Shown here: positions 1 through 64,000 of the stretch, piece after piece
How positions within the stretch are numbered: the stretch's first letter is position 1
Layout of the letters: the number at the start of each line of letters is the position of its first letter
Source of the DNA: Tengunoibacter tsumagoiensis
GTDB taxonomy: Bacteria > Chloroflexota > Ktedonobacteria > Ktedonobacterales > Ktedonobacteraceae
Assembly: GCF_003967535.1 (NCBI RefSeq)
Contig: NZ_BIFR01000001.1
Location: forward strand, 113,493 to 177,492
Length of the DNA: 64,000 nt
Direction of reading: 5' to 3'
Notes under the pieces: generated by a model
Told to the model about the DNA's origin: nothing
Databases searched by the model: none
What the model saw: the letters and a program-made list of their open reading frames with translations, nothing else
Position numbers and translations under genes: made by a program

Positions 1-107
1 TCAATTCGGCTCAATACTGTTGCTAACAACGAGGCTGGAGCCTGTACACCTGTTGCTGATCCATCTATTGTTGCAGGTTCAGGCTGCTGTTCAGTCTCAT
101 TTTCCAT
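1..107 (-). CDS. Partial hypothetical protein (N-terminus only, continues past the window start). Possible anti-sigma factor, given its position downstream of an ECF sigma gene
   Basis: ATG at 105-107 (minus strand) is preceded by GGAGG. The reading frame stays open to the window edge (MENETEQQPEPATIDGS...). No recognisable domain in the 35 aa available. Confidence 0.3.
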   Translation of the reverse strand, partial: MENETEQQPEPATIDGSATGVQAPASLLATVLSRI

Positions 108-121
108 CCTGGCCTCCTCTT

Positions 122-709
122 TTACGCTTTGTCGCGGACCAACGTCTGCGCTTGTAAGAACATCCTTAATTGTTTTACACCACGATGGAGATTAACCTTC
201 ACTGCCGCCAGGGAGAGGTCCAGGAGCTCAGCAATCTCACGATAGCTGAGTTGCTCAAAATAATAACAGGTAATAACCAGACGATAGCGTTCTGGGAGCT
301 GCGCCACCAGCGCCTCTAGCTCTGCCTGCTGCTCTTGCGTTTCAAAGATGATCTCTGGCTGCTCTTCTGTTCTCTCTTCCATCTCTATGACCGAGCTATC
401 CTCAAAAAGACCAGAAGAGACTACCTGCAACCGCGCACCACGTACATGATGATCGAAAGAATGAATCGTGATTTTGTAGAGCCAGGGTTGCAGTTTAAGT
501 GTCTGCACACGCCAGGCAGGATATTTTTTTAAGGAGAGATAGGCATGTACAAACGCTTCCTGTACAATATCTTCCGCCTCCTGGGCATTCCCTGTCAGGC
601 GTAGCGCAAAGATAAACAAACGCTGCTGATAGCACTCAACCATGGGTTGAAAATACTGTCGCAGATCCTGTGCCAGTAATGTGGGGAGCATCTGTTCCGA
701 AAGCTTCAT
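122..709 (-). CDS. ECF-type RNA polymerase sigma-70 factor (sigma-24 family)
   Basis: Sigma70 region 2 (DIVQEAFVHAYLSLKKYP) and region 4 HTH (LSYREIAELLDLSLAAVKVNLHRG). The start at 709 has a GAAGGA RBS; the ORF track extends the frame to 766. Confidence 0.8.
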   Translation of the reverse strand: MKLSEQMLPTLLAQDLRQYFQPMVECYQQRLFIFALRLTGNAQEAEDIVQEAFVHAYLSLKKYPAWRVQTLKLQPWLYKITIHSFDHHVRGARLQVVSSGLFEDSSVIEMEERTEEQPEIIFETQEQQAELEALVAQLPERYRLVITCYYFEQLSYREIAELLDLSLAAVKVNLHRGVKQLRMFLQAQTLVRDKA

Positions 710-880
710 CGTTGTCCTTCCCAATTTTTTTTGCGCTTCTGCCTGTAGATACCAGAACCGGACCAAAAGGTTACAACACAGAGCAGGAGCGAGCGAAAAA
801 GACGATCATCTTTTTCGCTCGCTCCTGCTCTTAAAATGGCCCTGTATCTTCAAGAGCCACGACTCGAAGCTCTTACCCGC

Positions 881-1903
881 TTATCTGGTGCTGGTCGTAC
901 TCATGATATTCTGTTTAGCAGCTTGTTCAGCCTGACGGCGTGGACGCCAGATTTTGAAGTATTCGGCTGAAAAGTAGGAGCCAACCACCAGCAACGCCGC
1001 AACAACTTGAGAGATAAGCCCCTCATAGTTGGGGAAGACGGCAAACCAGAGGCCCATCCAGCCTGGAATTGGCAGATTGACTGGTGTGCTAGAGATCCAA
1101 TGTGCCAGCTGCATCTCTTGAATGCTCTCACCAACCATCACGACCAGAACAATGCCAAGCATCACGCCAGTAAGGACCAGCATCTTCTTATAGGGTAACT
1201 TATGGTGGAACTTAAAGGTCAACAGTCCCACAATAGCGGTGAAGAAGAGTCCGATTGAGACGCCCATCAGAACGGTCTGAGCCCCCACCTGGAGCCGCAA
1301 ACTCTGTAAGAACAGGACTACCTCGAAACCTTCACGATACATGGCCGAGAGCCCCAGCATGGCCAGACCGAAATTTGTCTTTGCCTGATTGCTACCAGCA
1401 TCCTTCATAATCTCTTTGCGGCGCTTGTTATGTAAAGAGATCCAGCCAGTCCAGTAGATCTTATGGAAGAACCAGTTCATAATGATTAACAGAACGATAA
1501 TGGCTAGCAGGCCAGTACCAGCCTGAATATCCAGAGCTGGCGCGCTTACCGCATCAATGATTGCAATAGCGACAAACCAGGTAGCAACGGTGGCTAAAAA
1601 GCCGATTCCCGAGCCAATCGTGATCGGCTTACGATAGGATTGGTTGGATTTTACGAGACTTGCAGTTAACGCCGACAGGACCAGAATAGCCTCCAGACCC
1701 TCACGAAACACAAGAATGGCGGTATTTAAAATGACTGCATTATGATCAAGATGTGGTGCAGTCGGATCAGGAGTGCCCGAAGCGGTAATGCCTTGCCAGA
1801 CAAGCACTCCTACAATAAGGATTCCCGCCAGAATCAGTATTATACGGAGCACAGTACGCCAGAGCGCTCGTACTCCTGCCACATCGATAGATCTGCTTGA
1901 CAT
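881..1903 (-). CDS. FTR1-family high-affinity iron permease (EfeU-like)
   Basis: Polytopic membrane protein with two REXXE motifs (REGLEAI and REGFEVV), which is diagnostic of the FTR1 family. Confidence 0.8.
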   Translation of the reverse strand: MSSRSIDVAGVRALWRTVLRIILILAGILIVGVLVWQGITASGTPDPTAPHLDHNAVILNTAILVFREGLEAILVLSALTASLVKSNQSYRKPITIGSGIGFLATVATWFVAIAIIDAVSAPALDIQAGTGLLAIIVLLIIMNWFFHKIYWTGWISLHNKRRKEIMKDAGSNQAKTNFGLAMLGLSAMYREGFEVVLFLQSLRLQVGAQTVLMGVSIGLFFTAIVGLLTFKFHHKLPYKKMLVLTGVMLGIVLVVMVGESIQEMQLAHWISSTPVNLPIPGWMGLWFAVFPNYEGLISQVVAALLVVGSYFSAEYFKIWRPRRQAEQAAKQNIMSTTSTR

Positions 1904-2155
1904 TGTTCTTCTCCAACCAATACTATTTTATATGGTCTGGCTCAAAATACTGCCTGCCAGACAAAAATTTTTGCGTTGTGTGACACAACTCTTTTCGCCC
2001 CGTGCATGTGAAATAAAGTCAGCAACATTAGGGCGTGCTAATATCCTAGCAACACAGTCGGATATTAGCACGCCCTAATGTTAAAAGTCAAGGGTAGATC
2101 TCGTCAGAATGCTACAGATGTGATAAATTAGGAAGACTCTGAATGGGGCTGTCTG

Positions 2156-3196
2156 ATGAAATCATATCGAAAGGATGAGCTGGATCCAGGTTATGCTCTC
2201 AGGTTCGACCTGGCCAGGCAAACGATTATCATGCAGAAAGATTTTTCAATCCGCCAATCGGATCATCATTCACGCTACCTGGTCTTCTCGCGTGAAGAGT
2301 GGGCCCGGTTGCGTGCCTCAACCCCTCTTACGCTCTCTGAAGAGCGCCTGCTCTCCCTGCGTAGTCTCAATGACCGCATCTCATTGATGGAGGTCGAACA
2401 GATCTATCTGCCGCTCTCGCGCCTGCTCAATCTGTATGTAACGGCGGTACAGAATCTCCATACGGCAACCGCTACGTTTCTGGCTCGTTCTGCTGCCCAG
2501 GTCCCCTACGTAATTGGCATAGCTGGGAGTGTGGCTGTCGGCAAAAGTACTACAGCTCGTCTGCTTCAAGCGCTTCTCTCAGACTGGCCCTCGCGGCCAC
2601 ATGTTGAATTGATTACAACCGATGGCTTTCTCTGGCCCAATCGGGTCCTTGAAGAGCGCAATCTCATGCAGCAGAAAGGGTTTCCAGAAAGTTATGATGT
2701 CAAACGGCTGGTCCGTTGTCTGGCGGCGCTAAAAGCTGGCACGCCTGAGGTTCAAGTTCCGATGTATTCTCATCTGATTTATGACATCATCCCTGATCAG
2801 ATGCAAACGATTCACCAGCCCGATATCTTAATTGTCGAGGGCCTGAACGTCTTGCAGACTGGTGATAATCAATCACGACAGCACAATCGCCCCTTCGTCT
2901 CAGATTTTTTTGACTTTACAATCTATGTGGATGCCGAAGAAAAGATTATTGAACACTGGTATCTGGAACGTTTTTTAACGCTGCGCGAGACGGCATTCCG
3001 CGATCCTTCTTCCTACTTTAAACGCTATGCTGATCTCTCAGTAGATGAGGCTATGGCGACTGCTCACTCCATCTGGGCGGCCATCAATGGCCCAAATCTC
3101 CAGGAAAATATCCTTCCCACGCGAGAAAGAGCACAACTCATTCTTCGCAAAGGGAAGGATCATTTTACTGAAGAGGTCAAGCTTCGCAAATTATAA
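2156..3196 (+). CDS. coaA: Type I pantothenate kinase
   Basis: Near-collinear with E. coli CoaA: P-loop [43 protein letters not shown]. Confidence 0.95.
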
Positions 3197-3238
3197 CGTG
3201 CTATGATGGTTTCACATCAGGTGGCAGAGCGCACAGAG

Positions 3239-3478
3239 TTACTCAAGAATAGCAGCAGGCAGATGGGCAATCTCGCCCGAAATAGAGTAGCAGATAGCCT
3301 CTTTATTGGGGAAGGTCATAATATAGGCACCATCAACGATGTTCCCGGCTCGATCTCGGCTGGGCTCCTCTGTCATATAATGGCAGACGATGGCTTCCGT
3401 CTCGACAACGTCTCCTTCATAACGGCGGATCAAACGCAGAGCATTGGGAGTTATAGTAGTGCAGAAAAGAGTTTTCAC
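3239..3478 (-). CDS. Small hypothetical protein (79 aa)
   Basis: A GGAGGA Shine-Dalgarno sequence sits 4 nt upstream of a GTG start. It lies in the gap between coaA and the GT9 gene. No domain recognised. Confidence 0.35.
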   Translation of the reverse strand: MKTLFCTTITPNALRLIRRYEGDVVETEAIVCHYMTEEPSRDRAGNIVDGAYIMTFPNKEAICYSISGEIAHLPAAILE

Positions 3479-3720
3479 AGGCTCCTCCGGATATTCCTGA
3501 ATATAGGAATGAGATTGGTTGATTGATGTACAAGAAGACGCAGTATGAAGCTGACAGATTGTTGAGAATCCAGTAGTGAGAATCTTAGCAAGACCATCGT
3601 AGGGCGCAAAGAGTTCCAGTACCTTTGGTTGAGTCAGAATAACTGATCAATGATGATAGAGCATGATGCATCAAAGAGGGTGCTTCCGCTTCAAGTCAAC
3701 AGATAAACGATGGGCTATGG

Positions 3721-4986
3721 CTAGCAAGTAGAGCAGACCTGAAATTCTAGTGGCAGGCTGGCGATAGCGGCCTCATAAATCTCGTCTGGTGGAATGCTAT
3801 TGATAATCTCTGTCTTTCCCCAGATGATGGCTGACTCGAGCTGTTGATAGCTGTAAGGGTTCGGCTCGACTGTAATACCTCGATGCCAGGTAGTTGAAGA
3901 CCAGACACGACGTGAATACAGGTTGCCGGGCAGAAATGGCGTAATCGTCGGAATACGCAATGCACCTGCAATATGGCCTGGTCCAGTATCATTGGAGAGG
4001 GCCAGTATCGCATGATTAGTTAATACGCTCAGTTCAATGAGTGTATCCGTCTGCTGAATAACGACGCGAGCATTCTGGTTGACTCCAGTAAAATCCTGCA
4101 ACCATTCCTCCATATCCGCTTTCTTGAACCCTCCTGGGAGATTCTCATCCGGACCACAGGCCAGCAAGAAATTGAGCTTCTGCTGCGGAAAATGTCTGGC
4201 AAAATAGGAACAGAGCAAGTAAAGTACTTCATCCCACCGCTCATAACATTTTGCAACCACTACCGATTGAAAAAAACAGATAATCTGAAGCGCCTCTTGA
4301 TCAAGCTCATATCTACTTGCCAATTCCTCGTAGAGTTTTCGATCTTCGTCGGACAACAAGATGTGCGGCTGCGCAGCCGATCCATCAATCGTATGAGGAG
4401 ACAGATAAAAGAGATTCTCAATAAAATCAGCATAGCGGCGATCCTGTCCACGCTGCGCATAGCTACGCAGGCCCACACGAAAGAGATGCCCCAACGTTGC
4501 GATTGTTACCTGCTTATCCGCCAGCTCCCGCAGTTCGAGATAAGGCAGACCATCGTGCTCTCCATGAAAATCCAGGATCAAGACCGTCTTCTGCTCAGCA
4601 GTCTGGCAGATCTGTTCCGTTAACTCCTCTGATGAAATGGCAGAGGTAATAGTGATAGCTGGCCAATATTTGCTCTGATAATATGGTTCAGCAAATAGTT
4701 CAACGCTCCCTTGATCTACGACGATCTGGATGGGGAGCCCGGCTCTCTCTAGCGCTATCAGCGCCTGCAGACTCGCTTCTAACAGGCCCGTCCCTACCAC
4801 ACATTCACCCAGACGGCCCGCTTTGCCCCCTAAGAAGATCACTACTTCATCGGCAGTCTGCAATAAACATCTTGTCTTTCGTAGCAGGGCTTGCTCATGT
4901 TCGGTTAATAAACGCTCCGGCTGCACAGCCCACTCTTGTAAAAAGGTGAACTCAAAACGATGGCTGCCAGCAGACCGATCAGACAT
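3721..4986 (-). CDS. Glycosyltransferase family 9 (heptosyltransferase-like)
   Basis: The C-terminal SNDTGPGHIAGALRIPTITPF matches the GT9 donor-binding motif. GGAGG RBS. Confidence 0.8.
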   Translation of the reverse strand: MSDRSAGSHRFEFTFLQEWAVQPERLLTEHEQALLRKTRCLLQTADEVVIFLGGKAGRLGECVVGTGLLEASLQALIALERAGLPIQIVVDQGSVELFAEPYYQSKYWPAITITSAISSEELTEQICQTAEQKTVLILDFHGEHDGLPYLELRELADKQVTIATLGHLFRVGLRSYAQRGQDRRYADFIENLFYLSPHTIDGSAAQPHILLSDEDRKLYEELASRYELDQEALQIICFFQSVVVAKCYERWDEVLYLLCSYFARHFPQQKLNFLLACGPDENLPGGFKKADMEEWLQDFTGVNQNARVVIQQTDTLIELSVLTNHAILALSNDTGPGHIAGALRIPTITPFLPGNLYSRRVWSSTTWHRGITVEPNPYSYQQLESAIIWGKTEIINSIPPDEIYEAAIASLPLEFQVCSTC

Positions 4987-5281
4987 CTAGTTTTTACCTC
5001 CTTCTACATAGATGTAAGTCTAATTAGATTGTAGAGGAGATTGCTGCTCGTGTCAAGACATTCTGCCGTCTGAGAGCGTTTTGAGAGATATGCAAGGCTG
5101 TGCTTTGCTTCTCAGCAGGGGATGGATAGCAGAGAGACTGGATTATAGTTGGACTGTACAAATATCCCATGCAAAAGGTAGTCATAATCGAATTGCTTGC
5201 TGTCCAAAAACACGGTAAGCTCCCCCTTATACATATCTACATATACATACACAGCGATTAAAAAAAGAAGGATGCGCATTC

Positions 5282-6517
5282 ATGAATTTCATAAAGGCTT
5301 TGGGGAATCGTGCAATTGCACTCTTATGGGTGGGCCAGGTCCTCTCGTCCATGGGAGATTATTTCTATCAGATTGCCGTGATGTGGATTGCCGTGAAGCA
5401 AGCTGGTAGTGGAGCTGGCCTGGTCGCTGCCGCAGAGACTGGATCACTCCTCATCTTTGGTCTACTGGGAGGAGTCTTTGCCGACCGTTGGAATCGACGC
5501 TATGTGATGCTCACAGTCGATTGCATACGCGCCGTTACGGTCGCCATTCTGCCGCTTCTGGCCTTTTTTGGAAGATTGCAGCTCTGGCATCTTGTCATAG
5601 CAGCCATTATCATCGGCAGCCTGGGAGCCCTTTTTAATCCAGCCCTCCAGGCCAGTCTCCCCAGCCTCTCAGGAGACGTCAAAACCTTACAGGCGACGAA
5701 TGGTCTGATGGATGTCACCAGTCGCATCGCCCTGGCGATTGGACCGAGTCTGGCAGGAGTTCTGATTGTCTTTCTGCCTCTCCCACACTTTTTTACCCTC
5801 GATGCTATCAGTTTTGCCATCTCTGCTCTGGCTATCTTCTTCCTGGGACGAAACTTCGTCTGGCGGCCAGATCAATCGGTGCACAAAACAACTGGACTGG
5901 CCAGCATTCTTCATGAAATTCGCGATGCCATTCAACTGGTACACAGCCATCGTGCATTGGCCTGGGCCATCGTCAGTAACGGCATCCTCAATATTGTCTG
6001 GGGGGCTGCTTTTATCGTTGGCGTGCCACTCTTTGTTGATCGGACCCTGACCGGTAATGTCGGGGCATACGGTCTGATTGTGGGTGCCTATGGGGTTGGC
6101 AATGTGCTCAGCAATCTCGTGATTGGAAGTATCACCATACAGCGCCGGACCCTCAGCATCTTTCTGGGCAATATTATCCTGGGAGCTGGCTTCCTCATTC
6201 TAGCTCTGGCCCATAATCTGCCTCTGGCAATGATAGGAACAGCCGTAGCGGCACTTGGCGGCCCGATGGAGGATATCAGTATGGCAATCATGATGCAGAC
6301 CGAGCTACCAGCCTCTGAATTAGGAAAGGTCTATAGTCTGCGCATGGTTCTCTCCAGCGTGGGGGGAGCTCTTGGACTCTCACTGGCCGTTCCATTCTTT
6401 GCCCATCTGAGCATCGGTGTGGGGATCGGGCTCTGTGCTCTCACGATGATCGCCTGTGGCATCGCCGGTGTAGTGCGCTTTGGAGTGAGTGAGCCAGAGA
6501 TTGTGATTACTCACTGA
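5282..6517 (+). CDS. MFS transporter
   Basis: 12-TM hydrophobic profile. MFS motif region (GVFADRWNRRYVM). Confidence 0.8.
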   Translation: MNFIKALGNRAIALLWVGQVLSSMGDYFYQIAVMWIAVKQAGSGAGLVAAAETGSLLIFGLLGGVFADRWNRRYVMLTVDCIRAVTVAILPLLAFFGRLQLWHLVIAAIIIGSLGALFNPALQASLPSLSGDVKTLQATNGLMDVTSRIALAIGPSLAGVLIVFLPLPHFFTLDAISFAISALAIFFLGRNFVWRPDQSVHKTTGLASILHEIRDAIQLVHSHRALAWAIVSNGILNIVWGAAFIVGVPLFVDRTLTGNVGAYGLIVGAYGVGNVLSNLVIGSITIQRRTLSIFLGNIILGAGFLILALAHNLPLAMIGTAVAALGGPMEDISMAIMMQTELPASELGKVYSLRMVLSSVGGALGLSLAVPFFAHLSIGVGIGLCALTMIACGIAGVVRFGVSEPEIVITH

Positions 6518-6627
6518 ACCGAAGATCGTGAGTACTTACCAGAAGATAGTGAATACTTACCAGGAGTGCAGACAAAAAATCGGGTAAGCCAGAGTGGCTT
6601 ACCCGAAGAAGAAGATCCAACAGGCTC

Positions 6628-7245
6628 TTACTTGTGGCTTAAGGCTGTCTTGTAGCGATCGCCCACGATATCCCAGTTGACCACATTCCACCAGGCACCG
6701 AGGTACTCGGGGCGGCGGTTCTGGTACTTCAGATAGTAGGCATGCTCCCAGACATCATTGCCAAGAACGGGATAGTTGCCATCAATGAAAGGGCTATCCT
6801 GATTGGCGGTCGAGGTGATTGCCAGCTTACCACTCTTATCCAGCACAAGCCAGGCCCAACCGGAACCAAAACGCTTCACGCCAGCATCATTGAAAGCCGT
6901 CTTGAAAGCATCAAACGATCCGAAGGTCGCATCAATAGCGCTGGCCAGTTCGCCGGTTGGCGTCTTGCTACCGCCAGGAGTCATGATCTCCCAGAACATG
7001 GTATGGTTAATATGTCCACCACCATTATTGCGAACAGCAGTGCGGGCGCTCTCAGGCACTTCATTCAGGCGACGAATAACCTGCTCGATAGGAAGATTAG
7101 CAAAGTCGTGGCCCTGTAAAGCGTTATTGAGATTGGTCACATAGGTTGCATGGTGCTTATCATGATGCAACTGCATTGTCTGGGTATCAATGTACGGCTC
7201 GAGCGCGCTGTAGTCGTACGGCAATTTTGGAAGTTCAAAAGCCAT
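6628..7245 (-). CDS. sodA: Fe/Mn superoxide dismutase
   Basis: [20 protein letters not shown]...HHDKHH and DVWEHAYYL signatures. AAGGAG RBS. Confidence 0.95.
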
Positions 7246-8010
7246 GTAAACATCACTCCTTACTCAAATAGAAGAGAGAGATCACATACCTCCCATGCTC
7301 TATTGAGGTAATCACTGACTATGCCAACACGTGTCGGGCATAGCACTTTTGAGCGGATATTTTCCACATGTTTAGTTATACGCGATGGACGGGACTCATG
7401 GCAAGGGCCCAGGCGTATAAAAATGACATAGAATAACCCTTCTGGTCACCGCCCCATTATATCATATTGGATTTCTCTACAAAGACACGTCTTATCTTTT
7501 TTTATCATGACCGCAAATTTTTCACGTCAACAGAAAAAAGGTCCTTCTTTCTAGAATGCGGGCGCCCCCAGGACTCACAAATGGTTACTTTCTATCCAAT
7601 CACTCTACTTTCGCTCATTGTGCAAAGGGTATATAGATGAAATATATACCTTAAACTGATTTTTTAGATTAAAAAAAGTTATTCATATTAAACACCACTG
7701 CTCAATTTAAAAAGCGTGATACAAATCAGTCAATTTTAGAATTGACATTTGTCATTTTATAATTATAATTACTTATAAGCATCTAGTTCCATTCTAGAAT
7801 GGTAGGGTGCTCTAGATAATTGATGCATAGAAATAAGCATATAATGATTGTATGCGGAGAATACAGCATGGAAGTTACCCCGAGTTTCTATGCTTCAAAT
7901 CCTTTCATTGATTTCCATATCAGCTTCCCCTCCCAGGTGAAGCGGGCTCTATCTTGTCCTGTGATCATAACTCTTTGTTGTGAGAATGAGCATATGTAGG
8001 AATTACTCAT

Positions 8011-9228
8011 GTGCATGATGCATGGGGAAAGGAATCCATCTTGAAGAACATACTCCGTCTCCTTACCTCGCTATTTGCGGTCTTCTCTTTTGCTTTCTTT
8101 GGAACTGTCACACCTACTTTTGCGCAGTCAGTCACCTCCAACGTCCATAAATTGGTGTCACACCATGTGTGCACAACGATTGTCTCTGGACAGGCTCATT
8201 GTAATGCAATCCTTGTTGATAAAAATAGCAAGGGAGTGACTCCCTTTGCCAGTTCACCCGGTGGACTCAATCCGGCAGATCTTCAGTCAGCCTATAATCT
8301 TCCCTCTTCTTCTCTGGGAAGCGGGCAGACTGTCGCAATCGTAGACGCCTATGATGATCCCAATGCAGAATCTGATCTGGCGGTCTATCGAGCACAGTTT
8401 GGCCTGCCAGAATGTTCAACAGCCAATGGCTGCTTCTCAAAAGTGGATCAGCGTGGAGGCACAAACTACCCCGCTGGCAATACCGGGTGGTCTGAAGAGA
8501 TCTCGCTTGATTTAGATATGGTGAGCGCTGTTTGTCCTTTATGTAATATTTTACTTGTCGAAGGGGATAGTGCTTCCTTCGCAAACTTAGGAACAGCTGT
8601 AAATACCGCAGTCAGTCTAGGAGCGACGACAGTTAGCAATAGTTATGGTGGAGGGGAATCGTTTTTATCATTCCTCTATGCTTCATACTACAATCACCCG
8701 GGCGTAATTATTACTGCCAGTACTGGTGATTCCGGCTATGGTGTCGAAGTACCTGCGGGCTATAATACTGTTGTCGGAGTAGGAGGTACATCTCTGCACG
8801 CCAGCAGCAATGATCCTCGCGGTTGGATCGAAAGTGCCTGGAGTGGTGCTGGCAGTGGTTGCACAAGTTATGAAAGTAAACCCACCTGGCAATCAGACCC
8901 CGATTGCTCACATCGTACTATCGCCGATGTCTCGGCTGTGGCTGATCCTGCAACTGGCGTCTCGGTCTATGATACCTATGGCGTAGCTGGCTGGCTCGTC
9001 TTCGGTGGTACAAGCGTCTCCTCACCGATTATTGCCAGTGTCTATGCATTGGCAGGAAATGCCAGTTCGCTCAATGCTGCAGAATCTCTCTACAACGATC
9101 CTGGCGATCTCAATGATGTCACTAGTGGCAGTAATGGAAACTGTAATGGCTCCTACCTCTGTACGGCTGGCAATGGCTATGACGGACCAACCGGCCTGGG
9201 AACACCCAATGGAATTGGTGCCTTCTAA
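8011..9228 (+). CDS. Secreted subtilase-like serine peptidase (clan SB, S8/S53-like)
   Basis: Signal peptide, Asp region AIVDAYDD, catalytic Ser motif GGTSVSSP, and Gly/Ser-rich surface loops. Confidence 0.55.
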   Translation: MHDAWGKESILKNILRLLTSLFAVFSFAFFGTVTPTFAQSVTSNVHKLVSHHVCTTIVSGQAHCNAILVDKNSKGVTPFASSPGGLNPADLQSAYNLPSSSLGSGQTVAIVDAYDDPNAESDLAVYRAQFGLPECSTANGCFSKVDQRGGTNYPAGNTGWSEEISLDLDMVSAVCPLCNILLVEGDSASFANLGTAVNTAVSLGATTVSNSYGGGESFLSFLYASYYNHPGVIITASTGDSGYGVEVPAGYNTVVGVGGTSLHASSNDPRGWIESAWSGAGSGCTSYESKPTWQSDPDCSHRTIADVSAVADPATGVSVYDTYGVAGWLVFGGTSVSSPIIASVYALAGNASSLNAAESLYNDPGDLNDVTSGSNGNCNGSYLCTAGNGYDGPTGLGTPNGIGAF

Positions 9229-9255
9229 AGCAGTTTCTTGAGGCATAAAGAGAGG

Positions 9256-9296
9256 GGACCTGGCAGACGGGGCTGCCGGGTCCTCTTTTTCTGGAG
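9256..9296 (+). terminator. Intrinsic terminator downstream of the peptidase gene
   Basis: GGACCTGGCAG...CTGCCGGGTCC stem followed by TCTTTTTCT. Confidence 0.5.
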
Positions 9297-9580
9297 CGAA
9301 GCTATCTAACTCTCCCTTTTCAAAAAGGGAGCTGGCTCTCCATTACGCAAGCCCACTCTCTTCCCCTGGAATAGTTTCTTCGTATTTAGCATGATGGATA
9401 ACGAAACAAGATTGAAACTGCGAAAAGGACTATTTGGCTGAGTGTATTTGCCCTTTTTGGCTTTCTAATAAAGATAACTATCTTTCCACAACAAAACGTG
9501 GTATAGTCTAAATACAATTTCGTTTCCTGCCGAAATTGTAGAGGCAAGGAGCGCTAACGGTACTATTTTTTAGTGGAGCA

Positions 9581-9985
9581 TTGTACATGGCCCATAATGG
9601 AGACCAGAAGATTAAGAGGACAGTGAAAAACACTAAAACAGTCCTTGTTGTCGAGGATGATGCCAATATTGGGGAAGTTCTGGTTGAAGCAATTACCCAG
9701 GAGACTGATATGCTGGCAATCCTCGTTTCAGATGGGTTTGAAGCTCTCAAAGTTGTGAAAAGTATCAAACCCAATCTGTTTATCCTTGATTATCAGCTCC
9801 CACGCATGAATGGCATAGAGCTCTATGACCAGCTCCATGCGCATGAAGAGCTGACCAATATTCCTGCTCTCATGATGAGTGCTCGTCTGCCTCAAAAAGA
9901 GTTGGAAAAACGACACATATTTGGTATGAACAAGCCAATTGATCTCGATGATTTCTTACAAACCATCGAAAAACTCGTAGGTTGA
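9581..9985 (+). CDS. Single-domain response regulator (CheY-like receiver)
   Basis: VLVVEDD...ILDYQLPRMNG...MMSA receiver motifs with no output domain. Confidence 0.8.
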   Translation: MYMAHNGDQKIKRTVKNTKTVLVVEDDANIGEVLVEAITQETDMLAILVSDGFEALKVVKSIKPNLFILDYQLPRMNGIELYDQLHAHEELTNIPALMMSARLPQKELEKRHIFGMNKPIDLDDFLQTIEKLVG

Positions 9986-10041
9986 ACTACTCATTGTCCG
10001 TTTCGAATATTTTATTGTGAATAAATTATGAGTAAGCCTGC

Positions 10042-10410
10042 TTAATTTTCATTCCTGCTTGTGGCATAATCAGTATCCAGGGCACGTAGCAGATCCTGAA
10101 ATGCCTGCACAAGGAGATGATTGCGCAGACGATAGTAGACAACATTCCCTTCGCGCCTTGAGGCCACCAGACCAGCATCAGAAAGCTGTCGAAGATGTTC
10201 TGAGGTCGTTGCAGCAGAGAGTCCAATTGATCTGGCAATATCGCCTGAACGCCATTCAGGAAGGTCAGGGTCTTTACCATCTATCGGCAGGGCGAGAAGC
10301 TCTAAAATATAGCGCCGACTGGTATCACAGACGGTTGATAAGAATGCGTCGACGTATCTATCAACCTCTAATGGACGATGTGGCACCTTTGTCTGTTTTT
10401 CGGTGGACAT
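10042..10410 (-). CDS. ArsR-family HTH transcriptional regulator
   Basis: Winged HTH (DIARSIGLSAATTSEHLRQLSDAGLV...REGNVVYYRL). GGAGGG RBS before the ATG at 10410. Confidence 0.75.
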   Translation of the reverse strand: MSTEKQTKVPHRPLEVDRYVDAFLSTVCDTSRRYILELLALPIDGKDPDLPEWRSGDIARSIGLSAATTSEHLRQLSDAGLVASRREGNVVYYRLRNHLLVQAFQDLLRALDTDYATSRNEN

Positions 10411-10794
10411 GACATCCCTCCAATTAAGTTCAAATGGGCAGTTAAAACCATCTTCTATCCTAAACTGAGCCATTCAAAGATGCAAGAGGCCTGATCAGTT
10501 TGGACTAGAGGTACTACTCCCACCCGTGGCGATCTATCACCTCTCCAGAAATGATGATATTCTACCCAGAGGTACTATTGGTTTGAACAGTCAACGCAAA
10601 AGTCCTCAATGTGATATAATGCCGCCAAACCAGATGTTCTAAATTTGAGCCCTTTCGCTCTCTTTCCTTTTGTATGGATCACCCAGGCCGCTTAGTCTGT
10701 TTTTGTAGATGCTCTCTTAACGGTATCTTCCCCCTCTGCTCATAGGCAGTTGGGGCCAGAGAGCATGCTCTCTGGAAGAGGATGTAAGATTACG

Positions 10795-11499
10795 ATGTTT
10801 ATCGGGAAGATTGTGAAGTCGGATTCACATATCAATTATGTTTGCCAGATCTATGGCCCGCGAGAAGTGGAGATCGAGCCCAACCCCGCCGATTATTCCT
10901 TCGGGCGTTTTGTACGGATTGCGATCCGCTCTAATCAGAACGAAGATCCCAATCTCGCGCTTGATTATGCTCTTGGGCTGAGCCAGGAACCAATAACCTA
11001 TGCCGTAGGGGTGATCTATGATACGATTCTGCTCAATCCGGCCTTTGGCTCGCTTGGCCCACGCCTCTCAAATGAGACGCAGGTGGAGCTCTTCTCCCCC
11101 GATTACATCTCTGAGAAGGCTGTTCTGATCTATATTATGGTCCTGGGCATGATGGAACAACGCCAGAGGCCCGATGGGGAGGCCGAACTGCTCTCCGTTA
11201 TGCATGGGGTCCCGCTGCTCTCGCTTGAATTAGGAAGCGAGATTGAGACGATGCATGATGATGAGGTCTGCGCTTTCCACTATTTTAGCGATACGACGAA
11301 TGCTGAAGCTGTCTCCGGTGAGCCCTATCTGCATATGGGCTATCTTCCACACATTATTGCTCAACGTAGCAGCTTGCTACCAATGGTGACCCTCCGGATT
11401 ATCGATCAATTAGAACGGCTCTTTCCACAAAATCTGGCGGTGCTTTCGATTGTAAAGCGAAATTTTGCCTGGCGACTAAAAGTGGAGACGACAGGTTAG
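10795..11499 (+). CDS. Hypothetical protein, upstream partner of the HerA-like ATPase. No recognisable domain
   Basis: The frame is open from 10750; 10795 was chosen for its AGAGGA RBS. The gene ends 15 bp before the ATPase start, which fits an operon. No P-loop, SIR2 or canonical PD-(D/E)xK motif was seen. Confidence 0.5.
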   Translation: MFIGKIVKSDSHINYVCQIYGPREVEIEPNPADYSFGRFVRIAIRSNQNEDPNLALDYALGLSQEPITYAVGVIYDTILLNPAFGSLGPRLSNETQVELFSPDYISEKAVLIYIMVLGMMEQRQRPDGEAELLSVMHGVPLLSLELGSEIETMHDDEVCAFHYFSDTTNAEAVSGEPYLHMGYLPHIIAQRSSLLPMVTLRIIDQLERLFPQNLAVLSIVKRNFAWRLKVETTG

Positions 11500-11514
11500 C
11501 AAAGGAACAGTCCA

Positions 11515-13239
11515 ATGATGATCAATCAGATCCGCCAGGCCGCTGCTCAGCCTCCACGTAAACCTGTGGGAATCACAAAGGGCCCTGGTGAATCTACTCA
11601 TGAATATACGTTTGTCTCACGCGATGATGAACAGGTGCTCAAAAACGGCGAATATGTCTACTATGAGCTGCTTGAAACGTCTCTGAATGGCGCTGGCCCG
11701 GTGGTTCGCCGCGTCCTCGGTCGGGTGCTCAAACGTGTTCCTCTACAGCTCTACCCCGATACGTTTCTGGGTGAGCCCGAGGTCTCTCCCACTGAGGTAG
11801 CTGCGATGGTGGGCTACAATGCCCATACCAATGAATTGTTCGAGCTGCATGTTGCAATTATGGGCTACTATGACCACTCCACTGGCTCGTTTATCAATCC
11901 CTGGATTCCGCCACAATCGGGCAAAAAAATTTATCTCGCCGATGATCAGATGCTGACGGAGATCCTTTCGCGCAAACAGAATGGGCAGCCAGGCTCGGCT
12001 ACGATTGGCTCTCTCTTGACGCGCGCTCCCGGGGCGGTGCCGATTGTGCTCTCCGTTAAGGATATTGTCAGTACCCATATGGCGATTATTGCTAGCACTG
12101 GCGCGGGTAAAAGCTATTTAGCAAGCGTTGTGATTGAGGAGCTGATGCAGCCGCAGAACAAGGCCTGTGTGCTGATCATTGATCCCCACGGCGAATACAG
12201 TACGCTGGATCAGATTGCTAATGCACGCCAGTTTACGGAAGAGGGGGATGGCCGCGGCAATAGCTATCAGGCCAATGTCCGCATCTACAAACCCGATCAG
12301 GTGAAGGTCCGCATCTCAACGCTGAATATTGGTGATATGCGCCAGCTCTTGCCTGAGATGACTGAAAAACAGCAATATCTGCTCAGTCGAGCGCTGCGCA
12401 AAGTTACTGAGGGGAAACGCGGGACTCCCTGGAGCGCCGCCGATCTCAAACAGGCCATTAAAGCCGTCTCACGTCAGAAGACCGATGAAGAGAGCGAAGG
12501 GGCCGACGATTCCAGTACGGTGCATGCTCTGACCTGGCGCGTGGAGCAACGCTTTGAACATAGCTTTACCTTTGATGATACACAGCATCTCGACCTCCCA
12601 GAAATCTTTAAGCCCGGTCAATGTACGGTCTTACAGCTCAATGAGATCGATGAACGCGATCAACAGGTCATCGTTGCAACTCTCTTGCGCCGCCTTAACC
12701 AGGCTCGTATGGATACTGAGCGCGGCAAAGTACAATCTGGCGAGTCGTATCTCCCCTATCCTGTCTTTGTGCTACTGGAAGAAGCTCATCACTTTGCCCC
12801 GGGTGGAACAGAGGTCGTCTCAACTGCTATTCTTAAGCAGGTCCTGGCTGAGGGCCGCAAATTTGGCATTGGGGTCGGTCTGATTAGCCAGCGACCAGGT
12901 AAACTGGATTCAGATGTGCTCAGCCAGTGTCAGACGCAATGTATTATGCGTATCGTGAATGAGATTGACCAGAAGAGTGTTGGCGCTGCCATTGAAGGTG
13001 TTGGACGTGACCTGCTCGATAACCTTCCAGCGCTCTCTAAGGGTCAGGTCATTGTTGCTGGTGCTGCGGTGAACACACCAGTTATCTGCCGTGTGCGAAC
13101 GCGCTATACTCCACATGGTGGTGAAAGTAAGGATGCTCCCGATCTCTGGCAGCGCTATTTTAGTCAGGAGACACAGGAGAGCCGTAAACGTACTGAGGCT
13201 CCGCTCAACGGAAATCGGGGCTTTAATCTGTTGAGGTAA
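11515..13239 (+). CDS. HerA/FtsK-superfamily ATPase (HerA-like, DUF87 type)
   Basis: An N-terminal beta-barrel region is followed by Walker A (IASTGAGKSYLASV) and Walker B (VFVLLEEAHHFAP), then the HerA-like GRKFGIGVGLISQRPGKLD segment. Confidence 0.8.
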   Translation: MMINQIRQAAAQPPRKPVGITKGPGESTHEYTFVSRDDEQVLKNGEYVYYELLETSLNGAGPVVRRVLGRVLKRVPLQLYPDTFLGEPEVSPTEVAAMVGYNAHTNELFELHVAIMGYYDHSTGSFINPWIPPQSGKKIYLADDQMLTEILSRKQNGQPGSATIGSLLTRAPGAVPIVLSVKDIVSTHMAIIASTGAGKSYLASVVIEELMQPQNKACVLIIDPHGEYSTLDQIANARQFTEEGDGRGNSYQANVRIYKPDQVKVRISTLNIGDMRQLLPEMTEKQQYLLSRALRKVTEGKRGTPWSAADLKQAIKAVSRQKTDEESEGADDSSTVHALTWRVEQRFEHSFTFDDTQHLDLPEIFKPGQCTVLQLNEIDERDQQVIVATLLRRLNQARMDTERGKVQSGESYLPYPVFVLLEEAHHFAPGGTEVVSTAILKQVLAEGRKFGIGVGLISQRPGKLDSDVLSQCQTQCIMRIVNEIDQKSVGAAIEGVGRDLLDNLPALSKGQVIVAGAAVNTPVICRVRTRYTPHGGESKDAPDLWQRYFSQETQESRKRTEAPLNGNRGFNLLR

Positions 13240-13241
13240 GG

Positions 13242-13607
13242 ATGTCTAAGCGTCTCTCGCTCGCTGTTCTGGCTCTTAGTGCTCTGGTGTCATGGGGCTG
13301 TATTCTTCTCTTTACACGCTTTGTTCCGCCCACGGCACCAGCGGCGCTACCATTTGTGTTTCTGTTCTTGTTCGTTGCGTTCATGAGTACTGGCACGCTC
13401 GTGATTTTTGTCTCAGGCCGCCGCCTCCTGGCACACTATGGCTATGGACTGCGGCTACGTTCTGCTCTGTATCAGAGCATCCTTGTTTCGTTTGTGCTGC
13501 TTCTGAACCTGCTTCTTCTGGCCTTATACAGTTGGAGCATTGTTAATGGTCTCCTCCTTCTGGCCGGTGGCGTTATTTTTGAGGTCTTATGGCTGGCTCG
13601 CAAGTAA
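13242..13607 (+). CDS. Small 4-TM membrane protein, third gene of the HerA cassette
   Basis: It starts 3 nt after the ATPase stop, has a GAGGTAAGG RBS and is almost entirely hydrophobic. Confidence 0.55.
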   Translation: MSKRLSLAVLALSALVSWGCILLFTRFVPPTAPAALPFVFLFLFVAFMSTGTLVIFVSGRRLLAHYGYGLRLRSALYQSILVSFVLLLNLLLLALYSWSIVNGLLLLAGGVIFEVLWLARK

Positions 13608-13665
13608 AAAAAACTGGAGACGGCTGCCCATAGCTGGCAAAACTATAAAAGATGGAAGGGCAGAG

Positions 13666-14583
13666 ATGCGCATTCTGATGATCCGACCCGGAGCGCTGGG
13701 GGATACGTTATTGGTGGTACCGATCTTACAGGCATTACAGGAGCAGTACGCGCCATGCGAGATTCTCTTCGTTGGAAATACAGCGCTCCTCCCACTCCTG
13801 CAAGCCACTGGCCCGGTCACAGCAACCTTTGACTATGAGGAGCCCCGCTGGGGCCGACTCTTTATTCCCCATCATATGACAACACGCCCTCTTCTGGCTG
13901 GATTGCCTGAGCAGATAGACTGGGCAATCTGCTGGCTTCAAGATACCGAAGGGGTCGTCGAGCGCAATCTCAGAGCCGCCGCTATTCCACGCGTGACTGT
14001 TGCTCCAGGAAAACCGGCGATGAACGATACGCTCCATTGCGTCGATCATCTGGCCCGAACGCTGGCTCTCCCCGGACTACTTTCACACCAACATGCCTAT
14101 CTAGCTGATTGCTTTCCTGGAGAGGAAGATCTACCGCTCCAAAGAGCTCAGATAGCAATACATCCCGGCAGTGGTGGCAAAGAAAAATGCTGGCCACCAG
14201 CCGCTTTTGCGCAGGTTATTACAGGACTATGGGAAAGAGAGAGAGCAGTCGTGCTCCTTGGTGGTCCGGCTGAACACGAACGGGTCTCGCTGCTCCAGGA
14301 GCTCTTGCCAGTTCCACCATTTCAAGGTGCTCTCACACTCTGGCTCAACCTGCCTCTGTTGCAGCTAGCTCAACAACTACGCCGGTGCTATTGCTATCTA
14401 GGGAACGATAGTGGCATTACACATCTGGCGGCCCTGTCAGGGCTTCCAACTATAGCGCTCTTTGGTCCCAGTAATCCACTGCACTGGCATCCAATCGGCC
14501 CGACCGTGACGATACTGGCCGCATCAGAGCTCAGCTCACTCTTGCCCACACAGGTTCTCAAACAGATAGCACTTTTTGGGTGA
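13666..14583 (+). CDS. Glycosyltransferase family 9 (heptosyltransferase-like)
   Basis: GNDSGITHLAALSGLPTIALFGPS matches the GT9 motif. The start was chosen at MRILMIRPG, which has a GGAAGGG RBS. Confidence 0.75.
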   Translation: MRILMIRPGALGDTLLVVPILQALQEQYAPCEILFVGNTALLPLLQATGPVTATFDYEEPRWGRLFIPHHMTTRPLLAGLPEQIDWAICWLQDTEGVVERNLRAAAIPRVTVAPGKPAMNDTLHCVDHLARTLALPGLLSHQHAYLADCFPGEEDLPLQRAQIAIHPGSGGKEKCWPPAAFAQVITGLWERERAVVLLGGPAEHERVSLLQELLPVPPFQGALTLWLNLPLLQLAQQLRRCYCYLGNDSGITHLAALSGLPTIALFGPSNPLHWHPIGPTVTILAASELSSLLPTQVLKQIALFG

Positions 14584-14706
14584 GACACAGCCATACATTT
14601 ACAGTTGCCACTCTATGACCTATACTCAAACTCAAACGAACGAGCTTATGACATTTTAACTCGCAATTGAAATGTGGCATAGATTGCAGTCAAGAGGAGC
14701 GAGACT

Positions 14707-15489
14707 ATGTTTAATAATCAGCCAGATCCCTCTACTCCTGTCCAGCAGCAACCTGGATCACAACAATGGACACCACATAGTGCTCCAACAGAGCGGTTTG
14801 TCCGCAAACCTATTGGGCCAGAACAACTTATTCGGCAGCCAGCCTCTCCCCTTCCCAAAAATCCTGTACAGAGAATGGGCCAGCTCTGGAAATCTGATCC
14901 TGCCTATAAAGTACTGTTCATTGCTATAGGAACTATTCTCCTCTCTGGTCTGGTTGGAGCAATTCTCCTCACCAGCTGGATTTTTTCATCAGCTCAGCCC
15001 TCATCCACCAATTCTGCAAGCGCTACAACGCCTGGAGCAAAAGTGTCTGTTGTCAGCCAGAACACGCCCACACCAGTTCCGACCGCGCAACCAACTCCCA
15101 TTCCAACTATTGTGCCTGCCATTCTTCCTACAACAGCTCCAACGGCCCCTCCTACCCCCACTCCAGATCCTAATACACCTCTCACTGTCGATTGCAATGG
15201 CCTGCCCGGTCAGGCCCAAAATAGAACCACGCTCTCGGTCAGCATTCATACCAACAAGCCAGGTGTAAGTGTGAAGCTTACGGTTATTTATAATGCCCTG
15301 CCAGGATTCTATAATAGCAGTACCGTAACTACCGACAGCCAGGGTAATGCCTCTGTCCCCTGGAAAATTGCAGTGCAAACTTTCCAGCATAACACAAAGG
15401 TTACCGCGACCGTTACCGCTATCGCACAATCAGCTACCGGGCAATCTGCCACCTCGCAGCCAATTAAGGTGCAAATTATTGTGAATTGA
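14707..15489 (+). CDS. Membrane-anchored Pro/Thr-rich surface protein
   Basis: AGAGGAG RBS. A single TM helix after a 75 aa cytoplasmic region is followed by a PT-rich linker (PTPVPTAQPTPIPT...) and a beta-rich C-terminal domain. Confidence 0.6.
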   Translation: MFNNQPDPSTPVQQQPGSQQWTPHSAPTERFVRKPIGPEQLIRQPASPLPKNPVQRMGQLWKSDPAYKVLFIAIGTILLSGLVGAILLTSWIFSSAQPSSTNSASATTPGAKVSVVSQNTPTPVPTAQPTPIPTIVPAILPTTAPTAPPTPTPDPNTPLTVDCNGLPGQAQNRTTLSVSIHTNKPGVSVKLTVIYNALPGFYNSSTVTTDSQGNASVPWKIAVQTFQHNTKVTATVTAIAQSATGQSATSQPIKVQIIVN

Positions 15490-15756
15490 ACAATGCCTCC
15501 TCCCTGTCAGAATGATCATTGCAGCAAGAAAGATGCCGGATGGCTCACAGAATGGCAGTTTTTCTTGCATGTATGACAGGCAATAGAGCTTCATTTGCTC
15601 CTGCTAACAGGTGAGAGAGGCATGTTTTCAAACGTATAAAGTATAGCGCATAAAGTATCATGTAGAAATTTTACGGTGCAATACGATAGATAATTGATAA
15701 TTCTTAGACATTGGCTGGCAATGACCTCTTATGAAAAGTTGTCACAAGGAAGAAAT

Positions 15757-16722
15757 ATGCCGCAAATAGAAGATATTCGTAATACTCAGAGCATCCAGAG
15801 TGCAGTCAACGCTGTTCGACATAATATCGCACAGGTCATCGTTGGAAAAGAGGAGGTCGTCGATCTCCTGATCGTTGCACTCCTCTGTGAGGGTCATGTT
15901 CTGTTCGAAGACGTTCCGGGCATTGGCAAAACGACCCTGGCTAAAACTCTGGCAAAATCTCTGGGATGCACATTTCAACGGATCCAGTTTACACCTGACC
16001 TCCTGCCATCCGATATCACTGGCATCACTTTCTATAACCAGAAACAGGGCGAATTTGAATTTCGGCCCGGCCCTCTCCTGACGCAAATAGTTCTGGCAGA
16101 TGAGATCAACCGCGCCACTCCTCGTACGCAATCAGCATTGCTCGAGGCGATGGAAGAACGCCAGATCAGTATCGAACGCGAGACGCTCCCTCTTCCCAGA
16201 CCTTTCCTGGTTATTGCCACCCAGAATCCAGTCGAGCTCGAAGGCACGTTTCCCCTTCCTGAAGCGCAACTTGACCGCTTTCTCATGCGCGTTCGCCTGA
16301 ATTATCCAACCAGACAGGAAGAACGCTTGATTTTACAACGCTTCCGTGAGGAGCAGCCGCTTGCAGAGCTGAAGCCAGTCCTCTCAGCTGAAAGTCTTCT
16401 GAGCTTACAGAGCCTGATCCGCAAAGTCCATATCAGTGAAGGGATAGAGAACTATATCGTAGATCTTGTACAGGAGACACGTACACATGATGGAGTCGAA
16501 CTTGGCGTCAGCCCACGCGGAACACTGGCACTCTGCCGGGCCAGTCAGGCCTATGCAGCGATTCAAGGACGCAGCTATGTCCTGCCCGATGATGTCAAAC
16601 GCCTCGCCATCCCTGTTCTCGCCCATCGTATGATTGCCACCAATCAATCGCGCTTGCATGGACATGGGATGGAGCTTCTCATTGAGAGTGTATTACAGAC
16701 AGTGCCTGTGCCGGTGGAATAA
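15757..16722 (+). CDS. MoxR-family AAA+ ATPase
   Basis: LFEDVPGIGKTTLAKTLA Walker A and LADEINRATP Walker B/sensor. Confidence 0.9.
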   Translation: MPQIEDIRNTQSIQSAVNAVRHNIAQVIVGKEEVVDLLIVALLCEGHVLFEDVPGIGKTTLAKTLAKSLGCTFQRIQFTPDLLPSDITGITFYNQKQGEFEFRPGPLLTQIVLADEINRATPRTQSALLEAMEERQISIERETLPLPRPFLVIATQNPVELEGTFPLPEAQLDRFLMRVRLNYPTRQEERLILQRFREEQPLAELKPVLSAESLLSLQSLIRKVHISEGIENYIVDLVQETRTHDGVELGVSPRGTLALCRASQAYAAIQGRSYVLPDDVKRLAIPVLAHRMIATNQSRLHGHGMELLIESVLQTVPVPVE

Positions 16723-18119
16723 TGCGAAATCAGAATCGTATCAATCTTCGCTCTGGCCAGCAGGCATCAACGACGCACAAAAAATACGCACTCCTGACCT
16801 CTTCAAAAGGAGATAAGCTCGATCGCCGACTCTACTTAGTCGGCCTCGTTATCCTTCTGTTGGGTATACTGATCAAGCAGCCAATTCTTCTGATAGGAGG
16901 AAGCCTGCTGACCCTGATCCTGGGTATCACCGATCTCTGGTCCCATTTTAGTCTACACAATCTGGCTTATCAGCGTGAGATCAGTGAACAACGCCTGCTC
17001 TTTGGGGAAGAAGTAATGCTAGATCTCACCGTGGAGAATATAAAACTCTTGCCATTGCCCTGGTTAGAACTGGAGGAAAGGCTACCACGCGACTTAACCT
17101 TGAAAGAGCAGAAGGTCCGTACGGGCAGCAGCAGCTATCAGGTTACCCTGAATGCCCTCTTTCATCTCTCCTGGTACGAGCGCGTCACGCGACGTTATAC
17201 CCTTCAAGGCACCACACGTGGCATCCATATCTTTGGCCCAACAACTCTGCATAGCGGCGATGGCTTTGGCTTTCTCAAGCGCGAAGGGCATCTGAACAAC
17301 GAACAATTCATACTGGTCTATCCACTCATTCTTCCGCTAACCAGTTTTCACCTTCCAGCTCGCCATCCCTTTGGCGATCATCGCTCACAGCAACGGTTAA
17401 TCGAGGACCCATCGCGTGTCGTTGGAGTACGCGAATATGCCTACGGCGATAGTCTACGAAGAGTCGATTGGAAAGCGACAGCACGTACGCTCACCATGCA
17501 GAGCAAAATTTATGAATCGACAACAACATATACAATCGCTATCTTTCTCAATGTCACTTTGCAACTGGATGTACACTATGGTTTCTATCCAGAGCTACGC
17601 GAGCTCTGTATCAGCGCAGCAGCCTCGATCGCCGATTGGAGCATCAATCAGGGCTATGCAGTTGGCCTGTATGTGAATACAGTCCCTTATCAACCCGAAG
17701 AAAAGCCCTGGAAGCTTAACCAGAGCCCGGAACAGATACTTCGAGAACGCCGTATTCGCATCCCTGCCGCCAGTACAGAAGAGCAACGCACACGTATCTT
17801 AGAGATGCTTGCTCGTATTCAAAATACGCAGGGCTGTACGCTAGATGAGCTCATCCTTTCCGAACGCTCCAACCTCTTAGCTGGCACGACTGCTCTCATC
17901 ATTACCAGCACTATTAACGAAAAGCTCCTGGATGCCATCCTTCACCTGCGCCGCCATGGAAACGCCGTTGCCCTTCTTTATGCAGGCGAGCAGCCATCGT
18001 TACTGAAGATGGCAGGAGTCACTGTCTACCATATTGGCACGACAGAGACCTGGAAGCAATGTGTGCGCACTTCCTTACAAGAGAGCTCTCCGTTAGAGAG
18101 ACCGACATTTCAGTTTTGA
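16722..18119 (+). CDS. DUF58 protein (MoxR partner)
   Basis: Its ATG overlaps the MoxR stop (TAATG). The DUF58 hallmark RRVDWKATART is present, along with N-terminal TM helices. Confidence 0.8.
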   Translation: MRNQNRINLRSGQQASTTHKKYALLTSSKGDKLDRRLYLVGLVILLLGILIKQPILLIGGSLLTLILGITDLWSHFSLHNLAYQREISEQRLLFGEEVMLDLTVENIKLLPLPWLELEERLPRDLTLKEQKVRTGSSSYQVTLNALFHLSWYERVTRRYTLQGTTRGIHIFGPTTLHSGDGFGFLKREGHLNNEQFILVYPLILPLTSFHLPARHPFGDHRSQQRLIEDPSRVVGVREYAYGDSLRRVDWKATARTLTMQSKIYESTTTYTIAIFLNVTLQLDVHYGFYPELRELCISAAASIADWSINQGYAVGLYVNTVPYQPEEKPWKLNQSPEQILRERRIRIPAASTEEQRTRILEMLARIQNTQGCTLDELILSERSNLLAGTTALIITSTINEKLLDAILHLRRHGNAVALLYAGEQPSLLKMAGVTVYHIGTTETWKQCVRTSLQESSPLERPTFQF

Positions 18120-18425
18120 TGCTGAATGGCCGCTTCTTCTCACATTCTTGTAGAATAGAGGTCTGAGGATGGAAAAACCCTGGCTGTATATCAAACTTGT
18201 TTGACTTTTAGAAGTATTGATGATACAAATTAAAAGACTTGAGCTTTGCTGTCTAGCACACCAGAGCACGCTTGAAGCACAAAGGAGTTAAACGCAGCGG
18301 TCACTGAAGACTGCTGGTGTGAAGTGACTCAAAGTACTGTGAATGGGAAGCGGCTACCACCTGAAGTGCTTGTTTATTTTTCACTGTATGAAGAAGAGGG
18401 GCGTTTATCGTCTCTCGCAGCACCT

Positions 18426-19613
18426 ATGAGGACAATGTTTATGGCTGAAATAGCACGTGGATTACGCAATGTTGTTCTAACCGAGACACGCCTGTCAATG
18501 ATTGATGGAGAAGTTGGAAAACTGATCATTGCTGGCTTCCCACTGGAAGAACTTGCTCCCCATGCAACCTTTGAAGAGGTTCTCTACTTATTATGGCATG
18601 ATCGACTCCCTAATGCAGACGAGCTGACGACTTTTACGCAGCAGCTAAGCGCGAATCGCTCTTTGCCCGAGACAACATTGACCGTCTTGCAGGTCGCTGC
18701 CCAGAACAAACTTCCATTAATGGATGCCTTACGTATGGGAGTTGATACGCTAAGTCTGGTTGATCCTGAGCCTGAGGCGACATCAATTGAGGCCAATCTC
18801 CGACGCGCCAGCCGCCTTCTGGCTCACTTCCCCACGATTGTTGCCTCCTACTGGCGATTGCTTCATGGTCAGGAACCTGTTACACCTCGCTCGGATCTCT
18901 CGCATGCAGCTAATTTCCTTTATATGGTGAATGGGCAGGTCCCTGAACCAGCGATTACCCGTGGCATGGAGACGTATCTCAATACCGTTGTGGATCATGG
19001 GATGAATGCTTCTACGTTTACGGCTCGCGTGATCGCCAGTACCCGATCAGATATGACCTCTGCCATCGTGGGGGCGATCGGTTCTTTGAAGGGCCCCTTA
19101 CATGGTGGGGCACCCGGTCCAGCAGCCGATATGGTGTTTGAGATTCGCGAACGAGCCGCCAGATCTGGTCGCAGTGTGGCTGAGGAGGCGAAAGATTGGG
19201 CTACAGCCAAACTGCAATCAAAAGAGCGCATTATGGGCTTTGGTCATCGCGTCTATCGTGTCCGCGACCCTCGTGCTGATGTCTTAGGTGGCGCTGTAAG
19301 ACAGCTCTTTCAACAGACTGGTGGATTGGACTTCTATAACGATGCTCGAGCCGTTGAGGATGCTATGCTACAGGCATTAGAGGAATACAAACCAGGCTTG
19401 CGCATCAAAACAAATGTGGAGTTCTATACCGCTCTGATTCTCCATGGCATTGGCTTAGAGCCTGAGATTTTTTCACCCGTCTTCGCTATCTCACGAGTAG
19501 GTGGCTGGGTCGCCCATATTCTGGAACAATATGCCGAAGATGAGTTGATTCGCCCCACGACCAATTACAATGGCGCCTACGATCGCAAATGGGTCCCCCT
19601 TGCCGAACGCTAA
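18426..19613 (+). CDS. Citrate synthase family protein
   Basis: GFGHRVYRVRDPRA signature. The start at 18426 was chosen by alignment with the typical CS N-terminus; the open frame begins at 18324. Confidence 0.9.
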   Translation: MRTMFMAEIARGLRNVVLTETRLSMIDGEVGKLIIAGFPLEELAPHATFEEVLYLLWHDRLPNADELTTFTQQLSANRSLPETTLTVLQVAAQNKLPLMDALRMGVDTLSLVDPEPEATSIEANLRRASRLLAHFPTIVASYWRLLHGQEPVTPRSDLSHAANFLYMVNGQVPEPAITRGMETYLNTVVDHGMNASTFTARVIASTRSDMTSAIVGAIGSLKGPLHGGAPGPAADMVFEIRERAARSGRSVAEEAKDWATAKLQSKERIMGFGHRVYRVRDPRADVLGGAVRQLFQQTGGLDFYNDARAVEDAMLQALEEYKPGLRIKTNVEFYTALILHGIGLEPEIFSPVFAISRVGGWVAHILEQYAEDELIRPTTNYNGAYDRKWVPLAER

Positions 19614-19709
19614 TGCAGGCGTTTGCCTCTTTAACGAGGCACAGTAACGAGGCATATTTTTGGCCCTCTCTCCTTCCGAGGGACAAAGAATGAATGGGGA
19701 CGTTCACGG

Positions 19710-20060
19710 CCATCATGAATGATGGGCACGACACCATTATGCAATACATCGCACCTCATAAAGCGATTTATCGCATAAACGTGTAAGGCCCATCATTCAT
19801 GATGGCCGCCGTGACCCACTCCACCCTGTTCCCCATCTCACACAATACATCGCACCCCATAAAGCGATTTATCGCACAATCATGTCGGGCCCATCATTCA
19901 TGATGGCCGCCGTGACCCATTCCACCCAGTTCCCCATCTCACACAATACATCGCACCCCATAAAGCGATTTATCGCACAAACGCGTAAGGCCCATCATTC
20001 ATGATGGCCGCCGTGACCCATTCCACCCCCTTCACACAATACATTACAACCCCATAAGGC
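19710..20060. repeat. 101-bp tandem repeat, about 3.5 copies, between convergent genes
   Basis: Units begin at roughly 19710, 19790, 19891 and 19992. Each starts with the palindrome CCATCATTCATGATGG and contains GCGATTTATCGC. Copies are more than 90% identical. Confidence 0.85.
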
Positions 20061-20086
20061 TACATCCTCTTTGTCCGTCTCACTTT

Positions 20087-21613
20087 TTAGATCAATGGTG
20101 CGTCGGGGGCTGCATTTTTAGCTTGCATCCATAAATCTGACCATTCGCTGATGGTATACGAATGTAATGCTCGCTGCTGCTGACGGGCCAGCTCTTCCAT
20201 GGCTTGAAAACGCCGCTTGAACTTACGATTGGCAGCCCGAAGCGCCTCTTCGGCATCAATCTTGAGAAAGCGTCCTAGCTTGGAGGCGATAAAGAGCAGA
20301 TCGCCAAGCTCTTCATGCTGCTCCTCAGGAGTCTTCGCCTGCTGAAGCTCCAACAACTCTTCATTTAGTTTTGCATAGACCTCGTCGAGATGATTGAATT
20401 CAAAGCCTACTTTTGCAACACGCTTCTGATATTCTTGCGCTACCATAAGGGCTGGAGTAGCCTGGGGCACACGATCGAGAATGCTTTCCTCAGCCAGATC
20501 GGTTCCAGCATTGGCACGCTCCTGACGTTTTATCTCCTCCCAGTTCTGCACAACCTGTCCGGCATTCTGTACTTCAATATTTCCAAACACATGGGGGTGG
20601 CGACGAATAAGCTTGGCATTAATCTGCTCGTAGACATCGCCAATCGTAAACTCTTCGTCTTGACGAGCAACCTCAGCATGAAGATAGACCTGAAGCAGAA
20701 GGTCACCAAGCTCTTCCGCCAGTTTGTCCATATTCTGTTCTTCCAGCGCCTCAACCACCTCATAGGTCTCTTCAATGACATAGCGCGTAAGGCTCTCATG
20801 CGTCTGTTGACGGTCCCAGGGACAGCCATCGGGGTCTCGGCGCAACCGCATGGTGATATAGCGCAACGTCTCAGGCAGACGCAGGGCAGTCAGTTCGTCC
20901 AGAGGAGGAACATAGAGGGTGCTGAGATGATTGGCAAAGGTATTGCGATCCAACTCGTAGAGAGGAAGCTCTAGCACGCTCTCCTCCTGATTAATACCAG
21001 CAGCACGAACCAGCTTCACCGGCCATTCATCAGGATAAAACTCGCTGAGAGCTAGCTTGACGGCACTTGCCAGACGGCGATTATAGACCTGGACAACAAG
21101 CAATGGGACGGTGGGAATAATCTTACCGCCAGCCTCATCTCCACTGAGAGCCGCGAGATTCGTAGCGTCAAAGATCTGCGCTCCCGCCTCAAACGGATCA
21201 AGCTCTAATAAAGAGCAGACAGGCTCAATAAATGAAAGCCCCGAGATAATCTGAGTACTTAATTGACGCTCACGAGCCATCTGCAAGAGATTCTGCACCG
21301 AGGTCTCACCAATCAAAGGATGACCAGGGACCGCATAGATCACTGGCTGCTGTGTAGCAAGCGTACAGACCTCTTGAGCAATCTGCTGATAGAGAGTATT
21401 CCAATCTTGTGATTCATCGTAGAGTCGGTCAAAGGATTCAATACGTAAAGTAGGTAGATCTTGTTGAAGAGACTCAACCGTAGGATGAATCAATGTACGA
21501 AAATAGACAGTCTGTTGCTGTTGAGCAGCCTGGGAAAAAAGAGTCTGAGCAGCTAGCGTCAGATCATGAATACTTCCCGGACCTAGCCCAACAATCGTAA
21601 TAGCAGCAGTCAT
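20087..21613 (-). CDS. mazG: Tetrapyrrole-methylase-like/MazG fusion nucleoside triphosphate pyrophosphohydrolase (YabN-type)
   Basis: N-terminal ITIVGLGPG methylase-like fold. C-terminal MazG motifs (CPWDRQQTHESL, EETYEVVEALEE, EELGDLLLQV). Confidence 0.9.
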   Translation of the reverse strand: MTAAITIVGLGPGSIHDLTLAAQTLFSQAAQQQQTVYFRTLIHPTVESLQQDLPTLRIESFDRLYDESQDWNTLYQQIAQEVCTLATQQPVIYAVPGHPLIGETSVQNLLQMARERQLSTQIISGLSFIEPVCSLLELDPFEAGAQIFDATNLAALSGDEAGGKIIPTVPLLVVQVYNRRLASAVKLALSEFYPDEWPVKLVRAAGINQEESVLELPLYELDRNTFANHLSTLYVPPLDELTALRLPETLRYITMRLRRDPDGCPWDRQQTHESLTRYVIEETYEVVEALEEQNMDKLAEELGDLLLQVYLHAEVARQDEEFTIGDVYEQINAKLIRRHPHVFGNIEVQNAGQVVQNWEEIKRQERANAGTDLAEESILDRVPQATPALMVAQEYQKRVAKVGFEFNHLDEVYAKLNEELLELQQAKTPEEQHEELGDLLFIASKLGRFLKIDAEEALRAANRKFKRRFQAMEELARQQQRALHSYTISEWSDLWMQAKNAAPDAPLI

Positions 21614-22046
21614 TGATAAACACATCCTCTCTGCAAGGCAGATAATAGCGACCTGGCAGGCTGCCTGTATCATAGTGATAGAGCAGCGGAACTGGCCGAG
21701 CCATAGACTCTTAAACGTACAAACAGGAGCATACCACCGTAATTTATATCTTGAAAGGCGAGAAAACCGCGAAATCTTCAGCTCAGCGGTAGTTCACGCA
21801 CATCGAGGCGATCGATTACTTGTCTCCACACGAACGCTGCGATGCTGGAAAGTAGTGTACTGATTGGGTCCCCGTCTGTCAAATTGCACACCTGGATAAC
21901 GACGGATAGACAGAGACAACCAGAAGAAGGTAACTATCGAACAGAGCAAAAACCTTAACATTGTCGAATGAGTAACAACGTGTTATGCTATTTTCGAAAA
22001 GAAAACAACGCTCGTTGAGAAGTCGAGCGATACAAGGAGGTTCTAC

Positions 22047-22568
22047 ATGGCGTCCGCTGAAAATGCGAAACCCACCTGCCCGGTATGCCACCAGGCAGAT
22101 AAAGTAAAAACGACGCAAGCCGCTTATAATTCTGGCGTAACGCGCTGCGCCCCACCAGACATGCCCACAAAACAAGTCACAATGACATCATACATTTCAG
22201 CTTGTATGGTACTTGTTGGTATTTGTGTCTTCCTCATCATCGTTTTTATTGGTGGTTTAGAGAATAATTTTCCTCAGCCTGCAATGCTTGCTCTGGTAAT
22301 TACCACCATTGTCTGTATTATCACTTCCCTGGCCGTCTCCTATTATGCCTTTCAGCGCGTTGTCCGTGGAGATAATGAGGTATCCGCCTATTATCCAGCC
22401 TGGGACAAAGCTATGGCAACCTGGAAAAATTGGTATTATTGTTCCCGCGACGAAGTTGTGTTTGATCCCCAGACAAACAAAGTTGTCTCCAGCGATCAAC
22501 TGACCAAAGTACGCGAATTCCGTAGTCAGCCGGATGCTCTCAAAACAGCTCTTGCTGCTCATTCATAG
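22047..22568 (+). CDS. Zinc-ribbon membrane protein (hypothetical)
   Basis: AAGGAGG RBS, a CPVCHQ...C zinc ribbon and then two TM helices. Confidence 0.55.
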   Translation: MASAENAKPTCPVCHQADKVKTTQAAYNSGVTRCAPPDMPTKQVTMTSYISACMVLVGICVFLIIVFIGGLENNFPQPAMLALVITTIVCIITSLAVSYYAFQRVVRGDNEVSAYYPAWDKAMATWKNWYYCSRDEVVFDPQTNKVVSSDQLTKVREFRSQPDALKTALAAHS

Positions 22569-22602
22569 CAAGAGAGATTGCAGCAACTGATCATACAATG
22601 TC

Positions 22603-22642
22603 AAAAGCAGTGAGAGAGAGTCGCTCATCTCACTGCTTTTGC
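22603..22642 (+). terminator. Intrinsic terminator
   Basis: GCAGTGAGA...TCTCACTGC stem followed by TTTT. Confidence 0.5.
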
Positions 22643-22661
22643 GTGTGTGGCCACTGTCTTC

Positions 22662-23555
22662 TCAGAAGGCCCGAATCTTGCGGATCTTGCGCACTGGACG
22701 CGGCCTGGCTTTTTTCGTCGCTTTTTTCTTAAGCAGGGGTTGGAGACGTGTGCGCCCGACCAGATGGGGCTCCGGTTGACGCCTGCGCCAGCGACGCTGA
22801 GGCTGCGGGGCCGGAAGCTTTCCATACAACAAAAATGGCAGGACGGCTTCCGCCACATTGGGAGCCGCTAACATAGGGGCGCTATGATTCGCAATAATCG
22901 TGACATCGTTGGGGCGTGGACGGCGGGGACGTGAGATTAAAGCATCCTGCTTGCCCCATACAAAGAGCGACGGGACTGGCGGAAGCTCAAACGGTGCCCG
23001 TCCATAGCCCGGAATCTCACGAAGGGTGCGCACGAGAATATCCAATGGTTGAAGCTCAATCTCATGCTTCCACAAATAAGTATAGTCATGGCTCAACCAG
23101 TTGAACCCCAATGCACGAATAAGGTTGTGAAGCCTCCAGTCTGAAAAGACCCACTGGCGCAACATAAGGGGATGAGGCGCACTTAACAGACTCACAAAAA
23201 CTGACCAGATCTCCCATAGATAGATTGGGCAGAGAAAAATAGCTCGGCTGATCGATTCAGGATATCGCTGCACATAGGCTTCAGCCGCTCGAGTCCCCAC
23301 AGAATAGGCCAGGAGCGACCATTTTTCGATCCCCAACGATCTTCGTACTTCTTCAATGGCTTCAGCACATGCCGGATAATAAGGAAGGTCAGAAGCGGCT
23401 TCTGGCGAGCCACCAATACCAGGCAGCTCAATCATTATTAGCTGAAAATGTGGTGTGAGTAAAGGGGCTAGATTTTGCCAGATGGTGTAAGACACGCCCC
23501 AACCATGAATTAAGAGAAGTGGAGCCCCACTTCCTTCAAGTCGGTAACGTAACAT
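22662..23555 (-). CDS. Alpha/beta hydrolase with an unusually basic C-terminal tail
   Basis: LLLIHGWGVS and a nucleophile elbow. The last ~45 aa are Arg/Lys-rich. Confidence 0.75.
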   Translation of the reverse strand: MLRYRLEGSGAPLLLIHGWGVSYTIWQNLAPLLTPHFQLIMIELPGIGGSPEAASDLPYYPACAEAIEEVRRSLGIEKWSLLAYSVGTRAAEAYVQRYPESISRAIFLCPIYLWEIWSVFVSLLSAPHPLMLRQWVFSDWRLHNLIRALGFNWLSHDYTYLWKHEIELQPLDILVRTLREIPGYGRAPFELPPVPSLFVWGKQDALISRPRRPRPNDVTIIANHSAPMLAAPNVAEAVLPFLLYGKLPAPQPQRRWRRRQPEPHLVGRTRLQPLLKKKATKKARPRPVRKIRKIRAF

Positions 23556-24077
23556 AGGCTCTGTCTTTCGCTCTTAAGTACTTTACATGCACTTTTTTTA
23601 CTGCAATAAACCACTAAAATATCATAGAAAAAATCATTGGTCTACTACAAAACATGCTTGTTCTCTATAATGATACGACGGGCCTTCATCTATCACGACG
23701 CTAACAAATATTCTGCCCAAAATGATGAAGGTCTTCAAATAGTCCTATGGCCAGAAATAGCTGTGCTGGTGAATACACTGTATCCATGTGTTACAAAATA
23801 TTTTACCATACCACTCTGTATGTGCCAAGGCCGTTCAGATATGATGCAAGTCGTTTCAATTTTTCTCATCTCGATGGCATCATCTTTCTCGAATGCTCTT
23901 GCATTCGCCGTCTATAAATGGGTATGGTAAAGAGCAGAACGTAGGACATTTGACTGGTGCTCCTGAGGAGGACTTCAGGAAAGGACTTCATCACCTGGAA
24001 TGAAAACTCCATTTTCAGAGGAGACGGACAAGATCTGAGTCAAATGGCCGGAACACTATAGAGGAAAATAACTATCT

Positions 24078-25190
24078 ATGGCCGAACAGCAAAAAATTCT
24101 GATTCTAACCTCAAAAACAGGAGGTGGTCACGTAAGCCTTGCAGAGGCTTTACGCGACCAACTGGCAGAGGGCAATCCTATCATTGAGATCATTGATCCT
24201 CAGTCACGCTTTATTCATTGGCACTATCGCATGGTCAGCCGTTATGCACTCTGGCTCTGGTCAGCAGAGTTTCAACTGATGAATACTCCTGTACGTGCTC
24301 ACATAGCACATCAGATCTTTGCTTTGCTGGTCCGCAGACCACTCGAACGTTTACTCAAACGTTTTCAGCCTGATCTTATTCTGACTACGTATCCTTTTTT
24401 AACTTTTGAAGTGATGGAAGCACTTCGGAAAGGCACAAGACCGGTCCCCTTTGGGATGCTGTTCACCGATCCACAACATATTCATGCCTCCTGGCTCACT
24501 GAAAAACGAGCCGATATTACCTTTGCCCCAACGGCTGAAACCTATCAACAGGCTCTTCAGGCTGGCTTTCCCCCCGAGAAACTCCATCAGGTCGGCTGGC
24601 CCGTACGGCTCCAATTTACGCAAAATTATGAATCTCAACGTCTGGCCCTCTTCTCTAAAATGGGGCTGGACCCTGCATGCTTTACGCTTTTTGTACAGGG
24701 TGGTGGAGAAGGGGCTGCACAGTTTGGAGAAACTATCAATCGCGTTCTCCATATCGATGAGCGCATACAGATTATCCTGGCGACAGGGACAAATCAGGCC
24801 CTGCTGACACGTTTTCAAGGCCACAAACGGCTCTTCCCTTTGCCTTTTACAAAAGAGATTGCTCCCTATATGGCTGTGTCTGATCTCATTATGGGGAAGG
24901 CAGGCCCCAATATGCTCTTTGAGGCAGTTACGTTGGGAAAACCCTTCCTGGCTACCGCCTATATTCCAGGTCAGGAAGAGGCAAATCTAGAATTTATTCA
25001 GCGCCATGGCCTGGGTTGGATTGCCCTGACCGCCGGTGAACAGGTGTCCGTTCTGACATCGCTGTTGCATGAACCCACCAGGCTGCGACAGATGATCGAC
25101 TCAGTTCAAGCTTATCGGCAACGCAACATCGAAGCATGTAACAAGATTCCCTTCTTAATGAAAGAACTTATTCCTGTTCCCTCTCATTAA
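24078..25190 (+). CDS. GT28-family glycosyltransferase (MGDG synthase / UgtP-like)
   Basis: N-terminal ILILTSKTGGGH motif and two-Rossmann-fold GT-B architecture. Confidence 0.8.
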   Translation: MAEQQKILILTSKTGGGHVSLAEALRDQLAEGNPIIEIIDPQSRFIHWHYRMVSRYALWLWSAEFQLMNTPVRAHIAHQIFALLVRRPLERLLKRFQPDLILTTYPFLTFEVMEALRKGTRPVPFGMLFTDPQHIHASWLTEKRADITFAPTAETYQQALQAGFPPEKLHQVGWPVRLQFTQNYESQRLALFSKMGLDPACFTLFVQGGGEGAAQFGETINRVLHIDERIQIILATGTNQALLTRFQGHKRLFPLPFTKEIAPYMAVSDLIMGKAGPNMLFEAVTLGKPFLATAYIPGQEEANLEFIQRHGLGWIALTAGEQVSVLTSLLHEPTRLRQMIDSVQAYRQRNIEACNKIPFLMKELIPVPSH

Positions 25191-25228
25191 TTTAAATCTA
25201 TAACGGTATGTCGTACGGTCCACAAATC

Positions 25229-25296
25229 GCAGACATGCGGGCCCTGCACTGTTTAGCGATACATATCGCCAAATGGTGCAGGGCCCGCATGTCTGC
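25229..25296. terminator. 21-bp perfect inverted repeat between convergent genes
   Basis: GCAGACATGCGGGCCCTGCAC ... GTGCAGGGCCCGCATGTCTGC. Confidence 0.6.
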
Positions 25297-25330
25297 CAGA
25301 TTGTACGATCTTAATTACACGATCTTGATT

Positions 25331-27802
25331 TTACAATCCTAACCAGCGTACCTCAATCTTTTCTTCTGCTTCTAATCCCAGAGCTACTACTGGCTGGACA
25401 TCATCAGGAAACACATCCAGCATGTTATCGCTCCACTTTACCTGATCGCCCGCTTGCAACCAGACGCCCTTTGCTGGACGTTTGCTGGAAACGCGAACGA
25501 CCCCTTCTGCACGCTCGATGCGGATCTCAGGGTCTGGCAGGTTCAGATATTTGAAAGGCTCGGGCCAGAGAGCTGCTCTCGCCATCACCACGCCATCAAT
25601 CAAGAGGCGAGCACTGATAACGTGCTGATCTGCTACACGATAGTTCAGGAGCTTTTCGTCATGTGAACGATTGGGAGCGAGTGGTGCCTTCCACCGTTCC
25701 TGAGCAATCAGCTTACCATCAAGGGTCCAGGTGGTCAGTTCAATCTCTGCTGCCACTTCAGTTGTAAGGCTGCTGCCGACCCAGACCGTTGCCTGATCCA
25801 ATCCTTCTCTGGCGAGACCGATGATGAAAGGGGCCAGCTCACGCTTTGTGGTATAATAAGCTGGCTTGGGTCGAAAGGCGTAATCGACGGTAGCCCAGCT
25901 ACTCACAGGCCAACAATCATTCAACTGCCAGATTAAAGCACCTGCGGTATACTCACAGCCCGGACCCTGCCAGAGCCGACGCCAGCCACGCAGAGCTGAT
26001 CCCAGGGCCTCAGACTGAATAAATTGGGTCGCATAGGTATAGCCCACCAGATCCGTTGCATAGCGAATGTTGCGGATCATATAAGAGGCCATCCGCCAAT
26101 CACCGCCACCAGCTTTGTTATGGCCATCCAGTGTCCGGCTTTGTGGATAGCGCTCCTCGGGCACTGTAAACTCTTCAATTGTCTTTACAGCAGGATATGA
26201 TGCCATACCGAACTCGCTTATAAAGCGTGCTGCCAGCTTCGGATAATCTTGATATGGGAGCATTTCACCATGCCAGACACTCCACACATGCACATCCCCA
26301 ATGGTTGGATCGCTGGCCCGTCGACCTCCATAGGGACTTCCAGGCCAGTAAGGGCGTGCAGGATCAAGCCTGGCACAGATGGCAGGCAAAAGTTGCTCAT
26401 AGATAGCTCTGGCTGGAAAAGGCGTCTGAAGTGGATCTTCTGCATCCAGCACTGCATCCAGGTTGGGAATACTCTCGGCAACAAGATAATCTTCGTTATT
26501 GCCAGCCCAGATTACAAGCGAGGGGTGATGCCGGAGCCGGCGCACATTGGCCTCTGCTTCCTGCTTGACACTCTCGCGCAAAGCTTCATGAGCAGGATAA
26601 ATGCCGCAGGCAAACATAAAATCTTGCCAGACCAGCAGCCCTAGCTCATCACAAGTCTGATAAAAATAATCCGACTCGTAGATCCCACCACCCCAGACGC
26701 GTAACATAATCAGGTTGCCATCAGCCGCTAGCTGCAACCACTTTCGATAGCGCTCATCGGTAATACCAGGTGTAAAGGAATCGGCAGGAATCCAATTAAC
26801 TCCACCACAGAAGATCGGAGTAGTATTGATCTCAAAGTAGAAACTTGTGCCAGGGGCCTGCTGTAAAGCCTCCTGCACCAGGCGGAGTCGGCGAGCTCCC
26901 AGGGATAGGGTCTGTTGATCAAGCACATTCCCCTGGCGCTGGACCGTTGCCACCAGACGATAAAGTGGCTGAGCGCCATAGCCACGAGGCCACCAGAGCT
27001 CTGGCTGCGCAACTTCAAAGGTATGGTGCACGTCACACCCAACCAGGGACTGCTGCCATTCAGCCACTTGTTCACCTGACGGAGCATAGAGAGCCAGCAC
27101 GACCTGAACTTCGACGGATGATGTGGCCGCCTCCAATTGAAGCTGAATAGGAAAACGAGCGGTCTTGAGATCTTCCGCAACCTCGACAGGACAGTGCAGA
27201 TCAGCAATGCGCACCTGATAGGACTCTAACCTGATCTTCTGCCAGGGGCCAGCCGTCAGAAGCGTCGGACCCCAATCCCAGCCATAATGGTATTGAGCTT
27301 TACGTACATAGAGCCGGCTACTATCGCTGTTCCACAACGTACGCTTCCCAAACTCAGCCTCTAACGCCTTACCACGGAGAAGCGCAGACTCGAATAAGAT
27401 CCAGAGCTCATTCCCTTCAGCCTGGAGGAGATGACGAACAGGCACACGAGCTGGAATAAACATATTATCGCTGTGCAGAATCACCTGCCCATTTAACCAG
27501 ACTGTGGCATAGGTATCCAGACCATCAAAACAGAGATCCTGTTCTACGCCCCCGGCAATCTCAGCAGGCACATCGAATGTACAACGATAGAGCCAGTCAC
27601 TCTCTCCAATCCACTGGACCTGCTCCTCGTTGAGACCGAAGAAAGGATCAGGAATCCGACCAGCGGCCAGAAGGTCCTGATGAATAGTACCAGGTACCTG
27701 TGCAGAGAGCCATTCTCCGGTGTCAGTAAACTCTTTTTCAAGTGGCAGTGCAGAGCTTCTTTGTTTGCACTCCCAACCGTTTGTTAATAGAAGCTGTTCC
27801 AC
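25331..27802 (-). CDS. GH2 beta-mannosidase
   Basis: 823 aa with GH2 sugar-binding, Ig-like and TIM-barrel segments and a typical beta-mannosidase N-terminus (WECKQ...VPGTIHQDL). Confidence 0.85.
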   Translation of the reverse strand: MEQLLLTNGWECKQRSSALPLEKEFTDTGEWLSAQVPGTIHQDLLAAGRIPDPFFGLNEEQVQWIGESDWLYRCTFDVPAEIAGGVEQDLCFDGLDTYATVWLNGQVILHSDNMFIPARVPVRHLLQAEGNELWILFESALLRGKALEAEFGKRTLWNSDSSRLYVRKAQYHYGWDWGPTLLTAGPWQKIRLESYQVRIADLHCPVEVAEDLKTARFPIQLQLEAATSSVEVQVVLALYAPSGEQVAEWQQSLVGCDVHHTFEVAQPELWWPRGYGAQPLYRLVATVQRQGNVLDQQTLSLGARRLRLVQEALQQAPGTSFYFEINTTPIFCGGVNWIPADSFTPGITDERYRKWLQLAADGNLIMLRVWGGGIYESDYFYQTCDELGLLVWQDFMFACGIYPAHEALRESVKQEAEANVRRLRHHPSLVIWAGNNEDYLVAESIPNLDAVLDAEDPLQTPFPARAIYEQLLPAICARLDPARPYWPGSPYGGRRASDPTIGDVHVWSVWHGEMLPYQDYPKLAARFISEFGMASYPAVKTIEEFTVPEERYPQSRTLDGHNKAGGGDWRMASYMIRNIRYATDLVGYTYATQFIQSEALGSALRGWRRLWQGPGCEYTAGALIWQLNDCWPVSSWATVDYAFRPKPAYYTTKRELAPFIIGLAREGLDQATVWVGSSLTTEVAAEIELTTWTLDGKLIAQERWKAPLAPNRSHDEKLLNYRVADQHVISARLLIDGVVMARAALWPEPFKYLNLPDPEIRIERAEGVVRVSSKRPAKGVWLQAGDQVKWSDNMLDVFPDDVQPVVALGLEAEEKIEVRWLGL

Positions 27803-28140
27803 AGAAAGATAGTGGTCCTTTCAACATGATTCACCTTTGACAAGATAAGATCAAGCATAGCAGTCTTTGTGCTCTATCGCAATGGTTGATACCACTTCTC
27901 TCGCCTGGATATTTCAGACATAGAGAGAGAGATCATACACTACAGACTATCTATAAACAGCGTATGCATGAGAAATTTACAAACAAAAGCTTGACAGTAA
28001 CTATCTCAGCCCTTTATACTCATAAAAGGAATCGGAGTAACACAACAGGTGACCCGCATCCAGACAAAAAAAACGAAAGATACAACAAATGCTCAGCAAC
28101 CAACCGACAACACAACATACGTATTATTATTGGTTTAGCC

Positions 28141-28226
28141 CTCCAGCATGATGGTGGGCCCTTTGGGCTGAGCAAAAAAAACCACCAGCGTGCTGGAGAA
28201 GCAGAGGATTGATCCTCTGCTTTTTT
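28141..28226 (+). promoter_or_regulatory. Candidate leader/attenuator with terminator hairpin and U-tract upstream of the DAHP synthase gene
   Basis: GCAGAGGATTGATCCTCTGC followed by TTTTTT at 28201-28226. An upstream CTCCAGC (28141) can alternatively pair with GCTGGAG (28192). Confidence 0.35.
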
Positions 28227-28338
28227 GTTTCTTTGAAATGGATCACCTGCTTATCGCGACAACACAGGGCATTGATGAACGTTTTTACAACGTAAGGCAG
28301 CAATTAGCGCATTAGTAGTTGAAAAAGGGAGTAATTTC

Positions 28339-29400
28339 ATGATTATCAGTATTCACACACAAGCTACCAGCGAAGAACGAGCACAGCTTATGACGCTGCT
28401 GTGTCGAATTACCGGGAGTCAACGTCCGATAACCACGACGATGATGACCGAACGAGAAGTCATAGCTTTAGACGGTACAATCATTGATGCCCAGGCCCAG
28501 ACAGCCATTAACGAACAAAGTGCAGTCGATTCCATTCACACCCTGAAAACCCCCTATCAACTCGCCAGCCGCCTCTTTCAAGCCACCAGCACCAGCATTA
28601 CTATCGGCACAACCCACGATTGCGAACCTGTCACGATCGGCGGTACTGCCTCCCCTGTGATTATGTCCGGCCCATGTGCTGTTGAATCAAGAGAGCAACT
28701 CATCTCAACCGCACGTGCGGTCAAGGAGGCAGGTGCGCAAGTATTACGTGGGGGGGCCTTCAAGCCTCGTACCTCTCCCTATCAATTTCAGGGCCTGGGC
28801 ATCGAAGGACTGCACATGCTCTCTGAAGCTCGCGAAGTAACCGGGCTGCCAGTCATCTCAGAGGTGATGGAGCCTGATATGGTAGATACGGTGGCGCAGC
28901 ACGTCGATATCCTCCAGGTTGGAGCTCGTAATATGCAGAACTATCCTTTGCTGATGAGTGTAGGCCGACACGCCAGGAAGCTCCCGGTCTTGCTCAAACG
29001 CGGACTATCCTCGACCATTGATGAGTGGTTACTGGCTGCCGAATATATTATTGCTGCTGGCAATCCAAATGTTATTCTCTGTGAACGTGGTATTCGTAGC
29101 TATGATCCAATGACGCGCAATGTTCTCGACTTAACCTGCATTCCTTTGCTGCATGAGCTGACACACCTCCCAGTCATCGCAGATCCAAGCCATTCGACGG
29201 GACGCCGCGAACTGGTCCCCGTTATGTCTCGCGCCGCAATTGCCGCTGAGGCCGATGGCCTGATCATCGAGACCCATATTGATCCAGACCGCGCCTTATG
29301 CGATGGACGTCAATCTATTACGCCAGCTCAATTAGAGAAAATCGTCCATGAGACCCGACTATTGACTCAACTCATGAAGGGCGATGTTCGCGTAGCCTGA
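28339..29400 (+). CDS. aroF: 3-deoxy-7-phosphoheptulonate (DAHP) synthase, type I-beta with N-terminal regulatory domain
   Basis: KDO8P/DAHP-synthase core ([30 protein letters not shown]). AGGGAG RBS. Confidence 0.9.
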
Positions 29401-29583
29401 CGTAAAACTCTCTGTACACACCCATTCTCTCTCATACAAAGGCCTAAAAGATGGGCATATGAGGTCCTACATTTAGCCTCCGCCCTATCGACTCAGGATG
29501 CACAGTTATGATATACTCATTGTACGTAGAAAGAGTATTTAGTCTAGTGGGTGGGGAATAGACCAAGGCTTTGAGGAGACACT

Positions 29584-30156
29584 ATGCCAACACGAATCAT
29601 TATTGCAGATGACGAAGCCATTCAACGCATGGATCTGAAAGATGTGTTGACCAAGCAAGGCTATCTCGTAATTGGCGAAGCGGGAGATGGCCAGAGCGCT
29701 GTCAACCTCGCTCGCGAGTTACGGCCTGACTTGCTCATCATGGACATTCGTATGCCCGACATGGACGGCATTGCCGCCGCCGAAACGCTTACTCAGGAGA
29801 AGATTGCACCGGTGTTGTTGCTCACAGCCTTCGGAGATCAGCAGTTGGTCGAACGTGCTAAAGAGGCTGGCGTTGTGAATTATATCGTTAAACCCCTTCG
29901 CGAAAGCGAAGTCGCACCAGCTATCGAGGTCGCCCTCGCACGTTATAGCGAGTTCCGCTCTCTTGAAGAAGAGAATCGCACGCTCGCCGAAAAACTGGAG
30001 ACACGTAAGGTTGTCGAACGCGCTAAGGGTCTCTTGATGGAGAAACAGGGCCTCAGCGAGCAGGAAGCGTTCCGTAAAATTCAGAAAGCCAGCATGAATA
30101 ATCGCAAATCTATGCGTGAAGTTGCCGAAGCTATCTTACTAACCAACGAAATGTAG
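29584..30156 (+). CDS. ANTAR-domain response regulator (AmiR/NasR-like)
   Basis: Receiver domain plus a C-terminal ANTAR domain (RAKGLLMEKQGLSEQEAFRKIQKASMNNRKSMREVAEAIL). Confidence 0.85.
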   Translation: MPTRIIIADDEAIQRMDLKDVLTKQGYLVIGEAGDGQSAVNLARELRPDLLIMDIRMPDMDGIAAAETLTQEKIAPVLLLTAFGDQQLVERAKEAGVVNYIVKPLRESEVAPAIEVALARYSEFRSLEEENRTLAEKLETRKVVERAKGLLMEKQGLSEQEAFRKIQKASMNNRKSMREVAEAILLTNEM

Positions 30157-30230
30157 CTCTACAGAGATGAGATTAGCATGCTTGCAATGGCGCAACATGC
30201 TCACCTTATCTAACAAGATAAGATGAATTC

Positions 30231-31169
30231 ATGTCACTTGCTATGAGTCCCGAGAATACAATTCAAGTCGTAGGCATTCGTTTTCGTCCAGCCGGTCGTA
30301 TCTACTATTTTGATCCGCTGGAACAGACTTTTACCACGGGCCAATATGTCATTGTAGAGACGGTCCGCGGGGTTGAGGCTGGCCGAGTCGTTGTGGCTTC
30401 TAAACGCATTGCTGAGGGTGATCTAACCGATCCTCTCAAACCGGTTCTCCATTTAGCCACCGAAGACGAATTGCGAATGATGCTCTCTTTCAAAAGTAAA
30501 GAGAAGGATGCATTAGCTCGCTGCCACGAACGGGTCTTACAACACAAGCTTCCAATGAAACTTGTGGAGGCTGAATATACCTTCGATGGGAGCCGGTTGA
30601 CCTTCTATTTTACTGCTGATGAGCGCGTCGATTTTCGCGCGCTGGTTCGCGATCTCGCTGCAACGTTCCGCACCCGTATTGAACTTCGTCAGATTGGAGC
30701 TCGCGATCAAGCTAAGCTTCAGGGCGGCATCGGCCCCTGCGGCAAAACCCTCTGCTGTAGCTCCTGGATTACCGACTTTGGCATCGTTTCAATTAAAATG
30801 GCCAAAGAACAGGGCCTTCCACTTAATCCCTCCAAAATTTCTGGCGTCTGCGGTCGCTTGATGTGCTGCCTCTCCTATGAAAATGAGAATTATATCCAGG
30901 CCAAGCAACAGATGCCTCAGATCGGCACCTTTCTCTCGACGCCCAGTGGGTCTGGTAAGGTAATCGCCATTAATGTGCCACAAAATTCCGTTGAGGTGAT
31001 GCTGGAGAGCGGTGCCACTATTCATGTCCCTGTTCCCCCGAAGGAACAGGCTTCTGGAGGCGGTTGTGGAAGCGGTGGCTCTTGCGGTTGTAGTCGTACT
31101 GCCAGTTCTGAGGGTGGATCGTCCAAAGGTGGTGGATGCGGCTCTTGTAGCCTGAAGAAAAAATTGTAG
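30231..31169 (+). CDS. PSP1/RicT (YaaT)-like protein with Gly/Cys/Ser-rich C-terminal tail
   Basis: PSP1 C-terminal domain architecture. The tail is GGGCGSGGSCGCS...GGGCGSCS. Confidence 0.75.
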   Translation: MSLAMSPENTIQVVGIRFRPAGRIYYFDPLEQTFTTGQYVIVETVRGVEAGRVVVASKRIAEGDLTDPLKPVLHLATEDELRMMLSFKSKEKDALARCHERVLQHKLPMKLVEAEYTFDGSRLTFYFTADERVDFRALVRDLAATFRTRIELRQIGARDQAKLQGGIGPCGKTLCCSSWITDFGIVSIKMAKEQGLPLNPSKISGVCGRLMCCLSYENENYIQAKQQMPQIGTFLSTPSGSGKVIAINVPQNSVEVMLESGATIHVPVPPKEQASGGGCGSGGSCGCSRTASSEGGSSKGGGCGSCSLKKKL

Positions 31170-31217
31170 AGCAAAATCACGTAGCCGAGGTGCGTTGAGA
31201 GGAAGGTATGTGATTCT

Positions 31218-32783
31218 ATGTCATCAGATAATCATGATCCAGGGGCCGTCTGGCAAGGCCCCAGACCAACACAGGGGCCTGCTCAAGGGGCCTTTTTTGA
31301 TGCACAAGAGCCTACGCCTGTGTCCCTTCGGCCCACGGGCACTGCTCAGAAAAACTCATCAGCCAGATTTGCTCCTGCTAATACTATTGTCTCACCTGTT
31401 GAGGACGACCAGCCTGTAGCTCGCTCCGCTCCTCAAGGAACACTTCAATCGATTTCACAGTATCTTTTTCTTTTGATTATCCCGTTCTTTTTTTGTGCTT
31501 TGACCTGTGCTCTTGTGTTGCCCTTTATAGCTACCGGGCATGCTGCTCTTCCACGGCTGGGCTTCTGGCCTATACTGCTGGGCATTCTTGCCATTACCGT
31601 TGCTCAGGGCACTGCAATCTATTATGCTGGTAACGATAAAGGGCTGCTTGCACTTACGACCCTCGCAGGCCTGGCCCTGTTTCTCTTGATTGCGACCTTT
31701 TCGCTATTTGGCACAATTCCTGGCATCCTCCTGCTCATTGCTGTGATAGCTTTGGGTATCTGGCTTGCCCGCCACTGTCTCCATCCCGTCCCCGAAGGCT
31801 TCGTTGATATTATTTTTGCTCAGAAAAAATATAGCCGAACGCTGTATGCTGGCTTTAATATTCTGCTTCCCTGGGAGACGATCGCGGCCCAATTAAATGT
31901 GGAGGGGACACAATGGATCTGTCCTACTCAGACGGTTCAACTTTCGCGCGAGGAGGATGTGAGCTTACGAGCAGCTATCTCATATCAGGTGTTGCCTGAA
32001 GATGCCTATCTTACTATGACGCAGGTCAATTCGTGGGAAGAGAGTCTGCGTAACCTGCTGATTATCCATTTGCAAGAGGTAGCGCTCCAGTTCCAACCAG
32101 AGGATTTTCTTACCTGGCCTCAAGGGCTCCAGGCAGCCTCTAAAACCTATCGACCAGTGCAGAAAAGTGCCGATGATTTTATTGGAAGCGCGGAAAGACG
32201 TCAGCAGATCAATGATCGTTTATTAGCTGTTTTGAGCGATAAAGTTGCGCCCTGGGGCGTTCAGATCAATTGGGTCCAGATGCTGGATGTTGAGCTCATC
32301 CCACATCACGTTATCAAACCACAACAGATTATTGCTCAACCAGTTGAACAGGCTCAAGTAGTTGAGCAGGTAGCACAACCTGAGAACCTGGAAGTTCATA
32401 CAACGACGGCTGCAATTCCTGTTCCTCCGGCACAAAAGCCAGAAAATAACGTTGTGGCTCCCGCTGTTATACCTGCCAGTGCGATAGGCACGACCAGTAC
32501 ACCAACAAAACCTTTGCGAGAAGATCTCCTTATACGGGCGTATAAAGAAGTTCAGGATGGACATGTTACTGATCCTCAAGCCATTCGGAGTATTGCTATG
32601 AAATTTGAGGAGGTCGCTAAAGATCCAGTGCTTGCACAGACCGTAAGCTTTGATCCCGCTCGCGCTGCCCTCAATCTGTATGATCAGGCACGTAAATATG
32701 AGGAAAGTTATCTACGCCAACAGCAGCAGAATGGCATGAATCATGAGGCCCAGAAGGGTCCGGCGGGCAAGAGCTCGTATTAA
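31218..32783 (+). CDS. Membrane protein with SPFH/band-7-like domain and long Gln/Pro-rich C-terminal region
   Basis: The N-terminus is disordered, four TM helices follow, and the central part looks SPFH-like. Domain assignment is tentative. Confidence 0.45.
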   Translation: MSSDNHDPGAVWQGPRPTQGPAQGAFFDAQEPTPVSLRPTGTAQKNSSARFAPANTIVSPVEDDQPVARSAPQGTLQSISQYLFLLIIPFFFCALTCALVLPFIATGHAALPRLGFWPILLGILAITVAQGTAIYYAGNDKGLLALTTLAGLALFLLIATFSLFGTIPGILLLIAVIALGIWLARHCLHPVPEGFVDIIFAQKKYSRTLYAGFNILLPWETIAAQLNVEGTQWICPTQTVQLSREEDVSLRAAISYQVLPEDAYLTMTQVNSWEESLRNLLIIHLQEVALQFQPEDFLTWPQGLQAASKTYRPVQKSADDFIGSAERRQQINDRLLAVLSDKVAPWGVQINWVQMLDVELIPHHVIKPQQIIAQPVEQAQVVEQVAQPENLEVHTTTAAIPVPPAQKPENNVVAPAVIPASAIGTTSTPTKPLREDLLIRAYKEVQDGHVTDPQAIRSIAMKFEEVAKDPVLAQTVSFDPARAALNLYDQARKYEESYLRQQQQNGMNHEAQKGPAGKSSY

Positions 32784-32870
32784 ATAGCACGCTTTCTATT
32801 AGCAATTTCTACTAGCAATGCGGGAGATCACCAGGTGGATGGATCTCCCACATTGCTGTAAGAAAATCCT

Positions 32871-33839
32871 CTAGTTCACTGAAGCATGAGCAAACGTACC
32901 GAGGAGCTGGTTCAGGTGGGATGCCTGCTCTTCCTGCAAATGCATCCGGCTCTTATCAATCACATGAATATCAATTTTGGCATTGAAACGTTTGAGCGCT
33001 GCACTGGCCTCGGCAGGGCTCAATTCCCCTTCCCGACCCCAGATTGCGTTGGTAGGAACCTGCAAGCGAGACAGAGGCTCATGTACATCAAGAGCAAGCG
33101 AGCCACTCAGCACAGCATTCGCAGCCTGGAAGCTCTGTGGCTGATGGGCGCTTGTATAAAGATACTCGATAAAGTCATCACTGATCAGGCCAGGGTTCTG
33201 GTATCCAAAGCGATCATAATAAGCTCGGATAGCCGGGCGCGAAGTGAAGAGATTATAGATAAACTCTCCAACAATTGGCGTGCTCAAAATGGCCTTCCAG
33301 ATCCGCTGCAATGGGCCTGTATCTGGTTTCTGAACGAGAGAGGGGGAAGGAGAGAGCAGAATGAGGCGCTCAAAGAGTTGAGGATTGCGAGCAGCTACCG
33401 CAATAGCATACGCGCAGCTCTGATCATGAGCTACGACAAGAGCAGGCTGAGCAACCACCTCGCTTAAGAAATCATGGAGGAGATCAACCATCATTTCTGG
33501 AGTATAGTACAACTCTGGTCGATCAGAGAGGCCAAAGCCCAGCAGATCAAGAGCATACACGCGAAAGTTGGCTGAGAGGGCCTCGATATTTTTACGCCAT
33601 TCATATGAGGAGGCTCCCGGGCTGAAACCATGAATCAGGACCAGTGGTCTGGCCTCATGCTCACCCTTCACCTCATAAAACATATCACCATATTTCCAGG
33701 GATAGCGCCGCTCTTCACCAGTCAGTACTGTATCTAATTCGCCAACCATGGCACATGTGGCCTTATTATAGATAGCCATTGCTCCTAATGTTCCACCAAC
33801 CAGCAGGCCAGTGGTCAAGATTTTTTTTGTTAATGACAT
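32871..33839 (-). CDS. Alpha/beta hydrolase
   Basis: VLIHGFSPGASSYEW and a nucleophile elbow. Signal peptide or TM helix at the N-terminus. Confidence 0.8.
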   Translation of the reverse strand: MSLTKKILTTGLLVGGTLGAMAIYNKATCAMVGELDTVLTGEERRYPWKYGDMFYEVKGEHEARPLVLIHGFSPGASSYEWRKNIEALSANFRVYALDLLGFGLSDRPELYYTPEMMVDLLHDFLSEVVAQPALVVAHDQSCAYAIAVAARNPQLFERLILLSPSPSLVQKPDTGPLQRIWKAILSTPIVGEFIYNLFTSRPAIRAYYDRFGYQNPGLISDDFIEYLYTSAHQPQSFQAANAVLSGSLALDVHEPLSRLQVPTNAIWGREGELSPAEASAALKRFNAKIDIHVIDKSRMHLQEEQASHLNQLLGTFAHASVN

Positions 33840-34081
33840 TGTTGATCGCTCCTACTTCCTTCTTGATCTACCATCAACCAAAATAGGTCTGCACACAAAC
33901 AACCGCATCCCCACTTCTATGCGTAGCCCCACCCCTTTGCATATCGCATTAACCACACTTTTTTTATCTGACCCCTGCGAACGAATAGAGCAAAGCAAGT
34001 TCAAGAACTACTATAACATGGACAATTCATAGGGTGCAAACGGTCCTAGGTGAGGTTACCATATGGTAAACTAGCATCAAG

Positions 34082-35020
34082 ATGGATAAGCTACATTCAT
34101 ATCTCCGTTTTTCAACTGAGGTACAACTAGCGCTACAACAACAACAGGCTGTTGTTGCACTCGAGTCGACGGTAATCTCGCATGGACTCCCTTATCCAGA
34201 TAATCTGGAAGTCGCCCGGGCAATGGAGGCAATCATCCGCGCAGAAGGGGCATGTCCAGCAACAATTGCCGTTCACGACGGCCAGATTCTCGTAGGACTA
34301 CAGGAAGATGAGCTGTATCACCTCGCTCAAGCGCAGGACGGTATTCAAAAGGTAAGCCGTCGGGATCTGGCCGTAACGCTGGCGCAAGGAGGCTGGGGCG
34401 CAACGACGGTTGCTGGAACGATGCTCTGCGCCAATCTTGCCGGAATTCGTTTTTTTGCAACGGGCGGCATTGGGGGCGTCCATCAAGGCGCTACGACAAG
34501 TATGGATATCTCTGCCGATCTTCAGGAGCTCAGTCGTACGCCAGTGGCAGTGATCTGTGCCGGCGCAAAGTCTATTTTAGATCTCCGTTTAACGCTCGAA
34601 TATCTGGAAACCTATGGCGTTCCCGTTCTAGGCTGGCAGACAGCCGATTTTCCAGCTTTTTATGTGGCTAGCAGCGGCTATCCAGTCTCGCACTCTGTTT
34701 CTGATCTGGATGCCCTCGCTCAGATTATTCGTACGCAATGGCAGTGTGGACTCGGTGGACTACTTGTAACCTGTCCGATACCCGAGGCATATGCGCTCTC
34801 CGCCGAGGACCTGGAACGGCATATCACAGCTGCCCTGGAGCAAGCAGAGCTCAAAGAGATACGTGGTGCAGCTCTCACACCCTTTGTACTGGCCACAGTA
34901 GCGAGCAGCACTGCTGGTGCCAGCCTGGTAGCCAATAAGGCTCTCCTACTAAACAATGCACTGTGGGCCGCGCGATTTGCTCGTACGTACTACCAATCTA
35001 AAGATGTTGCTTTATTCTGA
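34082..35020 (+). CDS. psuG: Pseudouridine-5'-phosphate glycosidase
   Basis: ALESTVISHGLPYP...GGWGATTVAGTM...ATGGIGGVH matches the IndA/PsuG family. Confidence 0.9.
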   Translation: MDKLHSYLRFSTEVQLALQQQQAVVALESTVISHGLPYPDNLEVARAMEAIIRAEGACPATIAVHDGQILVGLQEDELYHLAQAQDGIQKVSRRDLAVTLAQGGWGATTVAGTMLCANLAGIRFFATGGIGGVHQGATTSMDISADLQELSRTPVAVICAGAKSILDLRLTLEYLETYGVPVLGWQTADFPAFYVASSGYPVSHSVSDLDALAQIIRTQWQCGLGGLLVTCPIPEAYALSAEDLERHITAALEQAELKEIRGAALTPFVLATVASSTAGASLVANKALLLNNALWAARFARTYYQSKDVALF

Positions 35021-35114
35021 TTTACCGACTACAATACGATCTACGTAAGAGAATTTTCTGTCTGCGTATTGGACAGTCTCGTGTAACAATCCTCCTCGAA
35101 AGGAGCCGGATATC

Positions 35115-35504
35115 GTGAACAATCCCTTTGAGATACGCAAGGTGATTGGGGGCGTCGTTCTTACTCTGTTGTGGCTGTGTACTTTTCTATTTGTCAGCTC
35201 AACATTGGTAATCGACTGGGCTGGTGATGGTCGTGGTACCCTGACCCCCTTAAAACCCATTATCATCTTGATCGGTCTCTTTATTCTCGTTCTCTATCAT
35301 ATCCTTTATAAGTCGAGCCCGGAAACAAATAAGTTGAGCTGGACCTCGGTCCTGACACTCAGCTGGCTTTCGTTGATCCTGTTCTACCCCTTTAAGGATC
35401 CCGCCAATTATAATGGCGGAGCCGTGGGCTTCTTTGCCCTTATTGGTGGCCTGGCCGTCTGCGTACTCTGGGTGCGTTTCTTCTCTGATGAAATTGTCGC
35501 CTAA
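35115..35504 (+). CDS. Hypothetical membrane protein (129 aa, about 4 TM)
   Basis: AAAGGAG RBS with a GTG start. Hydrophobic throughout. Confidence 0.5.
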   Translation: MNNPFEIRKVIGGVVLTLLWLCTFLFVSSTLVIDWAGDGRGTLTPLKPIIILIGLFILVLYHILYKSSPETNKLSWTSVLTLSWLSLILFYPFKDPANYNGGAVGFFALIGGLAVCVLWVRFFSDEIVA

Positions 35505-35515
35505 GAGGCCAACAA

Positions 35516-35556
35516 GAAAAAGGAGCCCTCTTCTCCACAAGAAGGCTCCTTTTTTG
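35516..35556 (+). terminator. Intrinsic terminator
   Basis: AAAAAGGAGCC...GGCTCCTTTTTT. Confidence 0.6.
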
Positions 35557-36023
35557 TGTGAGGAACCAATCACCCTGACACACTTTCCTATCTTCCACTT
35601 TTTAACTGTCTTTTATACAATCGAGCAGATACTATTTCTTAACTTCCCTCTAGTACTTTGCTACTAATTTTTTGCCCTCTCAATTCAATCTCAAAATGGC
35701 TGTGGTAACATACCTCTTGAGACAATGCTCTCAATTCATACTATGTCAATATGCCTTGTAAAGACTTCTATCAGTTCATGGCGGCTTGCTATGACTGCCT
35801 CTGTTTATAGAGGGGTTTTCCTGGCTTGAGAAAGCCAGTGCCGTTTGCCTATACAACCGGTTGTGCAAACCTCTCTCTCTTCTCCGCACGGACGCTTCTA
35901 CTCGTAGGCCTTCCTCGCTGTACCTGGCTCTTTGCCAGGAGGCTGAGGACAGCGTAGCTATGCCTTTCTTCAGACATTTCAGCTACGCCTATCACATTGT
36001 TTCTGTAGGAAGAGAGTTCGCAT

Positions 36024-37361
36024 ATGCATACATTCAAACAGACAGAGGTTCCAAACACCTCGTATGGAAAAAAGGGGCGACGTTTCTCGCCCTGGATGCT
36101 CGTTGGAGGTCTTAGTACGCTCCTGGTCATTCTTGGTTCGGGGCTGTTCTTTTTTGCTCAACCAACGATTGGCTCACAAGCCGCAGCAGCCGTTCCAAAT
36201 GGAGAGTGTAGTCTCATCGTTCCTCCTCAACCATTGACCGCTGAAGGTCTGGCAACTCCTTATCAATTGGTTGCTACACAGCCCGATAAAGGGGCCTGCC
36301 ATGAAGCCAATGCCAAACAAGCTGCCTTTGTTCAAGGGGCGGTGTTTGATCCTGCGACCAACCAGATCTCTATTTATAATCCTCTGGTCGTTGATAAAGG
36401 CAAGAAACCTGCCATGCCTCCTGTGGTCCCAACACTCCCTGCGAATGCAGTTGTTGGACTCTGGTTTGGCTCCAATGGCACTGTGCTCACCCTTCGATCG
36501 TCTCAAAATAGTCTGACTGATGGCAACTGCGTCAATGGTCTGCCAGGTTCGCCCTTTGGTCAGTTCGCTTACTGCAATGCTCCTGACTTCTTTACAGCGG
36601 TCAATGCGGCTATTAAAGCGGGCAAGTTAACACCACCTGCATTGGGCATGGGCAATGATGGCCTGACTTGCCCCAGTGTCCGTGACTTCGGTGTGGTCGA
36701 TATGGATCAAAGCGATAATGTTAATACAACCTATCTTATTGATAGGAAGGGCCGTGTGGCTCAGATGACAGCTGCCAATGTCCAGCAACTGCCAGAGGCT
36801 ACGATTCAGGTCAATGGTAGTGATAATCGGCTGCTCTCAAGTGCTATGGATGGCGCTCTCGGCTGTCACTCGTGGTCCGCTCCCGATCTGGCCGATCCTG
36901 GTAAAATGGTCCCGGCTCTGCCTCTCAATGAGCTCCAGGCAGCTACCTATCAGGCCGCTCCCATGGCCACCATCCCGGCCAATGATCCAATGGTAAAGGT
37001 TGGCGATACCATGAGCTTGAAGAAGCTCAATCTCTATCGCGTTGGTGTGAACCAGCCTGTGGTTCAGAATAAGAACGATGCTTCGACGAGCCAGTACTGC
37101 AAAAATCTGCTCTCAGTTGCTCCCACTCGCATTCGGAACGATAAGGCCTTTACTCAGTTGATGCCATCCGTTGATCCTGCTGTGGCGAACAATCTATTCA
37201 CTTTCCTTGCCCAGCGCTTTAACGCTACCTGGGGACAGGATGGGCTGAATTGTCAGAATCTGATCAAGCAGAAGAGTCCAATCAAAGTGACGATGAATAA
37301 GCAAGGCATTGCTGTTAACGCTACTTTTAAAGGCAATCTGTTCGATAGCATGGGCAATTAA
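36024..37361 (+). CDS. Secreted/membrane-anchored hypothetical protein (445 aa)
   Basis: Signal-anchor LVGGLSTLLVILGSGLFFFA and a Cys-containing extracellular domain. No recognised family. Confidence 0.6.
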   Translation: MHTFKQTEVPNTSYGKKGRRFSPWMLVGGLSTLLVILGSGLFFFAQPTIGSQAAAAVPNGECSLIVPPQPLTAEGLATPYQLVATQPDKGACHEANAKQAAFVQGAVFDPATNQISIYNPLVVDKGKKPAMPPVVPTLPANAVVGLWFGSNGTVLTLRSSQNSLTDGNCVNGLPGSPFGQFAYCNAPDFFTAVNAAIKAGKLTPPALGMGNDGLTCPSVRDFGVVDMDQSDNVNTTYLIDRKGRVAQMTAANVQQLPEATIQVNGSDNRLLSSAMDGALGCHSWSAPDLADPGKMVPALPLNELQAATYQAAPMATIPANDPMVKVGDTMSLKKLNLYRVGVNQPVVQNKNDASTSQYCKNLLSVAPTRIRNDKAFTQLMPSVDPAVANNLFTFLAQRFNATWGQDGLNCQNLIKQKSPIKVTMNKQGIAVNATFKGNLFDSMGN

Positions 37362-37380
37362 AAGGATTATCCGAGCTTCA

Positions 37381-37432
37381 AAAGATGTGAAGGGAGCATC
37401 ACTTTTTCAGGTGATGCTCCCTTCACATCTTT
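37381..37432 (+). terminator. 22-bp perfect hairpin terminator
   Basis: AAAGATGTGAAGGGAGCATCAC ... GTGATGCTCCCTTCACATCTTT followed by TT. Confidence 0.6.
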
Positions 37433-37466
37433 TTGGCGAAAGAGGGGATTAAGTTCCTGTCATACG

Positions 37467-37512
37467 ACACCAGACAAAAAAGCAGGCCATCCAAAGATCC
37501 TGGATGGCCTGC
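37467..37512 (-). terminator. Intrinsic terminator of rplU-rpmA operon
   Basis: On the minus strand, GCAGGCCATCCA ... TGGATGGCCTGC is followed by TTTTTTG. Confidence 0.6.
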
Positions 37513-37534
37513 TTCTGCTTTACTAAGCTTTTAC

Positions 37535-37861
37535 TTAGATCTCAACTCCTGCGCTAAGAGCAGCTTCCTGAGCTGCCAGCAATTCAGCGATGGAAGGGCG
37601 ATCAGGGAACTCGGTAACGATGCTTACTGAACGATGAGTACGATCGGCATGGCCGAATTTTACGTAGCCGTCAATTAAAGCAAAGAGGGTGTGGTCGCGA
37701 CCAACACCAATGTGAGGACCTGGTTTGATTTTGGTGCCACGCTGGCGCACAATAATGCTACCTGCGGTCACAAGCTGTCCATCAAAGCGTTTGACGCCGA
37801 GCATCTTGGGCTTGCTATCACGACCATTGCGTGAGCTACCCATTCCTTTTTTATGTGCCAT
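37535..37861 (-). CDS. rpmA: 50S ribosomal protein L27 with ~25 aa C-terminal extension
   Basis: [16 protein letters not shown]...GTKIKPG matches L27. An extra [25 protein letters not shown] follows. Confidence 0.9.
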
Positions 37862-37868
37862 GACTTAA

Positions 37869-38351
37869 TTACTCCTCTGTGCTTTCTGCCTTGGTAGTAC
37901 GGCGCCGGCGAGCTGGCTTCTTTTCGCTCGTCTCTTCAACAGCAACTGGGGTCTCTACAGCTGGTGCCTCTGTGGCAGCTGCTGCAACTGGCTGCTTCTC
38001 AGCCTTAGGAGCCTCGCCTGAAATCAGGCTTTTACCATCGGCCAGAATGTCGTTAATGGTCAGAACAGTGAGTTCCTGGCGATGACCGCGGCGATGGCGA
38101 TAACGCTTCTTTGATTTGTACTTGAAGACAATCAACTTCTCACCACGAGTCTGCCCCTCAACGGTGGCCAGAACTTCAGCGCCCTCAACAAAAGGGGCAC
38201 CAACGAGTGAGCGGTCAGCATCGGAGATCAATAACACTTCTCCAATGCGGAGCTGAGCCCCATCTTCTACATTTAAGAGACGGTTGACTTCAAGCTTCTG
38301 ACCGACAGAGACTTTATACTGCCGTCCGCCACTTTTGATAACTGCAAACAT
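37869..38351 (-). CDS. rplU: 50S ribosomal protein L21 with ~55 aa C-terminal extension
   Basis: MFAVIKSGGRQYKV matches L21. TAAGGAGA RBS. The tail is Ala/Glu/Pro/Thr-rich and ends in RRRR. Confidence 0.9.
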   Translation of the reverse strand: MFAVIKSGGRQYKVSVGQKLEVNRLLNVEDGAQLRIGEVLLISDADRSLVGAPFVEGAEVLATVEGQTRGEKLIVFKYKSKKRYRHRRGHRQELTVLTINDILADGKSLISGEAPKAEKQPVAAAATEAPAVETPVAVEETSEKKPARRRRTTKAESTEE

Positions 38352-39073
38352 GTTGTCTTTTCTCCTTATTTTGGTCCGGTCCCTACGCACAGTCCAGGAG
38401 GATACGTGGGAGGCAAAGGTGGAGCGCCATCCAGCACTGTTCCTTTGGTCCTAGAGTTTTTGCTCAGAAGAGTTATTTCACCACAACTGAATCGGCAGGC
38501 CAGAGTGCCCGCAAACGTAGGGGTTGCACCCCTTGCTCATCTCTCTTTGAGGATCAACATCTCTGGGGGCGACTTAGCACGTCTTTTTTGCACGACAATT
38601 TCGCACAAAATAGTGCTCAACAATGATAACAGCGATCTCCAGACTTGTCAATGCTCTCCTGACTCTCTGACTCTCTACCCCCTTCTCACAAAAAAGGCCA
38701 TGAGTATGGAAGAGGAACAACATAAGGCTCTCTTTCTCTTCGATCTGCAAGTATCTGGAACTACGAAGAAATTTTACCCTCCTCGCTATTGACCTGATCT
38801 CCATTAGAGAGACCTCTATTTAACGAGAGGAGGGTAAGCCCCCGGGCTCGTTTGGGAAGGCAATCTTCTTTTTCAGATGCTGCAAAGTCTGTACAAAGTT
38901 TAAACTAAACAGTATAATAGAGTGGATAGAGGGTTTCTTCATCAATAGATGGTACAGAATGCCATCTCTTAAGCTGCTGACCATTATAGTGTGTCAAAGG
39001 GACATTGTGCCAACGTACATGCCAATATAGATGTCAATATACGATCAGGCAGCGGATCTGACTTTGAAAGAGA

Positions 39074-40177
39074 ATGAATACTAAACATACAGCCATTGCC
39101 ACTGAACTCGAATATTATTCGGACACGCCGCTCTTCAATACGAAGGCTGTCGTCCAGCAGACGGGTATCCCGGCTCCAACCCTACGAGCCTGGGAGCGCC
39201 GCTATCAATTACTCTCTCCTGAGAGGGCCGATAATACCTACCGTCTTTATTCAGAACGGGATATTAACCTCATTCGCTGGCTTAAAGATCAGGTTGATAC
39301 GGGGATGTCAATCAGTCAGGCCATCGCACTGTTCCGCCACCTCAACGAAGAACATACGGCAGCATCCAAAGAGAGCTCATCAGCTTTTTCTATTGCCCTT
39401 CCACAACCTGTAGCGGAGCCGCTTGAAGCTGAAGAAAAGGCAGATGAAAAAGCACAGTATCCCCTGCTTGATTCAGCTCATGATATGCTGGAGTCCCCAC
39501 CGTCCAAAAACGATACGATGGAGATTATCCAGAACCATCTCATTGAAATTTTTCAAAGTTTAGACGAGCAGACGGCTCATGTCCTGATGGGCTCGGTCTT
39601 ATCTCTCTATTCTGTAGAGCAGGTCTGCCTGGGAATTGTTACACCTACGCTCTGGAAGATAGGTCAGCTCTGGGAAGAGGGCAAAATTACGGTGACCGTT
39701 GAGCACTTTGCCAGCAATTTCTTTCGAGCCCTTCTGACAAATCGTTTCTATGTCACACCTGGCCCTCTACAGGGCCCATTGGTTCTGGTGGCCAGCGCTC
39801 CTCAGGAAGCTCATGAACTGGCAGCGCTCATGCTCGCTCTCTTTCTACGCCGCCAGGGCATTCGTGTCGCATATCTAGGTCAATCGATCGAGACAATTGG
39901 CCTCCTCCATACTGTTCGCCGTCTGAAGCCCACGTTGATCTGCCTTTCCGTCACTATGCCCAATTATATATCGAATCTTGTCCAGCTCAGCCAGTTACTA
40001 CAGCATATACCCATTCCTCGACCAACACTCGTCTTTGGAGGGCAAGCATTCGTGCATCAGGACCATCTCATTGAAAGCATTGCTGGCTGCTATGTAAGTG
40101 GCGATCTCGCTACCGTTGCAAGCAAACTACAAAGCATGATTCTTGCACAGACGGACTATTCTGGGTCATCCACATAA
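39074..40177 (+). CDS. MerR-family regulator with C-terminal cobalamin-binding domain (CarH/LitR-like)
   Basis: N-terminal MerR HTH (QQTGIPAPTLRAWERRY). C-terminal B12-binding Rossmann-like domain (VLVASAPQEAHELAALMLALFLRRQG...ICLSVT). Confidence 0.85.
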   Translation: MNTKHTAIATELEYYSDTPLFNTKAVVQQTGIPAPTLRAWERRYQLLSPERADNTYRLYSERDINLIRWLKDQVDTGMSISQAIALFRHLNEEHTAASKESSSAFSIALPQPVAEPLEAEEKADEKAQYPLLDSAHDMLESPPSKNDTMEIIQNHLIEIFQSLDEQTAHVLMGSVLSLYSVEQVCLGIVTPTLWKIGQLWEEGKITVTVEHFASNFFRALLTNRFYVTPGPLQGPLVLVASAPQEAHELAALMLALFLRRQGIRVAYLGQSIETIGLLHTVRRLKPTLICLSVTMPNYISNLVQLSQLLQHIPIPRPTLVFGGQAFVHQDHLIESIAGCYVSGDLATVASKLQSMILAQTDYSGSST

Positions 40178-40205
40178 GCAAGAAAATGAGGGGGAAGAGA
40201 GCGCT

Positions 40206-41060
40206 ATGCGCTTGTACAAGATCGTACGATTTCCATGGTACGGCTATGTAGCCCTGATCTTATGCCTCGTTGCCTGGATCTGTTCCTGGCTCCGTATTGA
40301 ACCTTTCTACCGTTATACGTTTTTTCCACTCTGGCTCGGCTATATTCTGTTTGTGGATGCACTCAATCTGCATCTCCAACGGACATCTCTCCTTAAAAGG
40401 ATGGGGATCCGCTATCTCCTCCTGTTTGCTATCTCCAGCCTCTTCTGGTGGATCTTCGAGGTCTTAAATATTCCTGTTCAGAACTGGCATTACCATCTTG
40501 ACCAGAGCTATTCTCCCTGGCTCTACTTTGTGCTGGCCAGTCTGAGCTTTAGCACCGTCCTCCCTGCTGTACTGGAGACTGCGGAACTGCTGCTAAACAT
40601 TCCTGCTCTACGACCACAACTCCCTGCCGATCAAGCTGGTCCTCGTCTGCCTGGCTCTGTCTTGCTAGGGGTTGAGTTCCTGGGCTGTGCCTGCCTGCTC
40701 CTGCCAATTCTCTTGCCGCACTACTGCTTTGGCCTGATCTGGCTGAGCGTGGTTCTGGTTCTGGACCCCATCAATAATCTCATCGGGCGCAAATCTGCAA
40801 TTGCACATATAGCAGTTGGGGACTGGCGCTTTATTGTGCTTCCTCTCGCTGGTCTCTGCTGCGGCTTTTTCTGGGAGATGTGGAACTTCTATGCCTTGCC
40901 GAAATGGAGCTATACGGTCCCTTTTATTGGCTTCTGGAAGATTTTCGAGATGCCTCTGCTGGGATATACAGGGTATCTTCCCTTTGCATTAGAGCTTTTT
41001 GCTCTCTATCAGACAGTCCTCTGGCTGCTACGCTGGCACGAAGATTACCTCATTTTTTAG
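40206..41060 (+). CDS. Polytopic membrane protein (hypothetical, about 8 TM)
   Basis: GAGGGGGAAGAG RBS. It lies directly downstream of the CarH-like regulator. Confidence 0.55.
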   Translation: MRLYKIVRFPWYGYVALILCLVAWICSWLRIEPFYRYTFFPLWLGYILFVDALNLHLQRTSLLKRMGIRYLLLFAISSLFWWIFEVLNIPVQNWHYHLDQSYSPWLYFVLASLSFSTVLPAVLETAELLLNIPALRPQLPADQAGPRLPGSVLLGVEFLGCACLLLPILLPHYCFGLIWLSVVLVLDPINNLIGRKSAIAHIAVGDWRFIVLPLAGLCCGFFWEMWNFYALPKWSYTVPFIGFWKIFEMPLLGYTGYLPFALELFALYQTVLWLLRWHEDYLIF

Positions 41061-41157
41061 CAGCGAATGATGCCTCTTGACAACGTATTCCTTTTGTACT
41101 ACTGTACTTTCGTGTTGTCTTGTATGTCACTATTCTAGTTCACTAGCAAGGGATTGC

Positions 41158-43212
41158 ATGGCTGCTGATTTTTTCTGTGATATATGTGGAGCCCACAATC
41201 GATTAGAAGCACAATTCTGTCGTTTCTGTGGACAGCCTTTGCATACTCTTAGCGCTTCGCTCACTTCTACCAAAACTGGCTTGCTGGCACCGCAGGCCAT
41301 GCTCAAACAACGCTATATTGTTCATGGTCAGGCCGGTCGCGGCGGTTTTGGTGCAGTCTATAAAGCTTCCGATACTGAGTTTGGGCATCGACTGGTCGCG
41401 ATTAAAGAGATGAGCCAGAGCACGCTTGAGCCCCAGGAACTGGTGGCTGCTCTCGATACGTTTCGTCATGAGGCTCTCTTGCTCGCCAGCCTTACGCATC
41501 CCAATCTGCCGCGTATCTATGAACAGTTTATGGATAGTGGCCGCGCTTATCTGGTGATGGATTTTATTGAAGGTGAGACGCTTGAACAGCAGCTACAAAA
41601 ATCTGGCACCCAGCGCCTCCCGCTGAGCACAGTCTTCGATATTGCTTTGCAGCTTTGCTCGGTCTTAGAGTATTTGCATACGCGCCAGCCTCCGATTATC
41701 TTCCGTGATCTTAAACCCGCTAATGTGATGCTCACACCAACGGGCCATCTTTTTCTGATTGACTTTGGAATTGCTCGCCACTTTAAGCCTGGTCAGGAAA
41801 AGGATACAATGGCTCTCGGTTCTTCCGGCTATGCTCCCCCCGAGCAGTATGGTAAATCGCAGACGACCTTACGAGCCGATATCTATAGCCTGGGTGCAAC
41901 CCTCCATCAATTGCTTTCCGGCAATGATCCGACCGATTCTCCATTTCATTTTGCCCCCTTACATTTTAGCGATCCTGCGCTCTCTGGATTGGCTCCTTTG
42001 ATTATGAGCATGGTGAGCGTCGATCCCTCGCAACGACCTGCCGATATTCTTACGGTCAGCCAGGAACTACAACGCATTCTTAATGCGATGACGATAAGTA
42101 AGCAAGGAGCTCTCTCAGGATCGTTTTCGCATTCACTTGCTGGTCTCCCTGTCCGAACCCTGCCATCTGAATATCAGACGCCTCGTGGTGCTGATACACA
42201 GTCTATTCCAGCCACACAGACGACTGTGGCAAAGAAACGCACTCAGAAGACGGGAGGTCAGGCGCAGGTCTATCCACAGGCCAATACGCTCTATATCTGC
42301 CTGGGACACGCTAGCCGTATCACGACCGTTGCCTGGTCGCCCGATGGTAAGCTCCTGGCCTCCGCAAGCTATGATAAGACGGCCCAGATCTGGAATGGCG
42401 CAAATGGCTCTCATCAGTTAACCTATAGCGAACACAATGCTCGTATCAACAGTCTTGTCTGGTCTCCTGATAGCCGCCTGGTGGCCACAGCCAGCGATAG
42501 CCGCACTGTCCATCTCTGGGAGGCAGGAACCGGCAAAACGATAGCTATCTATCGTGGTCACCAGGGACCACTGACGAGTGTGGCCTGGTCGCCCGATGGT
42601 AAACTTATAGCATCAGCAGGTGATGACAAGAGTATTCATGTCTGGCAGGCTGATACACAGGAGCTATTGGTAAGCTATACAGAACACACTGATCGCGTCC
42701 AGGCTCTAGCCTGGTCACCAGACGGACGCTATCTGGCCTCAGCTGGACGAGATAAGATTATTAAGATCTGGGAGCCTCGCCCCGTTGCCAAAAAGCGTTC
42801 ATTACTGGCTTTTCTGTTCTCGTCTCCGTTCGAGGAGGGCCCACAAACGCTTAAGGGATATGAAGGTCAGATCTATGCGCTGGCCTGGTCCCCTGATAGC
42901 CGCGAGTTGGCAGCCGCCAGTAGCGACCGACAGGTGCATATCCATAGTCTGCACAAAGGTGCTAAAGGCTTTACGTTGAAGACGAATGATGCAACCATCA
43001 AAAATACTATTGCCTGGTCCTCTGGGGGCAAACATCTGGCACTGGGCGGCAACGATAAACTGGTCCATGTCTGGAATGTTCAGTCTCGCGAGCAATCTTT
43101 CACCTACTTTGGACATGCTGGCTATGTAATGTCTGTAGCATGGTCGCCCGATAATTCACGGATCGCTTCTGCAGGGGTTGACCGCAGCATCCACGTCTGG
43201 CAGGCCGTTTAG
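41158..43212 (+). CDS. Ser/Thr protein kinase with N-terminal zinc ribbon and C-terminal WD40 repeats
   Basis: CDICGAHN...CRFCG ribbon. Kinase motifs [20 protein letters not shown] and DFGIA. About seven WSPDG...IW WD40 repeats. Confidence 0.85.
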
Positions 43213-43279
43213 ACGCAGATTGCGCTGTCCTTATCATAGATTGCGGTATCGTTATCGTCTTATTGTAAGGAGGAGGGTT

Positions 43280-44425
43280 ATGAAGTTTGATCTCACCGAT
43301 GAGCAAGCCGATATTCGCGCCCTGGTCCGCAACTTTACTGAACAGGAGATTACGCCCAATGCCGAACGCTGGGATGAGCAGAACTATTTTCCCCGCGAGG
43401 TATTTGCCAGATTAGCGGATCTTGGTCTGCAAGGACTCAGCGCCCCCGAAGCCTATGGTGGCCTGGCTCTCAACCACCTTTCAGAGGCTCTGGTCTATGA
43501 GGAATTAGCGAAAGGCGATATGGGGACCGCCGTCGGCCTCGCCGTCCATAATATGGTTACAGGTGCGCTTGCCCGCTCGGCAGATGCTGAGCAGCAGCAG
43601 CGCTGGCTCCCGCTCCTGGCAAGTGGTCAGCGCTTTGGAGCGTTCTCGCTTAGCGAAGCTGACTCAGGTTCAGATGCCGCAAGCCTTCAGTGTCGTGCAA
43701 CCGAACAGGTTGATGGCTACCTGATCAACGGCTCAAAGCAGTGGGTCACCAGTGGAGGAGAGGCCGATCTCTATCTCCTGCTCGCACGCAGTCAGGCTGG
43801 CCGAACCGCTGAGGGAATTACCTGTTTTGTGGTAGAAAAAGGAATACCAGGGTTTACCTTTGGAAAACTTGAACGCAAGATGGGGCTCCACTCCTCTCCC
43901 ACACGAGAACTTCTCTTCTCCGATTGCTTTGTCCCCATACAGAATCGAATTGGTGAGGCCAACCAGGGCTTTAAGATCGCCCTCGCAGCCTTAGATGGCG
44001 GGCGCGTAAATGTTGGTGCCATTGCCGTTGGCGTCGCACAGGCAGCCTTTGAGACCGCCTGTACCTATGCACGCGAGCGTGAGCAATTTGCCCACCCCAT
44101 TGGAACCTTTCAGGGAATTCAATTTCTGCTTGCCGATATGGCTATGAAGATCGAAGCAGCCAGGTTGCTGGTCTATAAGGCTGCCTATCAGCTTGATGCA
44201 CAACAGCAAGGAGGGCTCTATGCCTCGATGGCTAAATGCTTTGCAAGCGATATGGCTATGGAGGTGACGACCAACGCCATTCAGGTACTGGGAGGGGCTG
44301 GTTACGTTCGGGACTATCCAACCGAACGCTATATGCGCGATATCAAAGTCGCTCAGATCTTTGAAGGGGCCAATCAGATTCAACGGATTATTATTGCACG
44401 CACTCTGTTGGGGAATCTGCGTTAA
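43280..44425 (+). CDS. Acyl-CoA dehydrogenase
   Basis: AGGAGGAGGG RBS. ACAD N-terminal, middle and C-terminal domains ([19 protein letters not shown]). Confidence 0.9.
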
Positions 44426-45423
44426 TCGGTGATAGCACCTTTCTGTAGAGCATACGCCGCCAGTTCAGCGCCCATCTGCTGCAGGACATAGAGCTCGGCC
44501 TGTGTCCCATCCAATTGCAATGTACGCATTGCGGCCATTTTGCGCTGTTGATAGCTATTCAAGACTGCCTTCTGCTCTTCCGCAGGTGGCAGGAGCACCA
44601 GGCCGATCTGAACACGCTCATAAAAGTCCGCAGGGTCAATCGCAATAGCCAGTAAGGTGGCATAGTTTTTTAAGAGACTACAGAGGGCCGATGAGAAATA
44701 ACGCGGCTGAAGGCTCTCTGCGACAAGACAACCAGCAATACGTCCAGCACGTAGAATGGGCGTTGCGGCAATGCTTCCTCGCTCAGTGTGTCTTTGCCCT
44801 CTATTCTGCTCTATGAGGATCTGGAACGATGAGATGGCTGCTCCAGGAAGCGACTCAGCTCCTAAAAAGATAGAGCGTGTCTCTAACTCCCCTTTCCAGG
44901 GTGGTGTGCCTACACGCACGCTCTCATGAAGATAGCGGATCTTCTGTGACTCAAGAGGGGGCACACATTGCACAACTGTCAGCAGTAAGCCAGTAAGGTC
45001 TGGATCTAGATGCTGAAGCGCTTGCTTTAACACCAATTGGCAGACCGACCAGAAGCGCAGAGAATCAGGCGTCTCCGCAAGGGCTACATGCACACGTTCA
45101 TAAAATTCTGCTGGAACGCTCGCCTGTGGCAACTGTAGCTTTGAAGTCATTGACTCCCGCGTGGGCTCCCTCATTGCAGATCCGGGCCAGACCTGTTGAA
45201 TGCTTCTTTGGAGCATGGTTCGCGCTTCTGGCTGACACTTTTCCACTAGTAATTGAAGATTAGCCAGGCGAGGCTCTGAGTCTCCATTGAGCCAGCGACG
45301 TAACGTCGAGAGACTTATATGCGTCTCCTGCAACAACCGGTCACGCTCAGGTTGCTGTGCAAAAATTGTTCCGATGGCTTCGCGCAATTCCTTGAGCGCT
45401 TCGCTCCGTTTCGCATCTTGCAT
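44422..45423 (-). CDS. Transcriptional regulator with N-terminal HTH and C-terminal GAF domain
   Basis: [15 protein letters not shown] and a GAF-like C-terminal half. The start codon is uncertain; the open frame extends to 45618. Confidence 0.6.
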
Positions 45424-45870
45424 ACTTATGACTTCACCCTTTTTACCATATTTATTTAAACAGAGTATAGCATAAAGATTTACATGTTTATTCTTCATTC
45501 CACAAAATGTACCATTTGCACATTCGTAAAAGCGATGGTTCTCTCTCATTCTACGTGTTTTCCCCGCTTGATAGATCTCATCTTGTGCAAATATTGCCGC
45601 TTCTGCTACCCCATACATTTTTGATAATCAATACAAATCTGCTCAATTCGTGAGAATTCTCTACACTCTGTATTTGCAAATGCATTGCCATTTGCAAATA
45701 TTTAATTGCAAAAGTATTGACATATGCAGTATTTTTATGTTAATGTTCGTAGAGGATAGCAAAATAAACCTTTTCTTTTCATATTAAATATATCTTTTCC
45801 TTAAGATATTAAGTCCTTATCTTGCCGCAGGTATACGAGAGGTTCAAAGACGAACTTCTATAGGACAGGA

Positions 45871-46095
45871 GTGAAGAAGATGGTTGAAGTGTCGGATTAT
45901 TGGATCGCAGCGTATATTATGGCTTATGGGGTAAAGCTCCTCGGCACAAAGAAGAATGAAGATGGTTGGGTCATCTTCTTTTTTGATGAACGAGCGCGCA
46001 AAGCCATCGAACGGTGGAATCAAGGGGTTGCTATGATTGATGCACGCTCTTATCGTTCTGCAATCCACAAATTGAGGAATGCTATTTATTCATAG
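45871..46095 (+). CDS. DUF5659-family small protein
   Basis: AGGAGTGAAG RBS. Pattern match to DUF5659 (IAAYIMAYG..L, FFF.DE, IDARSYRSAIHKLRNAI). Confidence 0.6.
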   Translation: MKKMVEVSDYWIAAYIMAYGVKLLGTKKNEDGWVIFFFDERARKAIERWNQGVAMIDARSYRSAIHKLRNAIYS

Positions 46096-46128
46096 AGCAA
46101 CAGAACCTTCATAGTGGTGTACTTTAAA

Positions 46129-46185
46129 CTGATGACCAACGAGCCAGGATAGCTCATATAACCATCCTGGCTCGTTGGTCATCAG
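46129..46185. terminator. 22-bp perfect inverted repeat between convergent genes
   Basis: CTGATGACCAACGAGCCAGGAT, a 13-nt loop, then ATCCTGGCTCGTTGGTCATCAG. Confidence 0.6.
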
Positions 46186-46233
46186 TTCAATACTTGTCTG
46201 CTTACTCTCATTGAACGATTGGCGAAAAACTCT

Positions 46234-47025
46234 CTATTTCTTGCGGCGCTGGTTGGAACGATAAGCGCGATAGAGATCATCATGCTCGCCCTGCACTCCC
46301 TGGCGCATCACTGGCGGAGCAGTCTTCTCAGTTACCTCTGTTTTGGAGCCGCCCTTCGCTGTATTCCTGGCATTCTGCGCCGCACCACTCAGGCTACGAG
46401 GCAGCAGATCAAGCTGAACCAGGACATAAAGGAGGAGCAGGAGTGTGATGATATTGATCAGGAATGAGACCGTAAAAGGAAGCTTCGTCCCAAATAAAGG
46501 CAAAGTAAATAACGTCTTTTCAATGCCTAATCTGGTTGCAAAGAGCGATTCGTATGGAAGGACAAACTCAGCTACAAGCAGGTAGGCCATCATACCAAAG
46601 ATATGCTTGGTTTTAAAGATACGAGGAGGAGCCTCTTTCTTTGGCTTCGCGGCAAATTTCTCCTCATCTCTGGCTGCTTCGGCTGCAATCTCTGTTCTGG
46701 CAGCAACTTTCTTCGCGCCTTTTGCACGAGCCATACGAGCCTGAACGACCTCTTCCTCTTTAGGAGATACCTCTTCTTCTGTCTTAGCGACTTTCGAGAA
46801 GAAATTGGGAAGACGATTGGCACGTTTAGAGGCTGGGGTCTCTATCGCGACAACAGGTGCCTCAAGCGCTCCCGTTGTGGGCTCTTCCGTAGCAAGGTCT
46901 TCAGTTGCTACGGCGAGATTCTGATCTTCCGTCTCATTCCCGGTCACAAGTACGGGACGATGACGTGGGACACGGGTGCGGCGATAGCGGTTGGTCGTGG
47001 TGTTTGCGGGAAAATCGTTACTCAT
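46234..47025 (-). CDS. Hypothetical membrane protein with charged Lys/Glu/Ala-rich N-terminal region
   Basis: The start at 47025 overlaps the upstream gene's stop by 8 nt. Two C-terminal TM helices. Confidence 0.5.
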   Translation of the reverse strand: MSNDFPANTTTNRYRRTRVPRHRPVLVTGNETEDQNLAVATEDLATEEPTTGALEAPVVAIETPASKRANRLPNFFSKVAKTEEEVSPKEEEVVQARMARAKGAKKVAARTEIAAEAARDEEKFAAKPKKEAPPRIFKTKHIFGMMAYLLVAEFVLPYESLFATRLGIEKTLFTLPLFGTKLPFTVSFLINIITLLLLLYVLVQLDLLPRSLSGAAQNARNTAKGGSKTEVTEKTAPPVMRQGVQGEHDDLYRAYRSNQRRKK

Positions 47026-47659
47026 AGCGGTCTCCTGGATGGTCCTCATGGGTTGTATTGGATGAATTAAAACGAAGTGCAGAATAAGGATCATCCTCAC
47101 CAGCAGACAATTGCTGTATATTTGGAATTTCCTGTGCTTGTGCCATACGCTCACCTGCCATGGCAGGTGGAACAGCAGAGTAGAAGGCCGGATCTGGTTG
47201 AGCGGAGGCTGGAGTTGGCGCAGGGGAACGAGAAGCCTGACGCCGGCCCGCATCTAAAACAAATAGCCCTGCTTGAGCAATCTCATCATCACGCCCGGGC
47301 GCATTACCACCACTTACGCCGATACCACCAATCGTTACACCATTATAACGTAGAGGCCAGCCTCCAGCAGCCATAATAAATTTTCCCTCGGTCATCGCAG
47401 ATAGACTGGAGGCAAAACCAGGAATGGCCCCTCCCCATTGTGCGATAGCGTCGGTTGATTGATTAAACATAACAGCTGTGGTGGCTTTTGCAATGCTGAT
47501 ATTGCCAGTTGCGAAACCATGTGGGGCCATCATGCGCTCAAAAAGGACCAGATGGCCCCCTGCATCAACGATGGCAATGCTGACAGGGCTGCGAAGTTCA
47601 CCAGCCCGCCTTTTACAAGCTTCCAGTACTTTGCGGGCCAGATCGATCGATATACTCAC
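47018..47659 (-). CDS. GlcG/HbpS-like (DUF336) protein with Pro/Ala-rich C-terminal extension
   Basis: GGIGVSGG...D motif. An AAGGAG RBS lies 10 nt before the GTG at 47659; the ORF track starts at ATG 47686. Confidence 0.65.
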   Translation of the reverse strand: MSISIDLARKVLEACKRRAGELRSPVSIAIVDAGGHLVLFERMMAPHGFATGNISIAKATTAVMFNQSTDAIAQWGGAIPGFASSLSAMTEGKFIMAAGGWPLRYNGVTIGGIGVSGGNAPGRDDEIAQAGLFVLDAGRRQASRSPAPTPASAQPDPAFYSAVPPAMAGERMAQAQEIPNIQQLSAGEDDPYSALRFNSSNTTHEDHPGDRYE

Positions 47660-47874
47660 GCCCGGATACTCCTTACTTTCTGCCAACTCTTCACACCGGA
47701 AGAGGGCTGAGTCAGGGCCTGTCGCGCCTCGCTCGCGTTAAGCCGAACAGGTCCCCCATCCGCATTAGTGCTTATGTCGCGCCCATTGTACCGCACCTCT
47801 TGCAACGACGCAATGAGCCAGATCTTTTCTTATCTACGAAGCAGCAACCGTTTTCGTTAGAGCAGGCAGACTAT

Positions 47875-48717
47875 TCATCCTTCAGATGCAGTCGTCAGCT
47901 TGATTCGCTCCTTACGCCAGTTCAGTTGACTATATTTCTCCTGTACCAGTTGCTGTGCCAGATCCCACTCAGATTGCGTCAGTTCCCCTGCGGTAAAAGG
48001 ATGCCTGAGAAAAGCACTGAAGCCTTCACAAAAGGCCTGCGAGACCTCTTCCCAACGAGCAGTGGGAGCAAAGGCATGCAGAGGGTTTGTCTTCTCATTG
48101 TAGAGGGCAAGGGCCTCGGCACGAGCCTCCTCAGAAGGATAGCGCAGGAGATGAAAAAACTCTGCTGCACGATCTTCCAGGGGAAGAGAGCCCTGCTGGA
48201 GAAGCGCATGCTCTTTCCAGACCTGAGCACTGCCAACCAGCTTAAAACCATTGCTTGTAAGATCTGCCTGCGTTGAAGAGGCAAAACAGGCTGCTGATGG
48301 ATGCTTGCTCACGCGCTCATCACTAATTACGGAAGCAACGCCGAGCTTCTGCAAAGCCAGCATCAGGCCCTGGCACAGATAGGCATAAGCAGCCACAACC
48401 CCCGAAGGAACTCCATACTCTTTACTTATCACAATGCTATAGGTAAACTCATCACGATGATAGACAGCGCGGCCTCCCGTTGGACGACGGACCAGGGCTA
48501 CCTGCTCTTGTTCACAAGCCTCTACATCAATCTCGCGCTCAACATTCTGAAAGCGGCCCAGCGAGATCGCAGGCTGCGACCAGCGGAAAACGCGCAACGT
48601 TGGAGGAACATCCCCGCGCAGATGATGCAAAAGAATAGCTTCATCAAGAGCCATATTTAAGGCGGCATCCTGGGTACCAGTATCAATAAAACGGAAAGGT
48701 CCTGTCTGTGTCTGCAT
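47875..48717 (-). CDS. Lipoate-protein ligase / octanoyltransferase family (LplA/LipM-like)
   Basis: BPL/LPL catalytic domain: ALDEAIL, RRPTGGRAVYH, and a conserved Lys region. Confidence 0.8.
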   Translation of the reverse strand: MQTQTGPFRFIDTGTQDAALNMALDEAILLHHLRGDVPPTLRVFRWSQPAISLGRFQNVEREIDVEACEQEQVALVRRPTGGRAVYHRDEFTYSIVISKEYGVPSGVVAAYAYLCQGLMLALQKLGVASVISDERVSKHPSAACFASSTQADLTSNGFKLVGSAQVWKEHALLQQGSLPLEDRAAEFFHLLRYPSEEARAEALALYNEKTNPLHAFAPTARWEEVSQAFCEGFSAFLRHPFTAGELTQSEWDLAQQLVQEKYSQLNWRKERIKLTTASEG

Positions 48718-48795
48718 AATGGGTTCCTTGATAGATAATGATCGGATAGATAGTGATCGAACAACAGAGCCGAGGAAAAAGTCCAGGACAAGCGT

Positions 48796-49980
48796 CTAGG
48801 ACTGACGCTGTTCACGGGCGGCTTTCCACTTCTCGCGTTGAGCCTCACGCACCTTTTCAGAGGCTGGAACATAGCGTGCGAGGAACGCCTCACGAAACGC
48901 TACATAGGTCCCATTCAGAATGGAGCTCCGTAGTTCAGCGGCCAGCCGTAACATAAAACGGATATTATGGATTGTGCCCAGGCGGAAGTAAAGCTGTTCC
49001 TCAGCTCGCGCCAGATGATGGACATAGGCCGCGCTATAATGCTGGCAGGTATAGCAATCACAACCATCTTCAATTGGACCATGTTCCATCCGGAAACGAG
49101 CTCCCTTAATGCTCACCCGGCCATCACGTGTAAATAGACCACCATGGCGAGCAACACGGGTCGGCAGAACACAATCAAACATATCCATCCCCAGACCCAC
49201 ACCCTCAACAAGATCCTCTGGCGAGCCAACGCCCAGCAGATGACGAGGTTTATCGCGGGGCAGTTCTGGAGTCACATGGCGCAACATCCCCCACATCTGT
49301 TCCTTTGGCTCTCCAACCGAAAGACCACCAATCGAGAGGCCCTTGAATGGCATATTGCCAATAATGCGAGCACTCTCACGACGGAGCTCAGGTTCAAAGG
49401 CCCCCTGAACAATTCCAAAGAGCGTCTGATCAGGATTATGGCGCTCTTTCGCCACCAGAGCACGCTCTTCCCAGCGATGAGTCCACTCCATCGCCTTGCG
49501 GGCCTCAGCGAGCGTACAGGGATATGGAGAACAGATATCAAGGGGAAGAACAATATCGGAGCCAAGCTCGGCCTCAATCTCCATCACACGCTCAGGAGTC
49601 AGCGTATGAAGCGAGCCATCAATGTGGGATTTAAAGACCACACCATCTTCATTTAGCTTGCGCAGATTGCCCAGACTCCAGACTTGAAAGCCGCCGCTAT
49701 CAGTCAGAATTGGGCCATCCCAATGCATAAACGAATGCAATCCGCCAAAGGACGCGATCAGATCGGAGCCAGGACGGAGCATTAAGTGATACGTATTTGA
49801 AAGAATAATCTGTGCCTGAGCGGCCCGCAGTTCCTCAGGCGACACGCTTTTCACAGTAGCCTGGGTCCCCACAGGCATAAAAATAGGTGTGTGAATAGGG
49901 CCATGGGGAGTCTGGATCGTACCGGCACGAGCCCAGGTCTCAGGACATTCGGCCTCGATAGAAAAAGAAAATGGTGGCAT
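48796..49980 (-). CDS. tgt: Queuine tRNA-ribosyltransferase
   Basis: Catalytic Asp region LPLDICSPYP and zinc site CDCYTC...H. Confidence 0.95.
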   Translation of the reverse strand: MPPFSFSIEAECPETWARAGTIQTPHGPIHTPIFMPVGTQATVKSVSPEELRAAQAQIILSNTYHLMLRPGSDLIASFGGLHSFMHWDGPILTDSGGFQVWSLGNLRKLNEDGVVFKSHIDGSLHTLTPERVMEIEAELGSDIVLPLDICSPYPCTLAEARKAMEWTHRWEERALVAKERHNPDQTLFGIVQGAFEPELRRESARIIGNMPFKGLSIGGLSVGEPKEQMWGMLRHVTPELPRDKPRHLLGVGSPEDLVEGVGLGMDMFDCVLPTRVARHGGLFTRDGRVSIKGARFRMEHGPIEDGCDCYTCQHYSAAYVHHLARAEEQLYFRLGTIHNIRFMLRLAAELRSSILNGTYVAFREAFLARYVPASEKVREAQREKWKAAREQRQS

Positions 49981-50425
49981 GCAACTCTCAATATCAACAA
50001 AGGGCGCTACAAAAATCGTCGACTAGATTTCCAATGCCCGGAATACTGACCTTATTTTCTCATAAACGTCAAGCGCCTCAGCACGATGTTCGTAGAAAAT
50101 GTTCCTGATAGAAATGTAGCAATCTACAGAAATAGAATAATCTATTGAGTGGGCAATTATTAAGACTAAAATGGCTCAAATGAGCTCATATCCGTTTGCA
50201 TATAAAAGATACATAAAAATATGTAGCATAGCCGGAATTTGTCATAAAAACCCTTGCAAATCCTAAAAAGATGGTGTATGCTTTCAACCGGTATCCAATC
50301 TCGGTCTCGCATACAGTGCTCGTCCAGGGTATAAATCCCACGCTGGTAGGGGAAACAAAAGACTGGTGACATCTGCTAGGATATGGACCCGGAGGATTAC
50401 CAACATATCACAAGGAGGTCCCTAG

Positions 50426-50728
50426 TTGAGCTTCGTAGACAAAACCCTAAAATGCCGTGAGTGTGGAAATGATTTTGTGTTCACCGCCGGTGAACAAGAA
50501 TTTTACCAGCAAAAAGGGCTGTTGAATCAGCCTGGTCGTTGTTCATCATGCCGCGCCAACCGCCGCAACGCGTCTGGTGGATCGAGCAACCGTGAACGCG
50601 CACCACGCGAGATGCACACTGTTATTTGTGCTGAATGTGGTAATGAGACCCAGGTGCCATTCTTACCAAAGAATGATCGCCCCGTCTACTGCAGCCCCTG
50701 CTATGATAAGGTGCGCGCTCGCGCATAA
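50426..50728 (+). CDS. Zinc-ribbon domain protein (zf-trcl-like, CxxC x4)
   Basis: AAGGAGG RBS with a TTG start. KCRECGNDFVFTAGEQEFY...CSSC...CAECG...CSPC. Confidence 0.7.
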   Translation: MSFVDKTLKCRECGNDFVFTAGEQEFYQQKGLLNQPGRCSSCRANRRNASGGSSNRERAPREMHTVICAECGNETQVPFLPKNDRPVYCSPCYDKVRARA

Positions 50729-50828
50729 CCTCTCATCAGTGGAGGCCTGACAGCGTATCTGTTGGCGGTGCCCTGCCTTCTTCCCCAAAGAGTGCAATGT
50801 CATCGCCACGCGCTTCCTCAAACACGAA

Positions 50829-50866
50829 AGACCTGGCCGGGGGGTGTTCCCGCCAGGTCTTTTTTC
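50829..50866 (+). terminator. Intrinsic terminator
   Basis: GACCTGGCCGGGGG...CCCGCCAGGTC followed by TTTTTTCTC. Confidence 0.55.
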
Positions 50867-51370
50867 TCTTCCTTTCTCAATCTTCTTTCTCAATCTCCTT
50901 TCTCAAATCGTCTTTTAATATCTGCTCACAAACGTAGTCTTATTAGTAGATAGGCGCTGGCTGCAACGAAGCAGGCTGTTTATAATTCACAATGGAGCAG
51001 AAAGCTTTCAGATGAGAAGAAGTCTGATCTTGTCCAGGCAAGGATGGACGCGCCCATCTTTGCCTGGACAAGACCATAGTTAAGAAGAAGAGAGGAAACC
51101 ATTGAGAGGAGAAAAGACCCTCCAACGTAGGAATAAGTGCAGAGCTAGCACATTTCGGCTAAAGGGGTTTTGAATGATCCAGAACCTTGTTATACTACGA
51201 GAGAGTAAGAACCGTCCCAGTCCAGGGTATTCCAGCGCCGGAATAAAGCGTGGCTGGTTCCGTGTTTCCTCTTATAGAACGAAGAATGGTATGTACCTTT
51301 TGTACATGCGCATCGACATCTGATTTTCTCCTCCTCATGCCGTCTCTGAGCTGAGCGGTGCGGTATCCGC

Positions 51371-51398
51371 TTGACAGTCATGCTTTGCTATTTATAAT
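51371..51398 (+). promoter_or_regulatory. Consensus sigma-70-type promoter upstream of rel
   Basis: TTGACA, a 16-nt spacer, then TATAAT. A short GGGTAG/CTACCC hairpin plus T7 sits at 51423-51450, before the rel start at 51521. Confidence 0.45.
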
Positions 51399-51520
51399 AG
51401 AGAAGTAACATTTGTTTTGCCGGGGTAGAGTCTACCCTGTCACTTTTTTTATGGAGACCGTCAGGAGAACTGTTCAGGTGCAAAGCAGATGCTACAGCAT
51501 GTAGGCAATGGGGATAAAGA

Positions 51521-54031
51521 ATGGCTACCAATTATGAAAAGGCCGTTGATAAGTCACGCTCCAATAAGCCACTGACAAAGACAACGACTACTCTCGGGGC
51601 AACTCTGGCTCCTTCGCAAATGACGCTCGAAGACTTATTAACCGAGACGAGCATGTATCTAACTCCACAGGATATGGAGAACATTCGTCATGCCTACAAC
51701 CTGGCTAACCAGGCTCATAATGGAGCGGTGCGCAAATCGGGCGAGCCATACATTCAACATCCTCTGGAGGTTGCCCATCTCCTGGCTGTCATGCGCATAG
51801 ATTCCGATGGGATTGTGGCTGCTCTCCTCCATGATGTGGTCGAAGATACTCATTTTTCCCTGGAAGATCTCAATGAGCTCTTTGGTCCCTCTGTTGCCCA
51901 TATTGTGGATGGCGTGACCAAATTTGATGCGCTCGCTAGCAAGCCCGCTACACCAACTGAGGCCGATGTGCTTGCCGATGTGTCTGGTCTGGATAGTCCG
52001 TCTCCCACTTCTGCTCTCGATCACGCTGCCACTTCTTCGCCTGACCATTCTTCTGCTGCCACGCCCGATCATACGCACTATACTCCACCTTCTCTCGTCG
52101 ATAAACGCCGTCAACGAAGCGAAACGGTGCGCAAGATGCTGGTGGCGATGGCCGAAGATCCACGTGTGGTGGTACTGAAGTTGGCCGATCGACTGCACAA
52201 TATGCGCACCCTCAGTGCTATGTCACCCGCCCAACAACAGAATAAATCTCGTGAGACCAGCGAGATCTATGCTCCCCTGGCCCGGCGCCTGGGCATGGCG
52301 CTTGTACAGGCCGATCTGGAAGATCTGGCCTTCGCCTATCTCGAGCCCGATAAATATAATCGCCTCGCTCACCTGGTTGAAGAAGAGGTGAAACGCAGGC
52401 AGCCGTTTGTCGATGAGGTCTGCCGTACCCTACAAGAAGAGATGCAGCGCGCTGGCCTGAAATCAGAGGTGATTGCGTGGCAAAAACACCTGGCAAGCAT
52501 TAATCGTAAATTAGAAGATGTGTTGCTTCAGGATGGCAGTGAGCTTAGCCGCATTCATGACCTTGTCTCTTTCCGCATCCTTGTAGATACCGATTATGAA
52601 TGTTATCTGGCTCTTGGTCATATTCACGCTCTCTGGCGGCCCAAGGATGGCCGCATCAAAGACTTTATCGCTACTCCTAAGCTCAATGGCTACCAATCTC
52701 TCCATACGACGGTCTTCTGCCTCCAAAATCGTCTGGCTGAGATTCAGATTCGCACACACAATATGCAGCGAACAGCTGACTATGGGCTGGCCAGCTATTG
52801 GTACCTGAAAGATCGTTTGGGGAAGGATAACGAAGACACACGAGAAAAAGAGAAGGGCGACCGCAGCTGGCGGCTCTCCTATCGCGAAATGGTGACATGG
52901 ATCGAGCAGCTACGCGAATGGCAGAGCGCTATGCCACAAAGCGCAGATGAGTTTGTTGAAGCGGTCAAAGGGGATATCTTCCAGGAGCAGATCTTTGTCT
53001 TTACTCCCAAAGGCGATGTCAAAGATCTTCCTCGCGGCTCGACTCCTCTCGATATGGCTTATCGTATTCATACCGATATCGGCGATCACTGCGCAGGTGC
53101 GCGCATTATCACGAATACAGAAGATACCGGACGCCTGGTAACACGTCTCGTTCCCCTGGACTATGAGCTCAAAGGGGGCGAGATCGTTGATATTATGACC
53201 AATCGAACGGTTCATCCTACCCACGATTGGCTCTCATTTGCCCGGACGGCTGCAGCAAGGAATAAGATTCGTCGCTATCTTAAGACGTATGAACGTGAGA
53301 TCGATCTTCAGCTTGGCCGTGAACGGCTTGATATGGCCCTGAAGACCTCAGGGCTCACTGGCATTAACGATGAGATTGGTGAGCTCCTCCAGAATCTTTG
53401 TACAGAGGGTCCAGAGGCTCAAGCTACCTTTAAAAAGTATGCCACAAGGGATGATGTCTATATCGCGCTGGGACGCGAAGACCTTTCGATTACTGATCTC
53501 TTAGAGCATCTTCTTCCTTTACTGCCAGGATGCGATAACGATGCACTTGCCAACAATGAGGCCGGACTCTACCAACAGAAAGAGGGCGAAAATCATCGCC
53601 TGATCTCACTGGCTGAGTGTTGCTGCCCCATACCAGGTGATACCATTGTAGGACAGCTTATGCCTGGCAAGGGTATGGTCATCCATCGCAGCGATTGTAC
53701 TGAATTAGCCAATCAGGGCGAGAATGGTACTGGCATGATTGAGGTGAACTGGCTTCAGCTTCATCCTGATCACTATCAAGTTCTTCTCTCGATCGTCGCA
53801 CATGATCGTTCCGGACTCTTACGAGATGTCGCAGCCATTGTCGCTGACGCCAATATCAATATGACTGCAGTCGCCTCAAAGACCAATACGTCTTTACATA
53901 AAGCCGTCATCGTTGTGACACTAGAGATCGCCAATGAAGGCAGTATGATCCTCGATCAGATCGAACGCATCCAACGACGCCTCCGCCAGGTGAAAAATGT
54001 GGTAAGCGTGGAGCGCGCTCTTACCAGATAA
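51521..54031 (+). CDS. rel: Bifunctional (p)ppGpp synthetase/hydrolase (Rel/SpoT homologue) with low-complexity insert
   Basis: Intact HD motif (HDVVEDT). Synthetase motifs (DLVSFRILV, YQSLHTTV), TGS and ACT domains. A Ser/Pro/Thr-rich insert of about 60 aa lies between the hydrolase and synthetase domains. Confidence 0.9.
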   Translation: MATNYEKAVDKSRSNKPLTKTTTTLGATLAPSQMTLEDLLTETSMYLTPQDMENIRHAYNLANQAHNGAVRKSGEPYIQHPLEVAHLLAVMRIDSDGIVAALLHDVVEDTHFSLEDLNELFGPSVAHIVDGVTKFDALASKPATPTEADVLADVSGLDSPSPTSALDHAATSSPDHSSAATPDHTHYTPPSLVDKRRQRSETVRKMLVAMAEDPRVVVLKLADRLHNMRTLSAMSPAQQQNKSRETSEIYAPLARRLGMALVQADLEDLAFAYLEPDKYNRLAHLVEEEVKRRQPFVDEVCRTLQEEMQRAGLKSEVIAWQKHLASINRKLEDVLLQDGSELSRIHDLVSFRILVDTDYECYLALGHIHALWRPKDGRIKDFIATPKLNGYQSLHTTVFCLQNRLAEIQIRTHNMQRTADYGLASYWYLKDRLGKDNEDTREKEKGDRSWRLSYREMVTWIEQLREWQSAMPQSADEFVEAVKGDIFQEQIFVFTPKGDVKDLPRGSTPLDMAYRIHTDIGDHCAGARIITNTEDTGRLVTRLVPLDYELKGGEIVDIMTNRTVHPTHDWLSFARTAAARNKIRRYLKTYEREIDLQLGRERLDMALKTSGLTGINDEIGELLQNLCTEGPEAQATFKKYATRDDVYIALGREDLSITDLLEHLLPLLPGCDNDALANNEAGLYQQKEGENHRLISLAECCCPIPGDTIVGQLMPGKGMVIHRSDCTELANQGENGTGMIEVNWLQLHPDHYQVLLSIVAHDRSGLLRDVAAIVADANINMTAVASKTNTSLHKAVIVVTLEIANEGSMILDQIERIQRRLRQVKNVVSVERALTR

Positions 54032-54667
54032 CATAAGGCTAGAAATCAAGCTCCTCAGGCGAATGATACTCTCTTCTCTATGCATGAGGACACTTACGCA
54101 TAGAGAGAGCTCATTCGCCTTTTGTATAGCCCATCAGGCTATTTTGATCTGGCACAATCCAACAAGATACGGTATGCTTCGTATAGATTCTGTAACATTT
54201 TCCAGAGACTCTCTCTCTCTTACTGGTAGGATTTAACGATTGCTTGCTTCTGCGACACAAATTTGAGAAAGATTTGATCTCTTTTTAATATCCTTATGGT
54301 AAGACTAAGATAGCCTCCAGAAAGTCTTGATCACACATTTGAGAGGACATTGTAAGGCTCTTCGTATAGGATTGAGTGCTAAACTAAGAAAGCAGAGTGC
54401 GTTCACCTGCCAGACACCGGGGTGGTTGGAAGCAAGATGATGGTGCATGACCCTCAAAGGGAACGATATCTTGAACATGAACGTACGGAATAGTACAGGG
54501 AATCTGTCTGTTGGATACTGTGAGTGATCAAAACAGGGAGTGATGGCGTGGGGAGAGGAGGACATGGCTATTGTTCAAGTATAGGCGTTTGATAGAGTGG
54601 ATATTTGTGTAGATAGACACAGAGAGTGGCTCCTATTCAGGATATCCAGAATATGCATAGATGAGTC

Positions 54668-57136
54668 ATGATAAATAGGTCTGTAGAACAACAGTATGTA
54701 GAGCATGCTTGCCCAGATGTAATGAACCAGGTGCTAGAGCTGGTGCGCCCTTATATGGTGCCCGGTGAGATCGAGCAAGTGGTCAAAGCATGCCATCTGG
54801 CGCTAGAGACCTGTGAAGGGGTCCCTGGAACGGCCAATCGGCCTATTCCACCCCTGGAACATGCTCTGGCGGTAACAACTATTCTGGCCCAGATGATGCA
54901 TGTTGATGCCGTTGGGATTACAGCCGCTCTCGTGTTTGAAGCGGTCGATGCAGAGCTCTTACTGATTGAACAGGTGGAGCATGTCTTAGGTGCTCCTACC
55001 GCCCGCATTGTCGGTAGCATGCTGCGCTTAAATATTCTCGAGCGCAAAAAGCAGAATGTGGCAACTGGTGCGATGCTCTCTATCCAGAGCCCCTCACCCA
55101 CAACTACCAAAAAAATTCATGATGAACATTCTCTTGCTCCCGTTCCTCTTGAGAGCAAAAAACCTCGTGTTCGTGAGGCCCTCAGACGCCAACAGGCTGA
55201 AGCCGTCCGCAAGATGTTTGTGGCAATGGCCGATGATCCTCGTGTGGTTCTGCTCAAACTTGCCTATCGCCTGCATGCTATGCGCCGCCTCTGCGTTGAG
55301 CCCCAACCTGCTCCTTCACCAGAGGTTCTAACGATGGCCGAGGAGACTCAGGAGATTTATGCTCCTCTCGCAGGCCGTCTGGGCATGTCTCGCGTTGAAA
55401 GCGAGCTCCAGGATCTCTCGTTCCAGGTGATGGAGCCCGATAAATATAGCTGGGTCCGCAATATCGTCGAGATGGAGAGCAAACAGTGGCGGTCGTATGT
55501 TGACCGTGTCTGCGAGATTCTTCGCCAGGAGATGGCAACTATCGGCGTAAAGGCTGAGGTCTCTGGCCGCGTTAAACACGCCTATAGCTTCTATAAGAAG
55601 ATTATGCGGAGCGCTGGCGATCTGGAAGATTTTGAGGCGGTGAAAAAGGCTGCCGATATCAGTCAGATTCACGATCTGATTGCCTTCCGCATTCTGGTCG
55701 ATACGACGACGGACTGCTATGTCACGCTGGGCCATATCCACGCTCTCTGGCGACCCAAGGATGGCCGCATTAAAGACTTTATCGCCAATCCCAAGCCAAA
55801 TGGCTATAGTGCTTTACATACAACTGTCTTCTGCATGGATGATCAACTGGTAGAGATCCAGATTCGCACCCATGAGATGCACGAGATGGCTGAGTATGGC
55901 GTCGCGATGCACTGGCATTACAAGGATGTCGGGGATCAAGCCTCGGCCTCTGCTAAAGAGCTGCTTACCTGGCTGCGCCAATTGGCCGAATGGCAGCAGG
56001 AATTGCGCACCTCTAATACCAGTGATACCGATTTTGTTGAAGCCATCAAGGATGATATCTTTCAAGAACAGATCTTTGTCTTTACACCCAAAGGCGAGGT
56101 CAAAGATCTGCCGGTCGGTTCAACGCCTTTAGATTTTGCTTACCGTGTCCATTCCGAGGTCGGCGATAAATGTGCTGGTGCTCGCATTATCTCTGAGTCT
56201 GAACATGGTGAAGGCGATCGACTGGTCACACGTATGGTCCCGCTGGATTATGAGCTGAAGAGTGGTGAGGTGGTGGATATTGTTACCAGCCGCAATGCTC
56301 ACCCAACCCGCGATTGGCTCAATTTTGCTCGTACTGCGGCTGCACGCAATAAGATTCGCCGCTATCTCAAGATTCATGAGCGACCGATCAATATCCAGAT
56401 TGGTCGTGATCGACTGGATCGCGAGCTCAAATCGATTACCGAGCGCACGCAAGAGGTAATTAGTGAGGATCTTCAGAACTGGCTGTGTGAGAAACTAAAC
56501 TTTGCTAGCTATGAGGATATCCTGGCGGCTATTGGCTCTGATGATCTGCGACCACGCCTGGTAGTCGTCAAGCTTGTCGAATACTGGGAGAAACGAGACA
56601 ATAAAGAAGAGGTTGTTGAGGCCAATGAGCCTTTAGTGCTCTCTCCTTCTGCAGCAAAGCCTGCTACTGCGCAGATGATGGTGGCCGGGGTAAGTGGTCT
56701 GTTAACCCGCTTAGCAAACTGCTGCTGCCCGTTGCCCGAGGATCCGATTGTTGGCTTTGTCAGTCGTGGCAAAGGCGTCATTGTCCATCGAGCCGACTGC
56801 CGCAATCTGACCAACTACCGCGAACGTGCACAGGAGCGTTTGATTAATGTTAGCTGGCAAGGAATGAGCCAGCCGCGCTACTCAGCCCCTGTGATCATTA
56901 CGGCTCGCGATCGCAACGGCATGATGAGGGATCTCGCTTCGGTTATCTCTGATGCGGGCGCAAATCTGATGTCTGTCAATTTCCGCTCAGATGGCAATGG
57001 CGAGACGGTGCTGGTGAATGCCACAATTGAGGTTGAGAATCTGACCCAATTGCAATGGCTGTTCACACGTCTGGCACGAATCAAGGATGTTCTCCATGTA
57101 GAGCGCGATCTAGGAAAACAGAAAAACACGTTGTAG
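54668..57136 (+). CDS. relA: RelA/SpoT homologue with degenerate hydrolase (HD) domain (RelA-like)
   Basis: Synthetase motifs are conserved (DLIAFRILV, YSALHTTV, IQIRTHEMH). The N-terminal region lacks the His-Asp dyad. TGS and ACT domains are present. Confidence 0.85.
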   Translation: MINRSVEQQYVEHACPDVMNQVLELVRPYMVPGEIEQVVKACHLALETCEGVPGTANRPIPPLEHALAVTTILAQMMHVDAVGITAALVFEAVDAELLLIEQVEHVLGAPTARIVGSMLRLNILERKKQNVATGAMLSIQSPSPTTTKKIHDEHSLAPVPLESKKPRVREALRRQQAEAVRKMFVAMADDPRVVLLKLAYRLHAMRRLCVEPQPAPSPEVLTMAEETQEIYAPLAGRLGMSRVESELQDLSFQVMEPDKYSWVRNIVEMESKQWRSYVDRVCEILRQEMATIGVKAEVSGRVKHAYSFYKKIMRSAGDLEDFEAVKKAADISQIHDLIAFRILVDTTTDCYVTLGHIHALWRPKDGRIKDFIANPKPNGYSALHTTVFCMDDQLVEIQIRTHEMHEMAEYGVAMHWHYKDVGDQASASAKELLTWLRQLAEWQQELRTSNTSDTDFVEAIKDDIFQEQIFVFTPKGEVKDLPVGSTPLDFAYRVHSEVGDKCAGARIISESEHGEGDRLVTRMVPLDYELKSGEVVDIVTSRNAHPTRDWLNFARTAAARNKIRRYLKIHERPINIQIGRDRLDRELKSITERTQEVISEDLQNWLCEKLNFASYEDILAAIGSDDLRPRLVVVKLVEYWEKRDNKEEVVEANEPLVLSPSAAKPATAQMMVAGVSGLLTRLANCCCPLPEDPIVGFVSRGKGVIVHRADCRNLTNYRERAQERLINVSWQGMSQPRYSAPVIITARDRNGMMRDLASVISDAGANLMSVNFRSDGNGETVLVNATIEVENLTQLQWLFTRLARIKDVLHVERDLGKQKNTL

Positions 57137-57146
57137 GCATGCTCCA

Positions 57147-58631
57147 CAAACATAAGTCATCCCGAATTTTGAACGGATGAGCATGCAAAGGAAAACCCTT
57201 CTCAGATACACTGGATGTAGAAACAAACACCAGTTACTAGAAGGGTTTTTCACATGCATTCTCAGTATTCCACAAATGAGCCCGAAACGCAAACGTCGTC
57301 CCAAATGGCAGAGCAGATCCAGAACCACTTAGCCCTTTTTTTAGCGCCCTTTCTCGTCATATTGAATCAGCATCTTGACAAGCGTTTCGTCCAAACCTGC
57401 GCTCAACTGGTAGAAGTGATTATCACCTTCCGTGATCGTTGTCATGCCTTACTTCTCAGTGAGTTAGGTGCCTATCTTGATTCTCCTGCTCACGCTCCTG
57501 CAGGGACAAAACGCATAAGTAACTTGTTACGTTCTCCCAAATGGGATTCATCCCTTCTTGAACGCTTTTTTTGGGACCGCGCCACGCTGTTTGTGAATCA
57601 GGTGAAGGAAAAAGATGAAGATGTTCTTGGTATCTGGGATGAAAGTGTGTTGGAAAAAGCAGAAAGTATCGCCCTTGAAGGATTATGTCCTGTCCGTTCG
57701 AGTAAATCGAGACGGCTCAATCGCATCAAGAAAGGATACTACCGCCCTCCTTCTGCTCCAACGTTTGTCCCAGGAATGCATTGGATTGCGATCTTGCTTT
57801 GTGGGCGGCAAGGTCCTCCTTTGTTAGCTCATATGCGGTGGTGGACCTCACGCGGGAAATATGCAAGCAACGCACGACAAGAAGAACTTTGGTTGCTTCA
57901 ACGGTGTATGCATCTCTGGGGAGCAAACGTGCTTCATATCTTTGATCGTGGCTATGCTGGTGGTCTTTGGGTGACAGAGTGTTTAGAACTCCATCTTCGT
58001 TTTATCTTGCGTTGGACGAAAGATTATCAGCTCTTTGAGCACGGTCATCTGAAGAAAAAAGCGTGGATGATTGCACGAGGAAAAAAATCCTGGTCACAAC
58101 GACACGTGTGGGATGCGCGAACAAACTGCTGGTTTCAAGCGGGAGTGGTCGCTCTTCCTGTGCAGCATCCTGAAGCTCATCACCCATTGTGGCTTGTTGT
58201 CTCGCGCCCAGGCAAGGGCCGCCCACCCTGGTACTTGCTGACCAATGAAGAGATTACGACGGAAGAGGATGCATGGCGAGTTGTTTTTGCCTATGCTCGA
58301 CGGTGGCAAATTGAAATGGCATGGAGGTACAACAAAAGCGAGTTCGGTTTTGAATGCCCCCGGCTGTGGAGTTGGGAAAATCGGGTGAAGCTTCTTTTGA
58401 TAGCGACACTTGCGTATGCCTTTTTATTGACTCTTCTGGATGATAAATACACGTGTTGGCGAGAATGGCTTCTCACCACATGGTGTCATCGGACAGGCAA
58501 AAAGTGCCGTGAAGCCACGGCACCCTTATATCGTTTACGAACGGCACTCAGCCGTTTATGGTTAGCCTTCCCGCCTCCTTTGATGGGCTTGTTACAAACT
58601 CATCTTGAAAATTCGGGATGACTTATGTTTG
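57147..58631 (+). mobile_element. IS4-superfamily insertion sequence (about 1.49 kb)
   Basis: 27-bp terminal inverted repeats with one mismatch: CAAACATAAGTCATCCCGAATTTTGAA at 57147-57173, and its reverse complement at 58605-58631. A single DDE transposase ORF lies between them. Confidence 0.8.
57254..58621 (+). CDS. IS4-family DDE transposase
   Basis: DDE residues (IWDES, HIFDRGYAG, RRWQIEMAWRYNK). Y-x2-R-x3-E-x6-K (YREK) signature. Confidence 0.85.
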   Translation: MHSQYSTNEPETQTSSQMAEQIQNHLALFLAPFLVILNQHLDKRFVQTCAQLVEVIITFRDRCHALLLSELGAYLDSPAHAPAGTKRISNLLRSPKWDSSLLERFFWDRATLFVNQVKEKDEDVLGIWDESVLEKAESIALEGLCPVRSSKSRRLNRIKKGYYRPPSAPTFVPGMHWIAILLCGRQGPPLLAHMRWWTSRGKYASNARQEELWLLQRCMHLWGANVLHIFDRGYAGGLWVTECLELHLRFILRWTKDYQLFEHGHLKKKAWMIARGKKSWSQRHVWDARTNCWFQAGVVALPVQHPEAHHPLWLVVSRPGKGRPPWYLLTNEEITTEEDAWRVVFAYARRWQIEMAWRYNKSEFGFECPRLWSWENRVKLLLIATLAYAFLLTLLDDKYTCWREWLLTTWCHRTGKKCREATAPLYRLRTALSRLWLAFPPPLMGLLQTHLENSG

Positions 58632-58667
58632 TCTTGTCTTCTGTTCGCAGCGATGGGCAGGGCGGGT

Positions 58668-59900
58668 TTAGCCGCGCAGACGTTCAAGCACAGGTGGTTG
58701 ACGTAACTTTGCCAGTGCACCGGCTTCAATCTGTCGAACACGTTCGCGTGTAATCCCCAGTTCACGACCGACCTGCTCTAAGGGATGAGCCTGGCCATTG
58801 CCAAGCCCAAAACGAAGTTGCAGGACAAGCTGTTCACGAGGAGTAAGCACCGACTCTAACACGCGCTGTACCTCATCCTTCAAAGTCTGGGTGGTTGCCA
58901 GCTCTTCAGGGGAGGCTGATTCTGTGTCGGCCAGGACATCGCCTAATTCCTGTTCTTCATCCTCGCCAACTGGAAGCTCAAGCGAGACAGGAGCGCCAGG
59001 AGCCGATTGAAGCTCAACCATGCGAATGGGGTCCAGGCCAGTAGCTTCAGCCAATTCCTGCTCCGTAGGTTCGCGCCCAAGCTCCTGCAAGAGACGCTGA
59101 CGCTCACGGCGAATGCGATTTAAGGCAGTATTCACATAAACGGGGAGACGGATCGTGCGACCTTTATCGGCAACGGCGCGGCTGATGGCCTGACGAATCC
59201 ACCAGGTCGCATGAGTAGAGAAGCGATGACCACGCCGCCAGTCATAGCGTTGAACGGCGCGAATCAAGCCAATATTACCCTCTTGGATCAGATCCAGCAA
59301 AGTTAACCCACGACCAACATAGCGCTTGGCAATGCTTACGACGAGGCGCAGATTCGCAAGAATAAACTGCTTCATCGCATCACGATCGCCCGCCTCAATG
59401 CCTTTCGCCAGTTCGATCTCGCGCTCATGGGTAATCATGGGCACGCGTCCAATCTCACGAAGGTATGTCATCACCGCATCGGACTCTCCTGCGTCAGCAG
59501 CATTAACGGAGTTTTCGTCCTGGTCCTCCGAGCGGCGGCGGCGCATGGGTGCTGTACGGCGAGCAGCATGATCAACCTCATTAGAGATCGTGGGGAGGGT
59601 AAGAATGGAATCCACTTCTAGGTCGGCAGGATGAGGTGTATCTTCATGAACCTCAGTAATATCTTCGATCTCAAGCGGACCTGTCTCCAGGTCGAGAGGA
59701 CCCGTCTCAAGCGAGTTAAGATCCTCGTCTAGCTCAGGTTCGTCTTCACTATCGCCTGCCTTGTTATCATCATCAGATGTATAATCAAGATCTTTTGCAA
59801 GAAGCTGCTCAACGATGTCGAACTGTTTCGCAAGATCTGGTGTTTCAGTTTTATGTAACGTAAGCGTTGTTCCCGTCATGGCACGCTTGCTGTCTATCAT
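58668..59900 (-). CDS. rpoD: Primary RNA polymerase sigma factor
   Basis: DLIQEGNIGLIRAVQRYDWRRGHRFSTHATWWIRQAI (region 2) and region 4 HTH. Acidic N-terminal region 1. Confidence 0.9.
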   Translation of the reverse strand: MIDSKRAMTGTTLTLHKTETPDLAKQFDIVEQLLAKDLDYTSDDDNKAGDSEDEPELDEDLNSLETGPLDLETGPLEIEDITEVHEDTPHPADLEVDSILTLPTISNEVDHAARRTAPMRRRRSEDQDENSVNAADAGESDAVMTYLREIGRVPMITHEREIELAKGIEAGDRDAMKQFILANLRLVVSIAKRYVGRGLTLLDLIQEGNIGLIRAVQRYDWRRGHRFSTHATWWIRQAISRAVADKGRTIRLPVYVNTALNRIRRERQRLLQELGREPTEQELAEATGLDPIRMVELQSAPGAPVSLELPVGEDEEQELGDVLADTESASPEELATTQTLKDEVQRVLESVLTPREQLVLQLRFGLGNGQAHPLEQVGRELGITRERVRQIEAGALAKLRQPPVLERLRG

Positions 59901-60225
59901 TGTGCGCCCTCCATGAAAAGTAGTATATCCTAAGCAGCAAGATATAAGTTGTCAGTCCGGTCCTACACTCAGGGAAAGCGAGCCTTCGACGGACCTTTCT
60001 GTCCGAGCGCCGAGAGTGGAAGGAATTCAGTGCTGTGGTCTTTAAAAATGTTCTTATGAAAGAGAACATTGGCACAGCAGAATTTATTCCTGATCCAACC
60101 TACTTCAATTATAACGCAAGTCCCCCTTTCATTCTAGCCCCTACGCCGTTTTTTTGGCGCAGTTTCTATGGGAAACCGGTAACCTGGGTGTAATCTATCT
60201 CTTACTTTATACGTTTGGACCGCAG

Positions 60226-60957
60226 TTAAAGTGGCAAAGAATCTAACCTTTTTTGTAACATCTCGGTTGGTGCCTCTTTTTTGCCTTTTAGCCTTGTGAG
60301 ATTCCGACTTTCTCGTTGTCTTCCTGCCTCGGTTGCCCTACGTCTTCTGGCCCCTATCACTAATTTGTATAGCTGAAATGCCAGATAAAAAGTAATCGAT
60401 GTGAGCAACGCAAATCCGGATATTGTTGTCAGGAGATCACCAATCGCCTCCCAACTCTCTCCAAATACAAAACCAAGCGATAATGGCAGCAGCGCACTAA
60501 TACATTCTCCACACGTATCGTAAATAAGGAAACGGCGATAGGGATAACTTTCAGCGCCTGCTAATAGATTGATGGAACCGCCTAAAGCGGGTACGAGAAA
60601 GCGACTTAAAAAGACCGCAATTCCCCCACTCCGTTGAAAATAGTCTTGCGAGCGTCGAATCACTTGTGGTGAGAAGAGACCAAAACGCTTCTTCTCTCCT
60701 AACCAATTCAAAACCACACGACCAAAACGATACCCCAGAAGATACCCAACACTATCTCCTGCGATTAATGCACTAAGCGCGATGACAATGAGCAGTGGAA
60801 AGTTAAAATCTCCAAGCGCGGAAAAAGCGCCTGCTGCAAGCAGAACCAGACTTATCGGCAATGGTAGTCCAATGGCTGCCACAAATATTGTCATCCAGAG
60901 GGCCGGATAGCCATAGAGTTGCAGCCAGTTTAAGAGCCACGGAAGGAGGATATTCAC
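60226..60957 (-). CDS. DedA/TVP38 (VTT-domain) membrane protein
   Basis: ALWMTIFVAAIGLPLP...AGDSVGYLLGYRFG motif. Confidence 0.8.
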   Translation of the reverse strand: MNILLPWLLNWLQLYGYPALWMTIFVAAIGLPLPISLVLLAAGAFSALGDFNFPLLIVIALSALIAGDSVGYLLGYRFGRVVLNWLGEKKRFGLFSPQVIRRSQDYFQRSGGIAVFLSRFLVPALGGSINLLAGAESYPYRRFLIYDTCGECISALLPLSLGFVFGESWEAIGDLLTTISGFALLTSITFYLAFQLYKLVIGARRRRATEAGRQRESRNLTRLKGKKEAPTEMLQKRLDSLPL

Positions 60958-61373
60958 AGGCTTTTCCCCTTCTGCTCTGGAATCCCCGCTGGCCGAACCT
61001 GACCTGGAGGGGTTGGCAAAGGGTGGAGTTTTCGATAGTTTGTGATCGTGGCCTGAAGCGTTGCAATGACCGCACTTACCGGACGATGCTTCTCATTAGC
61101 GATGATTGCAAGTGTCTTATGGTGGATTTGATGATCATTGGGAACTTGCAGCGATTGGCAGAGGGTCGTAGCAGGAACATTATACACATACGATACATAG
61201 GGAATAGTCATCCACGAGCGCACAAGATGCACATCTTGATGCTTCACCTGAAACTGCTGTTGATGCACATTCTGTACGGCCCCCAGCGTTGCACGAGCCT
61301 CCAGGATAGTCCCCCCTATAGCTAATACAAATAAAAGACTGACCAGAAAATATTTTATGGATATGTTTTGCAT
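60954..61373 (-). CDS. Secreted hypothetical protein
   Basis: Signal peptide. Its stop overlaps the dedA start by 4 nt (translational coupling). Confidence 0.45.
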   Translation of the reverse strand: MQNISIKYFLVSLLFVLAIGGTILEARATLGAVQNVHQQQFQVKHQDVHLVRSWMTIPYVSYVYNVPATTLCQSLQVPNDHQIHHKTLAIIANEKHRPVSAVIATLQATITNYRKLHPLPTPPGQVRPAGIPEQKGKSL

Positions 61374-61546
61374 TTTCCCCCATCCTACTCCTGCATCTTA
61401 TCGACAATCTCTGCCTTTGACAAGAGCCCTCATGTACATGCATGTGAAAGGCTGGCCAGCAGGATGGTCAGTCTAAAAATTGAATGGATCTGGTAGTGAC
61501 CTTTCTGGTAGTGACTTGCAGTTGGGTATAGTGTAAAATACAGCTC

Positions 61547-61996
61547 ATGGAAACCTCTACACAAACTTTAAACGTACGTATTAAACGCATCGATACAGAG
61601 CTCCCTCTGCCAACCTATGCAACGGCTGGCTCAGTTGGCTTTGATCTACTCTGCCGTGTGGAAACAGAGGTCGCTCCTCATCAGCTTGCTCTGTTACCCG
61701 CTAACCTGATAGTGGCGACTCCGCCAGGGTATATGCTGATGCTGACGATGCGCAGTAGCACAGCACGACGCAAGGGCCTGCTCATGCCTAATGGAGTTGG
61801 CATTATTGATCAGGATTACTGCGGCGAAGGCGATGAGCTGATGATCTCGGTCTATAATTTTCGGGACGAAGCCGTTACGGTTCTCCGTGGCGAACGGGTT
61901 GCTCAAGGGATCTTTGTGCCCATTGCACAGGTCAACTGGCAAGAGATCGAACAGGTTGGGCAGGGCCGTGGAGGCTTCGGCAGTACAGGTGTATAA
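61547..61996 (+). CDS. dut: dUTP diphosphatase
   Basis: AGSVGFDL and GIIDQDYCGE dUTPase motifs. Confidence 0.9.
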   Translation: METSTQTLNVRIKRIDTELPLPTYATAGSVGFDLLCRVETEVAPHQLALLPANLIVATPPGYMLMLTMRSSTARRKGLLMPNGVGIIDQDYCGEGDELMISVYNFRDEAVTVLRGERVAQGIFVPIAQVNWQEIEQVGQGRGGFGSTGV

Positions 61997-62001
61997 GGTG
62001 T

Positions 62002-62352
62002 ATGACTATGCCGCTACCAGACTACTATGCGATTCTTGATGTCTCGCCCAACGCAACGTTAGAGCAGATCCGCCAGTCCTATCGCCGATTGGCCCGCATC
62101 TATCATCCCGATGTCAACCGCCACGCAGAAGAGGGCTCGATTAAACAACTTAATGAGGCATACGATATTTTAAGCAATATGGCGAAACGCAATGCCTATG
62201 ATCTACAACGCCTTGAAGAGATTCGACGTGGCCTGCTCATCGATCTCTTGCTCCGCCAACGAGAGCAGATGCGTCAGCCAAAACGTATGACCTGGGTGCA
62301 GGGGATGACTGGCTTTGTCTCCGAACTCAAAAAAGAGATGCGAAGCGAATAG
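62002..62352 (+). CDS. J-domain (DnaJ-like) protein
   Basis: DYYAILDVSPNAT...YRRLARIYHPDVN with the HPD motif. Confidence 0.8.
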   Translation: MTMPLPDYYAILDVSPNATLEQIRQSYRRLARIYHPDVNRHAEEGSIKQLNEAYDILSNMAKRNAYDLQRLEEIRRGLLIDLLLRQREQMRQPKRMTWVQGMTGFVSELKKEMRSE

Positions 62353-62499
62353 CTCTCCCGTCAGCAAAAAAAACAGAAGCCATTCTCTTCTTTCAGTCGT
62401 GCATATACTGTACATTTGAATTCTTTAGCCAGGCCTGAATGTCTTTGAATGTCTTTGAATATATGTGGCTCTAACTGGCTGTAAAACAGAGGAGAATGA

Positions 62500-62787
62500 G
62501 TGATGTCAAATTTCAATCCGAATGGATTCACCAATGAGGCACTGCAAGGCGTACGCCACGAGGTGGAGAATCAGATGGGACAGGCAATCGATCATTATGC
62601 CAGCCATGTTCCTGGTGGCACACAATTTACTCCCGAGGCCAAGCGTGCCCTGGCAGGGGTCCTGGATGGTCTCCAGGGTCAACTTGAACAACAGGCCGCT
62701 AGTCACTTTGGGGGCAATGCTGGTAGCTCTAACTCACATGGGAATAGTATCAGCGGCAGCCAGGGCGATCAGGGGAGCCTCTTATAA
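62500..62787 (+). CDS. Small hypothetical protein (95 aa)
   Basis: AGGAGAATGAGTG RBS. It is followed by a strong hairpin. No domain recognised. Confidence 0.45.
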   Translation: MMSNFNPNGFTNEALQGVRHEVENQMGQAIDHYASHVPGGTQFTPEAKRALAGVLDGLQGQLEQQAASHFGGNAGSSNSHGNSISGSQGDQGSLL

Positions 62788-62794
62788 CTTATAA

Positions 62795-62854
62795 GACACA
62801 AAGATGGAGACCTCAACAGGGCCTGCGCCCTACTGAGGTCTCCATCTTTGTGTC
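62795..62854. terminator. 21-bp perfect inverted repeat with nested loop hairpin
   Basis: GACACAAAGATGGAGACCTCA ... TGAGGTCTCCATCTTTGTGTC. The loop contains AGGGC/GCCCT. Confidence 0.6.
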
Positions 62855-63003
62855 AACTATTTCTGGTCCTCTTCACGTTTCGTCTGCAGAAAGGAGAGGA
62901 TGAGCGAACCAACCAGAACACCCACAAGGACAATCTCCATCGTGCTAAATGTTCTCTTCTTCTTTTCCATTATACGTTTCCTTTCAATGATTGGACTCTC
63001 TTC

Positions 63004-64000
63004 TTACGCTATTTTAGTCCATAGCATACGACCATTGCCATAGTCTTTTGTCAGTTGAAAATGTTCGTCAACCCACTTCACAAAACCTTCTTCGGTACTG
63101 AGACGCCCGGTATAGAAGAGGACCATTCGCACCTGTGGCTGTTCGGCTTCATGGATCAGTTGCTCGTTGCTCACATACCCAGTCTGGATGCGTACAAGGG
63201 AGGTATCAACCAGAGCAGCAGGCGTACTCTGATCGGCCAATCCTGCAATAAATTGAGCATCCGTAATAATAAGCTGACCAGGTTGAAGCAAGCCACGGAG
63301 ATCCTCTGCTATCTTCAAGTCTTTTGCTGTCTTTTGCGAATGGGCCTGCGCCGCTTCCTGGTGATAGTAGGTCTGTATGGCTAAAAGATTATAGATGGTC
63401 ATGAGAAGAAGCAGACAGAGGCTGATAATAGCTAAGAGCTTCCTTTGATGGTTGCTCGATCCTTCACGCCAGAATGGGCTGGGAAGGCTAAAGATGGCCA
63501 GGCTAATCATTGATGGTAGAAGCGCTACCATATGATGGGGAAAGAGTGGGGCCTGCTGCCAGAGCATTGCCAGGGTGGCAATAAACCAGCCTAGCAGAGG
63601 AAGGATCTGCCAGTCCCGTTTCAAGAAAGCAACGCCACATGAGAAAATGGCCACAAAGGTAAGAGGCGTCCAGAGAAACTGTTTGATCGTAGTCAGGTTC
63701 TTACTCTGGCTTCCTGTAAAGAGTTGGCGAGCATCGGTATGAAATGTAATCACGCTACGCCAGAGAGTGGGGAATGAATCTCGAAACGGCCAGAGGATGA
63801 CGATGCAGGTGAAAAGACAGAGGCAACTGGCAATGAGAAGCGTCAGCCCCAACTGTTTCAGGGTTGGTGAATGCGTCTGTGCACTTCTCCAAAGCTGCAT
63901 AAGGGCAATCATAACAATCGGAACAACGGCTGAAACGGCGAGAAGTTTGCAGAGGATGCCCAGTACAAGCGTAAATAATGCCAGGCTGGCTACCACGATA
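63004..64000 (-). CDS. Polytopic membrane protein with soluble C-terminal domain. Possibly a GT-C (ArnT/PMT-like) glycosyltransferase truncated at the window edge
   Basis: At least 8 TM helices precede a soluble C-terminal domain of about 120 aa. The first Met is at 63996, but the gene may continue beyond 64000. Confidence 0.45.
   Translation of the reverse strand, partial: IVVASLALFTLVLGILCKLLAVSAVVPIVMIALMQLWRSAQTHSPTLKQLGLTLLIASCLCLFTCIVILWPFRDSFPTLWRSVITFHTDARQLFTGSQSKNLTTIKQFLWTPLTFVAIFSCGVAFLKRDWQILPLLGWFIATLAMLWQQAPLFPHHMVALLPSMISLAIFSLPSPFWREGSSNHQRKLLAIISLCLLLLMTIYNLLAIQTYYHQEAAQAHSQKTAKDLKIAEDLRGLLQPGQLIITDAQFIAGLADQSTPAALVDTSLVRIQTGYVSNEQLIHEAEQPQVRMVLFYTGRLSTEEGFVKWVDEHFQLTKDYGNGRMLWTKIA

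Follow-up and report, generated by a model that had tools for sequence, protein, structure and literature searches.

In archaea and bacteria, HerA-NurA is the counterpart of the helicase-nuclease machines that resect DNA ends. HerA also serves as the motor in several anti-phage systems that were solved recently. The locus in Table 1 raises the question of what a HerA-type ATPase does when it is encoded between a small protein of a family without an assigned role, gene A, and a membrane protein, gene C. The first-pass annotation had described three tightly packed open reading frames and proposed that they form an inserted module for defence or DNA processing. The packing was confirmed, and all three are genuine coding genes; protein-level conservation was seen for each of them in about 70-80 independent genomes. 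By the window we mean the whole 64-kb stretch of DNA that was analysed, whose sequence matches Tengunoibacter tsumagoiensis. For gene A two starts were available, TTG at 10750 and ATG at 10795, both leading to the same stop. Since the homologues start with M-x-IGKIVKSDSH and a Shine-Dalgarno-like sequence, GGAAGAGGA, lies just 5' of 10795, the 234-aa form is taken as the real one.

Table 1. Features of the A-B-C locus, in coordinates of the window
Feature	Position	Strand	Description
ArsR/SmtB-type HTH regulator	10042..10473	-	Pfam HTH_5, 7e-8; divergent from A
Conserved promoter-proximal element TGTGATATAATGCCGCCAAACCAGATGTTCTAA	10610..10642	+	Extended -10 box and about 20 nt downstream
Gene A	10795..11499	+	234 aa, acidic (pI 4.8); DUF8166; modelled as a stand-alone HAS-barrel protein without ATPase domain
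Gene B	11515..13239	+	574 aa; HerA-type hexameric DNA translocase ATPase (Pfam DUF87, motifs, PDB match)
Gene C	13242..13607	+	121 aa, basic (pI 11); four predicted TM segments; Ktedonobacteria-specific
GT9 glycosyltransferase	13666..14583	+	Pfam Glyco_transf_9, 7.8e-24; real start about 13666

A core operon of the Ktedonobacteria

The order SOD/RR/ArsR/A/B/C/GT9/P260/MoxR/DUF58, in which RR denotes a response regulator, is kept across the Ktedonobacteria genera sampled, with 80 syntenic genome loci covering Ktedonobacter, Dictyobacter, Thermogemmatispora, Thermosporothrix, Ktedonosporobacter and Ktedonospora. Across these loci the median identities are 77% for A, 82% for B and 78% for SOD, so that the conservation of A and B matches that of SOD and MoxR, and no step in GC content is seen where the trio begins or ends. 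Within the class Ktedonobacteria, A-B-C is a core operon passed on by vertical inheritance. The proposal of an inserted module is contradicted by the syntenic flanks, the even GC content and the SOD-like conservation of A and B. No defence or mobile genes were found near A-B-C; the neighbours are metabolic or housekeeping genes. Lineage-wide core synteny without defence context is what the first-pass annotation had itself named as evidence against a defence island, and that reading therefore fails. The defence half of its proposal is thus disfavoured, while the DNA-processing half is favoured by the evidence.

C begins 2 nt past the stop of B and is predicted to be translationally coupled to it. 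It follows B in every Ktedonobacteria locus with sufficient downstream sequence (67 by tblastn and 4 by inspection of open reading frames), usually with a gap of -4 to about 100 nt, and it keeps its place beside B in loci that lack GT9 or have it displaced. The protein is strongly hydrophobic (GRAVY 1.33) and carries the conserved motifs AW..L..FT, NL.L.ALHSW and E.L.LARK; its single-sequence AlphaFold2 model is all-helical and of low confidence (pTM 0.47). Searches of C against Pfam, NCBIfam and PADLOC gave no family match, and no C homologue adjoining HerA was found outside the class in the metagenome neighbourhood survey. With a median identity of 40%, C evolves at a rate like that of the neighbouring envelope genes. 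GT9 was detected in 49 loci, in four of them about 800-1,050 nt 3' of C, and was not found after C in others. It is the usual downstream neighbour, outside the invariant unit, and may be co-transcribed with A-B-C, no clear terminator having been found between C and GT9. P260, further downstream, resembles a membrane protein by sequence. That C is so strictly linked and GT9 so often a neighbour hints at some role connected with the membrane, which pure end resection would leave unexplained.

The conserved element upstream of A has the consensus TGTGTTATAATGCCGCCAAACCATTTGTTCTAA, which recurs with 100% identity in 13 loci representing several genera, in an intergenic sequence that is otherwise unalignable among loci. 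It is found once per locus, always 5' of A at a distance of 21-180 nt from its ATG, and once in the whole window. The element probably combines the A-B-C promoter with an operator or 5'-leader element. LexA boxes follow the motif GAAC-N4-GTTC, or RGTAC-N3-DGTWCB in cyanobacteria; when the element was compared with these, only the GTTC half-site fitted, the left half and the spacing did not, and its identification as a LexA box was rejected as unproven. No Rfam family was found within 10300-13800. In 31 loci an arsR gene in the opposite orientation was detected 5' of A, which makes ArsR, by position only, a weakly linked candidate regulator of the operon. Its role as the operator-binding regulator is weakened by locus L001, where hicAB stands in place of arsR and the promoter element is unchanged.

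The HerA ATPase and its predicted barrel partner

B starts 15 bp downstream of A and has a putative N-terminal barrel region followed by a RecA-like core. The assignment to HerA made in the first-pass annotation was upheld: B matches the Pfam DUF87/HerA model (PF01935) over residues 164-394 with 138.7 bits against a gathering cut-off of 23.2 (E=4e-40). Its motifs are Walker A IASTGAGKSY, Walker B VFVLLEEAHHFAP and the segment GRKFGIGVGLISQRPG; Walker A, Walker B with the catalytic Glu and the arginine-finger segment (EGRKFG...SQRPGK) are all intact, at positions invariant or nearly so in an alignment with five other DUF8166-linked HerAs. The sequence identifies B as an intact ring translocase ATPase of the HerA type. 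The best NCBIfam model is the DSB-repair HerA NF040819 (2.4e-63), at 214.5 bits against an equivalog cut-off of 970, and NF040937, also a DSB-repair HerA, gave 150.6 bits against a cut-off of 800. Because even these best-scoring repair models stay far under their cut-offs, B represents a distinct HerA subfamily. The anti-phage HerA equivalogs scored 1.8e-29 and 4.4e-23 (102.8 bits against a cut-off of 800, and 81.9 against 850), and weak matches were given by CedD (3e-21), TrwB and VirB4-type models. The top PDB match is 9x1l, T. kodakarensis HerA in its complex with NurA (4e-50). Up to Walker A, residues 94-200 of B align colinearly with residues 94-192 of that HerA, and the strand pattern in hhalign is compatible with a barrel in the N-terminal region.

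A is assigned to DUF8166 (Pfam PF26500) through an identical database protein (P0001) that carries a precomputed PF26500 match, as do all of the at least 120 A homologues listed; its UniRef name is 'DUF8166 domain-containing protein'. Our own profile searches of A in Pfam, NCBIfam and PADLOC gave no family match, the Pfam copy searched being apparently without the PF26500 model, as two other DUF8166 proteins (L082 and L090) also gave no match there. This absence of matches is consistent with the earlier description of A as lacking a P-loop and a Sir2 or PD-(D/E)xK signature. A full-text literature search found no paper mentioning the name DUF8166.

The predicted structure of A consists of an N-terminal beta-barrel (residues 1-152) followed by C-terminal helices (155-233). 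Structure searches with the model returned HerA N-terminal regions and other barrels only, and the model superposes on the HerA N-terminal domain clearly better than on unrelated barrels, which places it with the HAS barrels. A thus models as a free-standing copy of the N-terminal HAS-barrel region of HerA, with the motor missing. At the sequence level hhalign gave a probability of 5%, though the alignment is colinear, and a profile search against PDB sequences gave no match; since this homology is not significant, the kinship of A with HerA rests on the predicted fold. The most conserved loop (residues 81-110) has the lowest pLDDT in the model, as expected of a surface that orders upon binding. 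The view of A as an effector-type protein is not borne out by this model, in which no enzymatic fold is seen. A candidate fusion of DUF8166 with HerA in a single protein (P0167) was rejected because the gene call is frameshifted or chimeric.

The pairing of A and B extends well beyond the Ktedonobacteria. A survey of DUF8166 neighbourhoods in metagenomes covered 79 independent loci, with counts made on the informative ones: HerA lies immediately 3' of DUF8166 in 42/46. The earlier suggestion that A is a dedicated, hitherto unrecognised partner of HerA was supported. NurA is immediately 5' of DUF8166 in 18/41 loci and anywhere in the locus in 23/41, and the complete Mre11, Rad50 and NurA set is present in 8 of 20. 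DUF8166 occurs without HerA in a few loci (L087/L088, L121, L151, L152 and L160). In several lineages A and B overlap by 1-4 nt, as in translational coupling, and their pairwise identities correlate across distant lineages (r=0.97), indicating co-divergence. Across bacteria and archaea the two genes lie side by side and are inherited together, often with translational coupling, and in many of these lineages they close a five-gene operon at its distal end.

Five-gene operons of the order mre11-rad50-nurA-DUF8166-herA are found in other Chloroflexota and on haloarchaeal chromosomes and plasmids; they were seen in Haloplanus, Salinirubellus, a MAG labelled Hadarchaeota, a Natrinema plasmid and marine Chloroflexota. 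The marine Chloroflexota operon lies beside L25, rimM, trmD and groEL genes, a ribosomal and tRNA-modification context, and in a MAG labelled as the cyanobacterium Stenomitos nurA lies two genes 5' of DUF8166-herA. The haloarchaeal operon is often plasmid-borne or adjoins pAgo-like and OLD-like genes, and it also occurs in integrated conjugative regions, beside Schlafen-type helicase genes. The ancestral role might therefore include defence. A search of 2.9 million viral contigs gave no relatives.

In the window, tblastn revealed no similarity to nurA, mre11 or rad50 at any position. A search with a Chloroflexota NurA query gave 1,023 matches, the best 120 of which included none named Ktedonobacteria and none on the Ktedonobacteria contigs in hand. 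A literature search for Ktedonobacter together with NurA or HerA found nothing relevant.

Proposed function and competing explanations

With a probability of roughly 0.55, we consider A-B to be a DNA-end-processing HerA translocase to which A contributes a HAS-barrel accessory subunit, and which has here lost its coupling to nurA and gained a lineage-specific membrane protein, C. It would act in recombinational repair, unwinding or translocating DNA ends for resection, with the partner nuclease presumably encoded elsewhere in the Ktedonobacteria. To our knowledge, the HAS-barrel face of HerA is the partner docking site in both HerA-NurA and the solved anti-phage systems. A would be a stoichiometric subunit sitting on or beside this face of the hexamer. 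There it may govern nuclease docking and DNA entry as an adaptor or gate, or it may be a decoy keeping NurA off the motor. In Deinococcus HerA-NurA the HAS barrel forms an acidic NurA-docking surface (PMC9960219), and the acidity of A, like that of this surface, was counted for the accessory-subunit reading. C may tether or modulate part of the complex at the membrane, or may merely be co-expressed.

When compared with the Mre11-Rad50-NurA-HerA system of archaea and the NurA-HerA of Deinococcus, B shares the catalytic motifs and, as predicted, the domain order, and has its best family and PDB matches there; its closest relatives, the HerAs encoded after DUF8166 in archaea and other bacteria (38-50% identity), belong to mre11-rad50-nurA-...-herA operons. 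There are also differences. Neither the operon nor the 64 kb contains nurA, mre11 or rad50, a four-TM protein is added, and B stays under the NCBIfam equivalog cut-offs. The additional gene, DUF8166, is always found immediately 5' of herA, and a subunit of this kind is absent from the matched solved Sulfolobus, Thermococcus and Deinococcus HerA or HerA-NurA entries and from PMC9960219. HAS barrels also crown the F1/V1/A1-ATPases and the FliI/T3SS ATPase. There the barrel is fused to the ATPase, whereas A is modelled as a free-standing barrel with a C-terminal helical hairpin, beside an ATPase with a putative N-terminal barrel region of its own.

The position of A between nurA and herA in the five-gene operons, together with its modelled likeness to the NurA-binding domain of HerA in fold and acidity, would also suit a negative regulator, a HAS-barrel decoy that sequesters NurA or caps the HerA pore until DNA damage occurs. 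We regard this as quite unlikely, as A is kept at 77% identity beside HerA in the Ktedonobacteria with nurA not adjacent, and its linkage follows HerA (42/46) and not NurA (18/41). A different role would follow if the HerA/DUF8166 pair had been recruited by C as a membrane DNA pump, FtsK/SpoIIIE-like or Ced/Tdt-like and independent of NurA, acting at septa, into spores or between cells; the Ktedonobacteria are mycelial, spore-forming bacteria. In FtsK/SpoIIIE, archaeal Ced and Thermus TdtA, too, an ATPase from the FtsK-HerA superfamily goes with a membrane component, which would here be C. Throughout the class C is coupled to B without exception, even where GT9 is lost, the operon often runs on into envelope genes (GT9 and P260), and a nuclease gene is absent from both the operon and the window. 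HerA belongs to this superfamily, and B gave the weak CedD, TrwB and VirB4-type matches. According to a review on the morphogenesis of cyanobacteria, the sole FtsK relatives in model cyanobacteria are HerA-clade proteins (PMC7766704). However, C is a separate protein without detectable similarity to FtsK TM domains or CedA, and it evolves far faster than A and B (40% versus 77% and 82%), which argues against a tight three-way complex. B itself has no similarity to the FtsK TM or gamma domains, scores much higher on DSB-repair HerA than on CedD or conjugative ATPases, and is much closer to NurA-type HerA; its nearest relatives are in nurA/mre11/rad50 operons without a C-like protein. A pump of this kind appears unlikely.

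The order of a smaller gene followed by HerA also recalls Sir2-HerA (Nezha) and DUF4297-HerA, likewise two genes with the partner directly 5' of HerA. In these systems the partner docks on the HAS-barrel face. Here A would be a HerA-activated effector or sensor and C a membrane-disrupting effector, and the match of PADLOC HerA models to B (5e-46) and the haloarchaeal DUF8166 operons on plasmids or in integrated conjugative regions near pAgo-like, OLD-like and Schlafen-type helicase genes speak for such an anti-phage system. Against it, A is neither Sir2, DUF4297, a nuclease nor an NADase, and models as a HerA barrel without enzymatic or effector fold; the PADLOC check recognised neither A nor C. 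B is nearer to repair-type HerA (NCBIfam 2.4e-63 versus 1.8e-29), so the resemblance in gene order pointed out in the first-pass annotation is best seen as coincidental. The module is core and syntenic in the Ktedonobacteria, not patchy or in islands, with conservation like that of SOD and metabolic flanks. The ribosomal and tRNA-modification surroundings of the marine Chloroflexota operon and the lack of relatives in the viral contigs point the same way. We consider an anti-phage function very improbable.

Implications for the HerA family

Beyond the DNA-end-processing reading, it is possible, though doubtful, that DUF8166 is a ring-forming HAS-barrel subunit that defines a distinct and widespread class of HerA (Chloroflexota, cyanobacteria-like lineages, haloarchaea and other archaea). 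Such a ring would be stacked on the hexamer and control both the partner, NurA or C, and DNA entry. In the Ktedonobacteria the resulting two-ring motor would have been detached from Mre11-Rad50-NurA and rewired to the membrane for a nuclease-independent task.

The occurrence of a conserved, modelled copy of the barrel always immediately 5' of a specific HerA subfamily, and in many lineages between nurA and herA, suggests an extra layer of assembly or regulation, which is not included in the structural work found. For annotation, pairs of a small gene and HerA should not be called defence systems from gene order alone. For the Ktedonobacteria, the locus represents a strongly conserved core operon for DNA handling that includes a membrane component and is preceded by a putative promoter element of striking conservation.

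The three-gene operon in Ktedonobacteria

The first-pass annotation had described a trio of genes, A (an unknown protein, assigned to DUF8166 below), B (a HerA ATPase) and C (a small four-TM membrane protein), between an ArsR regulator and a GT9 glycosyltransferase, and had read it as an apparently inserted module, a candidate for a novel role in defence or DNA processing. Its descriptive part was confirmed: all three ORFs have the claimed coordinates and lengths, both flanking genes are present, B contains all the segments that had been quoted for it (Walker A, Walker B and GRKFGIGVGLISQRPG), and C is strongly hydrophobic with four hydrophobic segments (GRAVY 1.33, pI 11). A TTG at 10750, upstream of the ATG, is an alternative start of A which the homologues do not use, and the Shine-Dalgarno GAGG for C sits within the 3' end of B. 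Elsewhere, the window encodes a 528-aa protein with TP_methylase (tetrapyrrole-methylase-like), MazG and PRA-PH pyrophosphohydrolase domains.

Positions of the trio and other features in the window, with median identities to the window proteins
Feature	Position	Strand	Median identity to window	Remarks
GT9-family glycosyltransferase	3721-4986	-		
SOD		-	78%	
ArsR-type HTH	upstream flank of trio	-		neighbour gene
33-nt element	10610-10642	+		consensus TGTGTTATAATGCCGCCAAACCATTTGTTCTAA; upstream of A
A	10795-11499	+	77%	234 aa; ATG start with GGAAGAGGA in front
B	11515-13239	+	82%	574 aa; gap from A 15 bp
C	13242-13607	+	40%	121 aa; begins 2 nt past the stop of B
GT9 glycosyltransferase	~13666 (real start)-14583	+	44%	downstream flank of trio
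P260	14707-15489	+		
MoxR			77%	
528-aa protein	20087-21673	-		

The idea of an insertion did not hold. Tengunoibacter tsumagoiensis (Ktedonobacteria, Chloroflexota) has a hypothetical protein that matches A at 100% identity, and the best 120 of the 1,094 homologues of A have identities of 79-100%, the named organisms among them all being Ktedonobacteraceae or unclassified Chloroflexota MAGs. In a genome scan where each species was represented once, 205 loci were obtained; the top 80 are labelled Ktedonobacteria (Ktedonobacter, Dictyobacter, Thermogemmatispora, Thermosporothrix, Ktedonosporobacter and Ktedonospora) or unclassified Chloroflexota/Chloroflexia MAGs. When the window proteins were mapped on these 80 loci, a single shared order was obtained: SOD(-), response regulator(+), ArsR(-), A, B, C, GT9, P260, MoxR, DUF58. 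The GC content shows no step at the borders of the trio, and the first 28 kb of the window contain no mobile or defence genes, consisting instead of genes such as those for an iron permease, a kinase, an MFS transporter, SOD, citrate synthase, glycosyltransferases and a GH2 hydrolase. Because of the shared synteny, the identities similar to that of SOD, the smooth GC content and the lack of mobile or defence neighbours, the trio is a core operon with vertical inheritance, an outcome that the first-pass annotation itself had named as refuting its proposal.

The 33-nt, TATAATGCCGCCAAACCATTTGTTCTAA-like element in front of A combines an extended -10 box with a GC-rich discriminator and a further stretch of about 15 nt. 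It was detected by ungapped search in 26 genome loci and the window, where it also occurs only once; it is found once per locus, always upstream of A, and is identical in 13 loci of different genera. The intergenic DNA around it cannot be aligned, and between 21 and 180 nt separate it from the ATG. Its likeness to a LexA/Cheo box is limited to a GTTC half-site, and we regard it as a candidate operator or leader.

Relatives of B and the modelled fold of A

B matches Pfam DUF87/HerA at 4e-40, and its best NCBIfam model is the "DNA double-strand break repair helicase HerA" (2.4e-63), while the anti-phage HerA equivalogs match more weakly (1.8e-29 and 4.4e-23); B is far below the equivalog cut-offs of all these HerA models. 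Among solved structures, T. kodakarensis HerA of the HerA-NurA complex comes closest to B (4e-50) and Sulfolobus HerA next, whereas the motors of Sir2-HerA and DUF4297-HerA match less well. The N-terminus of B is colinear with the HAS region (HerA/ATP-synthase N-terminal beta-barrel) of the T. kodakarensis protein as far as Walker A, and B shares 38-50% identity with DUF8166-linked HerAs beyond Ktedonobacteria. Judged by its sequence, B is intact and belongs to a distinct HerA subfamily that is associated with DUF8166.

A and C gave no match in the Pfam, NCBIfam or PADLOC libraries searched; the precomputed Pfam match of A is PF26500, DUF8166. When 1.84 billion cluster representatives were searched exhaustively (E≤1e-3), only a family of 226 clusters emerged, mostly of 190-250 aa, with a common N-terminal segment (IGKIVxSxSH...FGxFV), a strongly conserved loop (NPxFGxLGPRLS...FSPDY) and invariant residues G118, H162 and Y183. 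The AlphaFold2 model of the acidic A (pI 4.8; 57-sequence alignment, pLDDT 89.2, pTM 0.85) has a beta-barrel at residues 1-152 and then helices at 155-233, the lowest confidence being in the conserved loop. All 13 Foldseek matches at E<1e-3 are HerA chains, the best being T. kodakarensis HerA (2e-6). In a separate structure search, HerA N-terminal regions rank ahead of the N-terminal barrels of F1/V1 ATPases and FliI. On the strength of these matches, the modelled A is a free-standing HAS-barrel protein, which would copy the HerA N-terminal region without the motor. By sequence the likeness to HerA is not significant, the hhalign alignment being colinear with B residues 35-155 at a probability of 5%, and a profile search of A against PDB gave no match. 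The structure searches revealed no likeness to NurA, Sir2, DUF4297 or Cap4.

DUF8166-HerA pairs in other lineages

More distant members of DUF8166 are encoded by other Chloroflexota and by archaea, including Halobellus, Haloarcula, Haloplanus and Natrinema as well as MAGs with the labels Nanohaloarchaea, Thermoplasmata and Hadarchaeota; none was found in viral contigs. An operon of Metallophos(Mre11)-Rad50-NurA-DUF8166-HerA is present in Haloplanus halobius, Salinirubellus and a Hadarchaeota-labelled MAG, and in Haloplanus it was verified by a Rad50 zinc hook, a NurA domain and an Mre11-type phosphoesterase. On the Haloplanus halobius chromosome (L082, 413-16618), a pAgo-like protein of 762 aa (Piwi 3e-5 and MID 7e-4, both under Pfam cut-offs) is encoded before this operon, and after it come an OLD-like AAA_15/TOPRIM protein and then TrwB-, DUF8128- and TraC-like conjugation genes. 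This setting, an integrated element or defence island, differs from the Ktedonobacteria locus. Plasmid unnamed4 of Natrinema zhouii (L091, NZ_CP084885.1, 183086-190958) has the complete metallophosphoesterase-SMC ATPase-NurA-DUF8166-HerA operon; about 5.5 kb downstream there is a second pair, of "DNA repair exonuclease + AAA ATPase". DUF8166 also lies on three more haloarchaeal plasmids (Halobaculum marinum, halophilic archaeon DL31 and Halorussus salilacus). Since one cluster at 90% identity unites members labelled Halobellus, Haloarcula and Nanohaloarchaea, recent horizontal transfer is suggested.

In a marine Chloroflexota lineage, the same five-gene operon adjoins the genes for ribosomal protein L25, rimM, trmD and groEL. 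A Stenomitos-labelled MAG has DUF8166-herA with nurA two genes upstream. Synechocystis Sll0284 (579 aa) is a DUF87 protein that has a HAS barrel and was placed by a Grad-seq study among proteins conserved in cyanobacteria; according to a review, the model cyanobacteria concerned have no FtsK relatives other than Sll0284, Synpcc7942_0981 and Alr3799, all of the HerA clade (PMC8136920, PMC7766704). An Anaerolineales MAG carries mre11-rad50-nurA (L089, 2499-8227) with both herA and DUF8166 absent within 7 kb downstream. Some Chloroflexota lineages therefore have a split operon, and such an arrangement becomes plausible for Ktedonobacteria too.

Across distant lineages, the pairwise identities of A and B co-vary (r=0.97). 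A metagenomic survey covered 79 independent loci of the short-form DUF8166 family, with informative loci as denominators. HerA lies directly downstream on the same strand in 42 of 46 loci, so it is a near-obligate partner of DUF8166. The commonest neighbours are the end-resection genes: NurA is directly upstream in 18/41 loci and anywhere in the locus in 23/41, and Mre11, Rad50 and NurA occur together in 8/20. HerA is not directly downstream in L121, L151, L152 and L160, and an orphan DUF8166 (198 aa; L087 and L088, 8001-8597) has no HerA within 8 kb on either side, being surrounded by envelope/division genes (Mur ligase, DivIC, PMT_2 glycosyltransferases, ECF sigma factor). In one metagenomic locus (L150, 8617-8997), a small unrelated ORF of 126 aa, of DUF433/toxin-antitoxin-type likeness by eye, separates DUF8166 and herA, and similar gaps of 670-1000 nt were found in L147, L166, L148, L164 and L127. 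The pair therefore tolerates insertion yet stays together.

Membrane protein C and the role of the pair

C follows B in every locus with sufficient downstream sequence (67 loci by tblastn; ORF inspection added 4, with GRAVY >1 and the EVLxLARK motif shared at the C-terminus), usually with a gap of -4 to about 100 nt, and still adjoins B where GT9 is missing or shifted by about 0.8-1 kb. Its alignment keeps the polar residues N, HSW and E in or around the predicted TM segments, together with a basic loop, and its single-sequence AlphaFold2 model is helical with low confidence. The strict linkage of C to B suggests membrane tethering or modulation, while an evolutionary rate about that of the neighbouring envelope genes argues against C as a tight core subunit. 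The GT9 family classically comprises LPS heptosyltransferases; the window has two of its members less than 10 kb apart, and P260, encoded downstream of the second, is conserved and rich in Pro/Thr, its sequence pointing to a membrane anchor. There is thus a hint that the HerA operon adjoins a conserved envelope-glycosylation locus.

The HerA motor, intact by sequence, and the free-standing protein with the modelled HAS barrel are encoded as a pair, often translationally coupled, which is co-inherited across two domains of life, frequently inside end-resection operons. In the Deinococcus HerA-NurA complex, the ring of HerA HAS barrels binds NurA via an acidic surface (PMC9960219). A may oligomerise with, or on, the HAS face of HerA. 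During end resection it could be an adaptor or a gate, or else a decoy, in the docking of the nuclease and the entry of DNA; Ktedonobacteria would carry the gene for the nuclease partner at another place in the genome. The main rival is a membrane-associated DNA pump that works independently of NurA. The constant presence of C beside B is compatible with such a pump, while no C-like gene was found beside HerA outside Ktedonobacteria, and NurA is a common neighbour of the pair there.

An anti-phage defence system, as first proposed, is unlikely for this lineage. The haloarchaeal DUF8166 versions do occupy plasmid, ICE or defence-like surroundings, but in the Ktedonobacteria lineage the core synteny and a neighbourhood without defence genes speak against that role, and a PADLOC run recognised neither A nor C as a defence component. 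The HerA component is of a known kind, a full-text search found no paper mentioning DUF8166, and none of the solved HerA and HerA-NurA entries matched contains a DUF8166-type subunit; we therefore consider the trio a variant of the HerA system rather than a new defence system. What it exposes is a probable accessory subunit for one HerA subfamily, strongly conserved yet uncharacterised, along with a putative membrane partner that is specific to the lineage and a probable promoter element of remarkable conservation, all of which are open to direct tests.

Follow-up and report, generated by a model that had tools for sequence, protein, structure and literature searches.

In bacterial stress signalling, the textbook example of subfunctionalisation is the division of labour between RelA and SpoT. 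How this split works in structural terms is being actively investigated, with pseudo-HD and pseudo-SYNTH modules considered as regulatory domains and conformational control assigned to the Core and the α6-α7 region. Ktedonobacteria live in soil, form mycelia and spores and have very large genomes, and to our knowledge stringent control has not been studied in them. In Moraxellaceae, the subfunctionalisation of RelA[hS] and SpoT[Hs], the latter represented by SpoT of Acinetobacter baumannii (SpoT_Ab, PDB 7QPR), has been called "complete" (PMC3153485; PMC9974481). Second copies of long RelA/SpoT homologues (RSHs) have also been documented outside Beta- and Gammaproteobacteria, as RshA in Actinobacteria, RshB with a diverged HD in Bacteroidia, and RSH1-4 in plants (PMC3153485). 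The sample of Atkinson 2011 contained no Ktedonobacteria. A literature search found no prior description of the Ktedonobacteria proteins, which may be listed in the classification of 24,072 genomes by Jimmy et al. 2020. The kind of arrangement described here is already known from RelA/SpoT, Moraxellaceae, RshA/RshB and plant RSHs, and the Ktedonobacteria instance appears to be undescribed.

The locus belongs to Tengunoibacter tsumagoiensis (Chloroflexota, Ktedonobacteria; assembly GCF_003967535.1, contig NZ_BIFR01000001.1), and the window, that is, the whole stretch of DNA that was analysed, is 64,000 nt long. An earlier note, made from the letters of the window, correctly placed the two genes in a non-proteobacterial genome and considered them notable as a duplication beyond Beta- and Gammaproteobacteria. 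The duplication is independent; however, its novelty is smaller than the note implied, because second long-RSH copies elsewhere were already documented. The anatomy of the two genes, their residue states and conservation, their tandem order, their relationship as sister paralogues and the reciprocal asymmetry of their rates are probably explained by tandem duplication of an ancestral rel, followed by reciprocal RelA/SpoT-like specialisation in Ktedonobacteria, with activities and ribosome dependence predicted from the sequences.

Organization of the tandem RSH locus

The two adjacent long RSHs, copy 1 and copy 2, have exactly the reading frames and lengths given in the earlier note. The database record GCE10267.1 of copy 2 starts 18 codons later than WP_126577882.1. 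The copies are 43% identical to each other (616 bits). Pfam matches to HD_4, RelA_SpoT, TGS, AH/RIS (RelA_AH_RIS) and ACT_4 provide both proteins with the full long-RSH architecture, including the TGS and ACT domains that had been read from the translations. The TIGR00691 spoT_relA model, with a cut-off of 499.2 bits, is passed by copy 1 with 602.8 and by copy 2 with 550.2 bits. Databases name both genes merely "RelA/SpoT family protein" or "(p)ppGpp synthetase", and because of these generic names annotation pipelines miss the functional split.

Table 1 Features of the tandem RSH locus, in window coordinates.
Feature	Position	Strand	Evidence or detail
Copy 1 promoter, sigma-70-type (TTGACA, 16 nt, TATAAT)	51371..51398	+	12/12 consensus match
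Copy 1, long RSH, 836 aa	51521..54031	+	GCE10266.1 / WP_126577881.1; ORF, domains, TIGR00691
Copy 1 HD (hydrolase) domain, residues 58-259	51692..52297	+	Pfam HD_4 and HD match; residues 70/70
Copy 1 low-complexity loop within HD, residues 136-202	51926..52126	+	67 aa linker; Ser/Pro/Thr/His-rich
Copy 1 SYNTH domain, residues 300-431	52418..52813	+	A319-W320 in place of G240-R241
Copy 1 TGS insertion, residues 530-539, after GARI	53108..53137	+	lineage-specific columns
Hairpin and U-run, 26 nt past copy 1 stop	54057..54124	+	MFE -42.1 kcal/mol, z = -5.1
Copy 2, long RSH, 822 aa	54668..57136	+	WP_126577882.1; ORF, domains, TIGR00691
Copy 2 pseudo-HD domain, residues 42-240	54791..55387	+	residue table; PF01966 absent
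Copy 2 long loop within pseudo-HD, residues 122-179	55031..55204	+	58 aa linker
Copy 2 SYNTH domain, residues 300-420	55565..55927	+	RelA_SpoT Pfam 123 bits; 75-78/78 orthologues
Copy 2 TGS insertion, residues 508-519	56189..56224	+	same lineage-specific columns as copy 1

Copy 1 is positioned directly upstream of copy 2 on the same strand in all 73 Ktedonobacteria loci with enough flanking sequence, among them Dictyobacter, Ktedonobacter, Ktedonosporobacter and Thermogemmatispora. The same RSH pair, with the genes 5 nt apart, occurs in a deeper lineage known from metagenomes (L083). The best 120 homologue matches of copy 2 are exclusively Ktedonobacteria orthologues. The hexamers of the copy 1 promoter and the bases flanking them are kept in about ten relatives from the Tengunoibacter/Dictyobacter group, and the surroundings vary. 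None of 200 shuffled sequences folds as well as the hairpin downstream of copy 1, which is probably an intrinsic terminator between copy 1 and copy 2. A general inter-gene terminator was rejected, with a strong hairpin and T-run present in only seven of the 57 long spacers of relatives. The spacer is shorter than 60 nt in 14 of 71 copy 1-copy 2 pairs, and the operon structure varies from lineage to lineage. An attenuator in the leader of copy 1, where a terminator-like hairpin (51421-51439) and the T-run after it separate the start codon from the promoter, was rejected because the hairpin is not conserved in relatives. The element ACGTATAC, located about 100-130 nt upstream of copy 2, is common to relatives and is a candidate conserved promoter; it has no clear counterpart upstream of copy 2 in the window. 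A scan of the whole 64-kb window against Rfam gave no matches at gathering thresholds.

Both copies contain an expanded loop in the HD, whose linker has a modal length of 15 aa in a set of 142 outgroup long RSHs. In copy 1 the loop follows the GVTKF helix and precedes the helix that carries the chain to D144/N148. It is placed between residues 113 and 119 in SpoT_Ab (7qpr) and between residues 111 and 116 in the Rel of B. subtilis (6yxa), most likely corresponds to the α6-α7 loop, and is poorly conserved (38.6% identity). The Ser/Pro/Thr/His-rich insert of about 60 aa that had been described as a feature of the first copy, between its hydrolase and synthetase domains, is present, but it lies inside the HD and has an equivalent in copy 2. 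The copies also share an insertion of about 10 aa in the TGS domain, the columns of which have an occupancy of at least 80% among the orthologues of either copy and of no more than 10% among the 142 outgroups. The same insertion occurs in three further relatives (P0123, P0124 and P0154) and in the L083 pair.

Catalytic residues of the two copies

Residue tables were compiled for 70 orthologues of copy 1 and 78 of copy 2, with positions in Rel numbering. Copy 1 has all eight hydrolase residues (R71, H80, H104, D105, E108, D109, D223 and N227), and the Rel-numbered set of R44, H53, H77, D78, E81, D82, D144 and N148 is complete in 70/70 orthologues. It matches Pfam HD PF01966 and reads LHDVVEDT, so the HD dyad recognized by the earlier note is indeed kept. 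At the same eight positions copy 2 has G54, H65, F90, E91, D94, A95, Y200 and A204. Seven of the eight residues are thus replaced, with the equivalent of H53 as the sole survivor, and the alignment bears out the proposed loss of the hydrolase site. Copy 2 reads VFEAVDAE and is not matched by PF01966.

The SYNTH domain of copy 2 is intact, with G300, R301, K303, K311, D336, R341, R367-x-K369-D370, K376, N378, Y380, H384, E396 and Q398. Its motif is RIKD, not ExDD; R367 and D370 are present in 78/78 orthologues, and K369 in 75/78, with Arg in the other three. The replacement of RxKD by ExDD is the charge reversal for which PMC3153485 cites Sajish et al. 2007. ExDD is also present in 21 HD-intact outgroups, and therefore the motif is not exclusive to HD-dead proteins.

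The first SYNTH motif, GRxKHxYSIYxKM, is changed to AWQKHLASINRKL in copy 1, which introduces G240A, R241W, Y246A and Y249N; the codons of A319-W320 occupy nt 52475-52480. The synthetase motifs that had been described as conserved in both proteins are so in copy 2 but not in this part of copy 1. Position 241 is Trp in 62 and Arg in six of the 70 copy 1 orthologues, and position 240 is Ala in 56. R241 is found in 141 of the 142 outgroup long RSHs. Its counterpart in SAS1, R46, binds an ATP analogue, and AtRSH1, which is inactive as a synthetase, has Val at this position (PMC6881373). The label "bifunctional Rel" appears doubtful for copy 1, because this near-invariant ATP-site Arg is replaced. 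The Trp could in principle stack on adenine.

The SYNTH domain of copy 1 is otherwise complete, K243, K251, D264, R269, RxKD, K304, N306, Y308, H312, E323 and Q325 each being found in 67 or more of the 70 orthologues, and copy 1 itself retains D347, E407 and Q409 as equivalents of D264, E323 and Q325. The constraint on the domain is similar in the two copies (79.8% identity among copy 1 orthologues, 78.3% among those of copy 2). If a Rel[HS] is defined strictly by intactness of all HD and SYNTH motifs, copy 1 departs from it on the SYNTH side at G240A/R241W only. If a hydrolase-only enzyme is defined by loss of D264/E323/Q325 with the HD kept, copy 1 falls outside the definition, and only the upstream gene of L083 falls inside it, with an intact HD and an eroded SYNTH (PHVKH, GDFITYT, DIHIRT). 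Proven hydrolase-only long RSHs lack residues of the D264/Q325 type (PMC9974481), unlike copy 1. Because the remaining SYNTH residues are intact and the domain is constrained, copy 1 may still synthesise (p)ppGpp and could be bifunctional.

It is unlikely, however, that copy 1 is a fully bifunctional Rel like the single Rel of other Chloroflexota, accompanied by copy 2 as an extra synthetase-only paralogue, in an asymmetric arrangement like that of E. coli RelA[hS] and SpoT[HS]. The completeness of the other SYNTH residues and a constraint equal to that of copy 2 are in line with such an arrangement, as is the tolerance of G240 to Ala or Ser by itself in active diatom RSH4 enzymes (PMC6881373). 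According to Atkinson et al., asymmetric specialisation is also the commonest outcome after RelA/SpoT duplication (PMC3153485). By contrast, full bifunctionality fits poorly with the replacement of R241 together with Y246 and Y249, and with the loss of SYNTH catalytic residues from the upstream gene of the deep relative L083. It is also at odds with the relative rates, which were determined against 119 HD-intact outgroups. Copy 1 is the more diverged of the two in SYNTH (1.03, against 0.88 for copy 2) and in AH/RIS+ZFD (1.77, against 1.50), with confidence intervals that exclude 0 in both cases, whereas copy 2 has diverged much further in the HD (2.27 vs 0.84).

A rather improbable alternative is that the SYNTH domain of copy 1 has been repurposed, either for another pyrophosphate donor or acceptor or for nucleotide-sensing allosteric control of the hydrolase, or that the paralogues form a physically coupled synthetase-hydrolase pair. 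Repurposing was considered because Arg has given way to a conserved Trp, yet the other catalytic residues are under class-wide purifying selection; coupling was considered because of the invariant tandem order and the close spacing of the genes in L083.

Origin and probable roles of the pair

In distance-based neighbour-joining (NJ) trees, calculated with two distance corrections and not by ML or Bayesian methods, 100/100 bootstraps unite copy 1, copy 2 and only four close relatives in one clade, both with full-length sequences and without the HD. Copy 1 is sister to copy 2 and not to E. coli SpoT, and in 0/100 bootstraps of either alignment does copy 2 group with RelA-like sequences to the exclusion of copy 1. 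A lineage-specific duplication, as opposed to an acquired proteobacterial relA, is supported because the copies are sisters, do not separate in favour of RelA and share the TGS insertion. The independent duplication proposed in the earlier note therefore stands, as does the hydrolase-dead copy; its description of the partner as bifunctional does not stand as firmly.

It is very improbable that copy 2 came to lie beside a resident rel by horizontal transfer of a proteobacterial relA, or as a chimera with a RelA-derived pseudo-HD. Among PDB entries, copy 2 is matched best by RelA of E. coli (5iqr, 430 bits), ahead of M. smegmatis Rel with 407 bits, while copy 1 best matches M. smegmatis Rel (8fr8); homology to the solved Rel, RelA and SpoT structures has E < 1e-100. 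Copy 2 scores higher with the RelA model and copy 1 with the SpoT model, but both are far under the equivalog cut-offs, with copy 2 reaching 474 bits against RelA NF008124 (cut-off 728 bits) and copy 1 reaching 503 bits against SpoT NF008303 (cut-off 947 bits). Copy 2 is nearer to copy 1 than to any RelA. RelA also lacks the TGS insertion and expanded HD loop common to the two copies, and has ExDD where copy 2 has RIKD.

The aromatic residue that copy 2 and RelA have in place of H77, and the HD-only NJ alignment, in which copy 2 joins RelA-like sequences in 76/100 replicates, would suit an acquired pseudo-HD. This grouping is attributed to long-branch attraction of degenerate domains, because it vanishes once other HD-dead sequences are removed and because the character states of the pseudo-HDs differ, D144 being replaced by Tyr in copy 2 and by Glu in 12 of 14 RelA-like sequences. 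Furthermore, the C-terminal part of the copy 2 HD is 64.5% identical to that of copy 1. D144 is retained in two deep copy-2-like lineages, P0123 and P0124, and H77 in the latter as well, and therefore the HD decayed inside this clade. Horizontal transfer was rejected on the scores, the RIKD motif, the TGS insertion, the bootstraps and this route of HD decay.

That copy 2 is a non-functional duplicate decaying into a pseudogene, with an HD degenerating under relaxed selection, is scarcely credible: the N-terminal part of its HD is less conserved than that of copy 1 (64% vs 78.5% identity, 14 vs 43 columns conserved at 95% or more), but the reading is refuted by the conservation of copy 2, with a full-length ORF intact in 78 genomes across the class Ktedonobacteria, catalytic and ligand residues of SYNTH, TGS and ZFD in 75-78/78 orthologues (78/78 for the His of TGS that corresponds to H432 in RelA of E. 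coli and for the ZFD Cys/His), near-fixed pseudo-HD replacements (E91, D94 and Y200 in 78/78, F90 in 72/78) and, outside the HD, a smaller distance than that of copy 1 to HD-intact outgroup long RSHs.

According to the preferred explanation of duplication and reciprocal specialisation, a bifunctional rel ancestor would have been duplicated in tandem before the radiation of Ktedonobacteria, and the copies would have specialised in opposite directions, repeating the RelA/SpoT division of labour independently. Copy 2 would be a monofunctional, RelA-like (p)ppGpp synthetase from which the metal-binding and catalytic residues of the hydrolase are gone, and in which the pseudo-HD survives as a conserved, probably regulatory domain. 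Because the synthetase site, TGS His, Zn-finger Cys/His and helical region are all intact, copy 2 is most likely a starvation sensor activated by the ribosome and deacylated tRNA. Copy 1 would be a SpoT-like (p)ppGpp hydrolase and, as the only hydrolase of the pair, is predicted to reset (p)ppGpp levels. Its synthesis activity is probably weak or altered, as in SpoT, because the ATP-contacting Arg is missing, though the SYNTH domain is strongly constrained. The eroded SYNTH of the L083 upstream gene is counted in favour of a possible trend in the copy 1 lineage toward a hydrolase-only enzyme.

A class-wide independent replicate in Chloroflexota provides a natural convergent experiment on the RelA/SpoT split. 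Several changes recur: the Mn2+ ligands are lost, H77 gives way to an aromatic residue, the pseudo-domain is retained, and the helical/ZFD region evolves faster in the copy that hydrolyses. Those that do not recur indicate that ExDD is dispensable, that D144 can change to Tyr instead of Glu, and that the HD loop can be expanded instead of shortened. Copy 1 of Ktedonobacteria, which is changed only around the ATP-site Arg, and its deep relative in L083, the SYNTH of which is fully eroded, form a graded series that could reveal the order of steps from a bifunctional Rel to a dedicated hydrolase.

Comparison with known systems

RelA[hS] and SpoT[HS] of Beta- and Gammaproteobacteria are likewise two full-length paralogues derived from a rel duplication, one combining a pseudo-HD with an intact synthetase and the other supplying the hydrolase, and both retain the TGS-helical-ZFD-ACT/RRM regulatory region. 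The Ktedonobacteria pair differs in its independent origin, as a separate clade, and in its adjacency, whereas E. coli relA and spoT are about 0.9 Mb apart. Copy 2 has RxKD and Tyr at position 144, where RelA has ExDD and Glu, and E. coli SpoT keeps the G-R of the first SYNTH motif that is A-W in copy 1. Like RelA, SpoT is without the TGS insertion and the expanded HD loop.

RshA and RshB are also lineage-specific rel duplications beyond Beta- and Gammaproteobacteria. However, they belong to other phyla, originated independently and were classed as [HS] by Atkinson et al.; neither a reciprocal change of the partner nor a conserved tandem arrangement was found reported for them.

A triple tandem array of long RSHs was observed in an uncultivated bacterium (L091, GCA_964650005.1). 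The array resembles the Ktedonobacteria pair in its tandem arrangement and reciprocal motif loss, with gene A being [h]S and gene C being H[s]. It differs in having three genes, one of which is dead at both sites, in the fully eroded SYNTH of its hydrolase copy, in the absence of the TGS insertion and in an identity of only 25-37% to the Ktedonobacteria pair.

In plants and algae, hydrolysis and synthesis are likewise split among long-RSH paralogues, between the hydrolase-only RSH1 and the synthetases RSH2/3/CRSH. RSH1 is altered at the same two SYNTH positions as copy 1, with G240 changed to Ser and the equivalent of R241 to Val (PMC6881373). The plant proteins differ in being eukaryotic plastid enzymes with other C-terminal architectures, and AtRSH1 has lost many further ATP-binding residues that copy 1 has kept.

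The RelA and SpoT of Moraxellaceae resemble the Ktedonobacteria pair in their reciprocity, one paralogue being hydrolase-dead and the other hydrolase-active with a compromised SYNTH that is kept for structure or regulation. The catalytic D272 and Q347 are missing from SpoT_Ab, as are several of its base-binding residues, whereas copy 1 has lost only G240/R241, Y246 and Y249, and a SYNTH erosion like that of SpoT_Ab is found only in the upstream gene of the deep relative L083. The α6-α7 loop, shortened in SpoT_Ab (PMC9974481), is greatly lengthened in the Ktedonobacteria proteins.

Gene pair and its neighbourhood

The window contains two adjacent long RelA/SpoT homologues (RSHs) on the same strand, as the earlier note described. 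Both the upstream copy 1 and the downstream copy 2 contain the full set of long-RSH domains: HD_4, RelA_SpoT, TGS, RelA_AH_RIS, and ACT_4. They score 602.8 and 550.2 bits, respectively, against the TIGR00691 spoT_relA model, above its cut-off of 499.2, and align with each other across their full length with 43% identity (616 bits). The NCBI sequences identical to both copies belong to Tengunoibacter tsumagoiensis from the class Ktedonobacteria (Chloroflexota), which confirms a non-proteobacterial host; the databases name the proteins only "RelA/SpoT family protein" or "(p)ppGpp synthetase". The GenBank record of copy 2 begins at Met19 (position 54722; 804 amino acids) and the RefSeq record at the longer start, which is favoured because orthologues in many genomes align from residue 1.

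Features of the RSH locus and of sequence upstream of it (positions in the window)
Feature	Position	Strand	Description
Kinase-WD40 protein	41077-43212	+	711-amino-acid ORF; Ser/Thr protein kinase fused to WD40 beta-propeller
Treble-clef protein	50426-50728	+	100 amino acids; two domains, zf_Tbcl and zf_Tbcl_2
Copy 1 promoter (predicted)	51371-51398	+	perfect TTGACA-16-TATAAT; kept in ~10 relatives
Conserved leader segment	51480-51520	+	~40 nt directly 5' of copy 1 ATG
Copy 1	51521-54031	+	ORF, 836 amino acids; GCE10266.1/WP_126577881.1
Hairpin and U-run	54057-54124	+	26 nt past copy 1 stop; -42 kcal/mol, z = -5.1
Copy 2	54668-57136	+	ORF, 822 amino acids (RefSeq start); GCE10267.1/WP_126577882.1
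Transposase	57254-58621	+	455 amino acids; DDE_Tnp_1 (IS4-type)
Sigma-70 family factor	58668-59900	-	regions 1.2 to 4; acidic low-complexity N-terminal extension of ~140 amino acids

When one genome per species was scanned, 230 relatives of copy 2 were recovered, and the 80 best matches are all from Ktedonobacteria: Dictyobacter, Ktedonobacter, Ktedonospora, Ktedonosporobacter, Thermogemmatispora, and many metagenome-assembled genomes. In each of the 73 loci whose upstream sequence extends for 2.7 kb or more, an orthologue of copy 1 lies immediately upstream on the same strand, and the gaps between the two genes range from about 6 to 940 nucleotides (median ~190). Orthologues are 59–73% identical and paralogues 41–53%. 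The conserved gene order is lplA and tgt, the treble-clef zinc-finger protein, copy 1, copy 2, and the convergent sigma-70 gene. Of the 80 loci, 62 have the treble-clef protein just ahead of copy 1 (85–90% identity), and 61 have the sigma-70 gene converging on copy 2 (83–86% identity). The transposase gene between copy 2 and the sigma-70 gene is missing from all 80 related Ktedonobacteria loci and is therefore an insertion specific to the genome of T. tsumagoiensis.

The hairpin following copy 1 suggests that the two genes are transcribed separately in T. tsumagoiensis. Among relatives, fewer than 60 nucleotides separate the genes in 14 of 71 pairs, and a comparable hairpin is present in only 7 of 57 long spacers, which makes co-transcription likely in many lineages. 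The leader segment directly before the copy 1 ATG is conserved across Dictyobacter-group genomes (consensus in relatives GCAGATGGTACAGCATGTAGTAGCAGGTATTAGAGAATG), other parts of the leader being variable, and may serve in translation initiation or in regulation.

Catalytic sites and insertions

Catalytic residues are given in Rel numbering, taken from an alignment to B. subtilis Rel (6yxa) and transferred onto 70 orthologues of copy 1 and 78 of copy 2. The hydrolase site of copy 1 is intact: R44, H53, H77, D78, E81, D82, D144, and N148 (R71, H80, H104, D105, E108, D109, D223, and N227 in its own numbering) are each present in 70/70 orthologues. The Mn2+-ligand and catalytic roles of these residues are reportedly known from the RelSeq structure work of Hogg et al. 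2004. The corresponding positions of copy 2 are G54, H65, F90, E91, D94, A95, Y200, and A204 in its own numbering, so that seven of the eight are replaced and the equivalent of H53 is the sole survivor. The replacement residues are themselves nearly invariant, with E91, D94, and Y200 present in 78/78 orthologues and F90 in 72/78. Therefore, the domain is a conserved pseudo-HD and not a product of random decay.

The synthetase site of copy 2 is complete, with G240, R241, K243, K251, D264, R269, R295-x-K297-D298, K304, N306, Y308, H312, E323, and Q325 present in 75–78 of 78 orthologues. In copy 1, the first motif of the synthetase (SYNTH) domain reads A319-W320-Q-K-H-L-A-S-I-N-R-K-L, and the remaining residues listed for copy 2 are kept. 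None of the copy 1 orthologues has G240; the position of R241 is occupied by Trp in 62 of 70, Ser in two, and Arg in six. Y246 is replaced by Ala or Ser, and Y249 mostly by Asn or Gln. R241 is found in 141 of 142 diverse outgroup long RSHs, and G240 in 124 of them. Scoring of the HD, ExDD, and RxKD motifs by alignment thus bears out the dyad intact in copy 1 and lost in copy 2 that the earlier note reported, whereas its statement that both copies have conserved synthetase motifs holds for copy 2 and missed the G240A/R241W change in copy 1.

The outgroups comprise E. coli RelA, E. coli SpoT, and 140 full-length representatives (from the set P0121–P0270) drawn from 1.84 billion cluster representatives (50% identity), which were searched exhaustively. 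The ExDD "charge-reversal" motif extends beyond HD-dead RelA types, being carried by 21 outgroups with an intact H-D dyad, and five HD-degenerate outgroups retain RxKD.

The Ser/Pro/Thr/His-rich stretch of copy 1 (residues 136–202), previously placed between the hydrolase and synthetase domains, lies within the HD domain, flanked by the GVTKF helix on one side and the helix towards D144/N148 on the other. It is not specific to copy 1, since copy 2 has a counterpart at residues 122–179. The HD linker is 30–67 residues long in orthologues, compared with a modal 15 in outgroups. The insert junction falls between residues 113 and 119 of SpoT_Ab (7qpr) and adjoins R124, part of the alpha6-alpha7 motif to which Tamman et al. 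assigned a regulatory role (PMC9974481). This position indicates that the insert is most likely an expanded alpha6-alpha7 loop. The long HD loop and a TGS insertion of ~10 residues after "GARI" are common to both paralogues and their deep relatives, and each occurs in at most 10% of outgroups.

Origin and divergence of the pair

The phylogeny of the pair has been determined from 180 sequences: 17 copy 1/copy 2 pairs from across the class, the 142 outgroups, and four close relatives (P0121, P0123, P0124, and P0154). In neighbour-joining trees, the orthologues of copy 1 and of copy 2 are each monophyletic, and a clade of both groups plus the four close relatives, to the exclusion of all other sequences, is recovered in 100/100 bootstraps. 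The clade holds for the full length (696 columns) and outside the HD domain (525 columns), with Kimura and gamma-type corrections, and supports a lineage-specific duplication. The possibility that copy 2 is a horizontally acquired proteobacterial relA is rejected: it groups with RelA-like sequences to the exclusion of copy 1 in 0/100 bootstraps, has RIKD at the acidic-motif position instead of the ExDD of RelA, and scores 474 bits against the RelA model, well short of the NCBIfam equivalog cut-off of 728. Copy 1 scores 503 bits against the SpoT model, likewise well short of the cut-off of 947.

In trees of the HD domain only, copy 2 groups with RelA in 76/100 replicates. However, removal of the other HD-dead sequences restores the paralogue clade in 50/100 replicates, and D144 is replaced by Tyr in copy 2 but by Glu in 12 of 14 RelA-like sequences. 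D144 persists in the deep copy-2-like lineages P0123 and P0124, the latter of which also retains H77. These observations point to long-branch attraction combined with independent decay. P0128 and P0248, the closest outgroups, are each a lone long RSH with an intact HD domain, and neither has another copy in its vicinity.

Conservation and relative rates of the two copies by region (for each pair of distances, the 95% CI of the difference excludes 0)
Region	Mean pairwise orthologue identity, copy 1	Identity, copy 2	Mean outgroup distance, copy 1	Distance, copy 2
HD, N-terminal part	78.5%	64.1%	0.84	2.27
SYNTH	79.8%	78.3%	1.03	0.88
AH/RIS	56.4%	66.5%		
AH/RIS+ZFD			1.77	1.50
ACT	71.6%	55.6%		

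Relative rates, expressed as mean distances to 119 HD-intact outgroups, are reciprocal: copy 2 is much farther from the outgroups in the HD domain, and copy 1 is farther in the SYNTH and helical/ZFD regions. In the N-terminal HD part, columns conserved to 95% or more number 43 in copy 1 and 14 in copy 2. Reciprocal rates would be expected had the ancestral ribosome-coupled synthetase role stayed with copy 2 and the hydrolase role with copy 1.

On the metagenomic contig L083, a P0124-type HD-dead gene lies 5 nucleotides downstream of a 695-residue long RSH, and the pair is therefore older than the sampled Ktedonobacteria. The upstream gene has an intact HD domain (HPLAV, LHDVVEDT, ADRLHN) and a badly eroded SYNTH domain (PHVKH for GRxKH, GDFITYT for HDLxxFR, DIHIRT for EIQIRT), which places copy 1 of this lineage much nearer to a hydrolase-only enzyme. 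The sequence P0154/P0272 is copy-1-like ("VWQKH"), and no copy 2 follows it on its 5.6-kb contig; thus, either the tandem is not shared by all of the deepest relatives, or copy 2 has been lost or relocated in this one. The gene after P0272 (L085:770-2923, Logan SRR31070030; 717 residues, HD intact) encodes a short-chain dehydrogenase.

The core interpretation of the earlier note, an independent duplication into a hydrolase-dead synthetase copy and a hydrolase copy, is supported, with corrections to the first synthetase motif of copy 1, the position of the insert, and its presence in both copies.

Proposed functions and comparison with known splits

We propose that copy 2 functions like RelA as a monofunctional synthetase, carrying a regulatory pseudo-HD, and that copy 1 would be the source of the hydrolase activity of the pair. 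The TGS histidine equivalent to H432 of E. coli RelA and the zinc-finger Cys/His residues are conserved in both copies, which makes ribosome and tRNA sensing plausible. The synthetase status of copy 1 is uncertain. A hydrolase with a weakened or altered synthetase, similar to SpoT, is somewhat preferred to a fully bifunctional Rel. The loss of R241 speaks against synthetase activity; the equivalent R46 of SAS1 binds AMP-CPP and is a valine in the inactive AtRSH1 (PMC6881373). By contrast, residual activity or another function is favoured by the retention of all remaining catalytic residues under strong constraint, and replacement of G240 by Ala or Ser is tolerated in active diatom RSH4 enzymes (PMC6881373). 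Unlike copy 1, the proven hydrolase-only SpoT_Ab has lost the equivalents of D272 and Q347 (PMC9974481).

Atkinson et al. 2011 described the RelA/SpoT duplication in Beta- and Gammaproteobacteria, "complete" subfunctionalisation in Moraxellaceae, and the lineage-specific second copies RshA of Actinobacteria and RshB of Bacteroidia, the latter with a RelA-like diverged HD domain (PMC3153485). Their Chloroflexota sample had one Rel with both sites intact in each of Chloroflexi, Dehalococcoidetes, and Thermomicrobia, and included no Ktedonobacteria (PMC3153485). Full-text literature searches, whose reach excluded the supplement of the 2020 census, returned no prior description of the Ktedonobacteria pair.

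Another locus, L091:5001-11550 (GCA_964650005.1, contig CAZYPZ010000008.1), has three tandem long RSH genes, overlapping or abutting, with dtd and uvrC downstream. In gene A (P0195) the HD is dead and the SYNTH site intact, both sites of gene B are dead, and gene C has an intact HD and a dead SYNTH site. The Ktedonobacteria pair is unrelated to this array (25–37% identity), which lacks the TGS insertion. The pair is an independent, ancient, and class-wide instance of a known evolutionary pattern, distinguished by its obligate tandem arrangement, the G240A/R241W signature of the hydrolase copy, the shared TGS and HD-loop insertions, and a synthetase-only copy that, unlike RelA, retains RxKD. 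Together, the L091 array and the five HD-degenerate long RSHs with RxKD make it evident that independent hydrolase/synthetase splits of long RSHs are recurrent.
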